Notes under the pieces: model-generated
Database searches by the model: none
What the model was told of the DNA's origin: nothing
Seen by the model: the letters and a program-made list of their open reading frames with translations, nothing else
In this document: positions 1 to 64,000 of the stretch, piece after piece
Position numbering within the stretch: the first letter of the stretch is position 1
Layout: every line of letters begins with the position of its first letter
Source of the DNA: Hydrogenophaga intermedia
GTDB lineage: Bacteria; Pseudomonadota; Alphaproteobacteria; Rhizobiales; Beijerinckiaceae
Length of the DNA stretch: 64,000 nucleotides
Reading direction: 5' to 3'
Assembly (NCBI GenBank): GCA_943370645.1
Contig: CALRRR020000012.1
Span: 7,852 to 71,851, forward strand
Made by a program: the position numbers and the translations under genes

Positions 1-591
1 GCCGCTGTCCTTGTCATCCTTCTTGCCTTCGAGCTTGTCCTCGACGGCCTTCAGTTCGCCGACACGGCCATCAAGCTTGCGCTCGGCGGTCTCCAGAAGC
101 TTCTCGCGCATGTCGAGTTCGCGCTGGCGGGCATCGATCTGTTCCCGGCGCTCGCCAAGGCGCTCGATCAGCTCGCGCTCTGCGGTCGATGGCGTGCGCT
201 CACCCTGGTTCATCACCGAGGCGCGGTCCTTCGGGTTTGGGCCGGTGGGCATGGGCTGGCTTGCTGCCTCCGCAACCTTGCCATCGGGTTTCTTGCCATC
301 CGGTGCCTTGCCATCCTTTTTGTCGGCATCCTTTGCCGGCACCGAGCCCGTCACCTCTGGCGAAGTGATGACGTAGGGCTCGCGGGCGCGGGCGAGCATC
401 TGCACCATGCCTCTGAAATCATTGGGGTTGTAGCTGCCATCGGGATGCACGACCGCCGTGCGCGGTGAGACCTGTTCTGCCAGCGGGACGAACGACACGC
501 CGCTACCGACCGTCCACGAGATCGCCTTCAGCGCCAGCAAGCCGACGGCGCCGAGAATGACAGCAGGGATGAGGCGATGCCGATCCATCAT
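1..591 (-). CDS. Flagellar-cluster coiled-coil protein, MotE-family-like (C-terminus runs off the window start)
   Basis: This gene is absent from the ORF track because it has no stop inside the window. My own minus-strand translation from ATGATG at 591-586 stays open to base 1 (197 codons). It reads MMDRHRLIPAVILGAVGLLALKA (N-terminal TM/signal), then a K/D/G-rich linker, then the heptad-like ERELIERLGERREQIDARQRELDMREKLLETAERKL. It is the last gene of the fliL-fliM string. The family assignment is by resemblance only. Confidence 0.45.
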   Translation of the reverse strand, partial: MMDRHRLIPAVILGAVGLLALKAISWTVGSGVSFVPLAEQVSPRTAVVHPDGSYNPNDFRGMVQMLARAREPYVITSPEVTGSVPAKDADKKDGKAPDGKKPDGKVAEAASQPMPTGPNPKDRASVMNQGERTPSTAERELIERLGERREQIDARQRELDMREKLLETAERKLDGRVGELKAVEDKLEGKKDDKDSG

Positions 592-619
592 GACAGCGGT
601 GATCTGACCGCAAAACCGT

Positions 620-1081
620 TCATGCCGCGTTACCATCCAGTCGGCGAACGGCGCGCTGGGTGATGGCTGCGGCCATCTCTGCCGCATCGGAGAGTTTGCG
701 CGTGGTGGCGGAAGCTGTTTCTTCTTCGGTGTTGGCGGCTGCCGGCGCGACTAGGCGCGAGGCTTCGACAATCTTGGCAATGCGCGACATGACCTGCTCG
801 CCGGCCTCGATCTGCGCCGAAAGATCGGCGGCATAGCGCTCGGCGGTGCGCAGACGCTCTGCCAGTGTCTTGTCGCAGTCGTTGAGGGTCAGCTTGAGGC
901 CGGAAATCGCCCGCTCGGCGCTGTCTGTCGCAGCCAGCAATTCGCCGATGGTGCGGCGCATTGCGCCTTCGTCGGCCTTGAGCCGTTCGATACGCCGCGA
1001 CAGCACGACGCAGGTGGAAATCGTGGCGACCAGCAGCATCGCCACCAGCACGTCGGCAATCAGCGCAATCGTGAAACTCAT
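620..1081 (-). CDS. Small single-pass membrane coiled-coil protein of the fliLM operon (DUF6468-like)
   Basis: 153-aa ORF with an N-terminal TM segment (FTIALIADVLVAMLLVATISTCVVL) followed by a helical region (RRIERLKADEG..LKLTLNDCDKTLAERL). It lies 52 nt downstream of fliM on the same strand. The family name is recalled, not searched. Confidence 0.5.
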   Translation of the reverse strand: MSFTIALIADVLVAMLLVATISTCVVLSRRIERLKADEGAMRRTIGELLAATDSAERAISGLKLTLNDCDKTLAERLRTAERYAADLSAQIEAGEQVMSRIAKIVEASRLVAPAAANTEEETASATTRKLSDAAEMAAAITQRAVRRLDGNAA

Positions 1082-1132
1082 GGTCGCAGTTCCTTCCCCC
1101 GTGCCGCTGCCGGGTCCGCCTGTCCAGCCATG

Positions 1133-2320
1133 TCAGTTGCGCTCGCTGCGCGACGACACGGATGCATCGAACACCCCGATCGTGGTGCGCGACCGGCGCA
1201 GAGCGGCGACGGTCTGCACCGCGATCTTGTCATCCACACGCCCGACACGGCCTTCGGTCACGCCGAAATCACCGCAGCGGAGCGTGATGAATCGGTCTGG
1301 CTTGGCATCGAAGATCAGGGTGTCGCCGATATCGAGGCCCATGATGCGGGACAGCGGCATCAATTCCTGATGGAGCACGGCCTCGACGGGCACCGTCGCC
1401 TGATAGATTTCGGTGGCAAGGTGGTTTTCCCAGATCGGGTCACGCCCGATCTTCTCCCCCATGAAGCTTTCCAGCAGCAGGTCACGCACCGGCTCGATGG
1501 TGGCATAGGGCAGCAGGACCTGCAGCGAGCCGCCACGCCCTTCCATGTCGAGCCTCAGGTCGACACGTATTGCGGCGTTGGCCGGCCGGGAGATCGTCGC
1601 GAAGCGTGGGTTGGTCTCGATCCGGTCGACCTTGAAGGTGACCGTCGAGAGCGGCCTGAATGCCGCTTCCGCATCGGTCAGGACCACGCCGACCATGCGC
1701 TTGAGAAGGTTCATCTCGATGGTGGTGAAAGGCCGGCCATCATGGCGGATCTGCGGGCCGCCGCGCCTGCCGCCGAGCATGGTGTCGAGCACCGCATAAG
1801 TGAGGGTGGACTCGACCGTCACGAGGCCGAAATTGTCCCATTCCTCTGCCTTGAACACGGCGATCATCGCCGGCAGCGGGATCGAGTTCACATAGTCGCC
1901 GAAGCGCACCGAGCGGATGGCATCGAGCGTGACCTCGACGTTGTCGTTGAAGAAGTTGCGCAGCGAGGTCGACAGGTGCCGCACCATGCGCTCGAAGATG
2001 ATTTCGAGCATGGGCAGGCGTTCGTAGGACACCGTGCCTGAATCGACGATGGCACGGATGCCGGCACGCCCGCCCGCGCCCATCTCGCCCACCGAGAAGC
2101 CGAGCATCGAGTCGATCTCGTCCTGGTTGAGCAGGCGGTCGACACCACTTTCCGCGTCGTCGAAATTGGTCTGCGAGTCGAGCATGGTGGCCCATTCGGC
2201 CGCCATCATGTCGCCGCCGCCACCCTCGTTGCCCTGTTCGGCGAGCGCGGCTCCCCATTCGTTGGCGAGGTTGTCCTGCTCGCCGCCGGAAGCCGGGGTC
2301 TTGTCGTCTGGTTCGCTCAT
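1133..2320 (-). CDS. fliM: Flagellar motor switch protein FliM
   Basis: 395 aa. It has an acidic N-terminus with LLNQDEIDSMLGF (a CheY-P-binding-type peptide) and the FliM middle and C-terminal SpoA-like regions. It sits directly after fliL. Confidence 0.9.
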   Translation of the reverse strand: MSEPDDKTPASGGEQDNLANEWGAALAEQGNEGGGGDMMAAEWATMLDSQTNFDDAESGVDRLLNQDEIDSMLGFSVGEMGAGGRAGIRAIVDSGTVSYERLPMLEIIFERMVRHLSTSLRNFFNDNVEVTLDAIRSVRFGDYVNSIPLPAMIAVFKAEEWDNFGLVTVESTLTYAVLDTMLGGRRGGPQIRHDGRPFTTIEMNLLKRMVGVVLTDAEAAFRPLSTVTFKVDRIETNPRFATISRPANAAIRVDLRLDMEGRGGSLQVLLPYATIEPVRDLLLESFMGEKIGRDPIWENHLATEIYQATVPVEAVLHQELMPLSRIMGLDIGDTLIFDAKPDRFITLRCGDFGVTEGRVGRVDDKIAVQTVAALRRSRTTIGVFDASVSSRSERN

Positions 2321-2328
2321 GATCGTGC

Positions 2329-2871
2329 CTATTGAACCAGCAGTTCCTTGAAGAGCACTGCGTCCACCTTTGCGGGGTGCACGGCTGCGTTGACCCGGCG
2401 CAGCAGCTCTTCCTTCAGCCTGAATGTGCCAGCCGAGCCTTCAAGATCAGCCGGCCGAAGTTCCCGCAGGTAGACCTGGAACATGTCTTCAACGCGCGGC
2501 AGGAGCGGCTGGATATCCGGAGCCATCTTGGCATCGGCGATTTCGAGCGCGACCTTGACCTTGATAATGGTCTGGCGTTCGCCGGGCTGACCGCCGGAGA
2601 TGTTGACCAGCATTTCCTTCATGTCGACAAAGCCGGTCGTGCGAGGAGGGGGTTTGGCAGCCTGTTCGGCCGCATCGACCTTGGGCTTCTTCAGGAAGAA
2701 GAACCAGCCGCCACCGCCCAGCAGGCCCAGCACCACGACGCCGACGCCCGCCAGAACCAGCTTGTTGCCAAGCAGGCCCTTTTTGCCGCCCGACTTGGCA
2801 TCGCCTTCCGCGGCTTCGCCATCCTTGGGCGCTTCGGTTTCGGCATCACTGTTTTTCGGTTTCTTGGCCAT
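2329..2871 (-). CDS. fliL: Flagellar basal-body-associated protein FliL
   Basis: This is the C-terminal 180 aa of track ORF 2329..3141, starting at ATG 2871 (MAKKPKNSDAE...). It has one TM segment (LVLAGVGVVVLGLLGGGGWFFF) and a FliL-type tail (FVDMKEMLVNI...VKVALEI...VYLRELR). The upstream 90 codons look non-coding and contain the promoter elements. Confidence 0.85.
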   Translation of the reverse strand: MAKKPKNSDAETEAPKDGEAAEGDAKSGGKKGLLGNKLVLAGVGVVVLGLLGGGGWFFFLKKPKVDAAEQAAKPPPRTTGFVDMKEMLVNISGGQPGERQTIIKVKVALEIADAKMAPDIQPLLPRVEDMFQVYLRELRPADLEGSAGTFRLKEELLRRVNAAVHPAKVDAVLFKELLVQ

Positions 2872-2954
2872 CGGACCTGGGAAGCCTTGGTGAGACGGGG
2901 CGGCTGATGCGGCTGCACCATCCGTGATCTGACAAGCACAGTGGCAATTTATGG

Positions 2955-2969
2955 TTAATGCCTCGTTAA
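2955..2969. promoter_or_regulatory. CtrA-type box TTAA-N7-TTAA in the fliL / flgF divergent gap
   Basis: The sequence TTAATGCCTCGTTAA is a perfect TTAA-N7-TTAA. It lies 84-98 nt upstream of the fliL ATG. AT-rich 4-mers are rare in this GC-rich DNA. Confidence 0.55.
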
Positions 2970-3088
2970 GCAGGGCAATTTCTGCCGGGCTCTCTTTGCC
3001 GCCCTGGCAGGAGAGGGGCAGCTGCCAGAATGGCCTAAGAATCCTCCAAATAGCTGATAAAAATAAGCTTTTACTGCCTTCGCCAAGT

Positions 3089-3103
3089 TGGCACGGCTGA
3101 TGC
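3089..3103 (+). promoter_or_regulatory. Sigma54-type -24/-12 promoter candidate upstream of flgF
   Basis: TGGCACGGCTGATGC matches TGGCACG-N4-TTGC with correct GG/GC spacing, with one mismatch (ATGC for TTGC). It lies 72 nt upstream of the flgF ATG. Confidence 0.35.
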
Positions 3104-3174
3104 GATGTCTCGATTGCGAGATCCGCGCTGGGGAGCGTCACGGGTTTTCGCGGAAGACATGGGAGTTCGATGCG

Positions 3175-3921
3175 ATGGAGAATGCGCTTCTCGTCGGTGT
3201 TTCACGCCAGATGGCGCTTCGGCGCGAGATGGATGTGATCGCCAACAACGTGGCCAACATCAACACCAACGGCTTCAAGGCCCGTTCGGTGCGCTTCGCC
3301 GAGCATGTCCAGCCGGCGGCCAAAGCCGAGACCTTTCCCAACCAGGACAAGCGCGTCTCGTTCGTGGTGGACCGCGGCACACCCATCGACCTGTCGACCG
3401 GCATGGTTGAGCGCACCGGAAATCCGCTGGATGCGGCCGTACGCGGCGATGCCTACTTCACCGTGCAGCTTGGCAATGGCCAGACCCGCTACACCCGCGA
3501 TGGCGGCTTCGAAATCAACTCGCGCGGCCAGATGGTGACGCAGGGTGGCCTGCGCGTGGTCGGCGAGAACGGCCCGATCGAAATTTCAACCAACGAAACC
3601 GGTGTCCGCATCGCCGAGGACGGCACGGTGCTCACCGATCAGGGCAACCGGGGCAAGCTCAGGCTGGCCCGCTTCGCCAACCCGCGCGACCTCAGGAATG
3701 AGGGGTCCAACCTGTTCTCGTCCGTGGCCCCGGCGCAGCCTGCCGGCCCGCAGGCTCGCGTCGAAACCGGGGTGATCGAGCGCTCCAACGTCAAGCCCGT
3801 GCTCGAAATGAGCCGTCTGATCGAGGTGCAGCGCGCCTATGCCAGCATCAGCAGCATGGTCGGACGCACCGATGAACTTCGCCGCGACGCGATCCGCCGC
3901 CTTGCCGATCTCCAGAGCTGA
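3175..3921 (+). CDS. flgF: Flagellar basal-body rod protein FlgF
   Basis: The start was moved to ATG 3175 (MENALLVGVSRQMALRREMDVIANNVANINTNGFK), which gives the rod-protein N-terminal motif. The conserved C-terminal is SNVKPVLEMSRLIEVQRAYA. Confidence 0.85.
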   Translation: MENALLVGVSRQMALRREMDVIANNVANINTNGFKARSVRFAEHVQPAAKAETFPNQDKRVSFVVDRGTPIDLSTGMVERTGNPLDAAVRGDAYFTVQLGNGQTRYTRDGGFEINSRGQMVTQGGLRVVGENGPIEISTNETGVRIAEDGTVLTDQGNRGKLRLARFANPRDLRNEGSNLFSSVAPAQPAGPQARVETGVIERSNVKPVLEMSRLIEVQRAYASISSMVGRTDELRRDAIRRLADLQS

Positions 3922-3937
3922 TTGAGGAGGACATCCC

Positions 3938-4729
3938 ATGCGCGCTCTTTACACCGCCGCAACCGGCATGATGGCCCAGGAATTGAACGTCCAGGTCATC
4001 TCCAACAACATCGCCAACGTCCGCACCAATGGCTACAAGCGCCAGCGCGTGCACTTCCAGGACCTGCTCTACGAACACCTGCGGCGCGCCGGCTCGGCGA
4101 CGTCGGACCAGGGCACGCAGGTTCCGGCCGGCACCTTCGTCGGCTCGGGCGTCAAGACCGTTGCCACCGGCCGCGTGATGGGGCAGGGCAACCTGACCCA
4201 GACCGACAAGGAATATGACCTTTCGGTGCGCGGCGACGGCTTCTTCCGCGTCCGCATGCCGGATGGGCGGACGGCCTACACCCGTGACGGTTCGTTCGAT
4301 CTCGACAGCCAGGGCCAGCTCGTCACCAAGGATGGCTACATCGTCGAGCCCGGCATCAATGTGCCGCAGAATGCCCGCAGCGTCAGCATTAGCAGCAGCG
4401 GCCAGGTGCAGGCGCTGCTCCCCGGCCAGACCGCGCCGCAGGATCTCGGACAGATCCAGCTCTCGCGCTTCGTCAACCGTGTCGGCCTCGAGTCGGTCGG
4501 TGACAACCTGTTCGTCGAGACAGCCGGCTCCGGCCCAGCCATCGATGGCAACCCCGGCGGGGAGGGCTTCGGCTCGGTGCAGCAGTCCTATCTGGAAGAA
4601 TCCAACGTCAATGCCGTGGTCGAGATCTCCTCGCTGATCGCGGCCCAGCGGGCCTACGAAATGAACTCCCGCGTGATCTCGGCCTCCGACCAGATGATGC
4701 AGGCCACCAGCCAGATGTTCAGGGGTTGA
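3938..4729 (+). CDS. flgG: Flagellar basal-body distal rod protein FlgG
   Basis: 263 aa, with MRALYTAATGMMAQELNVQVISNNIANVRTNGYKRQR at the N-terminus and SNVNAVVEISSLIAAQRAYEMNSRVI at the C-terminus. Confidence 0.92.
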   Translation: MRALYTAATGMMAQELNVQVISNNIANVRTNGYKRQRVHFQDLLYEHLRRAGSATSDQGTQVPAGTFVGSGVKTVATGRVMGQGNLTQTDKEYDLSVRGDGFFRVRMPDGRTAYTRDGSFDLDSQGQLVTKDGYIVEPGINVPQNARSVSISSSGQVQALLPGQTAPQDLGQIQLSRFVNRVGLESVGDNLFVETAGSGPAIDGNPGGEGFGSVQQSYLEESNVNAVVEISSLIAAQRAYEMNSRVISASDQMMQATSQMFRG

Positions 4730-4735
4730 GGTGAG

Positions 4736-5767
4736 ATGATGACACGCATCCGGACCACTCTGGCCGTCACCGCCGCCTGCGCCGCTCTCGTGCTTGCGGC
4801 ATGGCCGGCGATCGCACAAACCGGCACGGGCCGGCCGATGCTGCGGGCCTCATTCGGGGCCTCTGCCCCGGTGGTCAAGGCCGACATCATGGCCACCCGC
4901 GATATTCTCACCCTCGGCGACCTCGTCAGCGGCTTGCCGCAGGATGTGGCCGTTCAGCCGGCCTTCCGCGCCCCTTCGCTCGGCGAGACCGGCACGATCC
5001 AGTCCGCCCGCATCGTCGATGCCGTGCGGGCCCAGGGTGTCGAGACGGTGCATGATGGCGGCACGGCCCAGGTGGTCGTGACACGCGCTGCACGCCGGCT
5101 GACCATGGCCGACATCGAAGCGGCCCTGCGCCGCAGCATCGAGGAGCGATACGGCGTCGATGCCCGCAGCTTCAGCCTTTCGCTCGACAATGGCGCACCG
5201 AGCCTTGTGGTCGAGCCGGAATTGCGCGGCCTGCTGCAAACCCAGGACCTGGTCTACGACGTGCGCACCCGCCGCGTCAGCGCCACGCTGATCATGCCCG
5301 GCAGCGCCGCGATGCGCCTGAAGCCGGCGCGCGTCACCGGCCAGATGGTCGACACGGTCGAGGTCGTGGTGCCGATCCGGGCCATCAACCGTGGCGACAT
5401 CCTGCAGGCGGGCGACATCATGGTGGAGCGCCGCCCGCGTGACAGCGCACTGACCGATCTTGCCATCGACATGCAGGCCGTGATCGGCAAGTCCGCGCGC
5501 CGTGCGATGGTGGCCGGCCAGCTTGTCCGCAACTCCGACATCCAGCGCCAGGAAATCGTGGCGCGCAACGAGACCGTCACCGTGGTCTACGAGGCGCCCG
5601 GCCTGATGCTGACCATGCGGGCCAGGGCCCAGGAGGCCGGCGCGCAGGGTGACGTGATCTCGGTGCTCAACGTGCAATCCAAGAAGGTGCTTCAAGGCAC
5701 TGTCAGCGGTCCGGGCCGTGTCGTGGTCAACGGCGCTGCGGCTGCCCGCGTCGCCAGCGCCAACTGA
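4736..5767 (+). CDS. flgA: Flagellar P-ring assembly chaperone FlgA
   Basis: 343 aa with a signal peptide. It has a SAF-like region (INRGDILQAGDIMVERRP) and the FlgA C-terminus (GDVISVLNVQSKKVLQGTV). The position between flgG and flgH fits. Confidence 0.8.
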   Translation: MMTRIRTTLAVTAACAALVLAAWPAIAQTGTGRPMLRASFGASAPVVKADIMATRDILTLGDLVSGLPQDVAVQPAFRAPSLGETGTIQSARIVDAVRAQGVETVHDGGTAQVVVTRAARRLTMADIEAALRRSIEERYGVDARSFSLSLDNGAPSLVVEPELRGLLQTQDLVYDVRTRRVSATLIMPGSAAMRLKPARVTGQMVDTVEVVVPIRAINRGDILQAGDIMVERRPRDSALTDLAIDMQAVIGKSARRAMVAGQLVRNSDIQRQEIVARNETVTVVYEAPGLMLTMRARAQEAGAQGDVISVLNVQSKKVLQGTVSGPGRVVVNGAAAARVASAN

Positions 5768-5769
5768 AG

Positions 5770-6561
5770 GTGAAGCAGATCATGACACACAGCATGCCAC
5801 GCCCGAACCGCTCCGCCGGCCGCGCCCTGCGCTTCGGTGCCATCGCCAGCATTGGCATCGTGCTCGGTGCCTGCGGCGCCGTCGACCGGCTTGCCAATGT
5901 TGGCCGCGCGCCCGCTCTCTCGGCGATCGAGGATCCGACCGCGCAGCCCGGCTACAAGCCCGTGCGGATGCCGATGCCGACGCCCGAGCACGTCTCATTC
6001 GGCCCCAACTCGCTGTGGCGGCAGGGCTCGCGCGCCTTCTTCAAGGACCAGCGCGCCCGCCAGATCGGCGATCTGGTGACCGTGAAGGTGCGCGTCACCG
6101 ACAAGGCTGAACTGCAGAACCAGACCAGCCGTTCGCGCAGCGGCAAGGACAGCATGGGCGTTCCCAACCTGCTCGGCATCGAGGAGAACCTGCCCAAGAT
6201 CATGCCGGAATCGATCGACAACAACTCGCTGATCTCGACCAATTCGAACACCTCGACCCAGGGGGCCGGCTCGGTGCGCCGCTCCGAGCAATTGTCGACC
6301 AATGTCGCGGCGGCGGTGACCCAGCTTCTGCCGAACGGCAACTTGGTGATCGAGGGCAAACAGGAAATCCGCATCAACTTCGAGGTGCGCGAGCTGATCG
6401 TGGCCGGTGTTGTCCGTCCGGAGGACATCGACAGCGACAACACCATCGACTCCACCAAGATCGCCCAGGCCCGCATCGCCTACGGCGGCCGGGGCCAGAT
6501 CACCGATGTGCAGCAGCCGCGCTATGGCCAGCAGGTGATGGATATCCTCCTGCCATTCTGA
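5770..6561 (+). CDS. flgH: Flagellar L-ring lipoprotein FlgH
   Basis: 263 aa with lipobox IVLGAC and the conserved LPNGNLVIEGKQEIRINFEVRELIVAGVVRPEDI. The start could be GTG 5770 or ATG 5782. Confidence 0.9.
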   Translation: MKQIMTHSMPRPNRSAGRALRFGAIASIGIVLGACGAVDRLANVGRAPALSAIEDPTAQPGYKPVRMPMPTPEHVSFGPNSLWRQGSRAFFKDQRARQIGDLVTVKVRVTDKAELQNQTSRSRSGKDSMGVPNLLGIEENLPKIMPESIDNNSLISTNSNTSTQGAGSVRRSEQLSTNVAAAVTQLLPNGNLVIEGKQEIRINFEVRELIVAGVVRPEDIDSDNTIDSTKIAQARIAYGGRGQITDVQQPRYGQQVMDILLPF

Positions 6562-6750
6562 CCTTGTTGACCCGATCCCTGCTCAAGCGCCGGCGACGCT
6601 CCCCACAACGCCGGCGGGTGACAGGCCGAGGCCGCGCCCTGCTTCCCCAGCCAAGGCCAGGCCTTTCTGACCGGTGACCAGCCGCCTCCCATGCCGGCCC
6701 GTCACCGCAGCGCGCAGCAGCGCTCCCCACCTTGCTGCCGCCCACTGACG

Positions 6751-6779
6751 AAAACCCCGCGCCTCCCACGCGGGGTTTT
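6751..6779. terminator. Bidirectional intrinsic terminator between convergent flgH and the MFS gene
   Basis: AAAACCCCGCG-cctccca-CGCGGGGTTTT forms an 11-bp perfect stem, with an A-run 5' and a T-run 3'. Confidence 0.75.
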
Positions 6780-6785
6780 CGCGCA

Positions 6786-8012
6786 TCAGCGGCGAGAGGA
6801 GACGGGCGGCGGCAGCGTCTGAAGGCGGGCGAGCGCAGACAGCAGAACCGCCAGCAAGGACGCGGAAAAAAGGCCGACGATCAGCGCCATGGCCGCGTCA
6901 AAGCCGAGGCGGGCTGCCACGAGGCCGCCCAGCAGCGCGCCAACGGAGCGCACGCCGTAGATTGCGACCTGGATGACCGATCCGACCCGCCCCAGCAGGC
7001 CCGGCGGCGTGACCAACTGGCGGATGCTGTTCTGGCATACGAACCACAGGATCGGACCGAATCCGAGCAGCAGGAACACGGCCACGGGGCCTGCAAGGCG
7101 AAGGCTGGTGCCGGCGAGATGGGGCGACAGCGCCAGGATCACCGATGCCAGCATCGATGAGGCTGGCCCGAACACGAGGATCAGCCGGGGCGAGAGCCTT
7201 GCCATGGCGATTGTCGCCAGCATGGCCGCCGCCAGCGACCCGATGCCCATGGCAGATTGCGCGGCTCCGGCTTCCGCAGCGTTGAGCCCAAGTGGCCCCA
7301 GCGCAAAGGGCACGAACACGGCGATCAGCGCGAAGAAGGCCATGTTCCAGAACAGGGCGCAGGCCATGATGCCGACCAGCAGTGGCTGGCGGCGCACGAA
7401 ATCGAAGCCCTCGGCTATCTCCGCCAAGGGATGGCGGGCGCGCGGCGCCCGGGCCGGCTGGGTGCCGAAGCCAAGGGCCATGGCGAGGCCGAAAGCCGCG
7501 ATCAGTGCTGCCAGAAGGTAGGCTTGCATGGTCCAGCCCTGAAGCACGGCAAGGCCCATCAGCGCCGGGCCGGCCAATGCGGCGCTGGACTGGACCAGTT
7601 GCAGCCGTGCATTGGCGCGTGGCAACTGGCTGGCGGGGACGAGGCTCTGCACGCTCGCGCTCTCGGCCAGGAAGCCGACAACGGCGGCGGAGGCACTGAC
7701 AAAGGTGCCGGCAGCAAACAAGGCAAGATTCCCTGCGCCCAATCCGGCCATGGCCAGCAGCACGCCGGCCACCGCCATCGCCATCGCGGCCTTGATCGCA
7801 TCGAGCGGCGCGATGCGATCGACCATGACGCCGGCTGGCAGCGACATCAGCAGCCAGGCCGAACCTTGCACCGCAACGATGAGCCCGACGATGTCAGGTC
7901 CGCCACCGAAAAGGGCTGCGACAACCAGCGGGGTGCCGGCCACCATGAGTTGGTCCGAACCGCGAAAGCCCGCAGCAACGGCGGTGAGATGGTGAAAGGC
8001 GGCTGGAAGCAT
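6786..8012 (-). CDS. MFS-type transporter
   Basis: 408 aa. It is uniformly hydrophobic with about 12 predicted TM stretches and short R/K loops. The substrate is unknown. Confidence 0.65.
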   Translation of the reverse strand: MLPAAFHHLTAVAAGFRGSDQLMVAGTPLVVAALFGGGPDIVGLIVAVQGSAWLLMSLPAGVMVDRIAPLDAIKAAMAMAVAGVLLAMAGLGAGNLALFAAGTFVSASAAVVGFLAESASVQSLVPASQLPRANARLQLVQSSAALAGPALMGLAVLQGWTMQAYLLAALIAAFGLAMALGFGTQPARAPRARHPLAEIAEGFDFVRRQPLLVGIMACALFWNMAFFALIAVFVPFALGPLGLNAAEAGAAQSAMGIGSLAAAMLATIAMARLSPRLILVFGPASSMLASVILALSPHLAGTSLRLAGPVAVFLLLGFGPILWFVCQNSIRQLVTPPGLLGRVGSVIQVAIYGVRSVGALLGGLVAARLGFDAAMALIVGLFSASLLAVLLSALARLQTLPPPVSSRR

Positions 8013-8101
8013 GATCGGTCATCCCCTTGAGCCCCGTCTGAACCACGAAAGGGCTATCTCGGGACACCCGATTTCCGGGAAGGCCGAACTGTTGCTGTCG
8101 T

Positions 8102-8524
8102 CTAGTCGTCGCGGAAGACGCGCTCATTGCGCTCGTGGCGCTCCTGGGCTTCCAGCGAGAGGGTGGCGATCGGACGGGCCTCGAGGCGCTTCAGCGAGAT
8201 CGGCTCGCCGGTCTCCTCGCAATAGCCGTAGGAGCCGTCGTCGATGCGGGCGATGGCCGAGTCGATCTTGGAGATCAGCTTGCGCTGACGATCACGGGCG
8301 CGAAGCTCGATGGCGCGATCGGTTTCGGATGAGGCCCGATCGGCAATGTCGGGGTGGTTCTCGTTTTCAGCCTGGAGGGCAAGGATCGTGTCCTTCGCCT
8401 CTTTCAGGATGTCTTCCTTCCAGCGCACCAGCTTCTGCCGGAAGTAGACCCGCTGACGCTCGCTCATGAAGGGCTCTTCGTCAGTCGGCTTGTAATCCGA
8501 GCTGATGATGATCTCTTTCGCCAT
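8102..8524 (-). CDS. dksA: RNA polymerase-binding transcription factor DksA
   Basis: 140 aa. It has a coiled-coil with acidic tip DIADRASSETD, and the C-terminal YGYCEETGEPISLKRLEARPIATLSLEAQERHE. Confidence 0.85.
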   Translation of the reverse strand: MAKEIIISSDYKPTDEEPFMSERQRVYFRQKLVRWKEDILKEAKDTILALQAENENHPDIADRASSETDRAIELRARDRQRKLISKIDSAIARIDDGSYGYCEETGEPISLKRLEARPIATLSLEAQERHERNERVFRDD

Positions 8525-8821
8525 GGCATGCCCCTGAAAGTCGATGAGTTACGCAGACGATTTCACCGGCTGCCCGACCCCTCCACAAGTCCCCCGACTC
8601 GTTCGATCAGCCGCATTGCAGCGGGTCTATAGCGACACTTGGCAGCCGAGACAACGACCCAATGCCCGATTCAGGGGCTCATTCACGGCGATATGAAAAT
8701 GTTGAAATTGATCCGCGCCGGCAACGCCATTGTTTTGGCAGCTCATGATCCGGAGGGGGACAGGCCCCATTCTGGCGCTCGGCCTGCCTTAACCGCACGC
8801 TAACCTTGTTCGCGCAGTGTC

Positions 8822-11800
8822 GTGATGGCGGGAGGTGTCATTGTTCCCGCGCTGTGTCCCGGTTGCGTGAGTAAGCTCTTGTCGGCGTTGCGGTCAGTTC
8901 GCACCTTCCTGTTCGGCGTCGGCCTTGCCGCGCTGGTTACGGCTGTCCCGCTGGTTCAGGCCAACGCGCAGGGTGCTCCCGCCGTGATCAAGGGCACCGA
9001 GCAGGCCAATTTCGGCCGCATGCTGTTCACCCTTCCCACCGCCCAGAAAATGACGGCCCGCATCTCCAACGGGGTGCTGATCGTCGGTTTCAGCGAGCCT
9101 ATCGAGATTGCGGCAGACCGTATCGTGCGCGAATTGCCCAGCTATGTGTCAGTCGTGCGGGTGGATCCGGACGGCAAGGGCATGCGCTTTGCCCTGACCC
9201 GAACCCTGACCCCCAATCTGCTGGAAGCCGGCGAGAGGGTGTTCATCGATCTCATTCCGGAGGGCTGGCAAGGCATGCTGCCCGGCCTGCCGCGCGAGGT
9301 CGTGGAGGAAATGAGCGAGCGCTTGCGGCGTGCCGAGGCGACGGCGCGAGAACTGAGCCGATCACGTGATCAGGCGGCCCCGCGCGAGGTGACCGTGCGC
9401 CTTGCCCGGCTGCCGACCTTGTCGCGGCTGGTCTTCGATGTGCCATCCGATGCCATGGTCGACCATCGCCGCGATGGTGACAAGCTCGACATCTCCATCC
9501 GGGGTGGCTTCACCATCGATCCTGCCCGCTTTCGCGCGATTCTTCCGGAGGGCCTCAGGCTCGACTCGATCGAAGCCGCGGATGGGGCAGTGAGGCTCCG
9601 GCTCTCGGTTGGCGACCGTTTCGATCTCAAGCACTTCCGCGAGGATGACGGCCTGGTGGTCGATGTCACCGACAAGAACCGCCCCAGACCTGCGGGCGAA
9701 GTCTCCTTGCCGCTTGCGCCAGCGGAACCGGCAGCAACACCACCTGCGACCGTTGCGGCTCCTTCGCCTGCGAGCGGACCAGCGCCCGCCCCACCTCAGC
9801 AGACCGCCGCTGCTGCCCCGCCGGCACTGCCTGCCGTCGATGCTGTGCCCGAAGCCGTGGCGCCAGTAGCGCCCGTGCGCAACGCCCAGCCGGCTGCTGC
9901 CCAGGCTGTGCGGCCCCAGCCGGCGCCCGCGCGCGCGGCTCAGCCTGCTCCGGACCCGGCCGCCCCGCGGGCCGTGGCCTTCGAGGTCAGCGAGCAGGAG
10001 GACGGTATCCGCCTCGACTTCGTGTTCCCGCGCCGTGCGGCGGCTGCGGGCTTCGATGACCAGGGCGAGACGGTGCTGGTGTTCGACACGATCGATACCC
10101 TCGATCCGCGTGATCTGCTCTCGGCTGCCGGCCCGCATCTCGATGCGGCCACCGTGACACGTGAGGGCAAGGCCACGGTCGTGCGCCTGCAGTTCAAGCG
10201 CAGCGGGCTGGTGCGGCTGGCGGCGGACGGGATGCGCTGGTCGCTGACGACGGGCGAGAAGGGCGTACAGGCGGCCGAGCCCCTGGTGGCGCGGCGCGGA
10301 GTCGACGAGCGTGGCCAGTCGATCGTCACGCTACCGCTGGCGCAGGTTTCGGGTGTGCACTGGATTGCCAGCGACAGCGGCCAGACCCTCGCCGTCGCAA
10401 CCGCCTACGGACCCGGCGCTGCCAAGCCCAAGCCACAGCGCTTCGTCGAATTCCAGCTCGAACAGACGGTGCAGGGCGCCGTCGTCACACCCTTTGCCGA
10501 TGATGTCATCGTGCGGGTCGGCGTGGGCGAGGTGACGATTTCGCGCGCCAGCGGGCTTGTAGTCTCGATCGGACCCGACACGCCGATGACGCTGGATACG
10601 GGCGGCAAGATCGATCTTGTTGCTGACCGCGCGGCCTGGGCCGAGATGCGCCAGGGCAAGGTTTACAACCGGCTTCAGGAGATGACCCGCAGGGCTGCCG
10701 AGGCACCGCGCTCCGAGCGCAGCGCAGCGCGCCTGCGGCTGGTGGCGTTCCAGCTGGCCAACGGCTTCCATGCCGAGAGCCTTGGCCCGATCACGGCGCT
10801 GCTGGCCGATGATCCCAACATGCGCAATGACCGCCGCCCGCACCTGCTGCGGGCGATGGCGCAGCTGATGATGGGGCGCAACAAGGATGCCGAGAAGACG
10901 CTTGCTCTGCCATCGTTGAAGGATGATGCCGAGGCTGTTCTGCTGAAGGCCGTGGTGGATTCCGAACTCGGGCGCTTCCCTGCCGCGCTGGCCGGCTTCC
11001 GCCGCTCGCAGGAGGTGGTCGACGCCTATCCAGACAACCTTCAGGCGCTGGTGCGGCTCGATATGGCGCGCACGGCGATTGCCATGCGTGACCCGGTGGT
11101 GGCGGAGCGCGAGCTGACGGCGCTGGGCAAGTTTGCGCCGACATGGTTGCCGCGTGACGAGGTCGAACTGCTTCGGGCCCAGCTCGACGACATCAGCGGG
11201 CGGCCTGAGGCGGCGCTGGCCGGCTTCAAGGCGCTGTTCGAGTCCGAACACAGGCCGATTGCGGCGCGTGCGCAGCTGAAGGGCGTGCTGTTGGCCGACC
11301 GTGAGCGCGACGGGTCAATCAAGCCCGACGAAGCGCAGGCGCGGCTGGAAACCGTGGCGCTGACCTGGCGCGGCGACGATGTCGAGATCGAGGCCATGGG
11401 CGAACTGGGCGCGATCTACGCCGGCCAGCAACGCTGGCGCGACGCCTTTGCGCTGGCCCGCAGCGCCAATACCTCGTTCCCTGACCACCCGATCACGCGC
11501 AAGCTGCATGACGAGACGGCGCGGCAGTTCGAAGAGTTGTTCACCACCGGCAAGGCCGACCAGTTGCCGCGTATCGACACGCTGGCCCTGTTCTACGACT
11601 TCAAGGAATTCATGCCGATCGGCCGGCGCGGTGACGAGATCATCCGGCGGCTGGCCGACCGTCTGGTCGAGGTCGACCTGCTCGATCAGGCCGGCGAGCT
11701 GCTGCAACACCAGATCGACAGCCGCCTCAATGGCGCGGCGCGGGCCACGGTGGCCGCGCGGCTGGCCATGATCCGGCTGATGAACAACAAGCCCGCCGAT

Positions 11801-12466
11801 GCCCTGCGCGCGCTCTCGTCGAGCCGGCTCTCGGAGCTGCCGCGCGATGTCAAGCGCGCCCGCCAGTTGCTGGAAGCCAAGGCGCTGTCCGACCTGTCGC
11901 GCACCGATCTCGCGCTGGAAGTGCTGGCTGGCGAACGAGGGCCGGAAGTGGACCGGTTGCGTGCGGATATCCTGTGGACCGCCCGCCGCTGGCGTGAGAC
12001 CGGCGAAGCGCATGAGCGCATGCTTGGCGATGCCTGGCGGCAAGCAGAGCCACTGGGCGACCGCCAGCGCTCCGACATCATGCGCGCTGGCCTTGCCTAT
12101 GTGATGGGCAACGAAGCGCTGTCGCTCGACCGTCTGCGCACAAAGTATTCCGCGCCGATGTCGCGCACGCCCGATGCCCGGACGTTCGCCTTCATCACGG
12201 CGGCCAACCGGACCCGCAGCGGCGATCTGCGCGAACTGGCCCGCGCGGTTGCCAATGCCGACACGCTGATGGAATTCATGTCCGACTACCGCAAGCGCTA
12301 TCCGGATCTGTCATCCAGCCTGCGCAACAAGCCCCAGGCGGGCGATGCCAAGCCGCCTGCCGACAGCGCGGCCCCCGATGCGCCGCCGCCAGCTGCCGGT
12401 GCGCCGAAGCAGGCCGACACCGCGCCGGCTGCCACACCTGCCGGCACGCAGGGCCGTCCGGGCTGA
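8822..12466 (+). CDS. Large (about 1214 aa) secreted protein embedded in the flagellar locus: two beta-rich N-terminal modules, a Pro/Ala linker, then a long helical TPR-like region
   Basis: It has a signal-like segment (FLFGVGLAALVTAVPLVQANAQ). Two modules of about 100 aa end in ...RVFIDLIPEGW and ...GLVVDVTDKNR, which look AMIN-like (inference). A P/A-rich spacer covers about aa 290-385. The C-terminal ~600 aa is Leu/Ala/Arg-rich helical repeats. The exact start is uncertain (GTG 8822 or ATG 8825). Confidence 0.5.
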   Translation: MMAGGVIVPALCPGCVSKLLSALRSVRTFLFGVGLAALVTAVPLVQANAQGAPAVIKGTEQANFGRMLFTLPTAQKMTARISNGVLIVGFSEPIEIAADRIVRELPSYVSVVRVDPDGKGMRFALTRTLTPNLLEAGERVFIDLIPEGWQGMLPGLPREVVEEMSERLRRAEATARELSRSRDQAAPREVTVRLARLPTLSRLVFDVPSDAMVDHRRDGDKLDISIRGGFTIDPARFRAILPEGLRLDSIEAADGAVRLRLSVGDRFDLKHFREDDGLVVDVTDKNRPRPAGEVSLPLAPAEPAATPPATVAAPSPASGPAPAPPQQTAAAAPPALPAVDAVPEAVAPVAPVRNAQPAAAQAVRPQPAPARAAQPAPDPAAPRAVAFEVSEQEDGIRLDFVFPRRAAAAGFDDQGETVLVFDTIDTLDPRDLLSAAGPHLDAATVTREGKATVVRLQFKRSGLVRLAADGMRWSLTTGEKGVQAAEPLVARRGVDERGQSIVTLPLAQVSGVHWIASDSGQTLAVATAYGPGAAKPKPQRFVEFQLEQTVQGAVVTPFADDVIVRVGVGEVTISRASGLVVSIGPDTPMTLDTGGKIDLVADRAAWAEMRQGKVYNRLQEMTRRAAEAPRSERSAARLRLVAFQLANGFHAESLGPITALLADDPNMRNDRRPHLLRAMAQLMMGRNKDAEKTLALPSLKDDAEAVLLKAVVDSELGRFPAALAGFRRSQEVVDAYPDNLQALVRLDMARTAIAMRDPVVAERELTALGKFAPTWLPRDEVELLRAQLDDISGRPEAALAGFKALFESEHRPIAARAQLKGVLLADRERDGSIKPDEAQARLETVALTWRGDDVEIEAMGELGAIYAGQQRWRDAFALARSANTSFPDHPITRKLHDETARQFEELFTTGKADQLPRIDTLALFYDFKEFMPIGRRGDEIIRRLADRLVEVDLLDQAGELLQHQIDSRLNGAARATVAARLAMIRLMNNKPADALRALSSSRLSELPRDVKRARQLLEAKALSDLSRTDLALEVLAGERGPEVDRLRADILWTARRWRETGEAHERMLGDAWRQAEPLGDRQRSDIMRAGLAYVMGNEALSLDRLRTKYSAPMSRTPDARTFAFITAANRTRSGDLRELARAVANADTLMEFMSDYRKRYPDLSSSLRNKPQAGDAKPPADSAAPDAPPPAAGAPKQADTAPAATPAGTQGRPG

Positions 12467-12487
12467 CAGCCCACGCCGCGAAGGGCG

Positions 12488-13324
12488 TCAACTCCCGTAG
12501 CTCTTGACGAGCGAGCCGGCCACCAGGCCCCAGCCGTCGACGAGCACGAAGAAGATCAGCTTGAACGGCAGCGCGATGATCACCGGCGGCAGCATCATCA
12601 TGCCGACCGACATCAGGATCGAGGCGACCACGAGGTCGATGATCAGGAACGGCACGAACAGCATGAAGCCGATCTCGAAGGCGCGCCTCAGTTCGGAGAT
12701 CATGAAGGCTGGCACCAGGACCTGAAGGCTGACCTGCTCGGGCGCGGCAGGCGCCGGCTCTTTCGACAACTCGATGAACAGGGCCAGGTCCTTCTCGCGC
12801 ACATGCTTGAGCATGAACGCGCGGAAGGGCTGCACACCCCGCTCGAAGGCCTGTTGCGGCGTGATCTGGTTGGCCAGCAGCGGCACGGCAGCGACGGTGT
12901 AGGCCTCGCGGAAGGTCGGGGCCATGATGAAGGCGGTCAGGAACAGCGCCAGCCCGGTGATCACCGCATTGGGCGGGGCCGTCTGCGTGCCGAGTGCGGA
13001 TCGCAGAAGCGACAGCACGACCACGATGCGGGTGAACGAGGTCACCATGATCAGGATCGAGGGCGCCAGCGACAGCACCGTGATCAGCGCGATCAGCTGT
13101 AATGCCCGCTCGGTGACACCGCCGCCTGAGCCGAAATCCAGCGTCATGGTCTGCGCCATGGCCGGGGCGCCAAGGCCAGCTGCACCCAACCAGAGCAGGC
13201 TCAGCCCGAGCCAGAGCAAAGGCCGGAGCAGCGCTGCTGGCCGCGTTCGCTCACGCCGGGGCTGGCGAGCCGGGCCCGCCCGGCCGTCACCGTCAACGGA
13301 AGAGTCATTTGAGGGAAACGTCAT
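12488..13324 (-). CDS. fliP: Flagellar type III export apparatus protein FliP
   Basis: 278 aa with the conserved SFTRIVVVLSLLRSALGTQTAPPN and MLPPVIIALPFKLIFFVLVDGW. It has a long N-terminal signal region. Confidence 0.9.
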   Translation of the reverse strand: MTFPSNDSSVDGDGRAGPARQPRRERTRPAALLRPLLWLGLSLLWLGAAGLGAPAMAQTMTLDFGSGGGVTERALQLIALITVLSLAPSILIMVTSFTRIVVVLSLLRSALGTQTAPPNAVITGLALFLTAFIMAPTFREAYTVAAVPLLANQITPQQAFERGVQPFRAFMLKHVREKDLALFIELSKEPAPAAPEQVSLQVLVPAFMISELRRAFEIGFMLFVPFLIIDLVVASILMSVGMMMLPPVIIALPFKLIFFVLVDGWGLVAGSLVKSYGS

Positions 13325-13472
13325 TCGAGCGCCGACTCACCTTGCCTTGGCGGCAGGGTAAAGCATCTCGACGGCAAACGCAGGCCGGCCTGTCCGTGAC
13401 TGGCCGTCCTGTTTGCCGGACGGCCCGATGGGGAAAGGGGCCGGTTTCGCTGTCTTCAGGAACTGGGCGTCT

Positions 13473-15002
13473 TCAGGTCTTGGGCGTCGCCGAGCGGTTC
13501 AGCAGCCGTGCGAATTCGGCCTCGATGGCATCGACCGAGAAGGGATCCGGGCTCGCGCTGGAGGCTGCGGCGGCGGTTGCGTCCTTCGGTGCTGCCGGCT
13601 TCTCATCCGCAGCACTGTCGCCTTCCGGGGTCTGTTCGCGGGATTTTGTGTCCTGGCTTTGCTGTGCCGCGGCCTTGGCCGGCTGGGCTTCTGGCGCTGG
13701 CGGGGCCGGTTCCGCCGGCTTTGCCGGTTCGGGCTTCGCCGCAACTGGCGCGGGCGCGGGATTCTGTTTGGTCGCTTCCTGCGTGTTCTCCTTAACGGGT
13801 TCTGGCCGCTTGGCAGGGGCTGCGGGAAGGGGGGCTGCGGCGTCCGCCGCCTTTAGGGCAGCGTTGGTTTCGCGAGGCTTGGCCACCGTCTCTGCCGGGC
13901 GCTGTTCCTTGTCCGCGTCCGGTAGAAGGCTGGCTGACAGCACAGCCTGCAGTTCCTGTTCGAGATCGGCCGCGAGTGGCTCAGGCTTGGCGACGTCAAC
14001 CGGTGGCGGTGCGGCGACAGCTGTTTCATTCTCCGCCTGCTTCTTCGGCGGTGTGGCGTCCTTCACCTTGCTGTCCGCTTCCGGAGTGGCAGGCGCTGCC
14101 GGGGGCGCCGCGCCCGGCTTCACGCCCGAGAAGGGCCGGGCAAGAGCTTCCTGCAGCTGCCGTGTCATGTCGTCGAGTTCGACCTGCGATGCACGTGCAG
14201 AAGCGGGCGCTGCGATCGGTTCAAGGATCGGCTTGGCCGGCGTTGTCAGGGGCGGTGTTGCTGAAGCGGTGACGGCTGGTATGACGGGAGGTGCCACAGC
14301 CGGGTTCGGGGCTGTGCGGGCCGCCATGTCGCGCGCCATTTCGGCTTCGAGCGAGGCCACGAAATCATCGGTGGCGGCTGTCCGCGCCGGCGACGTGGCG
14401 GGCATGGTGCCGGTTGGCGCGGTGGGTGCTGATGCCGGACGGGCGGCGGCTGCAGTCGACGCCAGTGCCTGTCCGGCTACGGCGGCGGTCGCGGCAGCCA
14501 TGGCTGCAGCAGCTGGGACAGTGGCCTGTTCCGCAGGTTGGGGGCGTGCCGGAAGTGCCGCCGGTGCGGCGCGGGGTGGCGGCGCTGCGGCGGGTTCAGG
14601 AGCAGTCACCGCAGGCTGGCGCGGCTCGGGCGGCAGGGGCATGTCGACTGCCTCGGCAGCCATCGGCACCTGTGCGCGGGCCGAACGCACGATGCTGGCC
14701 TCGATCACCAGATCGTTGGGGCCGCCGATCATCACCAGATGCTCGACATTGTCGCGGCGCAGCAGCACGAGCTGGCGTTGCCGGTCCATCTCGAAGACAT
14801 CGACGATGCCAAGGCGCGGCTGGCGCGCGCGGGCACCCTGGCCGGGGAATTTGAGGCGGCCACCGGTGATGCGTCGCAAGATCAGCCCCGCAACAACCAC
14901 CAGCAGAAGCACAAATGCCAGGGAGATGATCGCCTTGACCGGCGTCGACAGTTCATTGAAGCCAAACACGATGTCTTCGCCCTTGCACGATGTCTTTGCC
15001 AT
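13473..15002 (-). CDS. FliO-like export protein with a Pro/Ala-rich C-terminal extension of about 400 aa
   Basis: Starting at ATG 15002 (MAKTSCKG...), it has one TM segment (AIISLAFVLLLVVVAGLILRRI) followed by a FliO-type core (RLGIVDVFEMDRQRQLVLLRRDNVEHLVMIGGPNDLVIE). The remainder is low-complexity P/A/E/K, ending DPFSVDAIEAEFARLLNR. It lies upstream of fliP. Confidence 0.6.
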   Translation of the reverse strand: MAKTSCKGEDIVFGFNELSTPVKAIISLAFVLLLVVVAGLILRRITGGRLKFPGQGARARQPRLGIVDVFEMDRQRQLVLLRRDNVEHLVMIGGPNDLVIEASIVRSARAQVPMAAEAVDMPLPPEPRQPAVTAPEPAAAPPPRAAPAALPARPQPAEQATVPAAAAMAAATAAVAGQALASTAAAARPASAPTAPTGTMPATSPARTAATDDFVASLEAEMARDMAARTAPNPAVAPPVIPAVTASATPPLTTPAKPILEPIAAPASARASQVELDDMTRQLQEALARPFSGVKPGAAPPAAPATPEADSKVKDATPPKKQAENETAVAAPPPVDVAKPEPLAADLEQELQAVLSASLLPDADKEQRPAETVAKPRETNAALKAADAAAPLPAAPAKRPEPVKENTQEATKQNPAPAPVAAKPEPAKPAEPAPPAPEAQPAKAAAQQSQDTKSREQTPEGDSAADEKPAAPKDATAAAASSASPDPFSVDAIEAEFARLLNRSATPKT

Positions 15003-15086
15003 CGAAGGTGCAGGGCCAGCATGCCCTTGGGCCCTGTCCTGCACCCGTGTTCTATATCATTCCGTGCCACTTTGCGGAACTCATGG

Positions 15087-15101
15087 TTAGCGCCGGGTTA
15101 A
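15087..15101. promoter_or_regulatory. Degenerate CtrA-type box (TTAG-N7-TTAA) in the fliO / flgB gap
   Basis: TTAGCGCCGGGTTAA has one mismatch to TTAA-N7-TTAA. It lies 25 nt from a perfect box. Confidence 0.35.
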
Positions 15102-15125
15102 GATCGATGCCGGCAACGGCCGGTC

Positions 15126-15141
15126 TTAACGGGGCGTTAAC
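15126..15141. promoter_or_regulatory. CtrA-type box TTAA-N7-TTAAC upstream of flgB
   Basis: TTAACGGGGCGTTAAC is a perfect full consensus. It lies 70-85 nt upstream of the flgB ATG at 15211. Confidence 0.55.
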
Positions 15142-15210
15142 CATGCAGGCGGCAATTATTGCCGGGAGGGTGGCTGGCATTCAGCGCCCCGTCCGCAAGG
15201 GGTCACGCAC

Positions 15211-15591
15211 ATGGCGATTGGTGGGCTTCCGCTTTTCGATGCGTTGAAGGCACGGATGAGCTGGCATCACGCCCGCCAGAAGGTGCTTGCCGAGAACGTC
15301 TCCAATGCCGACACGCCCGGCTTCAGGCCCATGGATGTGAAGCCGCCAGCGCAGGCCACTGGTGGGTTGCAGCTGGCGCGCACGCAGGGCGGGCATATCC
15401 CGGTGGGTGGCGCGGGTGCGGGCAGGGACCCATCGCAGCAGCGCCGGTTTGAGACCACGCCCTCGGGCAATGGCGTCAATCTCGAGGACGAGATGATGAA
15501 GGTGGCCCAGAACAACCAGGATTATCAGCTCGCCGCGACGCTCTACCAGAAGAGCCTCGGGCTGATGAAAACCGCCATCGGCCGCCGCTGA
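15211..15591 (+). CDS. flgB: Flagellar proximal rod protein FlgB
   Basis: 126 aa with LAENVSNADTPGF and NGVNLEDEMMKVAQNNQDYQLAATLY. Confidence 0.88.
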   Translation: MAIGGLPLFDALKARMSWHHARQKVLAENVSNADTPGFRPMDVKPPAQATGGLQLARTQGGHIPVGGAGAGRDPSQQRRFETTPSGNGVNLEDEMMKVAQNNQDYQLAATLYQKSLGLMKTAIGRR

Positions 15592-15603
15592 GGAGCCCGC
15601 ATC

Positions 15604-16014
15604 ATGGATCTGCTCAAGAGCATCGTCGCCGCCGCATCGGGCCTTCGGGTCCAGTCCGGCCGCATGAAAGTGATTTCCGAGAACCTCGCCAATGCCGACT
15701 CGACCATGGATCGGCCCGGTGCCGACCCCTATCGGCGCAAGGTGCCAACCTTCAAGGGGCAGCTCGACCGGGAACTCGGCGTGCGCACCGTCGAACTTGG
15801 CCGCGTCCGCACCGATACCTCGCCCTTCCGCACCCGCATCGAGCCTGGCCATCCGGCGGCGGATGCAAACGGTGAGGTCAAGCTGCCGAATGTCAATTCG
15901 CTGATCGAGACCATGGACATGCGCGAGGCCCAGCGCAGCTACGAGGCCAATCTGAACGTGATTTCGTCGGCGCGCCGCATGATCTCGCGCACCATCGAAA
16001 TCCTGCGGGCCTGA
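15604..16014 (+). CDS. flgC: Flagellar proximal rod protein FlgC
   Basis: 136 aa with ISENLANADST and VKLPNVNSLIETMDMREAQRSYEANLNVI. Confidence 0.9.
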   Translation: MDLLKSIVAAASGLRVQSGRMKVISENLANADSTMDRPGADPYRRKVPTFKGQLDRELGVRTVELGRVRTDTSPFRTRIEPGHPAADANGEVKLPNVNSLIETMDMREAQRSYEANLNVISSARRMISRTIEILRA

Positions 16015-16039
16015 CGGCTGATTGTGGAGGGCTGATCCG

Positions 16040-16366
16040 ATGACAACCTCATCCTTCGTGGCGGGTGCCTACAACGCGGCCCAGGGCCTTGGCGGCAAGA
16101 GCCTGCTGGCCAAGCCGGCGCAAGGTGCCGGTGCCGTGGGCGGGCAGATCCCCGACTTCTCGGCCATGGTCAAAAGCGCAGTCGAGGGTGTCGGCGCTGC
16201 CGGGGCCAAGGCCGACCAGCAGGTTGCCGCTGCCGTGAGTGGCCGGGCCGACCTCGTCAACGTCGTGACGGCGGTGGCCGAGAGCGAGGCTGCCATCGAG
16301 ACGCTGGTGGCGGTGCGTGACCGCATCATCGCTTCCTACGAGGAAATCATGCGCATGCAGGTGTGA
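16040..16366 (+). CDS. fliE: Flagellar hook-basal body complex protein FliE
   Basis: Starts at ATG 16040, preceded by GGAGGG. The C-terminal AESEAAIETLVAVRDRIIASYEEIMRMQV is FliE-like. Confidence 0.8.
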   Translation: MTTSSFVAGAYNAAQGLGGKSLLAKPAQGAGAVGGQIPDFSAMVKSAVEGVGAAGAKADQQVAAAVSGRADLVNVVTAVAESEAAIETLVAVRDRIIASYEEIMRMQV

Positions 16367-16439
16367 TGCCTGCCTGATCTGTTTCTTCTCCTGCCCGTTC
16401 CCCAATTTTTCCTTCCGTTGCCAACCGAAAGCCAGGTCC

Positions 16440-16706
16440 ATGACCGGAGCCGTGATCCTCGACATCGCCCGTGACGGCATCGTCACCTTCCTCAAGGCGG
16501 GGGCGCCGGTGATGCTGGTCGCGCTCGTCATCGGCCTCGCGATCTCGATCCTGCAGGCCCTGACCCAGGTGCAGGAGCAGACACTGGTGTTCGTGCCGAA
16601 GATCATCGCCGTGTTCGCCTCGATGATGCTGTTCCTGCCCTTCATGGGCGACGCGCTGGGAAGCTATATGATGCGCATCGCGGCGCGAATCGCCTCCGGC
16701 GGCTGA
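16440..16706 (+). CDS. fliQ: Flagellar export apparatus protein FliQ
   Basis: 88 aa from ATG 16440, reading MTGAVILDIARDGIVTFLKAGAPVMLVALVIGLAISILQALTQVQEQTLVFVPKI. Confidence 0.88.
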   Translation: MTGAVILDIARDGIVTFLKAGAPVMLVALVIGLAISILQALTQVQEQTLVFVPKIIAVFASMMLFLPFMGDALGSYMMRIAARIASGG

Positions 16707-16781
16707 CGGTGTTGATGGCACCGGCCTCCTGCGGAGACGGGCGCATCGCACGGGCAGTCGCTGCCCTGTGCAAGGAGAGCC

Positions 16782-17537
16782 ATGACCATCACCATCCTGC
16801 CGGAACTGGCAGCCCTGTTCATGCTCGTGTTTGCGCGCGTGGGCACGATGGTGATGCTGATGCCCGGACTCGGCGAGCGCTTCGTGCTCAACCGGGCCAA
16901 GCTGGCGATCGCGGTGTTTCTGGCGTTGCTGCTGATGCCCGTCGCCCGGCCACTGATGCAGGTGCCATCCGATCCGGGTCTCTTGATGAGCCTGCTGATC
17001 TCGGAAATCCTGATCGGGGCCATCCTCGGGCTGTCGGCACGGCTGATCATGGCTGCGCTCCAGACGGCGGGCGTGATCATGGCCAACCAGATCGGACTTG
17101 GTTTCGCCACGGCGGTCGATCCGGCTATGGGGCAGCAGAACCCATCGATCGGCAACTTCCTGTCGATCCTCGGGATCACGCTGGTGCTGGTCATGGACCT
17201 GCACCATCTCGCCATTGCGGCGATCCACAACAGCTACACGATGCTGCCGCCCGGCGCTTACCCGTCCGTGGGCGATGCCTCGGCGCTCGGCCTGCGGGCG
17301 GTGAGCAAGGGCTTTTCGATCGCGGTGCAGATGTCGGCCCCGTTCATCGTGTTCGGCCTGCTGTTCAATCTCGGGCTCGGTGTGCTCGCGCGGCTGATGC
17401 CGCAGTTCCAGGTGTTCTTCCTCGGAGCGCCGGCCTCGATCCTGATCGGCATGGCGATTCTCGCCGCCATCGTCTCTGTCATGATGACCGTGTTCCTCGG
17501 CGAACTCGGCAGCTTCCTGAAACAGCTGGCGGGGTGA
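16782..17537 (+). CDS. fliR: Flagellar export apparatus protein FliR
   Basis: 251-aa polytopic membrane protein. Its position between fliQ and flhB and its FliR-like profile support the call. Confidence 0.85.
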   Translation: MTITILPELAALFMLVFARVGTMVMLMPGLGERFVLNRAKLAIAVFLALLLMPVARPLMQVPSDPGLLMSLLISEILIGAILGLSARLIMAALQTAGVIMANQIGLGFATAVDPAMGQQNPSIGNFLSILGITLVLVMDLHHLAIAAIHNSYTMLPPGAYPSVGDASALGLRAVSKGFSIAVQMSAPFIVFGLLFNLGLGVLARLMPQFQVFFLGAPASILIGMAILAAIVSVMMTVFLGELGSFLKQLAG

Positions 17538-17543
17538 CCGCCC

Positions 17544-18611
17544 ATGGCTGACGAAAAGGATGATGACGACAAGACAGAAGAGCCGACACAGCGAAAGCTG
17601 GAAGAGGCCATCAAGAAGGGCGACGTTGCCAAGAGCATCGAACTCAACACGTTCTTCATCCTGGGCGGGTTCACCCTCGCGATCCTGATCGCCGGTGGCC
17701 ATGCCGTGCGCGAGACGGCGCTGAGCATGCGCAGCTTCCTGATGAATGCCCATCAGGTGCCGTCCAGCGGGATGACCATGCAATGGGTCTCGGCGCGCGG
17801 CTTCGGCGAGGCGATGCTGGCCTCTGGCGGGATCTTCGGCATCGTGATGGTCGCGGCGCTGATCGGCTGCCTGATCCAGCACAGGCCGCTGTGGACCTTC
17901 GAGCCGATGACGCCGAAGTTGAGCAAGCTGTCGCTGATGCAGGGCGCCAAGCGCATCTTCGGCAAGGAAGCCATCGCCAACTTCATCAAGGGCATGCTCA
18001 AGGTCGTCATCGTCGGCACGGTGGTCGGCGTTGTGCTGTGGCGCGAGCATGACCGGCTCGACGCCTTCACCCGCATGGACATCGCCGCCATCCTGCCAGC
18101 CACCGCCACCATCGTGATCAAGATGATGATTGGTGTGCTGGCGATCTATTTCTTCGTCGGCGTGGGCGACTTCGTCTACCAGCGCTTCACCTGGATGAAG
18201 CGCCAGCGCATGACCCGCGAGGAGCTGAAGCAGGAATACAAGGACACGGACGGCAACCCCGAGATCAAGGCCAAGCTGCGCCAGATCCGTACCCAGCGCC
18301 TGCGCCGCAGGATGATGGCCCAGGTTCCGGAAGCCACTGTGATCGTCACCAACCCGACCCACTATGCCGTCGCGCTGAAATACGAGGCCGGCATGGACGC
18401 GCCGATCTGCGTGGCCAAGGGCGTCGATGCGATGGCGCTGAAAATCCGCGAAGTGGCCAACGATCACGACGTGCCGATCATCGAGAACCCGCCGCTGGCT
18501 CGCGCGCTGCACGCATCGGTCGATCTGGACGAAACCGTACCGGTGGAGCACTACAAGGCTGTGGCAGAGGTGATCGGTTTTGTCTTGCGCACCCGGCGCA
18601 GGCGCGCCTAA
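17544..18611 (+). CDS. flhB: Flagellar export switch protein FlhB
   Basis: 355 aa with the N-terminal DKTEEPTQRKLEEAIKKGDVAKS and the autocleavage motif NPTHYAVAL. Confidence 0.92.
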   Translation: MADEKDDDDKTEEPTQRKLEEAIKKGDVAKSIELNTFFILGGFTLAILIAGGHAVRETALSMRSFLMNAHQVPSSGMTMQWVSARGFGEAMLASGGIFGIVMVAALIGCLIQHRPLWTFEPMTPKLSKLSLMQGAKRIFGKEAIANFIKGMLKVVIVGTVVGVVLWREHDRLDAFTRMDIAAILPATATIVIKMMIGVLAIYFFVGVGDFVYQRFTWMKRQRMTREELKQEYKDTDGNPEIKAKLRQIRTQRLRRRMMAQVPEATVIVTNPTHYAVALKYEAGMDAPICVAKGVDAMALKIREVANDHDVPIIENPPLARALHASVDLDETVPVEHYKAVAEVIGFVLRTRRRRA

Positions 18612-18685
18612 CTGACGGTGCAGGCTCGCTTTGCCCCGCGATGCGCGAACCATGAAGACTCCCAAGGCATGAAGGCTCGCACGGA

Positions 18686-21235
18686 ATGACGCAGGCAACC
18701 AAGGAGCAGCAGGTGCGCAAAGGCCAGCCGGTCACCGGCGGGGCTGCCATCGACCGGTCCGACAAGCCGGGCAGCATCGGCCTGCTGATGCTGGTGGCCG
18801 GCACCATCGTGGGGGCCGCCATTGCGCTTGGCTTTCTGGCCAACGAGTGGGCGCAGCCGCTGATCCTCGCGTTCCTTGCGCTGTTGTCGGTGATCGGGGT
18901 GTTCTGTCTGTTCGCGCTGTCGATCGGGCTGATCCAGTTCTCCGGGCGCTCGGGCCGCAATGACCTGACCCGCACCATCGTCGATGAGGCCGAGGATGGG
19001 GTCATCGTCACCGAGGCTGACAACCGCATCATCTATGCCAACCGGGCCTATCAGGCCCTCTCCGGTGCCAGCACAGTGGCGGATATCCGGCCGGTCGAAC
19101 GGCTGTTCGCAGGTGGCTCCGATGTCTCGGAGGTCGTCTACCGGCTGGCGCTGGCGGCGCGCGAAGGGCGCTCGCAGACCGACGAGATCAGGTTGTCGCC
19201 GCCGCTGACCGGCAAGGGCGATGCCGGCTGGTACCGGGTTTCGGTGAGCATGACGACGCGCGCCGACGGCAAGACCGCGACCTTGTGGCGCGTGCGCGAC
19301 ATCACGCGCGAGCGCATCGGCCAGGAAAACGTCTTTCAGGAACTGCAGCAGGCAATCGACTTTCTCGATCATGCGCCTGCCGGCTTCATGTCGATCGATC
19401 CGGATGGCTCGGTGCCCTATCTCAATGCCACGCTGGCCGGGTGGCTCGATTACGATCTGGCCAAGGTCGGATCGGGGGGCTTGCTGCTGAAGGACATCGC
19501 GCCGCTCAACGCAGTGGCGCTGGTCTCGGCGATCAGTGGCAAGCCGGGCGAGGTTCGCACGGAAGTGGTCGATGTCGACCTGCGCCGGCGCAATGGCCAG
19601 TCCGTGCCGGTGCGCCTGCACCACGAGGTTGCCTTCGGGCAGGACGGAACGCCGGGCGCGTCGCGGACGCTGGTCCTGAACCGCACGCCGGGTGAGGCGG
19701 GTGCTGATGCCGGCACCGCTGCCGAGGCGCGGCTGGCCCGGTTCTTCAACAACACCCCGATGGCGATTGCCACCGTGGGGGCTGATGGCCGGATCGTGCG
19801 CTCGAATGCAGCGTTCGCGCGGTTGTCGGTCGGCATTCCCGCCACCGGGCTGCGCAACCTGATCCGGGACGCTGACTGGGCTGCGCTCCAGCCGGCGCTG
19901 AGCGCCGCCGGCAGTGGCAGCGCCGACATCAAGCCGCTGGACGTGTCGATCGTCGGGGAGGGGGACCGGTCGGCGAGGCTGTTCCTTGCGCCCGTGTTCG
20001 ATGGCGAGGGCGGCGAGGAAAAGGCCATTGTCTACGCGCTGGAGACCACCTCCGAGCGCAAGCTGAAGGAGAATATCGACCAGGCGCAGAAGATGCAGGC
20101 TGTCGGCCAGCTCGCCGGCGGCATCGCGCACGATTTCAACAACGTGCTGCAGGTCATCATCAACGCCTCGGATTTCCTGCTGGCCAGCCACAAGCCCACC
20201 GATCCGTCCTTCCAGGACATCATGCAGATCAAGCAGAACGGCCTGCGTGCCGCTTCGCTGGTGCGGCAGCTGCTGGCCTTCTCGCGCCGCCAGACCCTGC
20301 GCCCGCAGGTGCTGGAATACGGCGATGTGCTCTCCGACCTGTCGCTGATGCTGAAACGCGTGGTCGGCGATACGATCGGCCTCGACGTGCGACACGGCCG
20401 CGACCTGTGGCCGATCAAGGCCGATGTGGGCCAGCTTGAACAGGTCATCGTCAACCTCGCGGTGAATGCACGCGATGCGATGAAGCCGGGTGGCAAGCTG
20501 ACCTTGCGCACCCGCAATGTGACCGAGGCTGAATCGCGCAGCTTCAACTATGCCTCGATGCCGAAGGGCGATTATGTGCTGCTCGAGGTGGAGGATACCG
20601 GCTCCGGCATCCCGCCCGAATTGCTCGACAAGATCTTCGAGCCGTTCTTCACCACCAAGGATGTCGGCAAGGGCACCGGGCTCGGGCTGTCGATGGTCTA
20701 CGGCATCGTCAAGCAGACGGGCGGGTTCGTGTTCGCCGAGTCGGTTGTCGGGCAGGGCACGACCTTCCGCATCTTCCTGCCGCGCCATGTCGCCACCGCC
20801 GAGGAAGAGGCCGCCGAGGCCAAGGCCAAGATCGCCGCTGCCGCGCCCACGGCTGCGGTCGATCACACGGGGGCCGGCACCATCCTGCTGGTCGAGGATG
20901 AGGACGCCGTGCGCGCCCTCAATGCCCGCATGCTGATCAGCCGCGGCTACACCGTGATCGAGGCTGATTCAGGGGTCGCGGCCTTGCGCGAACTTGAAGC
21001 CCATGGCCGCGATGTCGATCTCGTGGTCTCGGATGTGGTGATGCCCGAGATGGACGGCCCGACACTTCTGGGCGAGTTGCGCAAGCGCAATCCCAAGACC
21101 CGTTTCGTCTTTGTCTCCGGCTATGCCGAAGAGGCCTTCAAGAAGAACCTTCCCGAGGGCGAGAGCTTCCACTTCCTGCCCAAGCCCTTCACCATGAAAC
21201 AACTGGTGGAGACGGTGAAGGCGGCGATGGGGTGA
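18686..21235 (+). CDS. cckA: Hybrid sensor histidine kinase / response regulator, CckA-like cell-cycle kinase
   Basis: 849 aa with 2 N-terminal TM segments and PAS regions. It has H-box [14 protein letters not shown], the ATPase motif [18 protein letters not shown], and a C-terminal receiver ([11 protein letters not shown]...[14 protein letters not shown]...KPF). The architecture and the HDFNN H-box match alphaproteobacterial CckA. Confidence 0.7.
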
Positions 21236-21283
21236 GAGTGCGGTCGCAGATGGCTTGACTATGTAAAGGACAAAACACTTACG

Positions 21284-21940
21284 ATGCCCGTTCCCGCCCA
21301 GCCCAAAATTTACCACATCGTCCACTCCGACCGTTTGGCATCAATCATCGCGGACGGTTTCCTGTGGTCGGATGCGGCAATGGTTCAGCGCCAGGGCGTC
21401 GGCACAACGATTGGCATGAGCAATATCAAGGCTCGTCGTCTGAACGAGCTCAGCTTGAGCTGTTATCCGAACCTGCGCGTTGGGCATTGCACACCGTTCT
21501 ATTTTTGTTCTAGATCGGTGATATTGTACCTTATCTACCGAAGGAACGAGGAACTCACCTACAAAGGCGGGCAGGAACCGATCGTCCACTTCGAGGCTGA
21601 TCTCCACGCGACGATTGCTTGGGCGCAGCAGAACAATCGGCGCTGGGCGTTTACCCTGTCGAATGCTGGTGCGTATTACTTTGAAGACCGGTCGGACATC
21701 GCCCACCTCGGCGACATCAATTGGGATGCCGTTGAAGCGCGCCAATGGTCCGGAAATGGCGTTTCGCGGTCGGTGAAGGAAGGCAAGCAGGCAGAATTCC
21801 TGATTGAACATGCGTTCCCCTGGCAACTCGTTGAGCGGATTGGCGTCTTCTCGCAGGGATACGTGCAACCTTTATCGCAGGCGATGCAAGGCGCAGCCCA
21901 TAGGCCGAGGATCGAAATAAGAAGAGATTGGTACTATTGA
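21284..21940 (+). CDS. darT: DarT-family (DUF4433) DNA ADP-ribosyltransferase toxin
   Basis: 218 aa. The family-type motifs are KIYHIVH near the N-terminus, HCTPFYFCSRSVILYLIY, FTLSNAGAYY, and KQAEFLIEHAFPW carrying the expected catalytic Glu. A macrodomain gene follows 12 nt downstream. Confidence 0.8.
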   Translation: MPVPAQPKIYHIVHSDRLASIIADGFLWSDAAMVQRQGVGTTIGMSNIKARRLNELSLSCYPNLRVGHCTPFYFCSRSVILYLIYRRNEELTYKGGQEPIVHFEADLHATIAWAQQNNRRWAFTLSNAGAYYFEDRSDIAHLGDINWDAVEARQWSGNGVSRSVKEGKQAEFLIEHAFPWQLVERIGVFSQGYVQPLSQAMQGAAHRPRIEIRRDWYY

Positions 21941-21952
21941 GGGAGGATGGCG

Positions 21953-22990
21953 ATGATCGAGTTCAAAACAGGTGACATCTTGAGGGCGGACGCGGAAGCG
22001 CTCGTCAACACGGTCAACTGCGTCGGCATCATGGGCCGCGGCATCGCCCTTCAGTTCAAGAACGTCTTCCCGGCGAACTTTAAGGCTTACGAAGCTGCCT
22101 GCGCGCGCGACGAGGTGCAGCCGGGCAAGATGTTCGTGTTCGAGACGCAGACGCTGACCAACCCCAAGTTCATCATCAACTTCCCGACAAAGCGCCACTG
22201 GCGCGGCAAGAGCCGGATGGAAGACATCGACTCGGGCCTCAAGGCTTTGGTCGAAGAGATCCGCACCCGCAGTATTCGGTCAATCGCGATCCCGCCGCTG
22301 GGCAGCGGCCTCGGCGGGCTTAACTGGGCCGAAGTGCGCCCTCGCATCGTCGAGGCCCTGCATGGCCTCAATGACCTTCAAGTGATGGTGTTCGAGCCGA
22401 ACAGCGCCCCCGTAGGCACCAAGTCGCGCGAGGTTCCAAACATGACGGCGGGCCGCGCCGCACTCGTCGTGCTGATGCACCGCTATCTCGGCGGATTGAT
22501 GGACCCGTTCGTGACGCTGATCGAAGTTCAGAAGCTGATGTATTTCATGCAGGAAGCGGGCGAGCCGCTGCGCCTGAACTATATCAAGCACCATTACGGC
22601 CCCTATGCAGACAACCTGCGGCATGTCTTGACCAAGATCGAAGGCCACCTCGTGTCGGGCTATCACGACGGCGGCGACGCTCCCGAAAAGCAGCTTGAAC
22701 TCGTGCCTGGTGCGGTGAAGGACGCGGAGGCCTTCTTGAGCGACGACGGCGACACCAAGACCCGTTTCGACCGGGTAGGCAAGCTGGTTGAAGGCTTCGA
22801 AACTCCGTTCGGGCTGGAACTGCTTGCGACGGTCCATTGGGTCGCAAGTCGAGAGAGCGCGATAAGCCCCGAGGATGCTATCGCCAAGGTTTACGCTTGG
22901 AACGATCGCAAGAAGCGCTTTTCGCCGCGCCAGATCGGCATTGCGTTCAATACGCTTCATGAAAAAGACTGGCTGAACCGTCGACTATGA
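21953..22990 (+). CDS. darG: DarG-family antitoxin: N-terminal macrodomain (ADP-ribosyl glycohydrolase) plus a C-terminal toxin-binding-type domain
   Basis: The macrodomain signatures are GDILRADAEALVNTVNCVGIMGRGIALQFK and IAIPPLGSGLGGL. I prefer ATG 21953 (6 nt after GGGAGG) to the track start at 21947. The C-terminal ~190 aa contains EVQKLMYFMQEAGEPLRLNYIKHHYGPY. Confidence 0.85.
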   Translation: MIEFKTGDILRADAEALVNTVNCVGIMGRGIALQFKNVFPANFKAYEAACARDEVQPGKMFVFETQTLTNPKFIINFPTKRHWRGKSRMEDIDSGLKALVEEIRTRSIRSIAIPPLGSGLGGLNWAEVRPRIVEALHGLNDLQVMVFEPNSAPVGTKSREVPNMTAGRAALVVLMHRYLGGLMDPFVTLIEVQKLMYFMQEAGEPLRLNYIKHHYGPYADNLRHVLTKIEGHLVSGYHDGGDAPEKQLELVPGAVKDAEAFLSDDGDTKTRFDRVGKLVEGFETPFGLELLATVHWVASRESAISPEDAIAKVYAWNDRKKRFSPRQIGIAFNTLHEKDWLNRRL

Positions 22991-23009
22991 TCGACTGACG
23001 GTCGCCTTT

Positions 23010-23543
23010 TCATCCATCTAGAGCGCGCAACTCCCCAGCAAACCTTTTCCAGTTCGCCACGTAGCCGGCGGCGCTGGCTGTCAGCCTTGCGGCGGCGGCA
23101 TCATCGAGGGTGCGGATGGCGCGGGCCGGCGAGCCGACGATGAGGGAATTGTCGGGGAATTCCTTGCCTTCGGTGACCAGCGCATTGGCGCCGACGAGGC
23201 TGTTCTTTCCGATTTTCGCGCCATTCAGGATCGTCGCGCCCATGCCGACGAGGCTGTTGTCGCCGATGGTGCAGCCGTGCAGGATCGCGTGGTGGCCGAT
23301 GGTGCAATCGCTGCCGATGCTCAGCGGGAAGCCCATGTCGGTATGCAGCATCGCATTTTCCTGGATGTTGCTGCGTGCGCCGACCGAGATCAGTTCGTTG
23401 TCACCGCGCAGGACAGCGCCGAACCAGATGCCGACATCCTCTGCCAGCAGAATGTTGCCGATGACATGGGCACCGGGTGCGATCCAGAACCGGCCTGCCG
23501 GCGGCAATTGCGGAGCAAGGTCGGCGAGGGCGTAGATCGGCAT
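23010..23543 (-). CDS. Gamma-carbonic-anhydrase-like / hexapeptide-repeat (LbH) protein
   Basis: 177 aa, reading FWIAPGAHVIGNILLAEDVGIWFGAVLRGDNELISVGARSNIQENAMLH, with a repeated hexapeptide pattern. Confidence 0.8.
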   Translation of the reverse strand: MPIYALADLAPQLPPAGRFWIAPGAHVIGNILLAEDVGIWFGAVLRGDNELISVGARSNIQENAMLHTDMGFPLSIGSDCTIGHHAILHGCTIGDNSLVGMGATILNGAKIGKNSLVGANALVTEGKEFPDNSLIVGSPARAIRTLDDAAAARLTASAAGYVANWKRFAGELRALDG

Positions 23544-23575
23544 GGTTCGGGCTCCTTCGGCGCGTGGGTCGAGGC

Positions 23576-24499
23576 TCAGACGTGTGGCGATGATCTGGCT
23601 GACAAGGGCGTGATGGCGGACAGGAAGTCGCTGATCGCCGCGATGAAATCGTCATTGCTGTCACCGGCCACCATGTGGCGGGCCTTGGCCACATCGACAC
23701 TTGTCATGGTGCGGGCGACGGCGAGGAATTCCTGCGCCGCTTCATCCGTCACCAGTTCGCTGAAGGCTCCGCGCACCAGAAGGCCGGGGACGGCAAGCAG
23801 CGCCGCCTGACGCATCAGGGTGTCGCGCACCGCGTCCCACTCGGCATTGACCGAGCGCGGTCCATCGAGAAAGCGCGGGTCCCAATGCCAGCGCCAGCGG
23901 CCGTCCGGGTCATGGCGCAGGTTGCGGCGCAGGCCATCGAGAGAGGACGGGCGAGGGCGGTGTGGCAGATAGGCCGCGACGGCATCGGCGGCTTCCTCGA
24001 CGGATGCAAAGCCTTCTGCCGCGCGGGCCCGCATGAAGCCCTGGATGGTGTCGACGCCGGCCGGGTTCATCTGCGGCACGATGTCAACCATGCACAGGGC
24101 CGAGAACAGCGGGTCAGCCGGATCGTCGAGGGCAAGCAGGGCCGCGATGCCGCCGAGCGAGGCGCCGATCACCACTGGTTTCAGCCCGGTTTCGGCGCCA
24201 ATCTGGCGGGCGACGACCTGCGCATCGCGGGCGAAGTCCGGAAAGGCATAGGCCCCGTCGGCAGCCCAGTCGCTTGCGCCATGGCCGCGCTGGTCAAGCG
24301 CGATGACCTGCCACGAGCCGGCGAGGGCGAGGCCTGTCTTGCGCCAGGCATGGCGGGTCTGCCCGCCGCCATGCAGCAGCAGGGCACTGCGCTGCGCTGT
24401 GCCGTAGACCGTGGCCACAAGCTTGCCGCCATCCGCCCCGCGATAGCTGCGCTGGTGGCCGGTCCTGTCGGCTGGCGGGCGGCTGATCGTGTCGGTCAT
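23576..24499 (-). CDS. Alpha/beta-fold hydrolase
   Basis: Starts at ATG 24499 (MTDTISRPP...). It has LLLHGGGQTRHAW and the nucleophile elbow VIGASLGG. Confidence 0.7.
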   Translation of the reverse strand: MTDTISRPPADRTGHQRSYRGADGGKLVATVYGTAQRSALLLHGGGQTRHAWRKTGLALAGSWQVIALDQRGHGASDWAADGAYAFPDFARDAQVVARQIGAETGLKPVVIGASLGGIAALLALDDPADPLFSALCMVDIVPQMNPAGVDTIQGFMRARAAEGFASVEEAADAVAAYLPHRPRPSSLDGLRRNLRHDPDGRWRWHWDPRFLDGPRSVNAEWDAVRDTLMRQAALLAVPGLLVRGAFSELVTDEAAQEFLAVARTMTSVDVAKARHMVAGDSNDDFIAAISDFLSAITPLSARSSPHV

Positions 24500-24509
24500 G
24501 GGTGTCCAA

Positions 24510-25277
24510 TCATGGGCGACGTGCGAGGAAGTCGAGCACGCCTTGCTTGTGCGTGCGGTCGCCCACAGCAAGGTTGTGGTCCCGGCCCGGAATATCCAGA
24601 ACCTCGCCGTGAGGCAGCAATGCGGCGAGGGGTGCGGCAAGCCCCGCAATGTGATCGGCTGTGCCGACCGACACCAGCACAGGCACGGCGATGCGCCGCA
24701 CCTCGTCCTCGCTCAGGGTCTGGCGCGAGCCGCGAATGCAGGCAGCCATGGAGGGCAGGTCGCTGCCCGTGGCCTCGGCAAAGGCGCGGAACATGCGCTG
24801 GGTCGGGTCGGTCAGCTCGCTAACATGGGCGACCTCCATCGCATCCGCGATGCCGACCGGCAGGCCGACGCCATCGATGAGCTTGATGCCGAGACCACCA
24901 AGCAGGGCTGAGCGCACCCGGGCCGGATGGGCGAGCGCGAGATGGGCGGTGATGCGCGCCCCCATGGAATAGCCCATGACATCGGCACGGGCGATGCCGA
25001 GATGGTCCATGAGCCGGACCACGTCCTCGGCCATGATGGCAGCGTGATAGGCCGCCGGGTCATGCAGGCGCTCGCTCTGGCCGTGGCCGCGATTATCGAG
25101 CGCAATGACGCGGCGGCCATCTGCCGTGAGCAGCTTTACCCAGCCGGTATTGACCCAGTTGACCGCGTGGTTGGAGGCAAAGCCGTGGACGAGCACGATC
25201 GGTTCGCCCTTGTCCGGGCCAGTGGGCGGCACATCGACATAGGCGATGCCCACGCCACCAGAGGAAAAGCGCTGCAT
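24510..25277 (-). CDS. Alpha/beta-fold hydrolase
   Basis: Starts at ATG 25277 (MQRFSSGGVGIAY...). It has IVLVHGFASN and the nucleophile elbow MGYSMGA. Confidence 0.7.
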   Translation of the reverse strand: MQRFSSGGVGIAYVDVPPTGPDKGEPIVLVHGFASNHAVNWVNTGWVKLLTADGRRVIALDNRGHGQSERLHDPAAYHAAIMAEDVVRLMDHLGIARADVMGYSMGARITAHLALAHPARVRSALLGGLGIKLIDGVGLPVGIADAMEVAHVSELTDPTQRMFRAFAEATGSDLPSMAACIRGSRQTLSEDEVRRIAVPVLVSVGTADHIAGLAAPLAALLPHGEVLDIPGRDHNLAVGDRTHKQGVLDFLARRP

Positions 25278-25290
25278 GTTGACGGCCCGC

Positions 25291-26556
25291 TCAGCGCGAC
25301 TTGGGCTTGGCGGCAGCCACGCGCACGGCACCCAGCATTTCCGCGCTGGTCCGTGCCTTGGCAGCAGGCCTGCGCGCATGGCGGCGCACGCGCGTCTTGA
25401 GAGCTGGCTGGCGCTCCTTCTCGATGGTGCGGCCCACCCGTTCGACCTTGCGCATGACACGCAGGAAGTTTGCTCCGGCCAGACGCGATAGCACCTGCTC
25501 GCCATGGCCACGGCGGATCAGCTCGGCAAACAGGGCCGGATAGACCGAGGCATCCTCAAGGCCGACAGGCTGCGGGCCGCCATAGAAATCCCCGCCGATG
25601 CCAACATGGTCGGGGCCTGCGAGCTTGAGCAGATATTCGACATGCTCGCAGAACTGCTCCAGCGTGGCTGGCGGAAGCGGGCCAAAATCCGGCGGGTCGT
25701 CAAGGGCCGCGATCACGGCCGGGTCGGCATTTGGCCAATGCGCGCGCTTGATCTTCTCGATCCGTCGCCAGAGTTCGGGATTGATGAAGGATGGCACGAA
25801 GGTCGCCATGATGATGCCCTCGCTCTCGGCCACGGCCCTGATCAGGCTGTCAGGCGCATTGCGCGGATGCGGGCACAAGGCGTGGGCATTGGAGTGGGAC
25901 AGAACCACCGGTGCCCGGCTGGTCTTGACCACAGCGTGGGCGGCTTGCGGCGAGGCGTGGGATAGATCGACGATGATGCCGAGGCGGTTGAGCTCAGCCA
26001 CCAGTTCATGTCCGAAATTGGAAATCCCGCCCGAGATCGGCTTGTCAGTGGATGAATCCACCCAGGGCAGCGAGCCGTTGTGGCACAGCGTGATCAGCCT
26101 GACGCCAAGCTGATGCCACATGCGGATCGGGGCCAGCGAGCCTTCGCAGCCGACTGTGCCTTCCACCGACATCAGGGTGCCGATCTTGCCTTTGCGCTTG
26201 GCAGCGGAAATGTCCGTGGCCCGGCGGATTGGCATGAAGACGTCGGCATGCAGCGCTTCCATGCGCCGGATCAGGTCGATCTGTTCGAGGGTCACGGTCG
26301 CTGGATTGGCGATCTCGCTCGGCAGGAAGGCCGCCATGACCTGGACATTGACCATGCCGGCCTTCAGGCGCGGGATGTCGGTGTCGGTTTCCGGGTGGAC
26401 CTTGGTCAGGTCATAGGCAGCCAGATCGCCGCCAGATGCCTTGCGCAGCACCCAGGGCAGATCATTGTGGCCATCGATGAGCGGGGCCTTCCTGAGCAGT
26501 TCCACCGCCCGCTTGTAAGCCCCGTCCTTGCGTCCGATCTCACGTGCCAGTGCCAT
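25291..26556 (-). CDS. Membrane (renal-type, M19) dipeptidase family protein
   Basis: 421 aa with LIDGHNDLPW, ITLCHNGS and DLSHAS motifs. It has a basic C-terminal tail. Confidence 0.8.
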   Translation of the reverse strand: MALAREIGRKDGAYKRAVELLRKAPLIDGHNDLPWVLRKASGGDLAAYDLTKVHPETDTDIPRLKAGMVNVQVMAAFLPSEIANPATVTLEQIDLIRRMEALHADVFMPIRRATDISAAKRKGKIGTLMSVEGTVGCEGSLAPIRMWHQLGVRLITLCHNGSLPWVDSSTDKPISGGISNFGHELVAELNRLGIIVDLSHASPQAAHAVVKTSRAPVVLSHSNAHALCPHPRNAPDSLIRAVAESEGIIMATFVPSFINPELWRRIEKIKRAHWPNADPAVIAALDDPPDFGPLPPATLEQFCEHVEYLLKLAGPDHVGIGGDFYGGPQPVGLEDASVYPALFAELIRRGHGEQVLSRLAGANFLRVMRKVERVGRTIEKERQPALKTRVRRHARRPAAKARTSAEMLGAVRVAAAKPKSR

Positions 26557-26565
26557 TGCGCGTCC

Positions 26566-27390
26566 TCAACCTGCCGTTGTGCGGGAGCTGGCGAGCGCCA
26601 GGGCCGCCGCGCCAAAATCCCGGCGCCGGTTGGCCTGTCGGAGCACCGCCTCGTCGTCGGTGCCCCAGACCGAGGCCTGATAATCCTCATCGACCGAACT
26701 TGCCTGCCAGGCGGCATCGACATCAAGCCTGCCATGCGCCAGCGCCAGCGCGATCACGGCCGAGCCGCTGATCGTGGTGGCCGCGCTCAGCGCTGCGAGC
26801 GGGACCGGCGCTGCGATGGCTGCCACCGCCTTGGCCAGGCGGTCCAGCGCCTCGGGCGGCTGGGTGACGTGGATGATGCCGCTGGCAGGCTTGAGGTCCG
26901 CGCCCAGCGCCTCACGGGTCCAGGCAAGCAGGGGATCCCAGATGGCGCGCTGGCGTTCGGCCAGTTCGCGCGGGGTTTCGGCCCGGTAGCAGATCAGGTC
27001 CGAGCCGGCATAGCGCACGATCTCCTCGCGCACCGGAACGTCCGCATCACGCACGCCGTCAATGGCGGCATTGACCAGCCGTGTCAGCGGCATCGCCGCC
27101 GGGTTGATCTGTGTGTCCTGCGCCTGCCACTCGGCAGCGACAGCATCAGCAATGGCTTCGTTGTCGACCGCAAGCGGCTGGCGGGTCGGGGTGCGCGCCA
27201 CCTTGCCGTCGAGCAGCACATGCCACAATCCCTGCCGCAATTCGACCGAGACTGCGGCGTAGAAGCGTTTGGGCAGGACATTGCGCATGCCCCCCTGTGC
27301 GGCCTTCATCGGGTCGCGGGGTTCGTGCTCTTCGCGGGCTCCGAACAGGGAGAGGAAAGCGTCAGTCGACATCGCGAAATCTGCTAGCAC
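26566..27390 (-). CDS. ATP12-family F1-ATPase assembly chaperone
   Basis: PKRFYAAVSV..LLDGKVARTPTRQPLAVDNEAIADAVAAEWQAQ...INPAAMPLTRLVNAAIDG matches the ATP12 pattern. The start codon is uncertain. Confidence 0.75.
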   Translation of the reverse strand: MLADFAMSTDAFLSLFGAREEHEPRDPMKAAQGGMRNVLPKRFYAAVSVELRQGLWHVLLDGKVARTPTRQPLAVDNEAIADAVAAEWQAQDTQINPAAMPLTRLVNAAIDGVRDADVPVREEIVRYAGSDLICYRAETPRELAERQRAIWDPLLAWTREALGADLKPASGIIHVTQPPEALDRLAKAVAAIAAPVPLAALSAATTISGSAVIALALAHGRLDVDAAWQASSVDEDYQASVWGTDDEAVLRQANRRRDFGAAALALASSRTTAG

Positions 27391-27417
27391 GCCGGCCCCG
27401 GCACGTCAGCGGCAAAG

Positions 27418-27433
27418 ATGACAGAACTGTCAT
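27418..27433. promoter_or_regulatory. Perfect 16-bp palindrome in the ATP12 / Spy-like divergent gap (candidate operator)
   Basis: The sequence is ATGACAG-AA-CTGTCAT. It lies 87 nt upstream of the Spy/CpxP-like ATG. Confidence 0.25.
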
Positions 27434-27519
27434 GCTCGCGCCATCGCCGAGACAGGGGCGCAGCGGCATGATGACCCTATCGAGACCCCAAGATCACTCA
27501 CTGGAACCGGAGACACCCC

Positions 27520-28059
27520 ATGAAACGCCTCAGTCTGATTGCCGCCGCATCCGTCCTTCTGATCGGAGCTGCCGCCTATGCGCAACCTGCGCCCCAAACC
27601 TCTGGCCCATCCGGCGGCGGGCCGCGCGCCGAGCAGTCGACCAGCCGCATGGAGCGCCGTGCCGCCCGCATGGAAGAGCGCATGAACCGCCGCATCGAAC
27701 GGCTCAAGACCGACCTGAAGCTCACGCCGGCCCAGGAACCACTCTGGAGCCCGGTTCAGGCCCAGCTGCGCAAGATGCAGGATGAGCGCCGTGCCAGCCG
27801 TCAGGCCAACATGGAGCGCATGCGCAATGCAGAGCTGCCCGACAGGCTGGACTTGATGTCCCAGCGCGCGGCAGCCGGCGCCACCAATCTGCGTGAGCTG
27901 TCCACCGCGGTGAAGCCGCTCTGGGCCACACTGGATGCCAGCCAGAAGGAAACCGTCCGCAAGAGCCTGCCCGGCGGTCGCTGGCAGGGGCGCGGCGAAG
28001 GTGGTGGTGAAGGTCGTGGCGAAGGTCGCGGTGGCCGCGGCGGCGAAGGCCGCAACTGA
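27520..28059 (+). CDS. Periplasmic Spy/CpxP-family (LTxxQ) protein with a Gly/Arg/Glu-rich tail
   Basis: It has a signal peptide (MKRLSLIAAASVLLIGAAAYA) and an LKLTPAQEPLW (LTxxQ-type) motif. The tail reads GRGEGGGEGRGEGRGGRGGEGR. Confidence 0.6.
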   Translation: MKRLSLIAAASVLLIGAAAYAQPAPQTSGPSGGGPRAEQSTSRMERRAARMEERMNRRIERLKTDLKLTPAQEPLWSPVQAQLRKMQDERRASRQANMERMRNAELPDRLDLMSQRAAAGATNLRELSTAVKPLWATLDASQKETVRKSLPGGRWQGRGEGGGEGRGEGRGGRGGEGRN

Positions 28060-28101
28060 GCGGCTGGATCGCGGCATCAAGGCAGGCCATCCAGAAAACA
28101 G

Positions 28102-28127
28102 GAAAGCCGCCCGTGAGGGCGGCTTTC
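28102..28127. terminator. Bidirectional intrinsic terminator between the Spy-like gene and rpsD
   Basis: GAAAGCCGCCC-GTGA-GGGCGGCTTTC forms an 11-bp stem with a GNRA loop. On the minus strand it is followed by CTGTTTTCTGG. Confidence 0.7.
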
Positions 28128-28173
28128 GCATGTCTGGCAGAGCTGATGACCGGCGAAGGCCGGCCAGCCGAAC

Positions 28174-28791
28174 TCAGCGCGAGTAGAATTCGACCACGAG
28201 GTTGGGTTCCATCTGCACCGGATACGGCACATCGGTGAGCGTCGGAACGCGGGCCAGCTTGGTGGTCATCTTGGTGTGGTCGGTTTCGAGATAGTCCGGC
28301 ACATCGCGCTCGGCGAGGCCGACCGCTTCGAGCACCAGGATCATCTGCTTGGATGCATCCTTGACGGCCACCACATCACCCGGCTTCACCGAATAGCTCG
28401 GAATGTTGACCTTGCGGCCGTTGACCGTGACGTGGCCATGGTTGACGAACTGGCGGGCGGCAAACACGGTCGGCACGAACTTCGCGCGGTAGACCACGGC
28501 ATCGAGGCGGCACTCGAGCAGGCCGACCAGGTTCTCGCCCGAGTCGCCCTTCATGCGGACGGCTTCGGCATAGTAGCCACGGAACTGGCGCTCGGAGATC
28601 GAGCCGTAATAACCCTTGAGCTTCTGCTTGGCGCGGAGCTGGGTGCCGAAATCCGACATCTTGCCCTTGCGGCGCTGGCCGTGCTGGCCGGGGCCGTATT
28701 CGCGGCGATTGACCGGGGACTTCGGGCGGCCCCAGATGTTCTGGCCCATACGGCGGTCGAGTTTGTATTTGGCGGCGTGGCGCTTTGACAT
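28174..28791 (-). CDS. rpsD: 30S ribosomal protein S4
   Basis: Starts at ATG 28791, reading [42 protein letters not shown]. The protein is 205 aa. Confidence 0.95.
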
Positions 28792-29010
28792 GTCGCGTGT
28801 CCTCTTGGATGCGAGTTTTGAGGACCGCGCCCTCCTGCTCCACACACCGGACCTTGATCCGGAGCGGGCGACAGAACCAGGCTGATCTCAGCCGGTTCAC
28901 GGGTGCGGAAAAAGCCACGCGGGCCATTGCTGACCCGCGCGACGGGCTGCTTAAAGCCATGAACCGGCTTCGATGTCAACGGCCAACCGGCATTTCCGGG
29001 CGATTGCCCT

Positions 29011-29832
29011 TCAGCGAGCGGCGGCCAGGTTGTGGCACTCCACCCCGAAACCGGCCAGCGCCCTCACCACTGCGGGGCCGGGCTGGCCTGCGCTGAACAA
29101 GGCAGACGCCTCGCCGGGAAAGCTGCCGGCCGGGCTCGGGCCGAGCAGTTGCACGACGCGGCGCGCGATCGCCGGAGCCGGATCGATCCAGGTGACCGGC
29201 CATGGCGACAGCTCAATCAGGCGTGGCAGCAGCAAGGGATAATGGGTGCAGGACAAGGTGATCACGTCGGTGCGCCGCATCGTCCCGTCAGTATCGGTGA
29301 CACTGACGAAGCAGGGCGCAATCTCGGCGCTGATCTCGGCGTCGCTGGCGGGCTCGCCATGCATCTGGGCTTCTGCCATGCCGGCGAGGCGCACCGAGCC
29401 GACCAGCGTGACCTCGCAGCCCGCCGCATAGCTGCGCACGAGATCGCGCGTGTAGTCACGGGCAACCGTGCCGGGCGTGGCCAGCACCGAGAACAGGCGG
29501 CTCTGCGAGCGCTCTGCTGCGGGCTTGATGGCCGGCACGGTGCCGACGAACGGCGTGGAAAACCGTGCGCGCAGCGCCGGCAGGGCCAGGGTCGAGGCCG
29601 TGTTGCAGGCCATCACCACGCAATCGGGTTCGTGCGCCGCGATCAGGCCAGCCATTTGGTCCAGCAGCCGGTCCACGAGATCCCGCTCGGGCCACGCGCC
29701 ATAGGGGAAGGCGGCATCGTCTGCCACATAGATATAGCTTGCATCGGGGCGGGCGCGGACGATCTCGCGGAACACCGTCAGGCCACCAAGACCTGAATCG
29801 AACACCAGAATCCGGGGCGCGCGGCTCATCAT
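29011..29832 (-). CDS. murI: Glutamate racemase
   Basis: Has RILVFDSGLGGLTVFREI, VVMACNTAS and LSCTHYPLL motifs. The likely start is ATG 29832. Confidence 0.88.
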   Translation of the reverse strand: MMSRAPRILVFDSGLGGLTVFREIVRARPDASYIYVADDAAFPYGAWPERDLVDRLLDQMAGLIAAHEPDCVVMACNTASTLALPALRARFSTPFVGTVPAIKPAAERSQSRLFSVLATPGTVARDYTRDLVRSYAAGCEVTLVGSVRLAGMAEAQMHGEPASDAEISAEIAPCFVSVTDTDGTMRRTDVITLSCTHYPLLLPRLIELSPWPVTWIDPAPAIARRVVQLLGPSPAGSFPGEASALFSAGQPGPAVVRALAGFGVECHNLAAAR

Positions 29833-29955
29833 CACTACGGCCTGATGCGCCTGTCCGGCCAGAAGATCAACGCCCTGCACCCGTCTCGCATCCCGTTGTC
29901 GCAAGCTGCGATCATGCCCACCGGATGGTTGCCAAATCCTGAAAAGAAGCTGCGT

Positions 29956-31299
29956 TCATGCCCTCAGGCTGGCAGCACAGGCGCGCGCCGCCTGCCATGC
30001 GAACAAGGTCGCGCCGCCGACCGTCATCGCGCCGCCTCCGCCCGTCGCCTCGCCGGCGAACCAGAGCCTTGCCGCGACCGGTTCGGCCAATGCTGCGCGG
30101 GCAGCGCTCCTTCCGGGCCGGCAGACCGAATAGGAGCCCCGCGCCAGCGGATCATGCCACCAGGATGCGAGCCGCCCGGCCTTGACCGCGCCGCGCACTG
30201 ACGCGCCGAGCATGCCGGCCAGCAGATCGGTGACGTGGCTGACGGCTGCCGCCTCGCCGGCTTTGCCAAGGTCACGGGCGACATCGCCGCCGCAGATCGC
30301 CACGGCCAGTGGCTTTCCGTTGGGAAACAGCTCGATCATGGTCATTGCCTCGGGGCGGGTCGCATCCATCAGCGTCGAGCTATCGGACAGCCCGAAGCGC
30401 TCGCCGTCGATCCGGAGCGCGATCTTGGTCAGCGCGCCCATGCCGATGCCATCAAGGGCTGACTGATGGCCGGAAGGCAGATCGGGCGTGAAGCGGATGC
30501 CGCCCGCCTTGAGCACGCCGACCGGCACGGTGACGATCGCCGCACGCGCTGTGATCGTGCCGCGCGGTGTCGCGGCTTCGATGCCGCCGCTGCCCCAGTT
30601 GATTGCAGAGACCGGTGTGGACAGGCTTACCGGCAGGGCCTTGCCATAGGCTTCGACCAGCGCGCCATAGCCGCTGGCGGTGGTGAGGTCAGGGCCGCTC
30701 CAGAGGCTCTGATTATCCAGCACGGAGATGCGCTCGCCATCTTCGCCGAGCACGAGCAGTAGCCCGGAGCGCGCGATCTCTCGGCTTTCAGGGGGCAGGT
30801 CGGCCACCGCTTCGGCCAGCGACATGTCGCGTCCGCTGGCGGTCACGCGGTCCATGCGCGCTTCCATCTCGCGGAAGGCCTGCCAACGGCGGCCGCGCTC
30901 GATCATCCCCAGCGGCTGGCCATTGGCATGGACCTGCCAGCCGCCCATGCGCCAGCCCGAGCCTTCAAGGCTGACACCGAGATCACGGGCGATGCCGACC
31001 CAGGGGTTTCGGTCGGCGAAGTGCACAATCTCCGCGCCCGCATCGAAGCCCGCGCCGAGCGATGTGTCCGTGAAGGCGCGACCGCCGATCCGGTCGCGGG
31101 CTTCCACCATGCGGAAACTGATGCCAAGGCGCATCAGTTCGCGGGCGGCACTGAGCCCGGCAGCCCCGGCGCCGACGATCAGCACGTCCGCGTCGGCGGC
31201 GAAGAGCCGCGAGGCCATGCCCGGCAGCGCGGCAGTGGCAAGGCCGCCGGCCAGCAGGGCGCGCCGCGATGGCGCTGATGATCGGTGGGCTCTGGTCAT
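29956..31299 (-). CDS. Tat-exported FAD-dependent amine-oxidase-family oxidoreductase
   Basis: The twin-arginine leader is MTRAHRSSAPSRRALLAGGLATAAL. The dinucleotide-binding motif is VLIVGAGAAGLSAAREL, and the tail WFAGEAT is typical of flavin amine oxidases. Confidence 0.7.
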   Translation of the reverse strand: MTRAHRSSAPSRRALLAGGLATAALPGMASRLFAADADVLIVGAGAAGLSAARELMRLGISFRMVEARDRIGGRAFTDTSLGAGFDAGAEIVHFADRNPWVGIARDLGVSLEGSGWRMGGWQVHANGQPLGMIERGRRWQAFREMEARMDRVTASGRDMSLAEAVADLPPESREIARSGLLLVLGEDGERISVLDNQSLWSGPDLTTASGYGALVEAYGKALPVSLSTPVSAINWGSGGIEAATPRGTITARAAIVTVPVGVLKAGGIRFTPDLPSGHQSALDGIGMGALTKIALRIDGERFGLSDSSTLMDATRPEAMTMIELFPNGKPLAVAICGGDVARDLGKAGEAAAVSHVTDLLAGMLGASVRGAVKAGRLASWWHDPLARGSYSVCRPGRSAARAALAEPVAARLWFAGEATGGGGAMTVGGATLFAWQAARACAASLRA

Positions 31300-31370
31300 G
31301 CCCCGACATGCCAAAGACCGATGGCAACGCCAAGGCGTTCTGCCATCACTAAGTTGTCAGGTTCCGTCTC

Positions 31371-32111
31371 TCACGCCTTGGCCAGTGCTGCCAGCATGGC
31401 TTTCACGTCCGCCATGGCAGCGGCCAGCGCGGCTGGCTCGCGCGAGCGCACGATGAGATTGGTGTTCGGCTGGCCCGCCTCGTCCCAGAACGGGTAGGAG
31501 CCGATCATGGTGGCGGGATGGGCCTTGGCGACAGCGCGCAGCGGCTCGCCGATGTCACCTTCGCGCATGTCGGCGCGCACGCTCTCCGAGATCAGCTTCA
31601 CGCCTGTCTGGAGCGTGGGGGCAACTGCATCGAGCATGGCCTGCATGATCACCGGCACACCAGCCATGACAATGACGTTGCCGATCCGGAAGCCCGGCAC
31701 CTTGTTGTAGCTGTTGTGGACCAGTTCCGAACCTTCGGGCATCCGCGCCATGCGCAGCCGGGCCTCGTTGAGTTCCTCGGGCTTGAACCGTTCGCGCATC
31801 ATGGCCACGGCCCGCGGATCGACATCGATCGGCACCCCGAACGCCTTGGCCACGCAGTCCGCCGTGATGTCATCATGCGTCGGCCCGATGCCGCCGGTGG
31901 TGAAGACATAGCTGTAGCGGGAGCGCAGGGCATTCAGCGCGGCGACGATATCCTCTTCCTCATCGGGGACAACGCGCACTTCCTTCAGGTCGATGCCGAT
32001 GTTGGTCATGTATTCGGCGATGTAGCCGATGTTCTTGTCCTTGGTGCGCCCGGACAGGATTTCGTCGCCGATGATCAGCAGCGCGGCGGTGATGATGGCG
32101 GGATCTGGCAT
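31371..32111 (-). CDS. CinA-like / MoCF-biosynthesis-domain (molybdopterin-binding) protein
   Basis: From ATG 32111 it reads MPDPAIITAALLIIGDEILSGRTKDKNIGYIAEYM...TTGGIGPTHDDIT. Confidence 0.75.
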   Translation of the reverse strand: MPDPAIITAALLIIGDEILSGRTKDKNIGYIAEYMTNIGIDLKEVRVVPDEEEDIVAALNALRSRYSYVFTTGGIGPTHDDITADCVAKAFGVPIDVDPRAVAMMRERFKPEELNEARLRMARMPEGSELVHNSYNKVPGFRIGNVIVMAGVPVIMQAMLDAVAPTLQTGVKLISESVRADMREGDIGEPLRAVAKAHPATMIGSYPFWDEAGQPNTNLIVRSREPAALAAAMADVKAMLAALAKA

Positions 32112-32214
32112 GGGGTTTCCTCGGGTGATCAGGGGGATGGCGCGCACCGCGTTCCCCGCACAGCCGGGATCGTGGTAAGCGCGCGGCATACGACGCACAA
32201 GTGGAAATGCCCCG

Positions 32215-32982
32215 ATGAAATTGCCGCCCCTGATCACCGGCCGCCTGATCCGCCGTTACAAGCGCTTTCTGGCCGATGTTGAACTCGAGAGCGGCGAGGT
32301 CGTGACCGCCCATTGCGCCAATCCCGGCTCGATGATGGGGCTGAATGCCCCCGGTCTTCCGGTCTGGCTCTCGGTGTCGGACGATCCAAAGCGCAAGCTT
32401 CGGTATTCATGGAAGCTGGCCGAGATCGATTTTGGCTGGTGCGGGCCGCAACTGGTTTCGATCGATACAGGCCACCCCAACACGCTGGCCGAGGAGGCGA
32501 TCCGTGCCGGCGTCATCGCGCCGCTGGCTGGCTACGCGATGGTGCGGCGCGAGGTCCGCTATGGTCGCAACAGCCGCATCGATCTGCTTCTGAGCAGTGG
32601 CGACGAAACCGGCAGCCAGCGCCCGGACTGCTATGTGGAAGTGAAAAACGTCCACCTGATGCGCCAGCCGGGACTGGCCGAATTTCCCGACTCCGTGACC
32701 AGTCGCGGCGCGAAGCACCTGGAGGAACTTGGTGACATGGTGGAGGCCGGCCACAGGGCCGTGATGTTGTTCGTGGTGCAGATGGCGGCCGAGCGGTTCG
32801 CCATCGCCAGCGCCATCGATCCTGCCTATGGCGCTGCGCTGACGCGTGCCATGGCGCGCGGGGTCGAGGTGCTGGTGCATGTCTGCACGATGGCCACTGA
32901 CCGGATCGATCTGGCCGGGGCCATCCCGTTCGGAGACGATGGCGCGCCTGTCAGCCCTGCTGCGGCGGACGCTCGAAAATGA
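32215..32982 (+). CDS. sfsA: Sugar fermentation stimulation protein SfsA-family nuclease-fold protein
   Basis: Has GRLIRRYKRFLADVELESGEVVTAHCANPGSM and YVEVKNV motifs. Confidence 0.85.
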   Translation: MKLPPLITGRLIRRYKRFLADVELESGEVVTAHCANPGSMMGLNAPGLPVWLSVSDDPKRKLRYSWKLAEIDFGWCGPQLVSIDTGHPNTLAEEAIRAGVIAPLAGYAMVRREVRYGRNSRIDLLLSSGDETGSQRPDCYVEVKNVHLMRQPGLAEFPDSVTSRGAKHLEELGDMVEAGHRAVMLFVVQMAAERFAIASAIDPAYGAALTRAMARGVEVLVHVCTMATDRIDLAGAIPFGDDGAPVSPAAADARK

Positions 32983-33817
32983 AATTCAGGCGTGTGTGCC
33001 GGGTCAGGCGGTAGCCGGCCCTGTCGAGCAGAGGCCTGAGGTCGACATTCCACTTGGAGGTCGAGTCCTCGATGATCAGCAGGCTCGGCCAGAGATGTTC
33101 GTTGCCTGGCGCGAGGAAGGGCTCGAGGATCAGGTCTTCCGCGCCCTCGACATCGATCTTCATGCCATCGACGCGGGCAAAGCCCTCCGAGGCCAGAAGG
33201 TCGACCAGCGGCAGCGCGGGGGCTTTCACTGCCTGCGCCGAGGTGGAATTGAGCACGCGCACGCTCGATTCGCCCTCGTTGCGCGGATCGAGGAACAGGG
33301 TCAGCTCGCCGGCCTTGTCGGCGACGGCGCAGGCGACGGCCTTGACCGTGCCGAACGGGTTGAGGCCGATGTTGTAGGCCAGCTTGGCAAACACGCGGGG
33401 CTGCGGCTCGACGGCCAGAATGCGGGCACCGGGGCCTGCCAGCCCTGCCACAAACAGTGCATAGGCGCCGACATTCGCGCCGATGTCGACGAAGCGGTAG
33501 CCGTCTCGCGCATGGTCCTGCACGTGGCGGCGCAACGCGGCCAGTTCCTCGATGTCGAAATGCTGCGGCATGAACAGCACGCGCTTCTCGCAGACATTGC
33601 TCTGCGGGTGGATTCGCATGCGGGCACCGAGCGTTTCAGTATCCACCGGCGCGCCCTTGAGGTGTGCGATCGCCAGCCGGCGCAGCAGGAATGCGAAGCG
33701 GCGGCTCGCCCAGGCGGAGGTGCTGGCGCGCGTGTGGCGGATGGCCCAGGCGACGAAGCCTTGAGCGGTATAGGTGCCGAAGGCGGGCGCTTCGGTCTGG
33801 CTGGTGCTGGCTGTCAT
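32951..33817 (-). CDS. FkbM-family SAM-dependent methyltransferase
   Basis: Has FVDIGANVGAYALF and ...MKIDVEGAEDLIL. The likely start is ATG 33817. Its 3' end overlaps convergent sfsA by 32 nt. Confidence 0.7.
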   Translation of the reverse strand: MTASTSQTEAPAFGTYTAQGFVAWAIRHTRASTSAWASRRFAFLLRRLAIAHLKGAPVDTETLGARMRIHPQSNVCEKRVLFMPQHFDIEELAALRRHVQDHARDGYRFVDIGANVGAYALFVAGLAGPGARILAVEPQPRVFAKLAYNIGLNPFGTVKAVACAVADKAGELTLFLDPRNEGESSVRVLNSTSAQAVKAPALPLVDLLASEGFARVDGMKIDVEGAEDLILEPFLAPGNEHLWPSLLIIEDSTSKWNVDLRPLLDRAGYRLTRHTRLNFIFERPPQQG

Positions 33818-34022
33818 TGCCAGCCGCTTAGCATCTGGCGGGCAGGGCGCAAAGGGGCAGCCGACAACACACCAATCGGCATGCGACAACCAGCCCATGG
33901 GCGAAGCCGGTCTTTACCTGCCGGCGAACTTGCGCGATAGCCACGTCGGCGGCATCCTTGTCTGAACAAGTGGGGTGCCTTGCCGGGTCGCGGGGTTCCC
34001 CGCCAGCGCACGAGACGACACC

Positions 34023-34850
34023 ATGGCCACGGACGACGCCAGCACCGGCGTGCGACGCCGCACCAACGAGATCAAGAGGCACGGGCCCGAGGCTTTCGCG
34101 GCCATGCGCAAGGCTGGACGGCTGGTGGCCGAAGGGCTCGACATGATCGCCGCGCATGTGCGGCCCGGCGTGCTGACCTCCGAACTCGACCGCCTGATGT
34201 TCACGTTCGCGATGGACAACAAGGCTTACCCGGCGACGCTGAACTATCGCGGCTACCGCTATTCGATCTGCACCTCGATCAACCATGTGGTCTGCCACGG
34301 CATGCCCGATGACAAGCCGCTGCGTGATGGCGACATCATCAACATCGACTACACGCTGATTGTCGATGGCTGGCATGGCGACGCCAGCCGGATGTATGGC
34401 GTGGGCGGGCTCAACCGCAAATCCGAGCGGCTGTGCGAGATCACCCACGAGAGCCTGATGCGCGGGATCGCGGCGGTGCGTCCCGGCGGGCACTTCGGCG
34501 ATATCGGCCATGCGATCCAGTCCTATGCCGAGGGAGAGCGCTGCTCGGTGGTGCGCGATTTCTGCGGCCACGGGCTCGGCCAGCTGTTTCACGATGCGCC
34601 CAACATCCTGCACTATGGCGCACGCGGCGAAGGCGCGATGATGGAGCCCGGGATGCTGTTCACCATCGAGCCGATGATCAACCTCGGCAAGCCGCATGTG
34701 AAGGTGCTGGCCGATGGCTGGACTGCGGTGACCCGTGACCGTTCGCTGTCGGCCCAGTTCGAGCACACCGTCGGGGTGACCGATACCGGTGTCGAGATTT
34801 TCACGCTGTCTCCTGCCGGGCTGGATTATCCGCTCGGCAAGCAGGGCTGA
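34023..34850 (+). CDS. map: Type I methionine aminopeptidase
   Basis: Has [40 protein letters not shown] and FTIEPM. Starts at ATG 34023. Confidence 0.92.
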
Positions 34851-34870
34851 TCCCTTGCCGGCCTGCCGCG

Positions 34871-35563
34871 ATGGGATCTGATCCTGCTCCGGACCCGCAC
34901 TACCTCGGACACCGCGACCGGCTGCGCGAGCGCTTCCTGACAGCCGGGCCGGATGCGCTGGCCGACTACGAACTGCTCGAACTTGTGCTGTTCCGCTCGA
35001 TCCCGCGTCGCGACGTGAAGCCGATTGCGAAGGAGTTGATACGCAGATTCGGATCCTTCGCCGAAGTGGTTGCAGCGCCTCAGCATTTGCTGACCGGAGT
35101 GCCCGGTGTCGGCGAGGCGGTCGCCGCCGATCTCAGGATTGTGGCGGCCGCGGGCCAGCGCCTTGTCAGGGGGCAGGTGACGAAGCGTGCCGTGCTCGGA
35201 AGCTGGACAGCGGTGATCGATTATTGCCGCGCCGCCATGGCCTTCGAGGCCCGCGAGCAGTTCCGCATCCTGTTTCTCGACAAGAAGAACGCCCTGATCG
35301 CCGATGAGGTGCAGCAGGTCGGCACGGTCGACCACACGCCGGTCTATCCGCGCGAGATCGTGCGCCGGGCGCTGGAATTGTCTTCCACAGCCATCGTGCT
35401 GGTACACAATCATCCTTCCGGTGATCCGACGCCGAGCCAGGCCGACATCACCATGACACGCGAGATCATTGCAGTCGCAAAGGCGATGGGCATCGTGGTG
35501 CATGACCACATCATCGTGGGCCGCGACGGCCATGCGAGTTTCAAGGGCCTAAGGCTGATGTGA
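34871..35563 (+). CDS. radC: RadC-family JAMM-motif protein
   Basis: The N-terminus is [10 protein letters not shown]. The JAMM motif is [21 protein letters not shown]. Confidence 0.88.
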
Positions 35564-35651
35564 GGCCGCATCATGCGTCCAATCTCCCACTGGCCTCGCT
35601 CCTGATGGGGCCTTATGGTGCGCGCCAAATCAGAAGGCTGAGGAGTCGATC

Positions 35652-35906
35652 ATGGCCGAGAAGGGTGTTCCGCACTTCCACAACGAGCCCGGCGTGCCGG
35701 TCGTCAAGGTGGGCTCCAAGGAGTTCATGTGCATCGGGGCCAAGCCGCCGCTCGATCATCCGCATGTCTTTCTCGACATGGGCGATGATGGCGAGATCGT
35801 CTGCCCCTATTGCTCGACACTTTATCGCTACGACGCCGCGATCGGCGCAGGTCAATGTGAGCCTCAGGCCTGCGAATGGGCCGGCGATGCGGCCAAGGCT
35901 GCCTGA
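35652..35906 (+). CDS. Small zinc-finger (zf-CHCC / NDUFS6-like) protein
   Basis: Has FMCIGAKPPLDHPHVFLDMGDDGEIVCPYCSTLYRY. Confidence 0.75.
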   Translation: MAEKGVPHFHNEPGVPVVKVGSKEFMCIGAKPPLDHPHVFLDMGDDGEIVCPYCSTLYRYDAAIGAGQCEPQACEWAGDAAKAA

Positions 35907-35927
35907 CGCACGACCTCGAAGCCGCCC

Positions 35928-37139
35928 GTGACCAACCTTCCCGTGCTGATTGCCGGGGCCGGCATTGCCGGCCTGACGGCTGCCGTGGCGCTTGCCCGCG
36001 CCGGCGTGCCTGTCGTGCTGGTCGAGCGGCGTGCCGGCTTCAGCGAGGTTGGCGCCGGGCTTCAACTCTCGCCCAATGCGACCAGCGTGCTTGACGCACT
36101 CGGGCTCGCCGCAGGGGTCGGGCGGCATGCCGTGTCCCCGCGCCGGCTGGATATCCGGCATTTCGGTGGTGGTGAGCCCTATGCCGGCATGCCGATGCGG
36201 ACGCTGGCAGAGCCTGACAACGCCCCGTTCTGGTGCCTGAAGCGGGCCGATCTCCAGACTGCGCTGCTTGATGCCGCGCGGATGACGCCGGGCATCCGGC
36301 TGCTTGTCGGCCGCTCGGTCAAGGCCGTGGTCCAGCACCCTGGAGGCGTCGGTGTTACCATCGAATCCGGGCGCGGGCAGGCCGAGGTCATCGAAGCCTG
36401 CGCCGTCATCGGTGCGGATGGGCTCTGGTCCGCAGTGAGAAAGCTGGTCGGGGATCGGTCCGAGCCGCGCTTTCTGGGCTATGAAGCCTGGCGGACGCTG
36501 CTTCCTGTTGCGGCGGTCGATGCCTTTGTCAGCCTGCCTGCCGTCAACCTCTGGCTCGGCACAGCCGGCCACGCCGTCCACTATCCGGTGGCCGAGGGCC
36601 GCGAGATCAATCTCGTGCTGATCCGCCGCGCGCAGGAGCCATCACCCGAATGGACGAGAGAAGGCGATCCGGCCAGGCTTTCCGGCTTGCTGAAAACCGC
36701 CGCTGCGCCTCTGCGCGGACTGATCGAGGGCGCTCCGGGCTGGCAGGTCTGGTCACTGTTTGATTGTCCGCCGGCCGCCATGGCGCATGGCCGCGTGGCG
36801 CTGATCGGGGATGCCGCCCATCCTGTCCTGCCGTTTCTGGCGCAGGGTGCCGGTCTGGCCATCGAGGATGCTGGCTTGCTGGCGCAACTGCTGCCCGCAG
36901 CCTGGCTGGCCGATGGCAAGGCAGCGCAGGCGATCCCGGATGCGTTGAAGCGCTTTGCCGGCCTTCGGGCCGCTCGCGTGGCGCGCGTGCAGGAGACAGC
37001 CCGCAGCAATGGCCGGATGTATCACGCCGGCTTCCCGCTCAACGTGGCTCGGGACCTCGTGCTGAAACAGCTCGGAGATGCCGGCATGCGCAAGCGCTAT
37101 GCCTGGCTTTATGGCTGGCGGCTGCCGGCAGCTTCCTGA
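35928..37139 (+). CDS. FAD-dependent aromatic-ring monooxygenase (salicylate-hydroxylase / UbiH-like)
   Basis: Has VLIAGAGIAGLTAAVALARAG, GADGLWSAVR and ALIGDAAHPVLPFLAQGAGLAIEDA. Confidence 0.75.
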   Translation: MTNLPVLIAGAGIAGLTAAVALARAGVPVVLVERRAGFSEVGAGLQLSPNATSVLDALGLAAGVGRHAVSPRRLDIRHFGGGEPYAGMPMRTLAEPDNAPFWCLKRADLQTALLDAARMTPGIRLLVGRSVKAVVQHPGGVGVTIESGRGQAEVIEACAVIGADGLWSAVRKLVGDRSEPRFLGYEAWRTLLPVAAVDAFVSLPAVNLWLGTAGHAVHYPVAEGREINLVLIRRAQEPSPEWTREGDPARLSGLLKTAAAPLRGLIEGAPGWQVWSLFDCPPAAMAHGRVALIGDAAHPVLPFLAQGAGLAIEDAGLLAQLLPAAWLADGKAAQAIPDALKRFAGLRAARVARVQETARSNGRMYHAGFPLNVARDLVLKQLGDAGMRKRYAWLYGWRLPAAS

Positions 37140-37164
37140 GAACTTGCATCAGGCGCGGTGCGGC

Positions 37165-37252
37165 TGGTGCGGACAGCGGGGGTCGAACCCGCACGGTTTT
37201 TGAGGCCGAGGGATTTTAAGTCCCTTGCGTCTACCAGTTTCGCCATGTCCGC
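37165..37252 (-). tRNA. tRNA-Leu (anticodon UAA), CCA encoded
   Basis: The minus strand reads GCGGACATGGCGAAACTGGTAGACGCAAGGGACTTAAAATCCCTCGGCCTCAAAAACCGTGCGGGTTCGACCCCCGCTGTCCGCACCA. It has a 7-bp acceptor stem (GCGGACA/TGTCCGC), anticodon arm AGGGA-CTTAAAA-TCCCT, a long variable arm, and T-arm GCGGG-TTCGACC-CCCGC. Confidence 0.9.
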
Positions 37253-37363
37253 ATTCAGATGGTCCAGCAGCTGCCGCCATCAGCAGGCAGCGACCAGTTT
37301 GAGGGTTAGCGCAGCCGGCGGCGCATGGAAAGATGCGCAGGTGTCGGTCCGTCTGGCGCAGCC

Positions 37364-38932
37364 CTACAGCAAGGTGCGCATGGTCTGCGCCAGATCACGC
37401 GTGGCTGTGTAATCGACCTTCCCCGAGCCGAGCACCGGAATGGTCTGGGTGACGAGAATGGCGCGCGGAATCCACAGCTCCGGATAGCCTTGGGCCTGCG
37501 CTTCCTTGAGCAGCGCCTTGCGGTCGCCATCCGGCTTCTCTGTGACGAGCACGAGTTGCTCGCCCTTCTTCGGGTCGGGCAGCGAGACGACCACATGGTT
37601 GTGCCCCGGCCAGAGCGAGGAGACCATGCTCTCGACTGCCGCCAGCGAGATCATCTCGCCGCCAAGCTTGGCAAAGCGCTTGGCGCGGCCCTTGATGCTG
37701 ACGAAGCCGGCCTCGTCGATGTCGACGATGTCGCCGGTGTCATGCCAGCCCCCGTCTGGCGCCACGATCGTGTTCGGCCGGTCCGCCAGCAGGTAGCCCA
37801 TCATGACGTTGGGGCCCTGCACGAACAGCCGCCCGCCCGTGTCGATGCCCTCGACCTTGTCGAGCCGGTGGGCGATGCCCGGCAGCATGCGCCCGACCGA
37901 GCCGTGGCGCGCGCCTTCTCCAATGGTGTTGCAGGTCAGCACGGGCGCGCATTCGGTGCAGCCGTAGCCCTCGCAGATAATGGCCCCATAGGGCTCCCAC
38001 ATGCGACGAGTCTCGTCCTTGACGCGCTCGGCACCGGCGATCACGATTCTGACCGTCTTCAGGTCAGCCTCGTCGGCGGCGCGGGCATAGCCTTGCAGGA
38101 AGGTGTCGGTTCCCAACAGCACGGTGCAGGCGGTTTCGCCGATCAGCTTGGGCACCTGCTTGTAGTGCAGCGGGGTTGGATACATCACCACCTTCATGCC
38201 GTTCAGCAGCGGCATCAGCGTGGCCGCCGTCAGCCCGAACGAATGAAACACCGGCAGCGGGTTCATCACCACATCGTTCGCACTCAGCATGCCGTCGGCA
38301 TGGGCGAAGATCTGCATCGCGTTGGCCACCAGATTGGCGTGGCTCAGCACCACGCCCTTGGGCTGCCCTTCGGTGCCGGAGGTGAACAGCACCACCGCCT
38401 CGCTGTCCACATCCAGTTTCGCGCCGATGGTCGAGCGCGGGGTGAGACTGGCGAATGCGCCGATGATCTTGTCGAGGCTGGTGATCTGCTTGCGCACATC
38501 CTCAAGGTAGATGACGCGGCGGCCCTGTTCGAGGGCGGCGACCACGTCATCGAGCTTGCCCTGATCGACGAAACGTCGCGACGTCACGATGGTGCGGACG
38601 TCGCCGACCTCGCAGGCTGCACGCAGGTTCTTCAACCCGGCCGTGAAGTTGAGCATGGCCGGCACGCGGCCAAAGGCGGTCAGCCCGAACACGGTGACGG
38701 CGATGCCCTGCACATTGGGCAGCAGCACGCCGACCCGTTCGGCATTGGCGGTCAGATCGCGCAGCTTCGCGCCCAGCACCAGCGCGCCCAGCACCAGCCT
38801 GCCATAGGTCAGCGGGCTGCGCTCGGGGTCTTCCAGAATGATCTTGTTCTTGCCATGGGCCGAGACGGCATCGAGCAGGGCAGACCAGAGCGTGCGCCGC
38901 GTGCGCGCGACGGAGAATTCAATGCCGGCCAT
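37364..38932 (-). CDS. AMP-binding (acyl-CoA / acyl-ACP synthetase-like) enzyme
   Basis: 522 aa with VLFTSGTEGQPKGV and GWHDTGDIVDIDEAGFVSIKGRAKR. It resembles the acyl-ACP synthetase half of Aas-type proteins and lacks an acyltransferase domain. Confidence 0.7.
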   Translation of the reverse strand: MAGIEFSVARTRRTLWSALLDAVSAHGKNKIILEDPERSPLTYGRLVLGALVLGAKLRDLTANAERVGVLLPNVQGIAVTVFGLTAFGRVPAMLNFTAGLKNLRAACEVGDVRTIVTSRRFVDQGKLDDVVAALEQGRRVIYLEDVRKQITSLDKIIGAFASLTPRSTIGAKLDVDSEAVVLFTSGTEGQPKGVVLSHANLVANAMQIFAHADGMLSANDVVMNPLPVFHSFGLTAATLMPLLNGMKVVMYPTPLHYKQVPKLIGETACTVLLGTDTFLQGYARAADEADLKTVRIVIAGAERVKDETRRMWEPYGAIICEGYGCTECAPVLTCNTIGEGARHGSVGRMLPGIAHRLDKVEGIDTGGRLFVQGPNVMMGYLLADRPNTIVAPDGGWHDTGDIVDIDEAGFVSIKGRAKRFAKLGGEMISLAAVESMVSSLWPGHNHVVVSLPDPKKGEQLVLVTEKPDGDRKALLKEAQAQGYPELWIPRAILVTQTIPVLGSGKVDYTATRDLAQTMRTLL

Positions 38933-39072
38933 TGATGGCTTCGCTTTCGTTGGGCGTTCCTCTTGGCCGGGAAGCTAGAAGAAAGCGGCGGGCAGGGGAA
39001 GGGCTGACTTGGAGGGTGAAGCGGCGCTTTCTCCGGGTTTCATACTGTCAACCGAAAGCGACCCCGGCCCCT

Positions 39073-39097
39073 TCGAAAGGTCCACCGGACCTTTCGA
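39073..39097 (-). terminator. Stem-loop downstream of gpt (possible terminator, no clear U-run)
   Basis: TCGAAAGGTCC-acc-GGACCTTTCGA forms an 11-bp perfect stem 22 nt past the gpt stop. Confidence 0.35.
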
Positions 39098-39118
39098 TCC
39101 GCTGCGCGGACCGGGCCC

Positions 39119-39628
39119 TTACCCCTTGGTTTCCTTGGCGATTGGCTCGACGTAGGTCATGCCCATGTCCCAGGGGAAATAGATCCAGGTGTCCTGGCTG
39201 ACTTCCGTGACGAAGGTGTCGACAAGGGGGCGGCCTTCGGGCTTGGCATAGACCGTGGCAATGTGGGCGTTGGGCAGCATTTCGCGCACGACGCGGGCCG
39301 TCTTGCCGGTGTCGACGAGGTCGTCGAGCACCAGCACGCCCTTGCCCTTGCCATCGCCGATGGCGCGGATCGAGGGCGCGATATCCTTGACGATCATCAG
39401 TTCGGACTGGTTCTTGTAGTCATGGTAGCTGGCGATGCCGATGGTCTCGATCACGCGCAGGCCAAGCTCGCGGCAGACAATGGCCGCCGGCACCAGCCCG
39501 CCACGGGTGATGCAGACGATAGCCTCGAACGGCCCTGCATCGGCCAGCCGCCAGGCCAGCGCGCGGGCGTCGCGGTGGAACTGGTCCCACGAGACGGGAA
39601 AGGCTTTGGGGGACATGGGGCTGGCCAT
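39119..39628 (-). CDS. gpt: Xanthine-guanine phosphoribosyltransferase
   Basis: From ATG 39628 it reads [19 protein letters not shown]...[15 protein letters not shown]...[13 protein letters not shown]...WIYFPWD. Confidence 0.88.
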
Positions 39629-39724
39629 GATGCTGCGGCTCCGCTGGCTGAGATGTGCCCTGATGCCAAAGCGCAATTGCGCCACGGTCGCAAGGGGCGG
39701 GCGGTTCTGTTAAACGGTTTTTCC

Positions 39725-40150
39725 ATGATCAGGATCACACGCTCGCTGGCCATCGACCCGGCGGACCTGTCCGAGAGCTTCGTGCGCTCGTCGGGGCCGG
39801 GCGGGCAGAATGTCAACAAGCTCTCGACGGCGGTGCAGCTGCGCTATCCGGTCGACAGGCTTGCCGGCATGCCGGCGGATATGCGCGAGCGTCTTGCCGT
39901 GCTCGCCGGGCGGCGGCTGACGGCCGATGGCGAACTGATCATCATCGCCGAGCGCTTCCGCACGCAGGTGCAGAACCGCGAGGATGCGCTGGCGCGGCTC
40001 GTGGCGCTGTTCAAGGAAGCGTCGGTGCGGCCCAAGGCCCGCATCGCGACACGGCCCACCCGTGCCTCGAAGGTCCGGCGCGTCGAGGGCAAGGTCAAGC
40101 GCGGCGCCATCAAGCGCGCCCGCGGCGGCCCGGCACAGGATGACCATTGA
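39725..40150 (+). CDS. arfB: Alternative ribosome-rescue factor ArfB (GGQ peptidyl-tRNA hydrolase)
   Basis: 141 aa from ATG 39725 with SGPGGQNVNKLSTAV and a basic C-terminal tail (KVRRVEGKVKRGAIKRARG). Confidence 0.88.
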   Translation: MIRITRSLAIDPADLSESFVRSSGPGGQNVNKLSTAVQLRYPVDRLAGMPADMRERLAVLAGRRLTADGELIIIAERFRTQVQNREDALARLVALFKEASVRPKARIATRPTRASKVRRVEGKVKRGAIKRARGGPAQDDH

Positions 40151-40258
40151 GGGGCGCAGCAAGGCTGCAACGGCCGCCTTCGAGCGAAGTCTGCCACAGA
40201 CCGGCCCTGACCGGCTGACAGAAGCGCTGTTCTCCGAAACCTGTGTGGATCAATCCAC

Positions 40259-40297
40259 GGTTGCATTTTAAGATTTGGTTCACGCAAAAATGCAACC
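40259..40297. promoter_or_regulatory. AT-rich inverted repeat (11-bp arms) upstream of the GGDEF-EAL gene
   Basis: The sequence is GGTTGCATTTT-N17-AAAATGCAACC. It lies 31 nt upstream of ATG 40328 and 109 nt after the arfB stop. It could be an operator or a stem-loop. Confidence 0.4.
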
Positions 40298-40327
40298 TTA
40301 TGGCGAGTTGTTGAAAGTCACTCGCCC

Positions 40328-43300
40328 ATGGTCAAATCGATCAGCGCCAAATTCGCGGCGCCGTTCCTGCTGTTCCTGTTGCCCATCGCGTTCCTCCTGT
40401 TCTTCCTTGTCAGCACCCATGACAGGGGCATTGCGACGGCAAACAACGAAATCTCGGGGCTGCCTGGCATCGGCGCGGCGCTGGATCTGAGCAGGGCCAT
40501 TCTGCGTGCGTCTGGCCGGAGTGCGGCCAGTGAGGCGGGAACCGCGCCGGGCGACGACATGGTGATGGCTGCGGTTCATGCGGCGGCAAGGGTGGCGGAG
40601 GCGATCTTTGCGCGGGAGGCTGGCCTGCGCGCTGGCAGCGACCATGCGCAGAGTCTCTTGCAGCAAGGGAACAGAATAGCCCGGCAACTCCAGGGCAAGA
40701 CCAGCATCGAGCCGGAACAGGCCACGCAGGCGATCGAGCAACTGGCCGCGCTTGTGAGCGCCATCGGCGATGTCTCGGAGCTGATTCTCGATCCAGACCT
40801 CGATACCTACTATCTGATGGACATGCTGGTGAATCACGAGCCGAAGAGCCTCGTGCTGCTGGCTGATCTGCGGCGCGAGGAGCTTGCCGCCACCAGATCA
40901 GACGGCCTTCGGCCTGATGTCCATGCACGAACCGTCGGTTATCAGCGGGCCTTGCAGGGCCTGCTGTTGAGTGCGGAACGGGCGCACGATGCGCTGGTCC
41001 GCCACGCGCGCGACGAGCAGGTGACCGCGCGTGTCACGCCGCCGTTCCGCAGCTATGCCGCTTTGCTGGACAATTTCGATGTGGGCCGGGGAACGACAGC
41101 CCAGACGGGCGTCACGGACGTGTTCCTGCCAGAATTGCTCGACGCCGGGAGCAAACTGCAGCACGCAACGACCGGCGAACTGACGCGGCTGCTGTCGCAC
41201 AGGATTGATACCATCAGGCGGGCGCGCGACCGCCAGATCGTGCTGTCCCTGGTCATGTTTGCGCTGGCTGTCGTCGCGATGCTGCTGTTGCTGTCATTCC
41301 TCGTCAACCGGCCGGTGCGAAACCTGACGCGGGCGATGCTGGCTCTGGCCAGGGGCAATGTGAACATCCAGCTCGATCTGGTCGATCGCAGCGATGAGGT
41401 CGGAGCGATGAGCCGGGCCGTCACGGTGTTCCGCGACAATGCCATTCGCAAGCAGATGCTGGAAGCGCGGGCCAGGCACGATGCGCAGGCGCTGGAATTG
41501 ACCGCTAGCACCCTGCAGCGGGCCGAGCGCATCGGCAACATGGGCAATTGGCGGCATGACTTTGCTGACAACAGCACGATCTGGTCGGCGCAGCTTCTCG
41601 ACATGACAGGCTTCGATCCCGAGCTGGGGCAGCCTCGTTTCCAGGCAGTTCTCGACCGGACCGAGCCGGAAGACAGGGACAAGTTGCGCGCTTTGCTGTC
41701 AGAGGCTGCCGATGCGCTCGGACAGCGCGAGACCATGATCCGCTTTCTGCATCTGGAAAGGGGATTGCGCCATTTCCGGATTGTGGTTCAGACCGAGACC
41801 GACGCCGACGCCGTAGAACAACTGAAGAGCATGGTCGGGGCGGTCCATGACATCACGGCGCTGAAGGACAACGAACGCAAGCTCGAGGCGCGCATCGAGG
41901 CGCTGGCAGAAGCACAGGCCATGGGGCGGATCGGCAGCTGGTCATGCCGGCTCGGCGAGCAGCGGATCGAATGGTCTGATGATATTCGCCAACTGCTCCG
42001 CCTCGACGTTTCAACCCGCTTGCTAGGCCGGACTGACCTGCTGGCACGCTGCGTCGGCGAAAGCGCGCGGATGCTGCTCGAGGCGGAAGCCGAGGTGGTG
42101 CGCACGCGCGGGGTAAAGTCGATCGATGTCACCCTGCAACGCGGTGATGGCTCGCTGGGTGATTTCACCCTGACCAGCAAGCTCGAGATCAACCGGGATG
42201 GTTTGGCCATCGGGCTCTATGGCACGCTTCAGGACATCTCCGAGCGCAAGAATGCCGAACGCGAGCTGGAAAAGCTCGCTTATTACGATCCGTTGTCAGG
42301 GCTGGCGAACCGGGCCCTGTTTCAACGAGCTATCCGCCGAGCCATCGACGAAGCCCGGGCCAACGACCGCAGCGGCACCTTGCTTTTGCTGGACCTCGAC
42401 CGTTTCAAGGAGGTCAACGATAGCCTCGGCCACCATGCCGGCGATGAGCTGCTGATCAAGGTCAGCGAATTGCTGCGCCGGAGGCTGCCGCAGGAGGCAT
42501 TCCTGGCACGGCTCGGCGGCGACGAGTTCGCGGCCATTCTGGGTGCCTGCGACCGTGACGGCGCGATGCAGATTGCTCGCTCCCTCATCGCGCTTCTGGC
42601 CACGCCGATCCAGCTCAGCATGGGAGAGGTCTCGATCGGCACGTCGATCGGCATTGCGATGATCGTCGAGGACGGCACGACGCCGGATGAGCTGCTTGGG
42701 CATGCAGACCTGGCTCTCTACCAGGCCAAGGATGGTGGGCGTGCCTGCGCCGAGTTCTTCCACCCGGCCATGTCGGAATTCGCCCAGGACAAGATCATGC
42801 TGGCGCGCGATCTTGCCCATGCCATCCGTGCCGACAAGGAACTTTATCTCGTCTACCAGCCGCAGGTCGACCTTGCCAGCGGTTGCGTCACCGGCTTCGA
42901 GGCGCTGTTGCGCTGGGAGCATCCGGTGCGCGGCAATGTTCCACCCTCGGACTTCGTGCCGATCGCCGAGAGCTCCAAGCTGATCAGCGATCTGGGCCAA
43001 TGGGTGCTGCGCGCCGCCTGCCGCCAGATCCGGGACTGGCGCGATGCCGGCCATCCGCTGCGCGAAGTGGCGATAAACGTATCGGCGGCGCAGTTCTGGC
43101 ATTCGGACATGGAAAAGGACATTGCCCGCGCGCTGGCGGAGGTGGATATCGCGCCGCAATTGCTGTGCATCGAGGTCACGGAGAGCGTGTTCGTCCGCGA
43201 GGCCGAGGGGCGCGTGCGCCGGGCGCTCGACCAGATCCGCAAGCTTGGCGTACAACTGGCGCTCGATGATTTCGGCACCGGTTATTCGTCGCTGGCCTAT

Positions 43301-43597
43301 CTCAACCGCTTTCCCTTCGACAAGCTCAAGGTTGACCGCAGTTTCATCGACCATGTCGACCTCGACCCGGAACGCCTGAAGCTGTTGCAGGGCATCGTCA
43401 GCATGGCGCGGGCGCTGGGCAAGCGCACCATCGCAGAAGGGGCCGACCGCAGCGCCGAAGTGGCGGTGTTGGCCTCGCTGGGATGCGATCTGGTGCAGGG
43501 CTATTTCTATTCGCGGCCGCTGCGCGCGGAGGAAGCAATGGCCCGTGCTTCGGAACTGGAGGAAGCGGCCCTGGGACAAGGAACCCAGGCAGCCTGA
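40328..43597 (+). CDS. Membrane sensor diguanylate cyclase / phosphodiesterase (periplasmic domain-HAMP-PAS-PAS-GGDEF-EAL)
   Basis: 1089 aa with TM segments at about aa 9-30 and about aa 300-325. It has HAMP (RPVRNLTRAMLALARGN...DEVGAMSRAV), two PAS-like blocks, GGDEF (RLGGDEFAAIL), and EAL signatures (FEALLRWEHP, DDFGTGYSSL, KVDRSF, QGYFYSRP). Confidence 0.85.
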   Translation: MVKSISAKFAAPFLLFLLPIAFLLFFLVSTHDRGIATANNEISGLPGIGAALDLSRAILRASGRSAASEAGTAPGDDMVMAAVHAAARVAEAIFAREAGLRAGSDHAQSLLQQGNRIARQLQGKTSIEPEQATQAIEQLAALVSAIGDVSELILDPDLDTYYLMDMLVNHEPKSLVLLADLRREELAATRSDGLRPDVHARTVGYQRALQGLLLSAERAHDALVRHARDEQVTARVTPPFRSYAALLDNFDVGRGTTAQTGVTDVFLPELLDAGSKLQHATTGELTRLLSHRIDTIRRARDRQIVLSLVMFALAVVAMLLLLSFLVNRPVRNLTRAMLALARGNVNIQLDLVDRSDEVGAMSRAVTVFRDNAIRKQMLEARARHDAQALELTASTLQRAERIGNMGNWRHDFADNSTIWSAQLLDMTGFDPELGQPRFQAVLDRTEPEDRDKLRALLSEAADALGQRETMIRFLHLERGLRHFRIVVQTETDADAVEQLKSMVGAVHDITALKDNERKLEARIEALAEAQAMGRIGSWSCRLGEQRIEWSDDIRQLLRLDVSTRLLGRTDLLARCVGESARMLLEAEAEVVRTRGVKSIDVTLQRGDGSLGDFTLTSKLEINRDGLAIGLYGTLQDISERKNAERELEKLAYYDPLSGLANRALFQRAIRRAIDEARANDRSGTLLLLDLDRFKEVNDSLGHHAGDELLIKVSELLRRRLPQEAFLARLGGDEFAAILGACDRDGAMQIARSLIALLATPIQLSMGEVSIGTSIGIAMIVEDGTTPDELLGHADLALYQAKDGGRACAEFFHPAMSEFAQDKIMLARDLAHAIRADKELYLVYQPQVDLASGCVTGFEALLRWEHPVRGNVPPSDFVPIAESSKLISDLGQWVLRAACRQIRDWRDAGHPLREVAINVSAAQFWHSDMEKDIARALAEVDIAPQLLCIEVTESVFVREAEGRVRRALDQIRKLGVQLALDDFGTGYSSLAYLNRFPFDKLKVDRSFIDHVDLDPERLKLLQGIVSMARALGKRTIAEGADRSAEVAVLASLGCDLVQGYFYSRPLRAEEAMARASELEEAALGQGTQAA

Positions 43598-43643
43598 GCC
43601 TCTGGCCGGTGATGCCCACGTCCTGGTAATGCGGGAAAAAGGC

Positions 43644-43689
43644 GGGTCCGGCCTTCCGGCAGATGCGGCTCTGCCGAAACGCCGGACCC
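43644..43689 (+). terminator. Compound GC-rich hairpin downstream of the GGDEF-EAL gene
   Basis: The structure is GGGTCCGGC-cttc-CGGCAG-atgcggct-CTGCCG-aaac-GCCGGACCC, followed by TGTTTGCG. It lies in a convergent gap. Confidence 0.45.
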
Positions 43690-43832
43690 TGTTTGCGAAA
43701 CCCGGTCCGGGACGGGTGGGGTGGGACGTGACCGGACTTCGCAATTCCTGTTGTTGCCCAGATTCCCGGGCTATCAATGTCCTGCGGTTGGCGATCGCCC
43801 GACGGGCGTCCCGAGCCGCAGGCAGCCTTGCT

Positions 43833-44507
43833 TCAGCGCAGTGCCATCTGCGGGCCGGTGACGCCGCCGAGGGCGACCCATTCCTGCCGGTCCTGGCTTT
43901 CGCGCTTGATGAAGACGTAACCTGTCTGGTGCCAGGCGAGGACGGCGTTGCGCTTGTTGTCGAGGATGAAGTCACCCTTGTCGGTGCGCAGCATCAGCAC
44001 GGCGTGGCCGGCATTCTCCTCGTCGATCACCACCACGACGCGCAGGGCCCGGCGTGGGATGCCGGCTTCCACCAGCCGCTTGCGCTTGATGTTGACATAT
44101 TCCTCGCAGTCACCGCGACCATCCTCGGCCATGTCCCAGCGCTCGATGATGCCCCAGTGATCCATGTCGGTCACGGGCTCGATCTCGTTGTTGACCTTGA
44201 CATTGACGGACGTCACCGTCTTCCAGACCCGGCTGGTGAGCTCCACCTTGTCGGGTTCGGCGGGGTTGACGCTGCATTCGGCCGCATAGGCGCGGTTGGC
44301 GCAGAACTGAACCCAGCCGATCGGCGGGCGCGTGTCACCGGAGCGGGCCACCTGGAGGCTCGTTGCCGGGCTCAGTGCGCCGGTCGTGACCGGGCCCTGA
44401 CGATTGGTCTGTGCTTGCGCTGAGGTCGTTGCCACTGCGCTGATGATGAGGCTGGCTGCCGCAGCTGCCTTGATCCACCCCGGAATAAGTCCATGCTTCT
44501 TTGGCAT
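43833..44507 (-). CDS. Periplasmic transglutaminase-like cysteine protease (BTLCP / LapG-type)
   Basis: ATG 44507 is preceded by AGGAGA. It has a signal peptide (IKAAAAASLIISAVATTSAQA) and the Cys-His-Asp triad context GDCEEYVNIKRKRL ... GHAVLMLRTDKGDFILDN. Confidence 0.8.
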   Translation of the reverse strand: MPKKHGLIPGWIKAAAAASLIISAVATTSAQAQTNRQGPVTTGALSPATSLQVARSGDTRPPIGWVQFCANRAYAAECSVNPAEPDKVELTSRVWKTVTSVNVKVNNEIEPVTDMDHWGIIERWDMAEDGRGDCEEYVNIKRKRLVEAGIPRRALRVVVVIDEENAGHAVLMLRTDKGDFILDNKRNAVLAWHQTGYVFIKRESQDRQEWVALGGVTGPQMALR

Positions 44508-44580
44508 GTGATCTCTCCTGTCCCTGTCCACGGGTTGGGAGATCGCACGGCAAATTGCTGGATCGACTGACCGAAATACC

Positions 44581-44595
44581 TCGCATTTTATGCAA
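44581..44595. promoter_or_regulatory. AT-rich palindrome upstream of the BTLCP gene sharing half-sites with the 40259-40297 repeat
   Basis: TCGCATTTTATGCAA has a GCAT-TTT-ATGC core. It lies 74-88 nt upstream of BTLCP ATG 44507. Confidence 0.3.
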
Positions 44596-44810
44596 TTCAG
44601 CTCATCGCCCGGTTCCCAGGCATCTCGTTCCAGCCAGCGTAAATCGGCATTGAGGCGATTGGATCAAATTGTCGGCAATCGATTCAGGGCTTGCTGTTCG
44701 GGGCTTGGCTTGTGCTCTTCGGCGGGGCCTGCCAGAACGACGCGGTCATCGTCAGGGGCTGAGCTGCGCGGCATGCTGCGGGCCTGGCCTTCATCAAAAA
44801 GGTCGCGCCC

Positions 44811-45563
44811 ATGTCACGCATCGTTCTGATCACCGGAGGCAGCCGCGGCATCGGCGCTGCGACAGCGCGCCTCGCCGCTGCGCGCGGCTATGATGTCGCC
44901 ATCAGCTACCGGAGCGAACAGGCCCTGGCCGAAAACCTGGCCGCAGGTCTGGCCACCGAGACCGGCCAGCGTGTCATCGCTGTCCAGGCCGACACGGCAT
45001 CGCCCGATGATATTGCGCGGATGTTCTCGCAGGTCGATGCGCGGCTGGGACGTCTGACCGATCTGGTCAACAATGCCGGTGTGACGGGGCAGTCGAGCCG
45101 GCTCGATGCGGCCGATCCCGCCGTCATCCGCGATTGCATCGATATCAACGTGACCGGCGCGATCCTGGTGGCGCGCGAGGCTGCGCGGCGCATGGCCATG
45201 CGCCATGGCGGGGGAGGGGGCAGCATTGTCAACATCTCGTCGGTCGCGGCGCGGATCGGCAGTCCCGGCGAGTATGTCTGGTATGCGGCCTCGAAAGGCG
45301 CGATCGATGCGTTCACACTGGGGCTTGCCAAGGAACTGGCGATGGACGGGGTGCGCGTCAATGCAGTGTCCCCTGGCCTGATCGCCACGGACATCCACGC
45401 CCGCAGCACCGGCGATGCCGACCGGGTCGAGCGTATCCGCCCTAACATCCCGATGCAGCGCGTCGGCCTGCCCACAGAAATCGCCGAGACGGTGATGTTC
45501 CTGCTATCCGACGCCTCAAGCTACACGACCGGCGCCATCATCGACGTGAGCGGCGGCAGGTAG
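44811..45563 (+). CDS. Short-chain dehydrogenase/reductase (SDR)
   Basis: Has ITGGSRGIGAATA, NNAG and YAASKGA motifs. The protein is 250 aa. Confidence 0.85.
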   Translation: MSRIVLITGGSRGIGAATARLAAARGYDVAISYRSEQALAENLAAGLATETGQRVIAVQADTASPDDIARMFSQVDARLGRLTDLVNNAGVTGQSSRLDAADPAVIRDCIDINVTGAILVAREAARRMAMRHGGGGGSIVNISSVAARIGSPGEYVWYAASKGAIDAFTLGLAKELAMDGVRVNAVSPGLIATDIHARSTGDADRVERIRPNIPMQRVGLPTEIAETVMFLLSDASSYTTGAIIDVSGGR

Positions 45564-45631
45564 GATGGGGTGAGGTCAACCGACAGGCCGGTTCCGGCCC
45601 TGATCTAGTAGACTGCTGAAAAACGCGTCGG

Positions 45632-45761
45632 TCGTCATTGCGAGGAGCGCAGCGAGGAAGCAATCCAGCACTTGCAGCGTCAGACGTGCTGTTTTCTGCG
45701 CCAATTGCAGCCATTCCAGCGAGAAAGAGACTGGATTGCTTCGCTACGCTCGCAATGACGA
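45632..45761. repeat. REP/MITE-like inverted-repeat element in the SDR / PilZ convergent gap
   Basis: The left arm is TCGTCATTGCGAGGAGCGCAGCGAGGAAGCAATCCAG (45632-45668). The right arm is CTGGATTGCTTCGCTACGCTCGCAATGACGA (45731-45761), an imperfect reverse complement. The CATTGCGAG...GAAGCAATCC motif is a repeat type I recall as widespread in Bradyrhizobium/Rhodopseudomonas-like genomes. Confidence 0.6.
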
Positions 45762-45789
45762 ACTGGACGATGAGTTCTTCAACAGCCCG

Positions 45790-46392
45790 CTAAAGCTCGA
45801 TCTGCTCGATGCTGTCGACCACGAAGGCCTTCTGGAACTCGACCGCGTAACCGCCCTCGAACTTCCGGACCACTTTTGCCTGGGTCTTGCCGAGGATGAC
45901 CGGGTCGGTGATCATCAGCTTGACGTCGGCGCTGAAGGCGGCACCGGACAGGGACATGTCGAGCATCTTGACCGGAACTTCCGTGCCGTCCGACAGCGTG
46001 AGCACGATGCGTGTTGCCTTGGGCTGCACCCGGTCATGGCGGCGGTCTTCGGGAAGACCGAGCGCGGCCCGGTTGGCCAGCCAGGTCAATTGTGCGGCCA
46101 TCTTCTCGCGTTTGCGGCTGGTGGCAATCACGGTCATCCCGAAGCCATCTGCCGTGTGGCGGGCGATGTCGCCCTCGATCCGGCCGATGTGTTCGAGATA
46201 GACAATCACCCGCTCGCCGATCCTGCCCTTGACCGGGGCAGTGATGGCCAGTCCGCCCACCGACATGTCGACGCTCTGGCAGGGAAACTCCGTGCGGTTC
46301 GACAGCATGTAGCGACCGAGCAACGCGACCTTCACGCGCGCATGCCTGCGGCGTTCAATCGGTCTGGACGCGAGTTTGGGGGCTGCTGACAT
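45790..46392 (-). CDS. Tandem PilZ-domain protein (c-di-GMP effector)
   Basis: 200 aa with two complete motif pairs. The first is RRRHAR ... DMSVGG and the second is RRHDR ... DMSLSG, matching RxxxR and DxSxxG. Confidence 0.8.
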   Translation of the reverse strand: MSAAPKLASRPIERRRHARVKVALLGRYMLSNRTEFPCQSVDMSVGGLAITAPVKGRIGERVIVYLEHIGRIEGDIARHTADGFGMTVIATSRKREKMAAQLTWLANRAALGLPEDRRHDRVQPKATRIVLTLSDGTEVPVKMLDMSLSGAAFSADVKLMITDPVILGKTQAKVVRKFEGGYAVEFQKAFVVDSIEQIEL

Positions 46393-46533
46393 CGACCGCG
46401 CTGTTTCAGGAAGATCTTGATGATCATCCTAGGGTGCGCTTGGTTAACCATGCCTTACACGGGGCGATGTTTGCTCAAAGGTGATCCGCATTTCTGCTGA
46501 TCTGCGCATTTGGCACTGGAAAGTCGCAGTTGA

Positions 46534-47100
46534 TCAAGCCCTGCCGCCCGTCACTACCGTGAAGCGTGCACGCCGTTCGTCCGGACCGGCTCCGGCGCGG
46601 GGAAGTCCGGACGGCCAGATAATTCGCATCGAACGGATCTCGATCCGCGTGACGGGATCGCTGCCGAGCCAGGGTGGAACCGTGACCGGTGACAGCGCGC
46701 CCAGCACGCGGGCATGGGTCTTGCCACGATGACGCAGAGGCAGGACTACCATCTCGAAATCAGCCGTCGCTCCTCGGGTGCTCTCGAAAGCGAGTCCCGT
46801 CACTGCGCCGGCCGCTTCGTCCATCACCGCGTCGACCATGCGCAGAAGCTCGATGCGGGTGGCGGTATCGGTCCAGAGCGAGGCGAAGGACCGGTCCTTC
46901 AACTCGCCGCCGAACAGTGCGCACAGGCGTGTTCCGGCCAACCGGAAATTCAGTTCCTCGCGGGCGTTTTCCAGGATGAAGGTGTCGAGCAGCGCATGGC
47001 GCACCGCGCCGGGCTCGATCTCTCCGCGTTCGGGGGCGCTGCGCGAGCCACGAAGGCTGTCCCAATACTGAAAAAGCAATGTTGTGCTCTGGGTCTTCAT
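46534..47100 (-). CDS. PAS_5 / DUF1457-like PAS-fold protein
   Basis: From ATG 47100 it reads MKTQSTTLLFQYWDSLRGSRSAPERGEIEPGAVRHALLDTFILE...FRLAGTRLCALFG...MVVLPLRHRG. This pattern is recalled for the alphaproteobacterial PAS_5 family. Confidence 0.65.
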   Translation of the reverse strand: MKTQSTTLLFQYWDSLRGSRSAPERGEIEPGAVRHALLDTFILENAREELNFRLAGTRLCALFGGELKDRSFASLWTDTATRIELLRMVDAVMDEAAGAVTGLAFESTRGATADFEMVVLPLRHRGKTHARVLGALSPVTVPPWLGSDPVTRIEIRSMRIIWPSGLPRAGAGPDERRARFTVVTGGRA

Positions 47101-47442
47101 CTTGGATCCAAACAGGCTTGGCGACGGTCGCGATGGTTCCTTGCCGGTCCCGGTTGCGCCAGTTTCGTGCCGGACTGGCACAGGGCGCGGGGCCTGCTCG
47201 GGTTCTTGGTCGTCCAGACGCGATGATTATGCCTTTCGGGCCAGCCTGCGCTGCTAACCGTTTGTTAACCTTAACAATCGGTTGCCGTTGCCAATCCGGT
47301 GCTCGGATGGGATCACAGTGTCACACGGATTCTTGGCGCTGCGGACCTCACTCCTTCGCACGGTGCCGGGCACACTCAAGGGTGGCGGTGGTCGTGGCCG
47401 GGCTTCGCAAGGGGACCCAACCGGCTCAGGCAAGCGTCAAAC

Positions 47443-47478
47443 GGGGAGGTTGCGGCGACGCAGCTTCCCCCTTTTTTT
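47443..47478 (+). terminator. Strong orphan intrinsic terminator with no annotated upstream plus-strand gene
   Basis: GGGGAGGTTGCG-GCGA-CGCAGCTTCCCC forms a 12-bp stem with 2 G-U pairs and a GNRA loop, followed by C and then TTTTTTT. It lies 343 nt from the divergent PAS_5 start and 66 nt before rhomboid ATG 47544. Confidence 0.75.
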
Positions 47479-47543
47479 GCCCGTGGCCATCGCAGGGTCG
47501 GCGATGACTTGCGGTGCCGGTCGTCATGGGCAATCGTGGCTCC

Positions 47544-48374
47544 ATGAGTGATCCGGCCATGTCCGGGCCTGCGCCTCCCCGCGAGCCCATGTTCAATCTG
47601 CCCCGCGTTGTGCTGGCCGTCATCGCCGTTCTGGTGGCCGTACATCTGTGGCGGCTCGTCCTTCCCTTCGAAAGTGATCTCGGCATTCTGGCCGAGATGG
47701 CGGTGGTGCCGGCACGGTTTGCGCTCGAATTCGGCTGGCTTGATCAGGCGCGGATCGTGCAAGAGGCCCTGAGCGGGCTCGATGCCCGCCAGTCTGCCGA
47801 GCGCATGGCGGTGGCACGCTATTTCCTGGATGGTGGCGGGCCGCGCTGGTGGAGCCTGCTCAGCTATGGTCTGCTGCATTCGGGCACATCCCACATCGTG
47901 ATGAACTGCCTGTGGCTGGCGATCTTCGGCAGTCCGCTGGCGCGGAGGCTGGGGCTGGGCGGCTTCCTGCTGCTGATCATGATCGGCACGGTGGCTGGCG
48001 CCTTCGCGCACATTGCCGTGCATGCGGCGGATGTCGTGCCGCTGGTCGGGGCCTCGGCGGGCGTTTCCGCTGCCACGGGCGCTGCGGCGCGGTTCGTGTT
48101 TTCCGGCGGAACCGGCCTCGGCGCCATGGGGCAGGATGCCGTGGTGCGTGCGCTGCCGGCGCTGACGCTGCCCGGCATGCTCGGCAATCGCCAGACAATG
48201 ATCTTTGTCATCGTCTGGTTTGTCAGCAACTGGCTGTTCGGGGCGGGCGTGGTGCCGCTTGGCGATGCGGAGCAGTCGATTGCCTGGGAGGCCCACATTG
48301 GCGGCTTTCTGGCCGGCCTGTTGCTGTTTCCACTGCTGGATCGCCATGGCCGGCAGGCCCCGGAGCCGACCTGA
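47544..48374 (+). CDS. Rhomboid-family intramembrane serine protease
   Basis: Has LLHSGTSHIVMNCLWLAIFG and the catalytic-Ser context LVGASAGVSA. The start could be 47514 or 47544. Confidence 0.8.
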   Translation: MSDPAMSGPAPPREPMFNLPRVVLAVIAVLVAVHLWRLVLPFESDLGILAEMAVVPARFALEFGWLDQARIVQEALSGLDARQSAERMAVARYFLDGGGPRWWSLLSYGLLHSGTSHIVMNCLWLAIFGSPLARRLGLGGFLLLIMIGTVAGAFAHIAVHAADVVPLVGASAGVSAATGAAARFVFSGGTGLGAMGQDAVVRALPALTLPGMLGNRQTMIFVIVWFVSNWLFGAGVVPLGDAEQSIAWEAHIGGFLAGLLLFPLLDRHGRQAPEPT

Positions 48375-48520
48375 CTGCCCCGTTCAGGGATGCTGGCAGG
48401 GCTCAGGTATGGCTTGCGGGGTATGCGACTTTCGTCGCAGACTGCTGACGTGGTCGCCATAAACGCCACGCAGGACAAGCGCTCCGGTTTCAACGGTGCC
48501 AGCCACAGGAGGAATTGACG

Positions 48521-48952
48521 ATGAGTGTTGCCAACATTCTGGCCGAGAAGGGCCGCGATGTTCAGACCATCCAGCCGCACCGCACCCTGGCGGAAGCCGC
48601 GCGCATCCTGGCGGAGCGCCGCATCGGGGCTGCCGTCGTGACCGGCGCAGACGGCGCGGTGCTGGGCATCCTGTCCGAGCGAGACATCGTCCGCGCCGTT
48701 TCGGAGGCCGGGCCCGAGGCGCTGGTTGAGCCGGTTTCACGCCGGATGACGGCCAAGGTCATGACTTGCACCGAAGAGTCCACCATTGAATCCGCCATGG
48801 AAGTGATGACCATCGGCAAGTTCCGCCACCTGCCCGTGGTGCAGGGCGGACGGCTCACCGGGATCATTTCGATCGGTGACGTGGTCAAGCGGCACATCGA
48901 GAAGATCGAGGCCGAGACGCGCGCGATGCGTGATTACATCGCCACGGCCTGA
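48521..48952 (+). CDS. CBS-pair domain protein
   Basis: ATG 48521 lies 8 nt after AGGAGG. It has two CBS repeats (IGAAVVTGADGAVLGILSERDIVRAV and FRHLPVVQGGRLTGIISIGDVVK). Confidence 0.8.
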   Translation: MSVANILAEKGRDVQTIQPHRTLAEAARILAERRIGAAVVTGADGAVLGILSERDIVRAVSEAGPEALVEPVSRRMTAKVMTCTEESTIESAMEVMTIGKFRHLPVVQGGRLTGIISIGDVVKRHIEKIEAETRAMRDYIATA

Positions 48953-48959
48953 GGGTCTG

Positions 48960-49943
48960 TCAGCGCAGCACCGGGCAGGCCGCGATGGCGGCGGTGATGT
49001 CGTCGATGGCCCGCTCCGCTGCCATCTGGCCCTGTTCGATGGTCTCCGCCGCGCGGTGGAAATCGAACAGGCCGATCTTGCCAAGGCGGGGCGAGATCAT
49101 CGCATCAGGCGGATCGCCAGCCAGGCGCGAGCGCGAAATCCGGTCCTGCGTGATGTTGAAGGCATCGATCATCACGCCGACCAGTCCCGGTGCCGGGTTG
49201 TCATCGTGCGCGCGGCCCACCAGAGAGCGCACGCGCTGGGCCGCACCCGAGATCGAGGACAGCCAGGTTGCGGAGGGGCGCACATCCAGTTCAGGCGTCA
49301 TCGACGTCTCGTCGCGGTCGGCGCGGTGTGACTGGATGATGGTGCCACGGCCGCCGGCATCGCCGTTGAGGTTGACGCAGATCACCACATCGGCGCCGAG
49401 CGCACGCGCGGCGGAAACCGGGATCGGGTTGACCATGGCCCCGTCCATCAGCCAGCGGCCGCCGAGCTTGACCGGGTCAAACACGCCGGGCAGCGCGTAG
49501 GAGGCGCGCATCGCGTCGACGAGCAGGCCATGGGTCAGCCAGATTTCGTGGCCGGTGCCCAGTTCGGTCGCGATGGCGGCATAGTTGACCGGCAGTTCCT
49601 CGATCTTGATGTCCATCAGTTCGGTGCCGAGCAGGCGCTTGAGGCGGTCACCCGAGATCAGGCCCGAGCCGCCGATGTGGAAATCCATCAGCCCGACCAT
49701 GCGGCGCTTGGTCAGCGAGCGCGCCCAGTCCTCCAGATCCTGAAGGCGGCCTGCGGCAAAGACACCGCCCACCAGAGAGCCGATCGACGTGCCAGCAATC
49801 ACGTCCGGCTTGATTCCTGCCTTGGCAAGAGTCTTGAGCACGCCGATATGCGCCCAGCCACGAGCGGCGCCGCCCCCCAGCGCGAGGCCCAGCCTTGCCC
49901 TGCCCACGGGTGCTTCCTGGCGACCGACTGTCTCAATGTTCAT
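48960..49943 (-). CDS. Patatin-like phospholipase
   Basis: Has GGGAARGWAHIGVL (oxyanion) and GTSIGS (nucleophile), with a DGA-type Asp (LMDGAMVNPIP). Starts at ATG 49943. Confidence 0.85.
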   Translation of the reverse strand: MNIETVGRQEAPVGRARLGLALGGGAARGWAHIGVLKTLAKAGIKPDVIAGTSIGSLVGGVFAAGRLQDLEDWARSLTKRRMVGLMDFHIGGSGLISGDRLKRLLGTELMDIKIEELPVNYAAIATELGTGHEIWLTHGLLVDAMRASYALPGVFDPVKLGGRWLMDGAMVNPIPVSAARALGADVVICVNLNGDAGGRGTIIQSHRADRDETSMTPELDVRPSATWLSSISGAAQRVRSLVGRAHDDNPAPGLVGVMIDAFNITQDRISRSRLAGDPPDAMISPRLGKIGLFDFHRAAETIEQGQMAAERAIDDITAAIAACPVLR

Positions 49944-50177
49944 GGTGTCTCCGCCCCCTCCAAGCCCGAAGGCGCGGCGCGCAATCCTGTCCCACAGCAT
50001 GGCATCGTTCCCCCGAACCGCCGGAATGCTGCCAGAATCGCGCCAAATGCACGACAGGCCGTTAACGCACCGCTTCCGCTGTCGCTGATAGCGCCGGCAT
50101 TTGACGATATGGTGTCTGTTTCATTGTTGGCCGAGCTGTGAGCCGCGATACTGCCTGCGCATCTGCCCGATTGCCGC

Positions 50178-50558
50178 TCAGTTGCAGATGACCAGCGGAC
50201 GCAGGGCGACCTCTCCGGTCCCGGTCGGCTGGAGCCTGTAGAAGCAGCTCTTCCGGCCCGTGTGGCAGCAGCCGCCATCGCCGGCGACCTTGACCCTGAG
50301 CCAGATCGCGTCCTGATCGCAGTCGATCCGCATCTCGACCACTGTCTGGATCTGGCCCGAGGTATCACCCTTGTGCCAGAGCGCCTGCCGTGAGCGCGAC
50401 CAGTACCAGGCCTCGCCACTCTCGATCGTGCGTGACAGGGCTTCGGCATTCATGTGCGCCACCATCAGCACCTCGCCGCTGTCGGCCTCGGTGGTGACAC
50501 AGGTGATCAGACCCGCGGCGTCAAACCTGGGGGCCAGCACGAGGCCCTCTTCGAGCAT
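50178..50558 (-). CDS. hisI: Phosphoribosyl-AMP cyclohydrolase
   Basis: Has [12 protein letters not shown]...[40 protein letters not shown]...[10 protein letters not shown]. The track start at 50615 is a TTG inside the folE terminator, so I prefer ATG 50558. The start remains uncertain. Confidence 0.85.
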
Positions 50559-50612
50559 CTGCTTGCTCGTTGCCTTCTCAAAGCTGTTCACGCCGCGAAC
50601 CCTCGTCCCATG

Positions 50613-50637
50613 CAAAAACGCGCCGTTTCCGGCGCGT
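50613..50637 (-). terminator. Intrinsic terminator of folE
   Basis: The minus strand reads ACGCGCCG-GAAA-CGGCGCGT followed by TTTTT, giving an 8-bp perfect stem and a GNRA loop. Confidence 0.75.
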
Positions 50638-50696
50638 CGGGACGTTAGCGATGCCGTCCCGTTGCGTCAAAGCCGCGTCGGGACGTCAGTCTGCGC

Positions 50697-51395
50697 TCAC
50701 AGGGCCATGCGCAGGGATGGCGACTTCACCATGGTGAAGAACTTGACCTGCTCGGCGGGTTCCTTCTCGAACACGCCGCGATACTGGGTGGTGATGGTCG
50801 ACGAGCCATGCTTCTGCACGCCGCGCATCGACATGCACATGTGCTCGGCCTCGATCAGGACGGCCACGCCGCGGGGCTGCAGCACCTCGTCGATGACGTT
50901 GGCGATCTGTGCTGTCATCGTTTCCTGCGTCTGCATGCGGCGCGCGTAGGTGTCGACGACACGGGCGAGCTTGGAGAGGCCGACCACGCCCTTGGACGGA
51001 TAGTAAGCGATGTGTGCCTTGCCGACGAAGGGCACCAGATGGTGCTCGCAGTGCGAATAGAACGGGATGTCGCGCACCAGCACGATATCCGAATAGCCAT
51101 CGACCTCCTCGAACACGCGGTCGAGAATGTCATGGGCGTCTTCGTCATAGCCCTTGTAGAATTCCTTGAAGGCCTTGGTCACGCGCTTGGGCGTGTCGAG
51201 CAGTCCCTCGCGGGATGGATCGTCGCCAGCCCACAGGATCAGCGTGCGCACGGCGGCTTCGGCTTCCTCGCGCGTGGGCTGGCGCAGAAGGAACTGGTCG
51301 TTCTTCGAGGCCATGTGTGCCGACGCGCTGGCCTGCGCCGACGCGGCAACCGCTGGCGAAACGACGAGGGCAGAGGGCTTAACCACGGGGTTCAT
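50697..51395 (-). CDS. folE: GTP cyclohydrolase I
   Basis: Has [29 protein letters not shown] and [14 protein letters not shown]. The start is either ATG 51395 (MNPVV) or 51419 (MSKKGRRH). Confidence 0.9.
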
Positions 51396-51553
51396 GTGGC
51401 GCCTACCTTTCTTGGACATTGGACTTTGGTTTACGTGGTCATGTCCGAGGCAGACCACAAGGCGCGGCGCTTGGCCGCAAGCAGCCGGGCTGCGAGGGCC
51501 GGCGCGGCAAGGCTCTCGCCATCGGGCAGGCATGCTCCTATATTGGCGTCATC

Positions 51554-52012
51554 ATGCTCTCAGAAGTCTACAACAGGCGCATTCTCGAACTCGCCGCCCA
51601 TATTCCCCGCATCGGGAGGCTGGGAAACCCGGATGCCACGGCTGTGGCCCATTCGCGGCTGTGCGGTTCGAAGGTCACCGTCGATCTGGCGATGCAGGGC
51701 GATGTGGTCAGCGATTTCGCTCATGACGTGAAGGCCTGTGCGCTCGGGCAAGCGTCGTCCTCGATCATGGCGCAGCACGTGGTCGGCTCCAGCGCTGCCG
51801 AACTCAGGGCCTTGCGCGAGACCGCGCGGCGGATGCTGAAAGAGGGCGGTGATCCGCCCGAGGGCAAGTGGGCCGACCTTGCGGTGCTTCTGCCAGTGCG
51901 CGACTACAAGGCGCGTCATGCCTCGACGCTGTTGACGTTCGATGCCGTGGTCGATGCCATTGGCCAGATCGAGGCGCGCCGCGCCGGCAATCCCGCCCCC
52001 AATCCAGCCTGA
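51554..52012 (+). CDS. NifU/IscU-N-like iron-sulfur scaffold-family protein
   Basis: From ATG 51554 it reads MLSEVYNRRILELAAHIPRIGRL...SRLCGSKVTVDL...VKACALGQASSSI. Confidence 0.65.
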   Translation: MLSEVYNRRILELAAHIPRIGRLGNPDATAVAHSRLCGSKVTVDLAMQGDVVSDFAHDVKACALGQASSSIMAQHVVGSSAAELRALRETARRMLKEGGDPPEGKWADLAVLLPVRDYKARHASTLLTFDAVVDAIGQIEARRAGNPAPNPA

Positions 52013-52019
52013 GCAGACC

Positions 52020-52427
52020 ATGGAAACCGTTTCCGCCCACCTCGCCGCCGCCGGCCTTTATGTCGGCCTGCTGATCCTGATGGGGATCGTGCTGCAAATC
52101 CGCGTGATCCGCCTGCGCCGCTCGAAGCTGATCGGCATCGGCGACGGTCAGGACAAGGAACTGGCCCGTGCGATCCGCGTCCACGGCAACTTCGCCGAGA
52201 ACGTGCCGGTCGCGCTCGCAGGGCTGATTATGCTGGCCCTGATCGACGCGCAGGCCATCGTGATCCACGGGGTTGGTATCCTGCTCCTGACTGGCCGGGT
52301 GCTGCACGCCATTGGCCTCACCGGCTCTGCCGGGTCGAGCAAAGGGCGCGTCGGCGGCATGATCCTGACCTTCACCGCCCTGATCGTGACGGCGCTGGCG
52401 CTGATCGTGATCGCGATCTGGCGCTGA
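52020..52427 (+). CDS. MAPEG-family membrane protein
   Basis: 135 aa with 3-4 TM segments and HGNFAENVPVALAGL. Confidence 0.65.
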   Translation: METVSAHLAAAGLYVGLLILMGIVLQIRVIRLRRSKLIGIGDGQDKELARAIRVHGNFAENVPVALAGLIMLALIDAQAIVIHGVGILLLTGRVLHAIGLTGSAGSSKGRVGGMILTFTALIVTALALIVIAIWR

Positions 52428-52445
52428 GGATGTGAGGGCAGACGC

Positions 52446-52862
52446 ATGAGCCCCACAAGGCGTGCCGCCCATTATGCGATCCGGGGCTATCAGCTTTCGT
52501 TCTCGGCGTTCGTGGGCCGTCAGTGCCGGCATTGGCCCTCGTGCTCGGAGTATACCGACGAGGCCATCCAGAAGCATGGGGTCTGGGCCGGCTCGTGGAT
52601 CGGGCTCGCGCGCATCTGCCGGTGCAACCCCTGGGGCACTGACGGCATCGATCTGGTCTGCGAGGAGTTGCCGGAAGGCGCCACCGCGCTGATGCCGTGG
52701 CGCTACGGACGCTGGCGCGGCGTCAGCGGGCCACCTGCCGAAACCGGCGAGGTTGCGCCGTTGCAGGATGGCAGCACCATCAGCGCCGCGGGTTCGGACC
52801 GACGCTCACCAGACCCGGACGGGAATCGCAGCGTCGCGCCAGTTCCGGCAGGAAACGGTTGA
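52446..52862 (+). CDS. yidD: Membrane protein insertion efficiency factor YidD, with a long C-terminal tail
   Basis: Has AIRGYQLSFSAFVGRQCRHWPSCSEYTDEAIQKHG...CRCNPWG. At 138 aa it is longer than the roughly 85 aa I expect. The last 83 nt overlap the convergent gene. Confidence 0.8.
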   Translation: MSPTRRAAHYAIRGYQLSFSAFVGRQCRHWPSCSEYTDEAIQKHGVWAGSWIGLARICRCNPWGTDGIDLVCEELPEGATALMPWRYGRWRGVSGPPAETGEVAPLQDGSTISAAGSDRRSPDPDGNRSVAPVPAGNG

Positions 52863-54018
52863 GCGACGCGTCATAAAGGCTGCCCGAGCGCGCCGGTTGT
52901 CCGGCCGCAGCCGGAATCAGGTCGAGCTTCCGGTTCTGGGCGGCATCCTCGAAGACCTTGCGAGGGATGCTGCGCCTGATCCACAGATCATTGCCCTGTG
53001 TCGTGATCCGCAGGGTGCGGCCCGGCGCGCGCAGGATGTAGTCCCAGCCGCCCGAATCGAACCGAACATTGTCGAGCCCGATGCCTGCCTGTCCTGACTG
53101 GCGCGTCATCACCTGGCGATAGGTGACAACATAGAAATTGCACACCACATCGCATTCGAGCAGCAATTCGTGATCGACGGCCATGCGCCCGTCTTCCAGG
53201 AGGCGGCCGCTGCGGATGAGTTGCGGGCGTGATGAGGGCGCACTGATCGACCAGATCGCGGCGATCGGCCCGGTGATCTCGCGAGGCGCGACGCTGGCCA
53301 GCTTGATGTCGCGCATTTCCGCGCTGGTGATGCGCCGCATCGCGCCCTTGAAGCTGGCCTCGGTCATGATTTCCAGGAAGCGGGCCGCGACGCCCATTTC
53401 TGCGACATAGACCGCATGCCGCGCCATGGTGCGCTGGGTCTGTTCGATGTCCCTGAGGCCGAGATCAGCGCGCGCCTTGTTGCCCTCCGCATCAAGCTCG
53501 ACACTGAACATGTGGACATTGACGGTGGCATCTTCCGAAACGAAGCGCTCGACACCGGCCATCAGCAGCAGCACGCAGGCTGATGAGCAGCCGACATCAC
53601 GCGTCAGCACCGCATCCTTGTCGCCGACTGTGATCGTGCGCCCAACGGTGGTGTTCATCTTGGCGGCCCGGATGGCGCGGCCAAGTGCCATGGCGGCATT
53701 GACCCGACCGCCGGTGGAGTCGAGCACGACTGTCAGCCCATCCACATTGTTGGCCTTGCGGAAGGCGGCGAACTGGGTGGCGCTGTTGGACTGGATCTGG
53801 CCGGTAGCGCTGATCCAGCGGCTCGCGCCGCGCGGGCCGTTGCCCTCGGCGAGGCGGAAGGCCATCGGCTCACCGGACGGCGAATAGGTCTGGGCCGGCG
53901 GGGTTGTGGCAGGTGCCGCACCTTGGGCCAGGGCAGGCTGCGCGCCCGGTGCCGCAAGGCCCGTCACAAGGGCGACAAGCCCGGCTATGGCGAGAGATCG
54001 GGCGATGGCGGGGAACAT
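52780..54018 (-). CDS. Secreted conserved hypothetical protein (ClpP/crotonase-like periplasmic module plus a C-terminal unknown domain)
   Basis: I prefer the start at ATG 54018 (MFPAIARSLAIAGLVALVTGLAAPGAQPALA, a signal peptide). The middle region reads LDSTGGRVNAAMALGRAIR...CSSACVLLLMAG, which resembles the COG3904-type predicted periplasmic proteins I recall. The track ORF extends to 54522, but that extension overlaps the thrS start. Confidence 0.45.
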   Translation of the reverse strand: MFPAIARSLAIAGLVALVTGLAAPGAQPALAQGAAPATTPPAQTYSPSGEPMAFRLAEGNGPRGASRWISATGQIQSNSATQFAAFRKANNVDGLTVVLDSTGGRVNAAMALGRAIRAAKMNTTVGRTITVGDKDAVLTRDVGCSSACVLLLMAGVERFVSEDATVNVHMFSVELDAEGNKARADLGLRDIEQTQRTMARHAVYVAEMGVAARFLEIMTEASFKGAMRRITSAEMRDIKLASVAPREITGPIAAIWSISAPSSRPQLIRSGRLLEDGRMAVDHELLLECDVVCNFYVVTYRQVMTRQSGQAGIGLDNVRFDSGGWDYILRAPGRTLRITTQGNDLWIRRSIPRKVFEDAAQNRKLDLIPAAAGQPARSGSLYDASLNRFLPELARRCDSRPGLVSVGPNPRR

Positions 54019-54214
54019 CACGCTTGTTTGGCCTGTGGCTGTCTTGTATGGCCCATGCAAGGTGTTGGCTGTTTCAGCCGAATGCAAGCCCCTTCGCTGC
54101 CGCCTTGCCAGCACGGCCAGACCATCCCGGGCGCGGGTCTGTCGTCGGTGATCACATGCGCGCCTGGACTGTCTTACGGGGTTCGTATCCCCGAGTGAGC
54201 AGGAGATGAGCCCC

Positions 54215-56248
54215 ATGAGTGCTCCTTCCCAACCTTCTTCCCAATACTCTGCCATGGTGTCGCTGACCTTTCCGGATGGCGCGGTCAGGCCGTTTTCGAC
54301 CGGCATCACCGGTGCCGCCATTGCCGGCGGCATCTCGCCGTCGCTGCTGAAGCGCACCGTGGCCATGGCGCTCGATGGCGTCGTCGTTGATCTCGCCGAT
54401 CCGATTGGCCGGGATGCGCGGATCGAGTTTCTCAACCGCGAGGACCCGCGCGCGCTGGAACTGATCCGGCATGATTGCGCCCATGTGCTGGCCGAAGCCG
54501 TGCAGAGCCTGTTTCCGGGCACGCAGGTGACGATCGGCCCGGTGATCGAGAACGGCTTCTTCTACGATTTCTACCGCGAGCAGCCGTTCTCCCCGGAGGA
54601 TTTCGCCTCGATCGAGCAGAAGATGCGGCAGATCATCGCCGCCGACAAACCCTTCACCAAGGAAGAATGGAGCCGCGACAAGGCGCGCAGCTTCTTCGAG
54701 ACCAAGGGCGAGGCCTTCAAGGTCGAACTGGTCGATGCCATCCCGGAAGACCAAACCCTGAAGATGTATGCCCAGGGCGACTGGATCGACCTTTGCCGCG
54801 GCCCGCACATGACCTCGGTCGGCAAGGTCGGCAACGCCTTCAAGCTGATGAAGGTGGCCGGTGCTTACTGGCGCGGCGACAGCAACAATCCGATGCTCAC
54901 CCGCATCTACGGCACGGCTTTCGCCAAGCAGGAAGACCTCGACGCCCACCTGCACCAGATCGAGGAAGCGGAAAAGCGCGACCACCGCAAGCTGGGCCGG
55001 GAGATGGACCTGTTCCACTTCCAGGACGAAGGTCCGGGCACGGTGTTCTGGCACTCAAAGGGCTGGACCATGTTCCAGCAGCTGACCGCCTACATGCGTC
55101 GCCGCCTGCGCGGGGACTATGAGGAGGTCAACGCGCCGCAACTGCTCGACAAGTCGCTGTGGGAAACCTCCGGCCACTGGGGCTGGTATGCGGAGAACAT
55201 GTTCGCGTCGAAGTCGGCGTCGGGCTTCCTCAACCCCACGGATGCGACCCGCGACCAGCGTGTGTTCGCGCTCAAGCCGATGAACTGCCCCGGCCATGTC
55301 CAGCTCTTCAAGCACGGCCTGAAGAGCTACCGCGACCTGCCGATCAGGCTGGCGGAATTCGGTATGGTGCACCGCTATGAGGCCTCCGGCGCGCTGCATG
55401 GCCTGATGCGCGTCAGGGCCTTCACCCAGGATGACGCCCACATCTTCTGCACCGAGGATCAACTCGAAGCCGAGTGCCTTAAGATCAACGACCTGATGAT
55501 GTCGGTCTATGCCGATTTCGGCTTCACCGACGTGGTGGTCAAGCTGGCCACACGCCCGGAAAAGCGCGTCGGCACCGATGCGATGTGGGACCATGCCGAG
55601 AATATCCTGCGCAAGGTCCTTGTCCGGATGGAGGCCGAATCCGGTGGTCGCATCAAGACCGGGATCAACGAGGGCGAGGGCACGTTCTACGGACCGAAGT
55701 TCGAATACACGCTCAAGGACGCCATCGGCCGTGACTGGCAATGCGGCACGACGCAGGTCGACTTCAACCTGCCGGAGCGCTTCGGCGCGTTCTACATCGG
55801 TCCCGACGGCGAGAAGACCCAGCCCGTGATGGTGCACCGGGCCATCTGCGGCTCGCTGGAGCGGTTCCTCGGCATCCTGATCGAGAGCCATGCCGGGCAT
55901 TTCCCGCTCTGGCTGGCCCCCGAGCAGATCGTGGTCTGCCCGATCACCTCCGAAGCGGATGCCTATGCCGAGAAGGTGGCGCAGCGCATGTTGGCCCATG
56001 GCCTGCGTGCCCGCGCCGATTTGCGCAACGAGAAGATCAATTACAAGGTGCGCGAGTACTCGCTGGCCAAGGTGCCGCTGATCATCGCGGTGGGCAAGCG
56101 CGAGGCCGAGGACAACACTGTCTCCGTGCGCAGGCTTGGATCGCAGGCGCAGACCGTGATGGGCCTGAAGGAAGCGGTGGAGGCCTTCACGGAGGAGGCG
56201 CTTGCGCCCGATGAGCGGCGTGCGCGGGCGGCTCTGGCTGCGGAGTGA
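54215..56248 (+). CDS. thrS: Threonine--tRNA ligase
   Basis: It has a TGS start ([12 protein letters not shown]), class II motifs ([29 protein letters not shown]), and an anticodon-binding tail. ATG 54215 lies 9 nt after AGGAG. Alternative starts are 54206 and 54254. Confidence 0.93.
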
Positions 56249-56311
56249 CGGGGTAAGGCATCACGCCGTTGCCTGATCGACAAACCGCGTGTTTGTCGGC
56301 AGATTGCGGCG

Positions 56312-57607
56312 ATGATGCTCCATAGCTACCGCAAGCGGCTCGAAGCCGACCTGACGACATGGACGGCGGCCGGGCTGATCCAGCCCGAGCAGGCGCTTGG
56401 TATCCGCCGGGCGGTGCAGACCAGTGCGGGCGGCAGCCGGCTTCCGGCTCTGCTCGGCCTGCTCGGCGGCCTGCTGCTGGCGTCGAGCGTTCTCGCCTTC
56501 GTCGCCGCGAACTGGGACCTTGTGCCCCGGCTCGGCAAGTTGTCGGGCATCCTAGTCCTGATCGTGGCTGCGCTGGCGACGGCGCACCGCTTTAACCGGG
56601 TTGGTGCGCGTCTGGCCGGCGATGCCGCCGCGACCACGGCCACGCTGATTTTCGGCGCGGGTGTTGCGCTGGTCGGGCAGATGTATCACCTGCCAGCCGA
56701 CTGGCCTGCCGGCGCCGCGCTGGTCGGCATCGGCGCGCTGGCCGTGGCCCTGCTGATGCGCTCGGACGGGGCGCTGATCATCGCCTTTGCCTGCATGATT
56801 GCCTGGCTGTTCGGCGTTCATGACGATCGCGCTACGGGCGTGAATGTCTGGTATCTCGCCTTTTTCCTGCCCGCGCTGGCGCTGGCCCTTGGGCGCGGCA
56901 ACCGTGCTGTGCATCACATGGCCGTTCTGGCGGCACTGGCCTGGCTGGTGCTGATCGTGGGTGACAATTCCTTCCGCAATGCCGAAATGGGCACCCACAT
57001 CGCCTATCTGCTGTTCGTGGCAGTGTGCTTTGTCGTGCTTGGCCTGCTCGCGGCGGATGGCCGCCTGCCGCCTCTGCTGAGTGCCTGCACAGCGTGGGGA
57101 TTGCTGGGTTACATCGTCGTAATCGGCTTGCAACTGGCGCGCGTGCTCGAACCGTCTGGGGCTGTTGCCGGCTTTGCCGCGACACGCGTCATCGTCTCGG
57201 GCCTGCTGGCTGTCGGCGCTGTCGGCGCCTTGCTGGCTTTCTTGCCGGATCGCCGGTCGGCTGTCGCGATGGCGATTGCGCTGGTTCTGGCCATGGCGAC
57301 CTCGCTGGTGTTCTGGAGCGGCGCCGGGCAGAGCTTCGGCGGCCGGGTGGTTGTTTCGGCGCTGGTGCTGCTGTCGTCATCGGCGATGATCATCGCAGGA
57401 GCGGTGATGGGCCAGCGCCGCGTTTCGCTCGCAGGAGCGGGCGCATTCGGCCTCGCCGTGATCGTGCTGCTCTACCGGACAGTCGGCACGCTGCTCGACC
57501 AGTCTCTGTTCTTCCTCGTTGGTGGTGTGCTGCTGATCGCGATTGCAGCGGGCATGCGCAAGCTGTTGCAGCGCTTCGGGGCATCGCAACCGGGCGGTGC
57601 CGCATGA
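56312..57607 (+). CDS. Polytopic membrane protein, DUF2157-like
   Basis: 431 aa with a soluble N-terminal helix (YRKRLEADLTTWTAAGLIQPEQALGI) followed by at least 10 TM segments. Confidence 0.55.
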   Translation: MMLHSYRKRLEADLTTWTAAGLIQPEQALGIRRAVQTSAGGSRLPALLGLLGGLLLASSVLAFVAANWDLVPRLGKLSGILVLIVAALATAHRFNRVGARLAGDAAATTATLIFGAGVALVGQMYHLPADWPAGAALVGIGALAVALLMRSDGALIIAFACMIAWLFGVHDDRATGVNVWYLAFFLPALALALGRGNRAVHHMAVLAALAWLVLIVGDNSFRNAEMGTHIAYLLFVAVCFVVLGLLAADGRLPPLLSACTAWGLLGYIVVIGLQLARVLEPSGAVAGFAATRVIVSGLLAVGAVGALLAFLPDRRSAVAMAIALVLAMATSLVFWSGAGQSFGGRVVVSALVLLSSSAMIIAGAVMGQRRVSLAGAGAFGLAVIVLLYRTVGTLLDQSLFFLVGGVLLIAIAAGMRKLLQRFGASQPGGAA

Positions 57608-58233
57608 TGGGACAAGAGGTAATGGGTGTTGCGGATCGTCTGATCGGGCGTGTTCCGGCGCTGGCGCGAGCCGGCCTTGCGGCGCTGGTGCTGTGCGGCC
57701 TTGTGCTGGCCATGGTGGTCGAGCGTGCCGCGATCCTGCGCGATGGTGCCACGATCCGGCTTGCGACGGTGCCTGTCGATCCGCGCGACCTTTTCCGCGG
57801 CGATTATGTGGTGCTGAACTACGAGATCAGCACGATCAATCTCACCCGCATCGGGGCTGCCGCCGATCTGAGGCGCGATGAGCCGATCCATGTTGGCGTG
57901 CGTGCCGGCATCAATGGTCAGGCGGAGGTCGTCAAGGTTGTCAGGGCCGGGCAGCCGCGCGAGGCGGGCCTGATCTGGCTTGGGAGCAAGGCCGGCTCGA
58001 TGATGAACTGCTTCAGGGGCTTCGTCGGGACGGCCTGCGCGGAAGGCGACAAGGTCATGCGCGTGCGCTACGGCCTTGAGAGCTACTTCGTGCCGCAAGG
58101 CGAGGGGCGCGCGATCGAGACCACACAGGCGTCGCGCGTCGAGATCCTGGCTGCGGTCAGCACTTCTGGCGCATCGGCGATCAAGGCGCTGCTGATCGAC
58201 GGGAAGCCTGTCTACAACGAGCCGCCCTACTGA
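57604..58233 (+). CDS. GDYXXLXY-domain membrane-anchored protein
   Basis: The start ATG overlaps the upstream stop (ATGA at 57604-57607). It has a TM anchor and then the literal motif PRDLFRGDYVVLNYEI. Confidence 0.7.
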   Translation: MMGQEVMGVADRLIGRVPALARAGLAALVLCGLVLAMVVERAAILRDGATIRLATVPVDPRDLFRGDYVVLNYEISTINLTRIGAAADLRRDEPIHVGVRAGINGQAEVVKVVRAGQPREAGLIWLGSKAGSMMNCFRGFVGTACAEGDKVMRVRYGLESYFVPQGEGRAIETTQASRVEILAAVSTSGASAIKALLIDGKPVYNEPPY

Positions 58234-58236
58234 CCA

Positions 58237-59106
58237 TCAGCGGCCGACGACGACCTCGATGTCGCGGTCAAGGCCGGCCTCGATCTTGAACTCGTGAGTG
58301 TGGACCTGCCCGCCCTGGCGGGCAATCAGCACATAATCGCCCTCGGCCAGGATCACCTCGGGGAAGGCACCGATCGCTTCGCGGATCACGTCACCGCCGG
58401 GCGTCAGCACGGAAAAGGCGGTGCCGGCAAAGGCTTCGCCACCCGGAGCGGTCACCAGTTTCAGCGTGGCCTTGGCCGCGCGGTGAAACAACGTGGCCTC
58501 GATCAGCTTGCCACTCTCGACCTTCACATCGACACGGCGGATGGCATTGGCATCGCCGTGGGTGGAGACGACATGGTAGGTGCCCTCGGGCAGGCGCAGG
58601 ATGTCGCCGGACCTGACATTCTCGGCCACGAGCCGGCCTTCGGAGTTGCCGGCCAGCGGCACAAACACCGAAAAGATGATGCTGGATGCCGGGATCGGAC
58701 GGTCGAGAATCACGCCGCCGAGTTTCAGGCCGCCGGCGCTGAGCGTGACCCGCTCGTTGAGAGCGCCGCTGGCCGGCACGGTGATGCGCTTCCAGCCGCT
58801 GGCGAACCCATAAGTGGCATGCACCACATAGCTGCCGGGATCGAGCGTCAATTGTGGCGCTGCAATCGTCGACCGCGCTACGATCTGGGGCGGGCCGCCG
58901 TTGGCGTCGTCCTTCAGGATGCGCCAGATCAGTCCGGAGGCGATCGGCTTGTTCTCGGTGGCATAAATGGCGCCGAGCCTGACGCCCTGCGACGGTGCGG
59001 GAGTCTGGGCCAGCGATGGTGTCTCGAACATGCCGCTCAGTGCCAGCGCGACCACGCCGAGCGCCGCCGCGAGCCTGACCAGCCTTTTTGCGAAACGAAC
59101 CATCAT
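58237..59106 (-). CDS. Secreted protein with three PEGA-like beta-sandwich repeats
   Basis: The ATGATG start at 59106 is preceded by AGGAGA. The signal peptide is LAAALGVVALALSGMFETPSLAQ. The three repeats are LTLDPGSYVVHATYG.., LRLPEGTYHVVSTHG.. and VILAEGDYVLIARQG... Confidence 0.5.
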   Translation of the reverse strand: MMVRFAKRLVRLAAALGVVALALSGMFETPSLAQTPAPSQGVRLGAIYATENKPIASGLIWRILKDDANGGPPQIVARSTIAAPQLTLDPGSYVVHATYGFASGWKRITVPASGALNERVTLSAGGLKLGGVILDRPIPASSIIFSVFVPLAGNSEGRLVAENVRSGDILRLPEGTYHVVSTHGDANAIRRVDVKVESGKLIEATLFHRAAKATLKLVTAPGGEAFAGTAFSVLTPGGDVIREAIGAFPEVILAEGDYVLIARQGGQVHTHEFKIEAGLDRDIEVVVGR

Positions 59107-59304
59107 GGCTCTCCTCATACCGTTGCCGGGCAGGCGATGCCAGCCTTGCATCCAGCTGTCAGCGTCAGCCATAGCGAAAGCATAGGCCCAATGCGCGCGA
59201 AACTGTGACCTCAGGGTGGGGCTGTTGTGGTGGGCGTCCAAGGCCTTGTCTTGCCCGGTCGCCAACCATCAGCTACCCACGAGCGGTGCCGAGGAGACTG
59301 CCCG

Positions 59305-59871
59305 ATGACCCATCCGCTCGTTGACCTGCTGACCACGCGGCGTTCTGTGAAGCCGCTGCTGATGACGGCGGGCGGGCCGAGCCAGCAGGAGATTGAGACG
59401 ATCCTCACCGTGGCCTGCCGCACGCCCGATCACGGCAAGCTGGTGCCCTGGCGGTTCATCGTCTTCAGCGGCGCGGCGCGCGAGCGGGCCGGGGAGGTGA
59501 TCGCGGACACCTACAAGGCCGATCACCCCGCAGCGGACGCTGACACGCTGGCCTTTGAGCGCAACAGGCTGGCGCGTGCGCCGCTGGTGATCGCGGTGGT
59601 TTCGCGGGCGCAGGCGCATGCCAAGATCCCGGAATGGGAACAGGTGCTGTCATGTGGCGCGGTCTGCATGAACCTGACGCTGGCCGCCAATGCGCTCGGC
59701 TATGGCACGAACTGGCTGACCGAGTGGTATGCCTATGACCGGCGTGTTCTCGACCGGCTTGGCCTTGCCCCCCATGAGCGGATGGCGGGGTTCCTGCATA
59801 TCGGTCGCAGCGATGCGCCGATGCAGGACCGCGAGCGGCCTCAATTGGCCGATGTCGTGACCTACGCCTGA
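59305..59871 (+). CDS. Nitroreductase-family protein
   Basis: From ATG 59305 it reads LLTTRRSVKP...RTPDHGKLVPWRF... Confidence 0.8.
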   Translation: MTHPLVDLLTTRRSVKPLLMTAGGPSQQEIETILTVACRTPDHGKLVPWRFIVFSGAARERAGEVIADTYKADHPAADADTLAFERNRLARAPLVIAVVSRAQAHAKIPEWEQVLSCGAVCMNLTLAANALGYGTNWLTEWYAYDRRVLDRLGLAPHERMAGFLHIGRSDAPMQDRERPQLADVVTYA

Positions 59872-59922
59872 TCCTGGCTGCCCGCGCAGCGTCGTCCATT
59901 TCTCACCGGAATCGAGCCTGAC

Positions 59923-60534
59923 ATGCACTACAGACCCGACGCGCGCGACACGAGTGTCCTGCCGCATGATCCGCTGAAGGCCATCGTCGCGCCACGGCCA
60001 ATCGGCTGGATCAGCGCGCTGAGCGCTTCGGGCGACCTCAATCTGTCGCCCTATTCGTTCTTCAACATGATCTCCTCGTCGCCGACGCCGATCGTGATGT
60101 TCTCCTCCGAAGGCCGGAAGGATGCCGTGACCTTTGTCGAAGAGACCGGCGAGTTCACCTGCTCTCTGACGAGCTACGACATGGCCCAGCAGATGAGCCT
60201 GACCTCCGCGCCGTTGCCGCGCGGGCAGAGCGAGTATGCCTTTGCCGGTCTTGAAACCGCGCCGTCCGAGCTTGTCAGGCCGCCGCGCGTCAAAGGCGCT
60301 CCGGCTGCGCTCGAATGCAAGCTTTTGTCGGTGACCGCGCTGCATGACCTCAACGGAAAGCCGATTGACCGCTACATGGTGCTCGGTCAGGTCGTGAGCG
60401 TGTTCATCGACGAGCGCTGCCTGATCGATGGCCGCTTCGACATGACAGTGGCCCGCACCATCGCCCGCTGCGGCTACTCGGATTACACGATGGTCGACTC
60501 CCTGTTCTCGATCCAGCGGCCACCGGGCGGCTAG
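59923..60534 (+). CDS. Flavin reductase-family (FMN-binding split-barrel) protein
   Basis: Has IVAPRPIGWISALSASGDLNLSPYSFFN. Confidence 0.8.
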   Translation: MHYRPDARDTSVLPHDPLKAIVAPRPIGWISALSASGDLNLSPYSFFNMISSSPTPIVMFSSEGRKDAVTFVEETGEFTCSLTSYDMAQQMSLTSAPLPRGQSEYAFAGLETAPSELVRPPRVKGAPAALECKLLSVTALHDLNGKPIDRYMVLGQVVSVFIDERCLIDGRFDMTVARTIARCGYSDYTMVDSLFSIQRPPGG

Positions 60535-60537
60535 ACG

Positions 60538-60738
60538 ATGGCAGAGCTCCGCCGCCTGCCGCCGCTGACTGAAGATGAGCGCAAGCGGCGCCGGCTGGCG
60601 GTGGCCGTGCGCCTGCTGCTGATGGCGCTCATCGGCGGCTCGGGTCTGTGGCTTGTGCTGGAACTCGACAAGGCGAGGCGCGCGCAGAACTGCCTTGAAT
60701 CTGGCAGCCGCAATTGCCGCATCCTGGATGTCAGATAG
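60538..60738 (+). CDS. Small single-pass membrane protein (hypothetical)
   Basis: 66 aa with a basic N-terminus and TM segment VRLLLMALIGGSGLWLVL. The only supports are that it starts 4 nt after the upstream stop and that no competing homolog sits on the other strand. Confidence 0.35.
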   Translation: MAELRRLPPLTEDERKRRRLAVAVRLLLMALIGGSGLWLVLELDKARRAQNCLESGSRNCRILDVR

Positions 60739-60753
60739 CGCGCCCGGAAGCTC

Positions 60754-61638
60754 TTACGCCGGGTGCCTTGCCGGAGCCGGCAGCCTTGCCAGCAAACGCC
60801 TTGCACGCTTGAGGTGGGGCAGATCGAGCATCTCGCCATCGATGCCGATGACGCCCAGATCAGGGTTTGCTTCGAAGGCGGCAACGATGGCCCGGGCCTT
60901 GTCGATGGCCGCTTGTGACGGGGTGAACACCGCATTGATGACCGGCACCTGCGCCGGGTGGATCGCCATCTTCGCGACGAAGCCATCACGGCGCGCGGCT
61001 TCCGCCTCAGTGCGCAATCCATCCATGTCGCGGAAGCTGGTGAACACCGAATCGACCGGGTCGACGCCAGCGGCAGCTGCACCCATCAGCGTCAGGGCGC
61101 GTGCCATCCGGTAGGGATCGCTGTAGCTGCCATCGTCAAGGCGGTTGGTCTCGGCGCCCAGTTCGGCGGACAGATCCTCGCCGCCCCAGGTCAGCGCCAT
61201 CAGCCTGTGCGACGAACCGGCATAGGTTCCGAGCTGAAACACCCCGCGCGGGGTCTCCGTGGCGATGGCGAGAATGCGAACGGCCCCGTCACGGACATTG
61301 GATTCAGCCTCGCGCACGGCAATCTTGGCCCCCAGATGCTGCACGCTGATGCCGCCCTCGGCCTTGGGCAGCACGATGGCATCGGGACAGGCCGCGATCA
61401 TGCCGTCGAGATCGGCCTCGGTGAGGCCCGTTGCCAACCCGTTGACGCGGACCATCAGGCGCGGGCCGTCACCTCGCGTCGATGAAGCGATGAAATCCCG
61501 TGTCAGCTCGCGGGCCAGCGCCTTGCGCTCGACCGCAACCGAATCCTCAAGGTCGATGATCAGCGCGTCGGCGCCTGATTGCATGGCTTTTTCGAGCTTG
61601 CGGGCGTCATCGCCCGGAACGAACAGCAGCGATCGCAT
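60754..61638 (-). CDS. HpcH/HpaI-CitE-family acyl-CoA lyase / thioesterase-like protein
   Basis: From ATG 61638 it reads MRSLLFVPGDDARKLEKAMQSGADALIIDLEDSV ... KMAIHPAQV. Confidence 0.75.
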   Translation of the reverse strand: MRSLLFVPGDDARKLEKAMQSGADALIIDLEDSVAVERKALARELTRDFIASSTRGDGPRLMVRVNGLATGLTEADLDGMIAACPDAIVLPKAEGGISVQHLGAKIAVREAESNVRDGAVRILAIATETPRGVFQLGTYAGSSHRLMALTWGGEDLSAELGAETNRLDDGSYSDPYRMARALTLMGAAAAGVDPVDSVFTSFRDMDGLRTEAEAARRDGFVAKMAIHPAQVPVINAVFTPSQAAIDKARAIVAAFEANPDLGVIGIDGEMLDLPHLKRARRLLARLPAPARHPA

Positions 61639-61642
61639 GCCT

Positions 61643-62137
61643 TCAGCCCTTTGCCGGACGCTTGCGCATGAAGGCCTGCCGGCGGCACTCGGCCACCAGC
61701 ACGCCATCCTGCCTGTAGGCGCGGTGGATGAAATCGACGATGCCCGCATCCGGCCGCGAGCGTGATTCGCGCACCGACACGATCTCGGTCGTGCAGTTGA
61801 TCGTGTCACCCTCGAAGAGCGGGGCGGGGAACCTGACATCCGACATGCCGAGATTGGCGATGGTGGTGCCGACTGTGGTGTCGTTGACCGAAATCCCGAT
61901 CATCAGGCCGAGCGTGAACAGGGAATTCATCAGCGGCTTGCCCCACTCGGTCTCGGTGGCGCAGAAATGCGCGTCGATGTGCAGCGGCTGCGGGTTCAGC
62001 GTCATGTTGGAGAACAGCATGTTGTCCATCTGTGTGACAGTGCGGGTCAGGCGATGGCGGATCACGGTGCCGACCGACAGGTCTTCCAGATAAAGGCCGC
62101 CTCGCCAGTGCCGTCCGTCGCTGCCGATCTCGGTCAT
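61643..62137 (-). CDS. MaoC-family (R)-specific enoyl-CoA hydratase / dehydratase
   Basis: It has a hot-dog-fold pattern (NPQPLHIDAHF...GTTIANLG...VRFPAPLFEGDTI). It lies 4 nt upstream of the CitE-like gene. Confidence 0.7.
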   Translation of the reverse strand: MTEIGSDGRHWRGGLYLEDLSVGTVIRHRLTRTVTQMDNMLFSNMTLNPQPLHIDAHFCATETEWGKPLMNSLFTLGLMIGISVNDTTVGTTIANLGMSDVRFPAPLFEGDTINCTTEIVSVRESRSRPDAGIVDFIHRAYRQDGVLVAECRRQAFMRKRPAKG

Positions 62138-62207
62138 GGTCCAAAATTCCCTTTTCAGCACATCGGTCCGAGTTCGGACTTAACGCTTCGCTTACCATAC
62201 TTCACGC

Positions 62208-63299
62208 ATGTTGAAGACCGGCGAGCGTCGCAGGCGAAGCGGTGTTGCGCCAACGTTATCGTCGCCGTCCCCATCGCAGCGGGCCTTCATGTTCCTGTTC
62301 AGAACCAGCGCTCCCAGCCCAGCGGCACCGGCCAATCCGGTGATCGATGCCATCCGGCAGGGCGCGGACCGAACGGGCACGAATTTCGACTATCTGGTCA
62401 AGACTGCACAGCGCGAATCGGCGCTAGATCCGGAAGCCAAGGCCCGCACATCGAGCGCAACAGGGCTGTTCCAGTTCATCGAGCAGACATGGCTTTCGAT
62501 GGTGCGCAGCGAAGGGGCCAAGCATGGCCTCGACGACGCCGCCCGCGCGATCACGCAAGGGGCCGATGGCCGCCTGTCCGTGCCTGATCAGCAGATGCGC
62601 CAGCAGATCATGAACCTGCGCCGCGACCCTGAAGTGGCGTCGACCATGGCCGGGGCCTTCACCCAGCGCAACCGCGACCAGTTGCAGGCCAGCCTGGGGC
62701 GTGAGCCGACCGGTGGCGAACTCTATATCGCCCACGTGCTCGGTGCGCGCGGCGCCAGCGACCTGATCGGCACAGCCCAGGCCGCACCCCAGCGCAGCGC
62801 CGCCCTCGATTTTCCAGAAGCCGCAGCCGCCAACCGCGGCATCTTCTTCGACAAGGCCGGCAAGGCCCGCAGTGCCGCCGAGGTTTACAATGTGCTGGCT
62901 TCCCAGCATGCCAGCGTCGCCAGCGCATCGGGGCCGCAAACGGCGCAGGCTCCCGCCCACGAACGCAAGGGCCTGCTTGGCCTGTTTTCCACCGAAGGCG
63001 GGCGCAAGCCCGTGTCCGATTCCGTGGCTGCGCTCTGGTCGGGTCCACGCGGGGGGCGGGTGCAACTGGCCTCGCTCGAGCCGGCACAGCGCTTCTTTCC
63101 GAATGCCGATGGCAGCATGGCCCAACCGGCATACCAGCCGCCGGTCGAGGCTGCGGGCAGGCCTGTGATGGCGCCGAGGCCGCCCGAGCGGCCTGCCGAC
63201 ATGGCCTTGGCCAGCGCGCCGGAGCGGGGCAAGCCGGCCCGTCAGCGCGGCAAGCCGCTTGATCTCAGTGCTTTCCTGCGCCGCGAGGTGATCCGGTGA
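62208..63299 (+). CDS. SLT-type lytic transglycosylase-like protein with a Pro/Ala-rich C-terminal half
   Basis: Has NFDYLVKTAQRESALDPEAKARTSSATGLFQFIEQTW, which provides a catalytic-Glu-Ser context and the GLFQF motif. The start is uncertain (62208 or 62289). Confidence 0.55.
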   Translation: MLKTGERRRRSGVAPTLSSPSPSQRAFMFLFRTSAPSPAAPANPVIDAIRQGADRTGTNFDYLVKTAQRESALDPEAKARTSSATGLFQFIEQTWLSMVRSEGAKHGLDDAARAITQGADGRLSVPDQQMRQQIMNLRRDPEVASTMAGAFTQRNRDQLQASLGREPTGGELYIAHVLGARGASDLIGTAQAAPQRSAALDFPEAAAANRGIFFDKAGKARSAAEVYNVLASQHASVASASGPQTAQAPAHERKGLLGLFSTEGGRKPVSDSVAALWSGPRGGRVQLASLEPAQRFFPNADGSMAQPAYQPPVEAAGRPVMAPRPPERPADMALASAPERGKPARQRGKPLDLSAFLRREVIR

Positions 63300-64000
63300 T
63301 TGTGCGCCGTTTCCTGCTCTGGGCCCGCACCGCCAGCGCCAGTGACCGCGCCGCCGGCACGAGGGCGCTGGCCGAAGCCTATTTGCATTCTCCAATGATG
63401 ATCGAGGACCGGCGCGAGGCCGAGACCGCGATGCTGTCGATGCTGGACGATCCTTCTTCATTGGTCCGGCGCGCACTGGCAGAAGCCCTCGCCGGAGAGG
63501 ATGCGCCCCGCGCCGTGATTCTCGGCCTGACGCAGGATCAGTCCGACATTGCCGCTATGGTGCTGGCGGCCTCGCCGGTGCTGACCGAGGGCGATCTTGT
63601 GGATGCGGTCGCAGTCGGGGACGAGCTGGCCCAGAGCGCGGTGGCGCGGCGGGCGGATGTCACGATCTCGCTCGCAGCGGCCATCGTCGAGGTCGCCTGC
63701 CCGGCGGCGATCCGGCTGCTGCTGGGCAATCCATCGGCGCAGATCGCGGCCTCGACCCTCCAGCGCGCGACAGATCGTTGCGGCGACATCGCCGAGGTGC
63801 GGGAAGCCTTGCTGGCGCGCCCCGACCTGCCGGTGGCGATCCGACACCAGTTGGCGCTCCAGGTCGCATCGGCCCTGTCTGTCTGGGCTGGCGGCTGCGG
63901 GCTGATGAGCCGCGACCGGGCTGACCGTGTGACGCGTGAATCGAGCGAGAAGGTTGCCGTTGAACTTGCCATGCGGCCCGAGGCCTTCGAGGCCGAGCTG
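63296..64000 (+). CDS. DUF2336-like HEAT/ARM-repeat protein (N-terminal part; runs off the window end)
   Basis: This gene is absent from the ORF track because it has no stop in the window. My translation from GTG 63296, which overlaps the upstream TGA, is open for 235 codons. It reads VIVRRFLLWARTASASDRAAGTRALAEAYLHS...MLDDPSSLVRRALAEALAGEDAPRAVILGLTQDQSDIAAMVL. Confidence 0.6.
   Translation, partial: MIVRRFLLWARTASASDRAAGTRALAEAYLHSPMMIEDRREAETAMLSMLDDPSSLVRRALAEALAGEDAPRAVILGLTQDQSDIAAMVLAASPVLTEGDLVDAVAVGDELAQSAVARRADVTISLAAAIVEVACPAAIRLLLGNPSAQIAASTLQRATDRCGDIAEVREALLARPDLPVAIRHQLALQVASALSVWAGGCGLMSRDRADRVTRESSEKVAVELAMRPEAFEAEL

What the first reader, a model, noticed from the sequence alone, without database searches (positions are those of the whole stretch)
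21284..22990. DarT-DarG (ADP-ribosyltransferase toxin plus macrodomain antitoxin) module: the one clear defense/TA island in the window
ORF 21284-21940 carries the DarT/DUF4433 hallmarks. These are KIYHIVH near the N-terminus, HCTPFYFCSRSVILYLIY, FTLSNA, and KQAEFLIEHAFPW with the expected catalytic Glu.

Twelve nt downstream, ORF 21953-22990 opens with a macrodomain (NTVNCVGIMGRGIALQFK, IAIPPLGSGLGGL) and continues into a second domain of about 190 aa. This is the DarG layout.

DarTG is an already described toxin-antitoxin and abortive-infection anti-phage system, so the family is not new. Three things deserve a look:
- Whether this DarT is thymidine-specific (DarT2-like, as the macrodomain partner suggests) or has another target.
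- The DarG C-terminal domain contains EVQKLMYFMQEAGEPLRLNYIKHHYGPY. This reminds me of the KLxYF...G.PL...Y.GP pattern of DUF4065/Panacea-type antitoxin domains. If correct, neutralisation would be dual-mode, enzymatic plus sequestering.
- Its unusual chromosomal placement, covered in the next finding.
Basis: partly seen in the sequence, partly recalled or inferred. Interest (0 to 1): 0.75.

Follow-up and report, generated by a model that had tools for sequence, protein, structure and literature searches.

The report
DarTG toxin-antitoxin cassette, mutated toxin
This is an ordinary, already described DarT-DarG DNA ADP-ribosylating toxin-antitoxin/anti-phage cassette inserted just after the cell-cycle kinase gene cckA of a Bosea-like bacterium, and its only unusual feature is that the toxin carries an isoleucine in place of an otherwise invariant active-site methionine, so it may be weakened or dead.

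Summary
darT (21284-21940) and darG (21953-22990), 12 nt apart, score far above the curated cut-offs of the NCBIfam DarT and DarG equivalog models, Pfam DarT/Macro and PADLOC DarT/DarG.

- **Subtype.** The toxin is DarT2-type, i.e. thymidine-type. Its model superposes on Thermus DarT2 (TM 0.87-0.90) but poorly on E. coli DarT1 (0.53). H11, R52, Y73 and E171 are present, and the partner is a macrodomain with the catalytic K80.
- **DarG C-terminal domain.** It matches the DarT-binding domain of M. tuberculosis DarG (7YK3, TM 0.83). Pfam's DUF4065 model itself does not hit. This link and dual-mode neutralisation are both already published.
- **New detail.** DarT residue 80 is Ile (ATA). All 200 relatives sampled, plus the Thermus, M. 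tuberculosis and Citrobacter DarTs, have Met (ATG). This is Thermus M78, an essential catalytic residue, so the toxin is probably attenuated.
- **Placement.** The cassette has lower GC3 than its neighbours, no mobility genes and no flanking repeats. It sits exactly where synteny with Bosea relatives ends, at the cckA stop codon.

This is a known family, of low to moderate interest.

The parts
21284..21940 (+). darT: DarT2-type ssDNA ADP-ribosyltransferase toxin, 218 aa
   Evidence: Pfam PF14487 4.7e-62, NCBIfam toxin_DarT equivalog 231 bits (cut-off 150), PADLOC DarT 1.4e-59. phmmer to Thermus DarT 7omv gives 1.6e-27. The AF2 model (pLDDT 88) has TM 0.87-0.90 to 7omy/7omv, 0.80-0.82 to Mtb DarT 7yk3 and 0.53 to DarT1 8baq.
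21521..21523 (+). Codon ATA = Ile80, at the position of the invariant catalytic Met (Thermus DarT M78)
   Evidence: Met is found in 120/120 closest protein clusters and 80/80 metagenome loci at 58-88% identity. Thermus, Mtb and a Citrobacter plasmid DarT also have Met. The relatives read ATG at DNA level. It is the only residue of the protein that departs from a >=90% conserved column.
21794..21796 (+). Codon of Glu171, the ART catalytic glutamate (Thermus E160). The other conserved active-site residues are H11 (21314-21316), R52 (21437-21439), Y73 (21500-21502) and N127 (21662-21664).
   Evidence: MAFFT mapping onto Thermus DarT residues H13, R51, Y71, H119 and E160. N127 equals the Asn of Mtb DarT and of 32/33 aligned sequences.
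21942..21946 (+). Shine-Dalgarno GGAGG for darG, 6 nt before the ATG at 21953
   Evidence: Read directly from the sequence.
21953..22990 (+). darG: antitoxin, 345 aa, made of a macrodomain plus a DarT-binding domain
   Evidence: NCBIfam antitoxin_DarG equivalog 475 bits (cut-off 250), PADLOC DarG 3.4e-140.
21953..22411 (+). DarG macrodomain (residues 1-153), the ADP-ribosyl-thymidine glycohydrolase. The catalytic Lys80 codon is at 22190-22192.
   Evidence: Pfam Macro 7.8e-25. phmmer 1.2e-51 and 4.2e-51 to the DarG macrodomains 5m3i (Mtb) and 5m31 (T. aquaticus) in ungapped alignments. N22, K80, H82, W83, G119 and G121 are conserved; K29 is Arg here.
22442..22981 (+). DarG C-terminal DarT-binding domain (residues about 164-343)
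   Evidence: phmmer 1.9e-27 to 7yk3_B. The AF2 model (pLDDT 90.5) matches 7yk3_B/D with TM 0.82-0.83, E 1e-10.
22469..22804 (+). Core of the C-terminal domain that aligns with the Panacea/DUF4065 antitoxin domain (DarG residues 173-284 to PanA 11-113)
   Evidence: hhalign of a diverse DarG profile against a PanA (PF13274) profile gives Prob 90.9-93.6%, E 1.2e-6 to 2.1e-7, over 95 columns. Column shuffles reach at most score 17 against 49 observed.
21236..21283 (+). 48-nt spacer between the cckA stop codon and the darT start. It is the left edge of the cassette and holds an AAGGA at 21266-21270.
   Evidence: DNA homology with three Bosea relatives ends at 21236-21238. No consensus promoter or terminator was found here.
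22988..23004 (+). Terminator-like hairpin overlapping the darG stop codon, in the 19-nt gap before the convergent gamma-carbonic-anhydrase-like gene (23010-23543, minus strand)
   Evidence: Consensus scan. The number of such sites in the region is no higher than in shuffles, so the evidence is weak.

Best explanation
This is a two-gene DarTG2 toxin-antitoxin / abortive-infection cassette acquired horizontally by a Bosea-like alphaproteobacterium. It lies immediately 3' of the conserved fliR-flhB-cckA cluster.

By homology, DarT uses NAD+ to ADP-ribosylate thymidine N3 in single-stranded DNA at a short motif, which blocks replication. DarG neutralises it in two ways. Its N-terminal macrodomain (catalytic Lys80) removes the ADP-ribose from DNA. 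Its C-terminal helical domain is a relative of the Panacea/DUF4065 antitoxin domain and binds DarT directly to inhibit it.

In this copy the toxin carries Ile (ATA) instead of the family-invariant Met (ATG) that stabilises the oxocarbenium intermediate. The toxin is therefore most likely strongly attenuated or inactive, while the antitoxin looks intact.

What is shown here: family membership, fold, residue conservation, domain homology, and the compositional and syntenic evidence for insertion. What is inferred: enzymatic activity, thymidine specificity, the effect of M80I, and anti-phage function.

Sub-claim confidences: DarTG2 identity about 0.97; DarG C-domain homologous to Panacea about 0.85; toxin attenuated by M80I about 0.55-0.6. 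The overall confidence given (0.85) is for the statement as a DarTG2 cassette with a dual-mode antitoxin and a suspect toxin allele.
For: - **Family models.** Both proteins score far above the curated cut-offs.
- **Solved relatives.** DarT matches 7omv at 1.6e-27, the macrodomain matches 5m3i/5m31 at about 1e-51, and the C-domain matches 7yk3_B at 1.9e-27.
- **Models.** DarT has TM 0.87-0.90 to Thermus DarT2 against 0.53 to DarT1. The DarG C-domain has TM 0.83 to 7yk3.
- **Residues.** H11, R52, Y73, N127 and E171 are present in DarT. N22, K80, H82, W83 and G119 are present in DarG.
- **Panacea link.** hhalign gives Prob 93.6%, E 2.1e-7 and Prob 90.9%, E 1.2e-6. Shuffle controls average 13.5 +/- 2 with a maximum of 17.3, against 49.3 observed. 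A Panacea protein ranks 5th among the BFVD fold hits. The same homology is stated in PMC13621843.
- **I80.** Met is found in 120/120 plus 80/80 relatives and in the Thermus, Mtb and Citrobacter DarTs. It is a single G-to-A change from ATG, and ATA is absent from fliR, flhB and cckA. M78 is described as a catalytic residue (PMC9967889). The equivalent DarT1 M71A mutant is inactive and non-toxic (PMC11543638). EPEC DarT2 M84L behaved like catalytically dead E170A (PMC13368585).
- **Horizontal origin.** GC3 is 0.66/0.78 against about 0.86 for neighbours. Homology with the Bosea relatives stops at the cckA stop codon. No DarTG follows cckA in any of 80 related loci. Relatives at 89-95% identity sit in unrelated contexts, including inside a type I R-M operon. 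Similar modules occur on alphaproteobacterial plasmids.
Against: - No experiment was possible, so toxicity, the DNA target and phage defence are inferred.
- Met-to-Ile is conservative in size and hydrophobicity and could retain partial activity.
- The published Met-to-Leu result is in a different DarT2, in an already attenuated G49D background. Its equivalence to position 80 here is inferred from residue offsets, not from an alignment I could make.
- The only other assembly carrying I80 is a 3.7-kb contig 100% identical to the window. It may come from the same population or the same reads, so a sequencing or assembly error is not formally excluded.
- Pfam PF13274 itself gives no hit on this DarG or on 67 diverse DarG-C proteins. 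A profile built from close relatives alone gave only Prob 13%.
Confidence: 0.85

Rival explanations
1. This is a fully active canonical DarTG2 system. Ile80 is tolerated, and the cassette works as a normal toxin-antitoxin / abortive-infection defence.
For: All other catalytic residues and the whole fold are intact. DarG is intact, as would be expected if it still has a dangerous toxin to control. darT has no frameshifts or stop codons and no other unusual substitutions. Ile is chemically close to Met.
Against: Met is invariant in more than 200 relatives down to 29-36% identity, and it is conserved even in DarT1. Removing the sulfur abolished or nearly abolished activity in two published cases: M71A in DarT1, and M84L in EPEC DarT2.
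Confidence: 0.3
2. This is a decaying toxin-antitoxin remnant. The toxin has been inactivated by a point mutation, and the cassette is on its way to loss or persists only because DarG is harmless.
For: There is a unique substitution at a catalytic residue, encoded by a rare codon one transition away from ATG, which points to a recent event. Other natural catalytic-site variants exist in close DarT clusters: E171K in 1 of 120 and H11R in 2 of 120. The cassette is isolated and lacks the type I R-M partners seen around its closest relative.
Against: No other degenerative change is seen in either gene. Every other conserved position of DarT matches the consensus, and DarG shows one odd residue, D339. 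This rival overlaps the attenuation part of the best explanation and differs only in degree, dead rather than weakened.
Confidence: 0.3
3. This is a DarTG1-type (guanosine-specific) or otherwise retargeted DarT, because residue 127 is Asn as in DarT1 N104 rather than His as in Thermus H119.
For: N127 aligns with Thermus H119. DarT1 uses an Asn at the equivalent position to coordinate guanine.
Against: - Asn is the usual residue of this clade and is also found in M. tuberculosis DarT, which is paired with a macrodomain DarG.
- The antitoxin is a K80 macrodomain, not a NADAR.
- Y73 is present where DarT1 has Ser, and there is no Asp after R52.
- The fold gives TM 0.53 and rmsd 7.2 A to DarT1, against TM 0.87-0.90 to DarT2.
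Confidence: 0.03

Closest known systems
Thermus aquaticus / Thermus sp. 2.9 DarTG (DarT2 structures 7OMV-7ON0; DarG macrodomain 5M31)
   Same: The two-gene layout is the same. DarT is 36% identical over its full length, with model TM 0.87-0.90. H, R, Y and E catalytic residues are shared. The DarG macrodomain is 54% identical, with K80, N22, H82, W83 and G119.
   Different: Thermus M78 is Ile80 here. Thermus H119 is Asn127 here, and H65 is Gly67. The host is an alphaproteobacterium rather than Thermus. The target motif (TNTC in Thermus) cannot be predicted for this copy.
Mycobacterium tuberculosis DarT-DarG (Rv0059/Rv0060; complex 7YK3, macrodomain 5M3I)
   Same: The DarG C-terminal DarT-binding domain matches (phmmer 1.9e-27, model TM 0.83). 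Asn occupies the ARTT base-contacting position in both. The antitoxin is dual-mode in both.
   Different: DarT identity is only about 29%. The Mtb toxin keeps the catalytic Met. Mtb darTG sits next to dnaB (my own knowledge, not checked here), whereas this copy sits after cckA.
Alphaproteobacterial DarTG copies already in databases (Mesorhizobium, Agrobacterium vitis, Rhizobium leguminosarum, Bradyrhizobium; plasmids of Paracoccus, Xanthobacter, Methylobacterium)
   Same: DarT is 80-95% identical, and the proteins are annotated as DUF4433/DarT plus a macro domain protein. They have the same length and operon layout.
   Different: All have Met at position 80. Their genomic contexts differ: inside type I R-M operons, between housekeeping genes, or on plasmids.
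Panacea (DUF4065, PF13274) antitoxins, e.g. PanA gp9 of Burkholderia prophage phi52237, and SocA
   Same: The core of about 100 residues is homologous, including the KLxYF ... G-PL ... hhalign gives Prob 91-94%. Both neutralise a toxin by direct binding.
   Different: PanA proteins are stand-alone proteins of about 150 aa paired with many different toxins. Here the domain is fused behind a macrodomain and extended at the C-terminus. The Pfam PF13274 model does not detect it. Fold similarity to a phage Panacea model is weak (TM 0.35-0.46, E 0.73).
DarTG1 (DarT1 + NADAR, E. coli C7; 8BAQ)
   Same: Both have a DarT-family ART toxin with an R...M...E active site and a hydrolase antitoxin that reverses DNA base ADP-ribosylation.
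   Different: The antitoxin here is a macrodomain, not a NADAR. Y73 replaces the DarT1 Ser, and the extra catalytic Asp is absent. The fold gives TM only 0.53.

Membership tests
DarTG2 (DarT2 toxin + macrodomain DarG) | Toxin matches the DarT/DUF4433 family models above curated thresholds | tested here: met
   PF14487 209.7 bits (cut-off 22.5); NF048013 equivalog 231.2 bits (cut-off 150); PADLOC DarT 1.4e-59.
DarTG2 (DarT2 toxin + macrodomain DarG) | ART fold of the DarT2 type with the H-Y-E triad and the catalytic Arg (Thermus H13, Y71, E160, R51) | tested here: met
   H11, Y73, E171 and R52 align. The model has TM 0.87-0.90 to 7omy/7omv.
DarTG2 (DarT2 toxin + macrodomain DarG) | Active-site Met that stabilises the oxocarbenium intermediate (Thermus M78; DarT1 M71) | tested here: not met
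   The window has Ile80 (ATA). Met is found in 120/120 and 80/80 relatives and in the Thermus, Mtb and Citrobacter DarTs. This lowers the claim of an active toxin, not the claim of homology.
DarTG2 (DarT2 toxin + macrodomain DarG) | Antitoxin with a TARG1-like macrodomain carrying the catalytic Lys80 | tested here: met
   Macro PF01661 7.8e-25; 5m31/5m3i at about 1e-51; K80, N22, H82, W83 and G119 present.
DarTG2 (DarT2 toxin + macrodomain DarG) | DarG C-terminal DarT-binding domain | tested here: met
   7yk3_B phmmer 1.9e-27. Foldseek TM 0.82-0.83, E 1e-10. The NF048014 equivalog is matched end to end.
DarTG2 (DarT2 toxin + macrodomain DarG) | Toxin gene first, antitoxin gene immediately downstream on the same strand | tested here: met
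   darT 21284-21940 and darG 21953-22990 are separated by a 12-nt spacer containing a Shine-Dalgarno sequence.
DarTG2 (DarT2 toxin + macrodomain DarG) | Toxicity of DarT, ADP-ribosylation of thymidine in ssDNA, reversal by DarG, protection against phage | not testable with these tools
   These need expression, biochemical and phage assays.
DarTG1 (DarT1 + NADAR) | NADAR-domain antitoxin, and a DarT1 active site (Ser in place of the H-Y-E Tyr, Asp two residues after the catalytic Arg) | tested here: not met
   There is no NADAR hit and the antitoxin is a macrodomain. The toxin has Y73 and R52-L53-N54 (features taken from PMC11543638). TM to 8baq is 0.53.
Panacea / DUF4065 (PF13274) antitoxin domain | Match to the Pfam PF13274 model at its gathering threshold | tested here: not met
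   There is no hit at E<=10 on the C-domain alone. None of 68 diverse DarG-C-containing proteins hits PF13274 at E<=1. No PHROG link was found.
Panacea / DUF4065 (PF13274) antitoxin domain | Detectable homology to bona fide Panacea antitoxins | tested here: met
   hhalign of the DarG-C profile against a PanA profile (46 sequences, all PF13274) gives Prob 93.6%, E 2.1e-7 and Prob 90.9%, E 1.2e-6. Structural support is weak. DarG-C is best filed as a distant relative within the same superfamily, not as a member of the Pfam family as currently defined.

The most novel reading that the evidence does not exclude
The Met80-to-Ile change may not be decay. It could be a naturally tuned, low-activity DarT2 allele kept with an intact DarG directly behind cckA, possibly co-transcribed with it, since no promoter or terminator was found in the 48-nt spacer. 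Such an allele would act as a mild, reversible DNA ADP-ribosylation brake on replication linked to the cell cycle. This would resemble the regulatory role reported for DarT in M. tuberculosis, rather than a suicide toxin.
Probability: 0.06. Interest if true: 0.7.

Novelty: new member of a known kind. Interest (0 to 1): 0.3.

Why it matters
In practical terms this is a correct annotation of a known defence/toxin-antitoxin system in a poorly sampled Bosea-like genome. Three points have some value beyond that.

1. It may be a natural allele of DarT2 with the catalytic Met replaced. Engineered attenuated DarT2 variants, including a Met-to-Leu variant, are currently used for 'append' genome editing. 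A naturally occurring M-to-I allele is therefore a ready-made candidate to test. It is also a caution that HMM-based defence-system calls do not guarantee an active toxin.

2. There is independent, controlled profile-profile support that the DarT-binding domain of DarG belongs with the hyperpromiscuous Panacea antitoxin domain. This ties DarG to a wider antitoxin network.

3. It is an example of a two-gene defence cassette dropped, without any mobility genes, exactly at the 3' end of an essential, highly syntenic gene cluster.

Tried and rejected
- **Direct Pfam test for DUF4065.** I ran it on the whole DarG, on the C-domain alone at E<=10, and on 68 diverse DarG-C proteins. All were negative.
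- **PHROGs.** No Panacea-like family hit the C-domain.
- **Foldseek of the C-domain against viral models.** Only sub-threshold hits were found, the best at E 0.07; a Panacea protein ranked 5th with E 0.73. This is suggestive, not decisive.
- **hhalign with the first DarG-C alignment of close relatives.** It gave Prob 7-13%. It became convincing only after diversifying the profile.
- **Empty-site analysis.** I looked for a cckA locus without the cassette but otherwise syntenic. None exists among the 80 loci fetched, because the region downstream of cckA differs in every Bosea relative. A clean insertion boundary on the right side could therefore not be defined.
- **Flanking direct or inverted repeats (att sites or target-site duplications).** Nothing above chance was found. 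There is no tRNA nearby; the only one is at 37165.
- **Promoter scan.** No consensus sigma-70 site was found.
- **Retrieving EPEC DarT2 to map M84/M86 onto this protein.** A blastn search with a Citrobacter darTG found nothing in E. coli genomes, and the Citrobacter DarT is not numbered like EPEC. The M84 = M78 equivalence therefore rests on the offset between R57 and R51.
- **Schuller et al. 2021 (Nature).** The paper is not held in the library. Its residue roles are cited through PMC9967889 and PMC11543638.
- **DarT1/guanosine specificity suggested by N127.** Rejected; see the rival explanations.
Full report
**Observation**

darT is 21284-21940 (218 aa). darG is 21953-22990 (345 aa); a longer reading from 21947 is possible but unlikely.

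The 21953 start is supported in three ways. GGAGG at 21942-21946 lies 6 nt before it. The NCBIfam, PADLOC and PDB alignments all begin at that Met. A gene call on an identical public contig also gives 345 aa. All quoted peptide motifs are present.

The region has lower G+C than the window (0.56-0.60 against 0.655). GC3 is 0.66 for darT and 0.78 for darG, against 0.86-0.88 for fliR, flhB and cckA.

**Family assignment**

- DarT: Pfam PF14487 E 4.7e-62, covering the whole model. NCBIfam 'toxin_DarT' equivalog 231 bits against a cut-off of 150. PADLOC DarT 1.4e-59.
- DarG: Pfam Macro 7.8e-25. NCBIfam 'antitoxin_DarG' equivalog 475 bits against a cut-off of 250, matched end to end. PADLOC DarG 3.4e-140.
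- Solved structures, by sequence: DarT matches Thermus sp. 2.9 DarT (7omv, 1.6e-27) and M. tuberculosis DarT (7yk3_A, 1.2e-10). The macrodomain matches the DarG macrodomains 5m3i and 5m31 (about 1e-51, ungapped). The C-terminal half matches the DarG C-terminal domain in the Mtb DarT-DarG complex (7yk3_B, 1.9e-27).
- AlphaFold models: DarT (pLDDT 88) has TM 0.87-0.90 to Thermus DarT2 and 0.80-0.82 to Mtb DarT. The DarG C-domain (pLDDT 90.5) has TM 0.82-0.83 to 7yk3 B/D.

**Which DarT?**

Published work separates two subfamilies. DarTG2 is thymidine-specific with a macrodomain DarG that has catalytic K80. DarTG1 is guanosine-specific with a NADAR antitoxin. DarT1 has Ser where DarT2 has the nicotinamide-stacking Tyr, an extra catalytic Asp two residues after the Arg, and Asn instead of the thymine-contacting His119 of Thermus (PMC11543638).

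Here the partner is a macrodomain with K80, N22, H82, W83 and G119. The toxin has H11, R52 (followed by L-N, with no Asp), Y73 and E171. The model fits DarT1 (8baq) poorly, with TM 0.53 and rmsd 7.2 A.

Residue 127 is Asn rather than His. However, Asn is the rule in this clade (32/33 aligned, 120/120 close clusters) and is also found in Mtb DarT. It does not point to DarT1.

The protein is thus DarT2-type. Thymidine specificity is inferred, and the 4-base target motif cannot be predicted.

**An overlooked substitution**

I mapped the Thermus catalytic residues as listed in PMC9967889: H13, R51, Y71, M78, H119, E160. This showed that M78 corresponds to Ile80 in the window.

- It is the only position in the whole protein where the window departs from a column at least 90% conserved among its 120 closest 90%-identity clusters, which are 120/120 Met.
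- All 80 metagenomic relatives at 58-88% identity also have Met. The search pattern ended one residue before this site, so it did not bias the count.
- The Thermus, Mtb and Citrobacter plasmid DarTs have Met too.
- At DNA level the relatives read ATG and the window reads ATA. ATA is a codon not used at all in fliR, flhB or cckA. This looks like a recent single G-to-A transition.

M78 is proposed to stabilise the oxocarbenium intermediate. The equivalent M71A mutant inactivates DarT1, and the authors describe the same residue set as critical in DarT2. In EPEC DarT2, M84L behaved like catalytically dead E170A in a G49D background (PMC13368585). M84 is probably the same position, judging by the R57/R51 offset, but I could not align the sequence.

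I conclude that the toxin is probably attenuated or inactive, with confidence about 0.55-0.6. Three caveats apply. Ile is a conservative change. The one other contig with I80 is 100% identical to the window over 3.7 kb and may not be independent. Nothing was measured. Close DarT clusters also include rare E171K and H11R variants, so natural toxin-crippling alleles do occur.

**The DarG C-terminal domain and Panacea**

PF13274 gives no hit on DarG, none on its C-domain at E<=10, and none on 68 diverse DarG-C-containing proteins. PHROGs gives nothing.

I therefore built a direct profile-profile test.

1. The seed was PanA gp9 of Burkholderia prophage phi52237, a DUF4065 protein from a PanAT pair for which the Panacea paper reports stable toxin-antitoxin complex formation (PMC8832971).
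2. It was aligned with 45 homologues, all annotated PF13274.
3. Against the first DarG-C alignment, made of close relatives with Neff 1.9, hhalign gave only Prob 13%, P 0.002.
4. I then built a diverse DarG-C profile from 67 representatives of 50%-identity clusters found by an exhaustive HMMER search (2,072 hits at E<=1e-3) plus Mtb DarG. These are 37-62% identical to the window.
5. With that profile, hhalign gives Prob 93.6%, E 2.1e-7 and score 49.3 over 95 columns.
6. The session's own hhalign tool, run on the full-length alignment, gives Prob 90.9%, E 1.2e-6, aligning DarG 173-284 to PanA 11-113.

The controls support this. Sixty column shuffles of the PanA alignment score 13.5 +/- 2.0 with a maximum of 17.3. 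The reversed alignment scores 15.3. Shuffles that keep 10-column blocks intact, and so keep the motif, reach 37.3.

The aligned core contains exactly the KLxYF ... G-PL ... Fold support is weak: a 'SocA-like Panacea' phage protein ranks 5th in BFVD with E 0.73 and TM 0.35-0.46.

A 2026 paper already states that DUF4065 proteins are homologous to the DarG C-domain (PMC13621843). Dual-mode neutralisation, enzymatic plus binding, was shown in 2016 (PMC5179494). The Panacea paper itself cites DarG as an example of dual antitoxin function. The idea is therefore supported but not new.

**Context**

The host is Bosea-like. Its CckA is 91% identical to that of a Bosea MAG and 71-72% to two other Bosea. 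The upstream neighbour is CckA by the NCBIfam equivalog (1162 bits). It is preceded by fliR and flhB, an arrangement conserved across many Hyphomicrobiales.

None of the 80 related cckA loci has DarT or DarG downstream. DNA homology with all three Bosea loci ends at the cckA stop codon, window 21236-21238. Each Bosea relative has different genes after cckA, so no clean empty site could be recovered.

The downstream neighbours are a convergent gamma-carbonic-anhydrase-like hexapeptide protein and alpha/beta hydrolases. No integrase, transposase, tRNA or flanking repeat accompanies the cassette.

Close relatives of the cassette sit elsewhere.
- The 95%-identical DarT lies inside a type I R-M operon, hsdM-hsdS-darT-darG-hsdR. 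This is the arrangement noted in the original DarTG paper.
- A 91% relative lies between housekeeping genes.
- Related modules occur on Paracoccus, Xanthobacter, Bradyrhizobium, Methylobacterium, Agrobacterium and Rhizobium plasmids.

The cassette is thus a mobile two-gene unit that landed at a variable junction. No promoter or terminator was detected in the 48-nt spacer after cckA. Read-through from cckA is possible but untested.

**Verdict**

This is a genuine but ordinary DarTG2 module that standard annotation would name correctly.

The extra findings are the unique Met80Ile change at a catalytic position and controlled evidence for the DarG-C/Panacea relationship. Novelty is 'new member of a known kind', and interest is about 0.3.

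Noticed in passing
L168:2425-4702 (Logan SRR14932654 contig); protein P0317: The DarG C-terminal (DarT-binding, Panacea-like) domain also occurs fused behind a NADAR domain (P0317: NADAR 21-166, DarG-C 229-417). That gene starts 2 nt after a PF24390 'PRTase-CE' gene, with no DarT. This looks like a different toxin paired with a hybrid NADAR plus Panacea-like antitoxin.
   Followed up: partly
proteins P0295, P0322, P0421 (representatives): Further domain combinations of the DarG-C domain were seen: DarG-C + Nmad2 (P0295), Macro + DarG-C + HHH_3 (P0322), and Macro + DarG-C + UvrD_C (P0421). This modularity is in keeping with the promiscuity described for Panacea.
   Followed up: no
L165:3-6956 (JGI 3300037310 contig): The closest DarT relative (95% identity) is embedded in a type I restriction-modification operon, hsdM-hsdS-darT-darG-hsdR, with overlapping or abutting genes. 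The window's copy has no hsd genes next to it.
   Followed up: yes
window 16782-21235 and loci L003-L082: fliR-flhB-cckA is a widely conserved gene order in Hyphomicrobiales, but the DNA immediately 3' of cckA differs in every Bosea relative examined. For example, a chemoreceptor-like gene follows in L003. The cckA 3' end therefore behaves as a variable junction.
   Followed up: partly
proteins P0235, P0211/P0216 region (close DarT clusters): Natural variants at other catalytic positions exist among close DarT relatives: E171K in one cluster and H11R in two of 120. This suggests that toxin-disabling alleles recur in this clade.
   Followed up: no
window 22967-22969 (DarG residue 339): DarG has Asp where 113 of 118 relatives have Gly, near the extreme C-terminus. 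It is the only unusual residue found in DarG over the covered part. Its significance is unknown.
   Followed up: no
phage records H16 (Thermus phage phiMa MH673674.1, 27026-28063) and many jumbo/T-even-like phages: A full-length DarG homologue (47% identity, 99% coverage) is encoded by Thermus phage phiMa. Stand-alone DarG-like macrodomains occur in 549 phage records. This is consistent with published phage anti-DarTG counter-defence.
   Followed up: no
window 23190-23287: A 44-nt direct repeat (77% identity, 54-nt spacing) lies inside the hexapeptide-repeat gene. It simply reflects the protein's left-handed beta-helix repeats and is not a mobile-element feature.
   Followed up: yes
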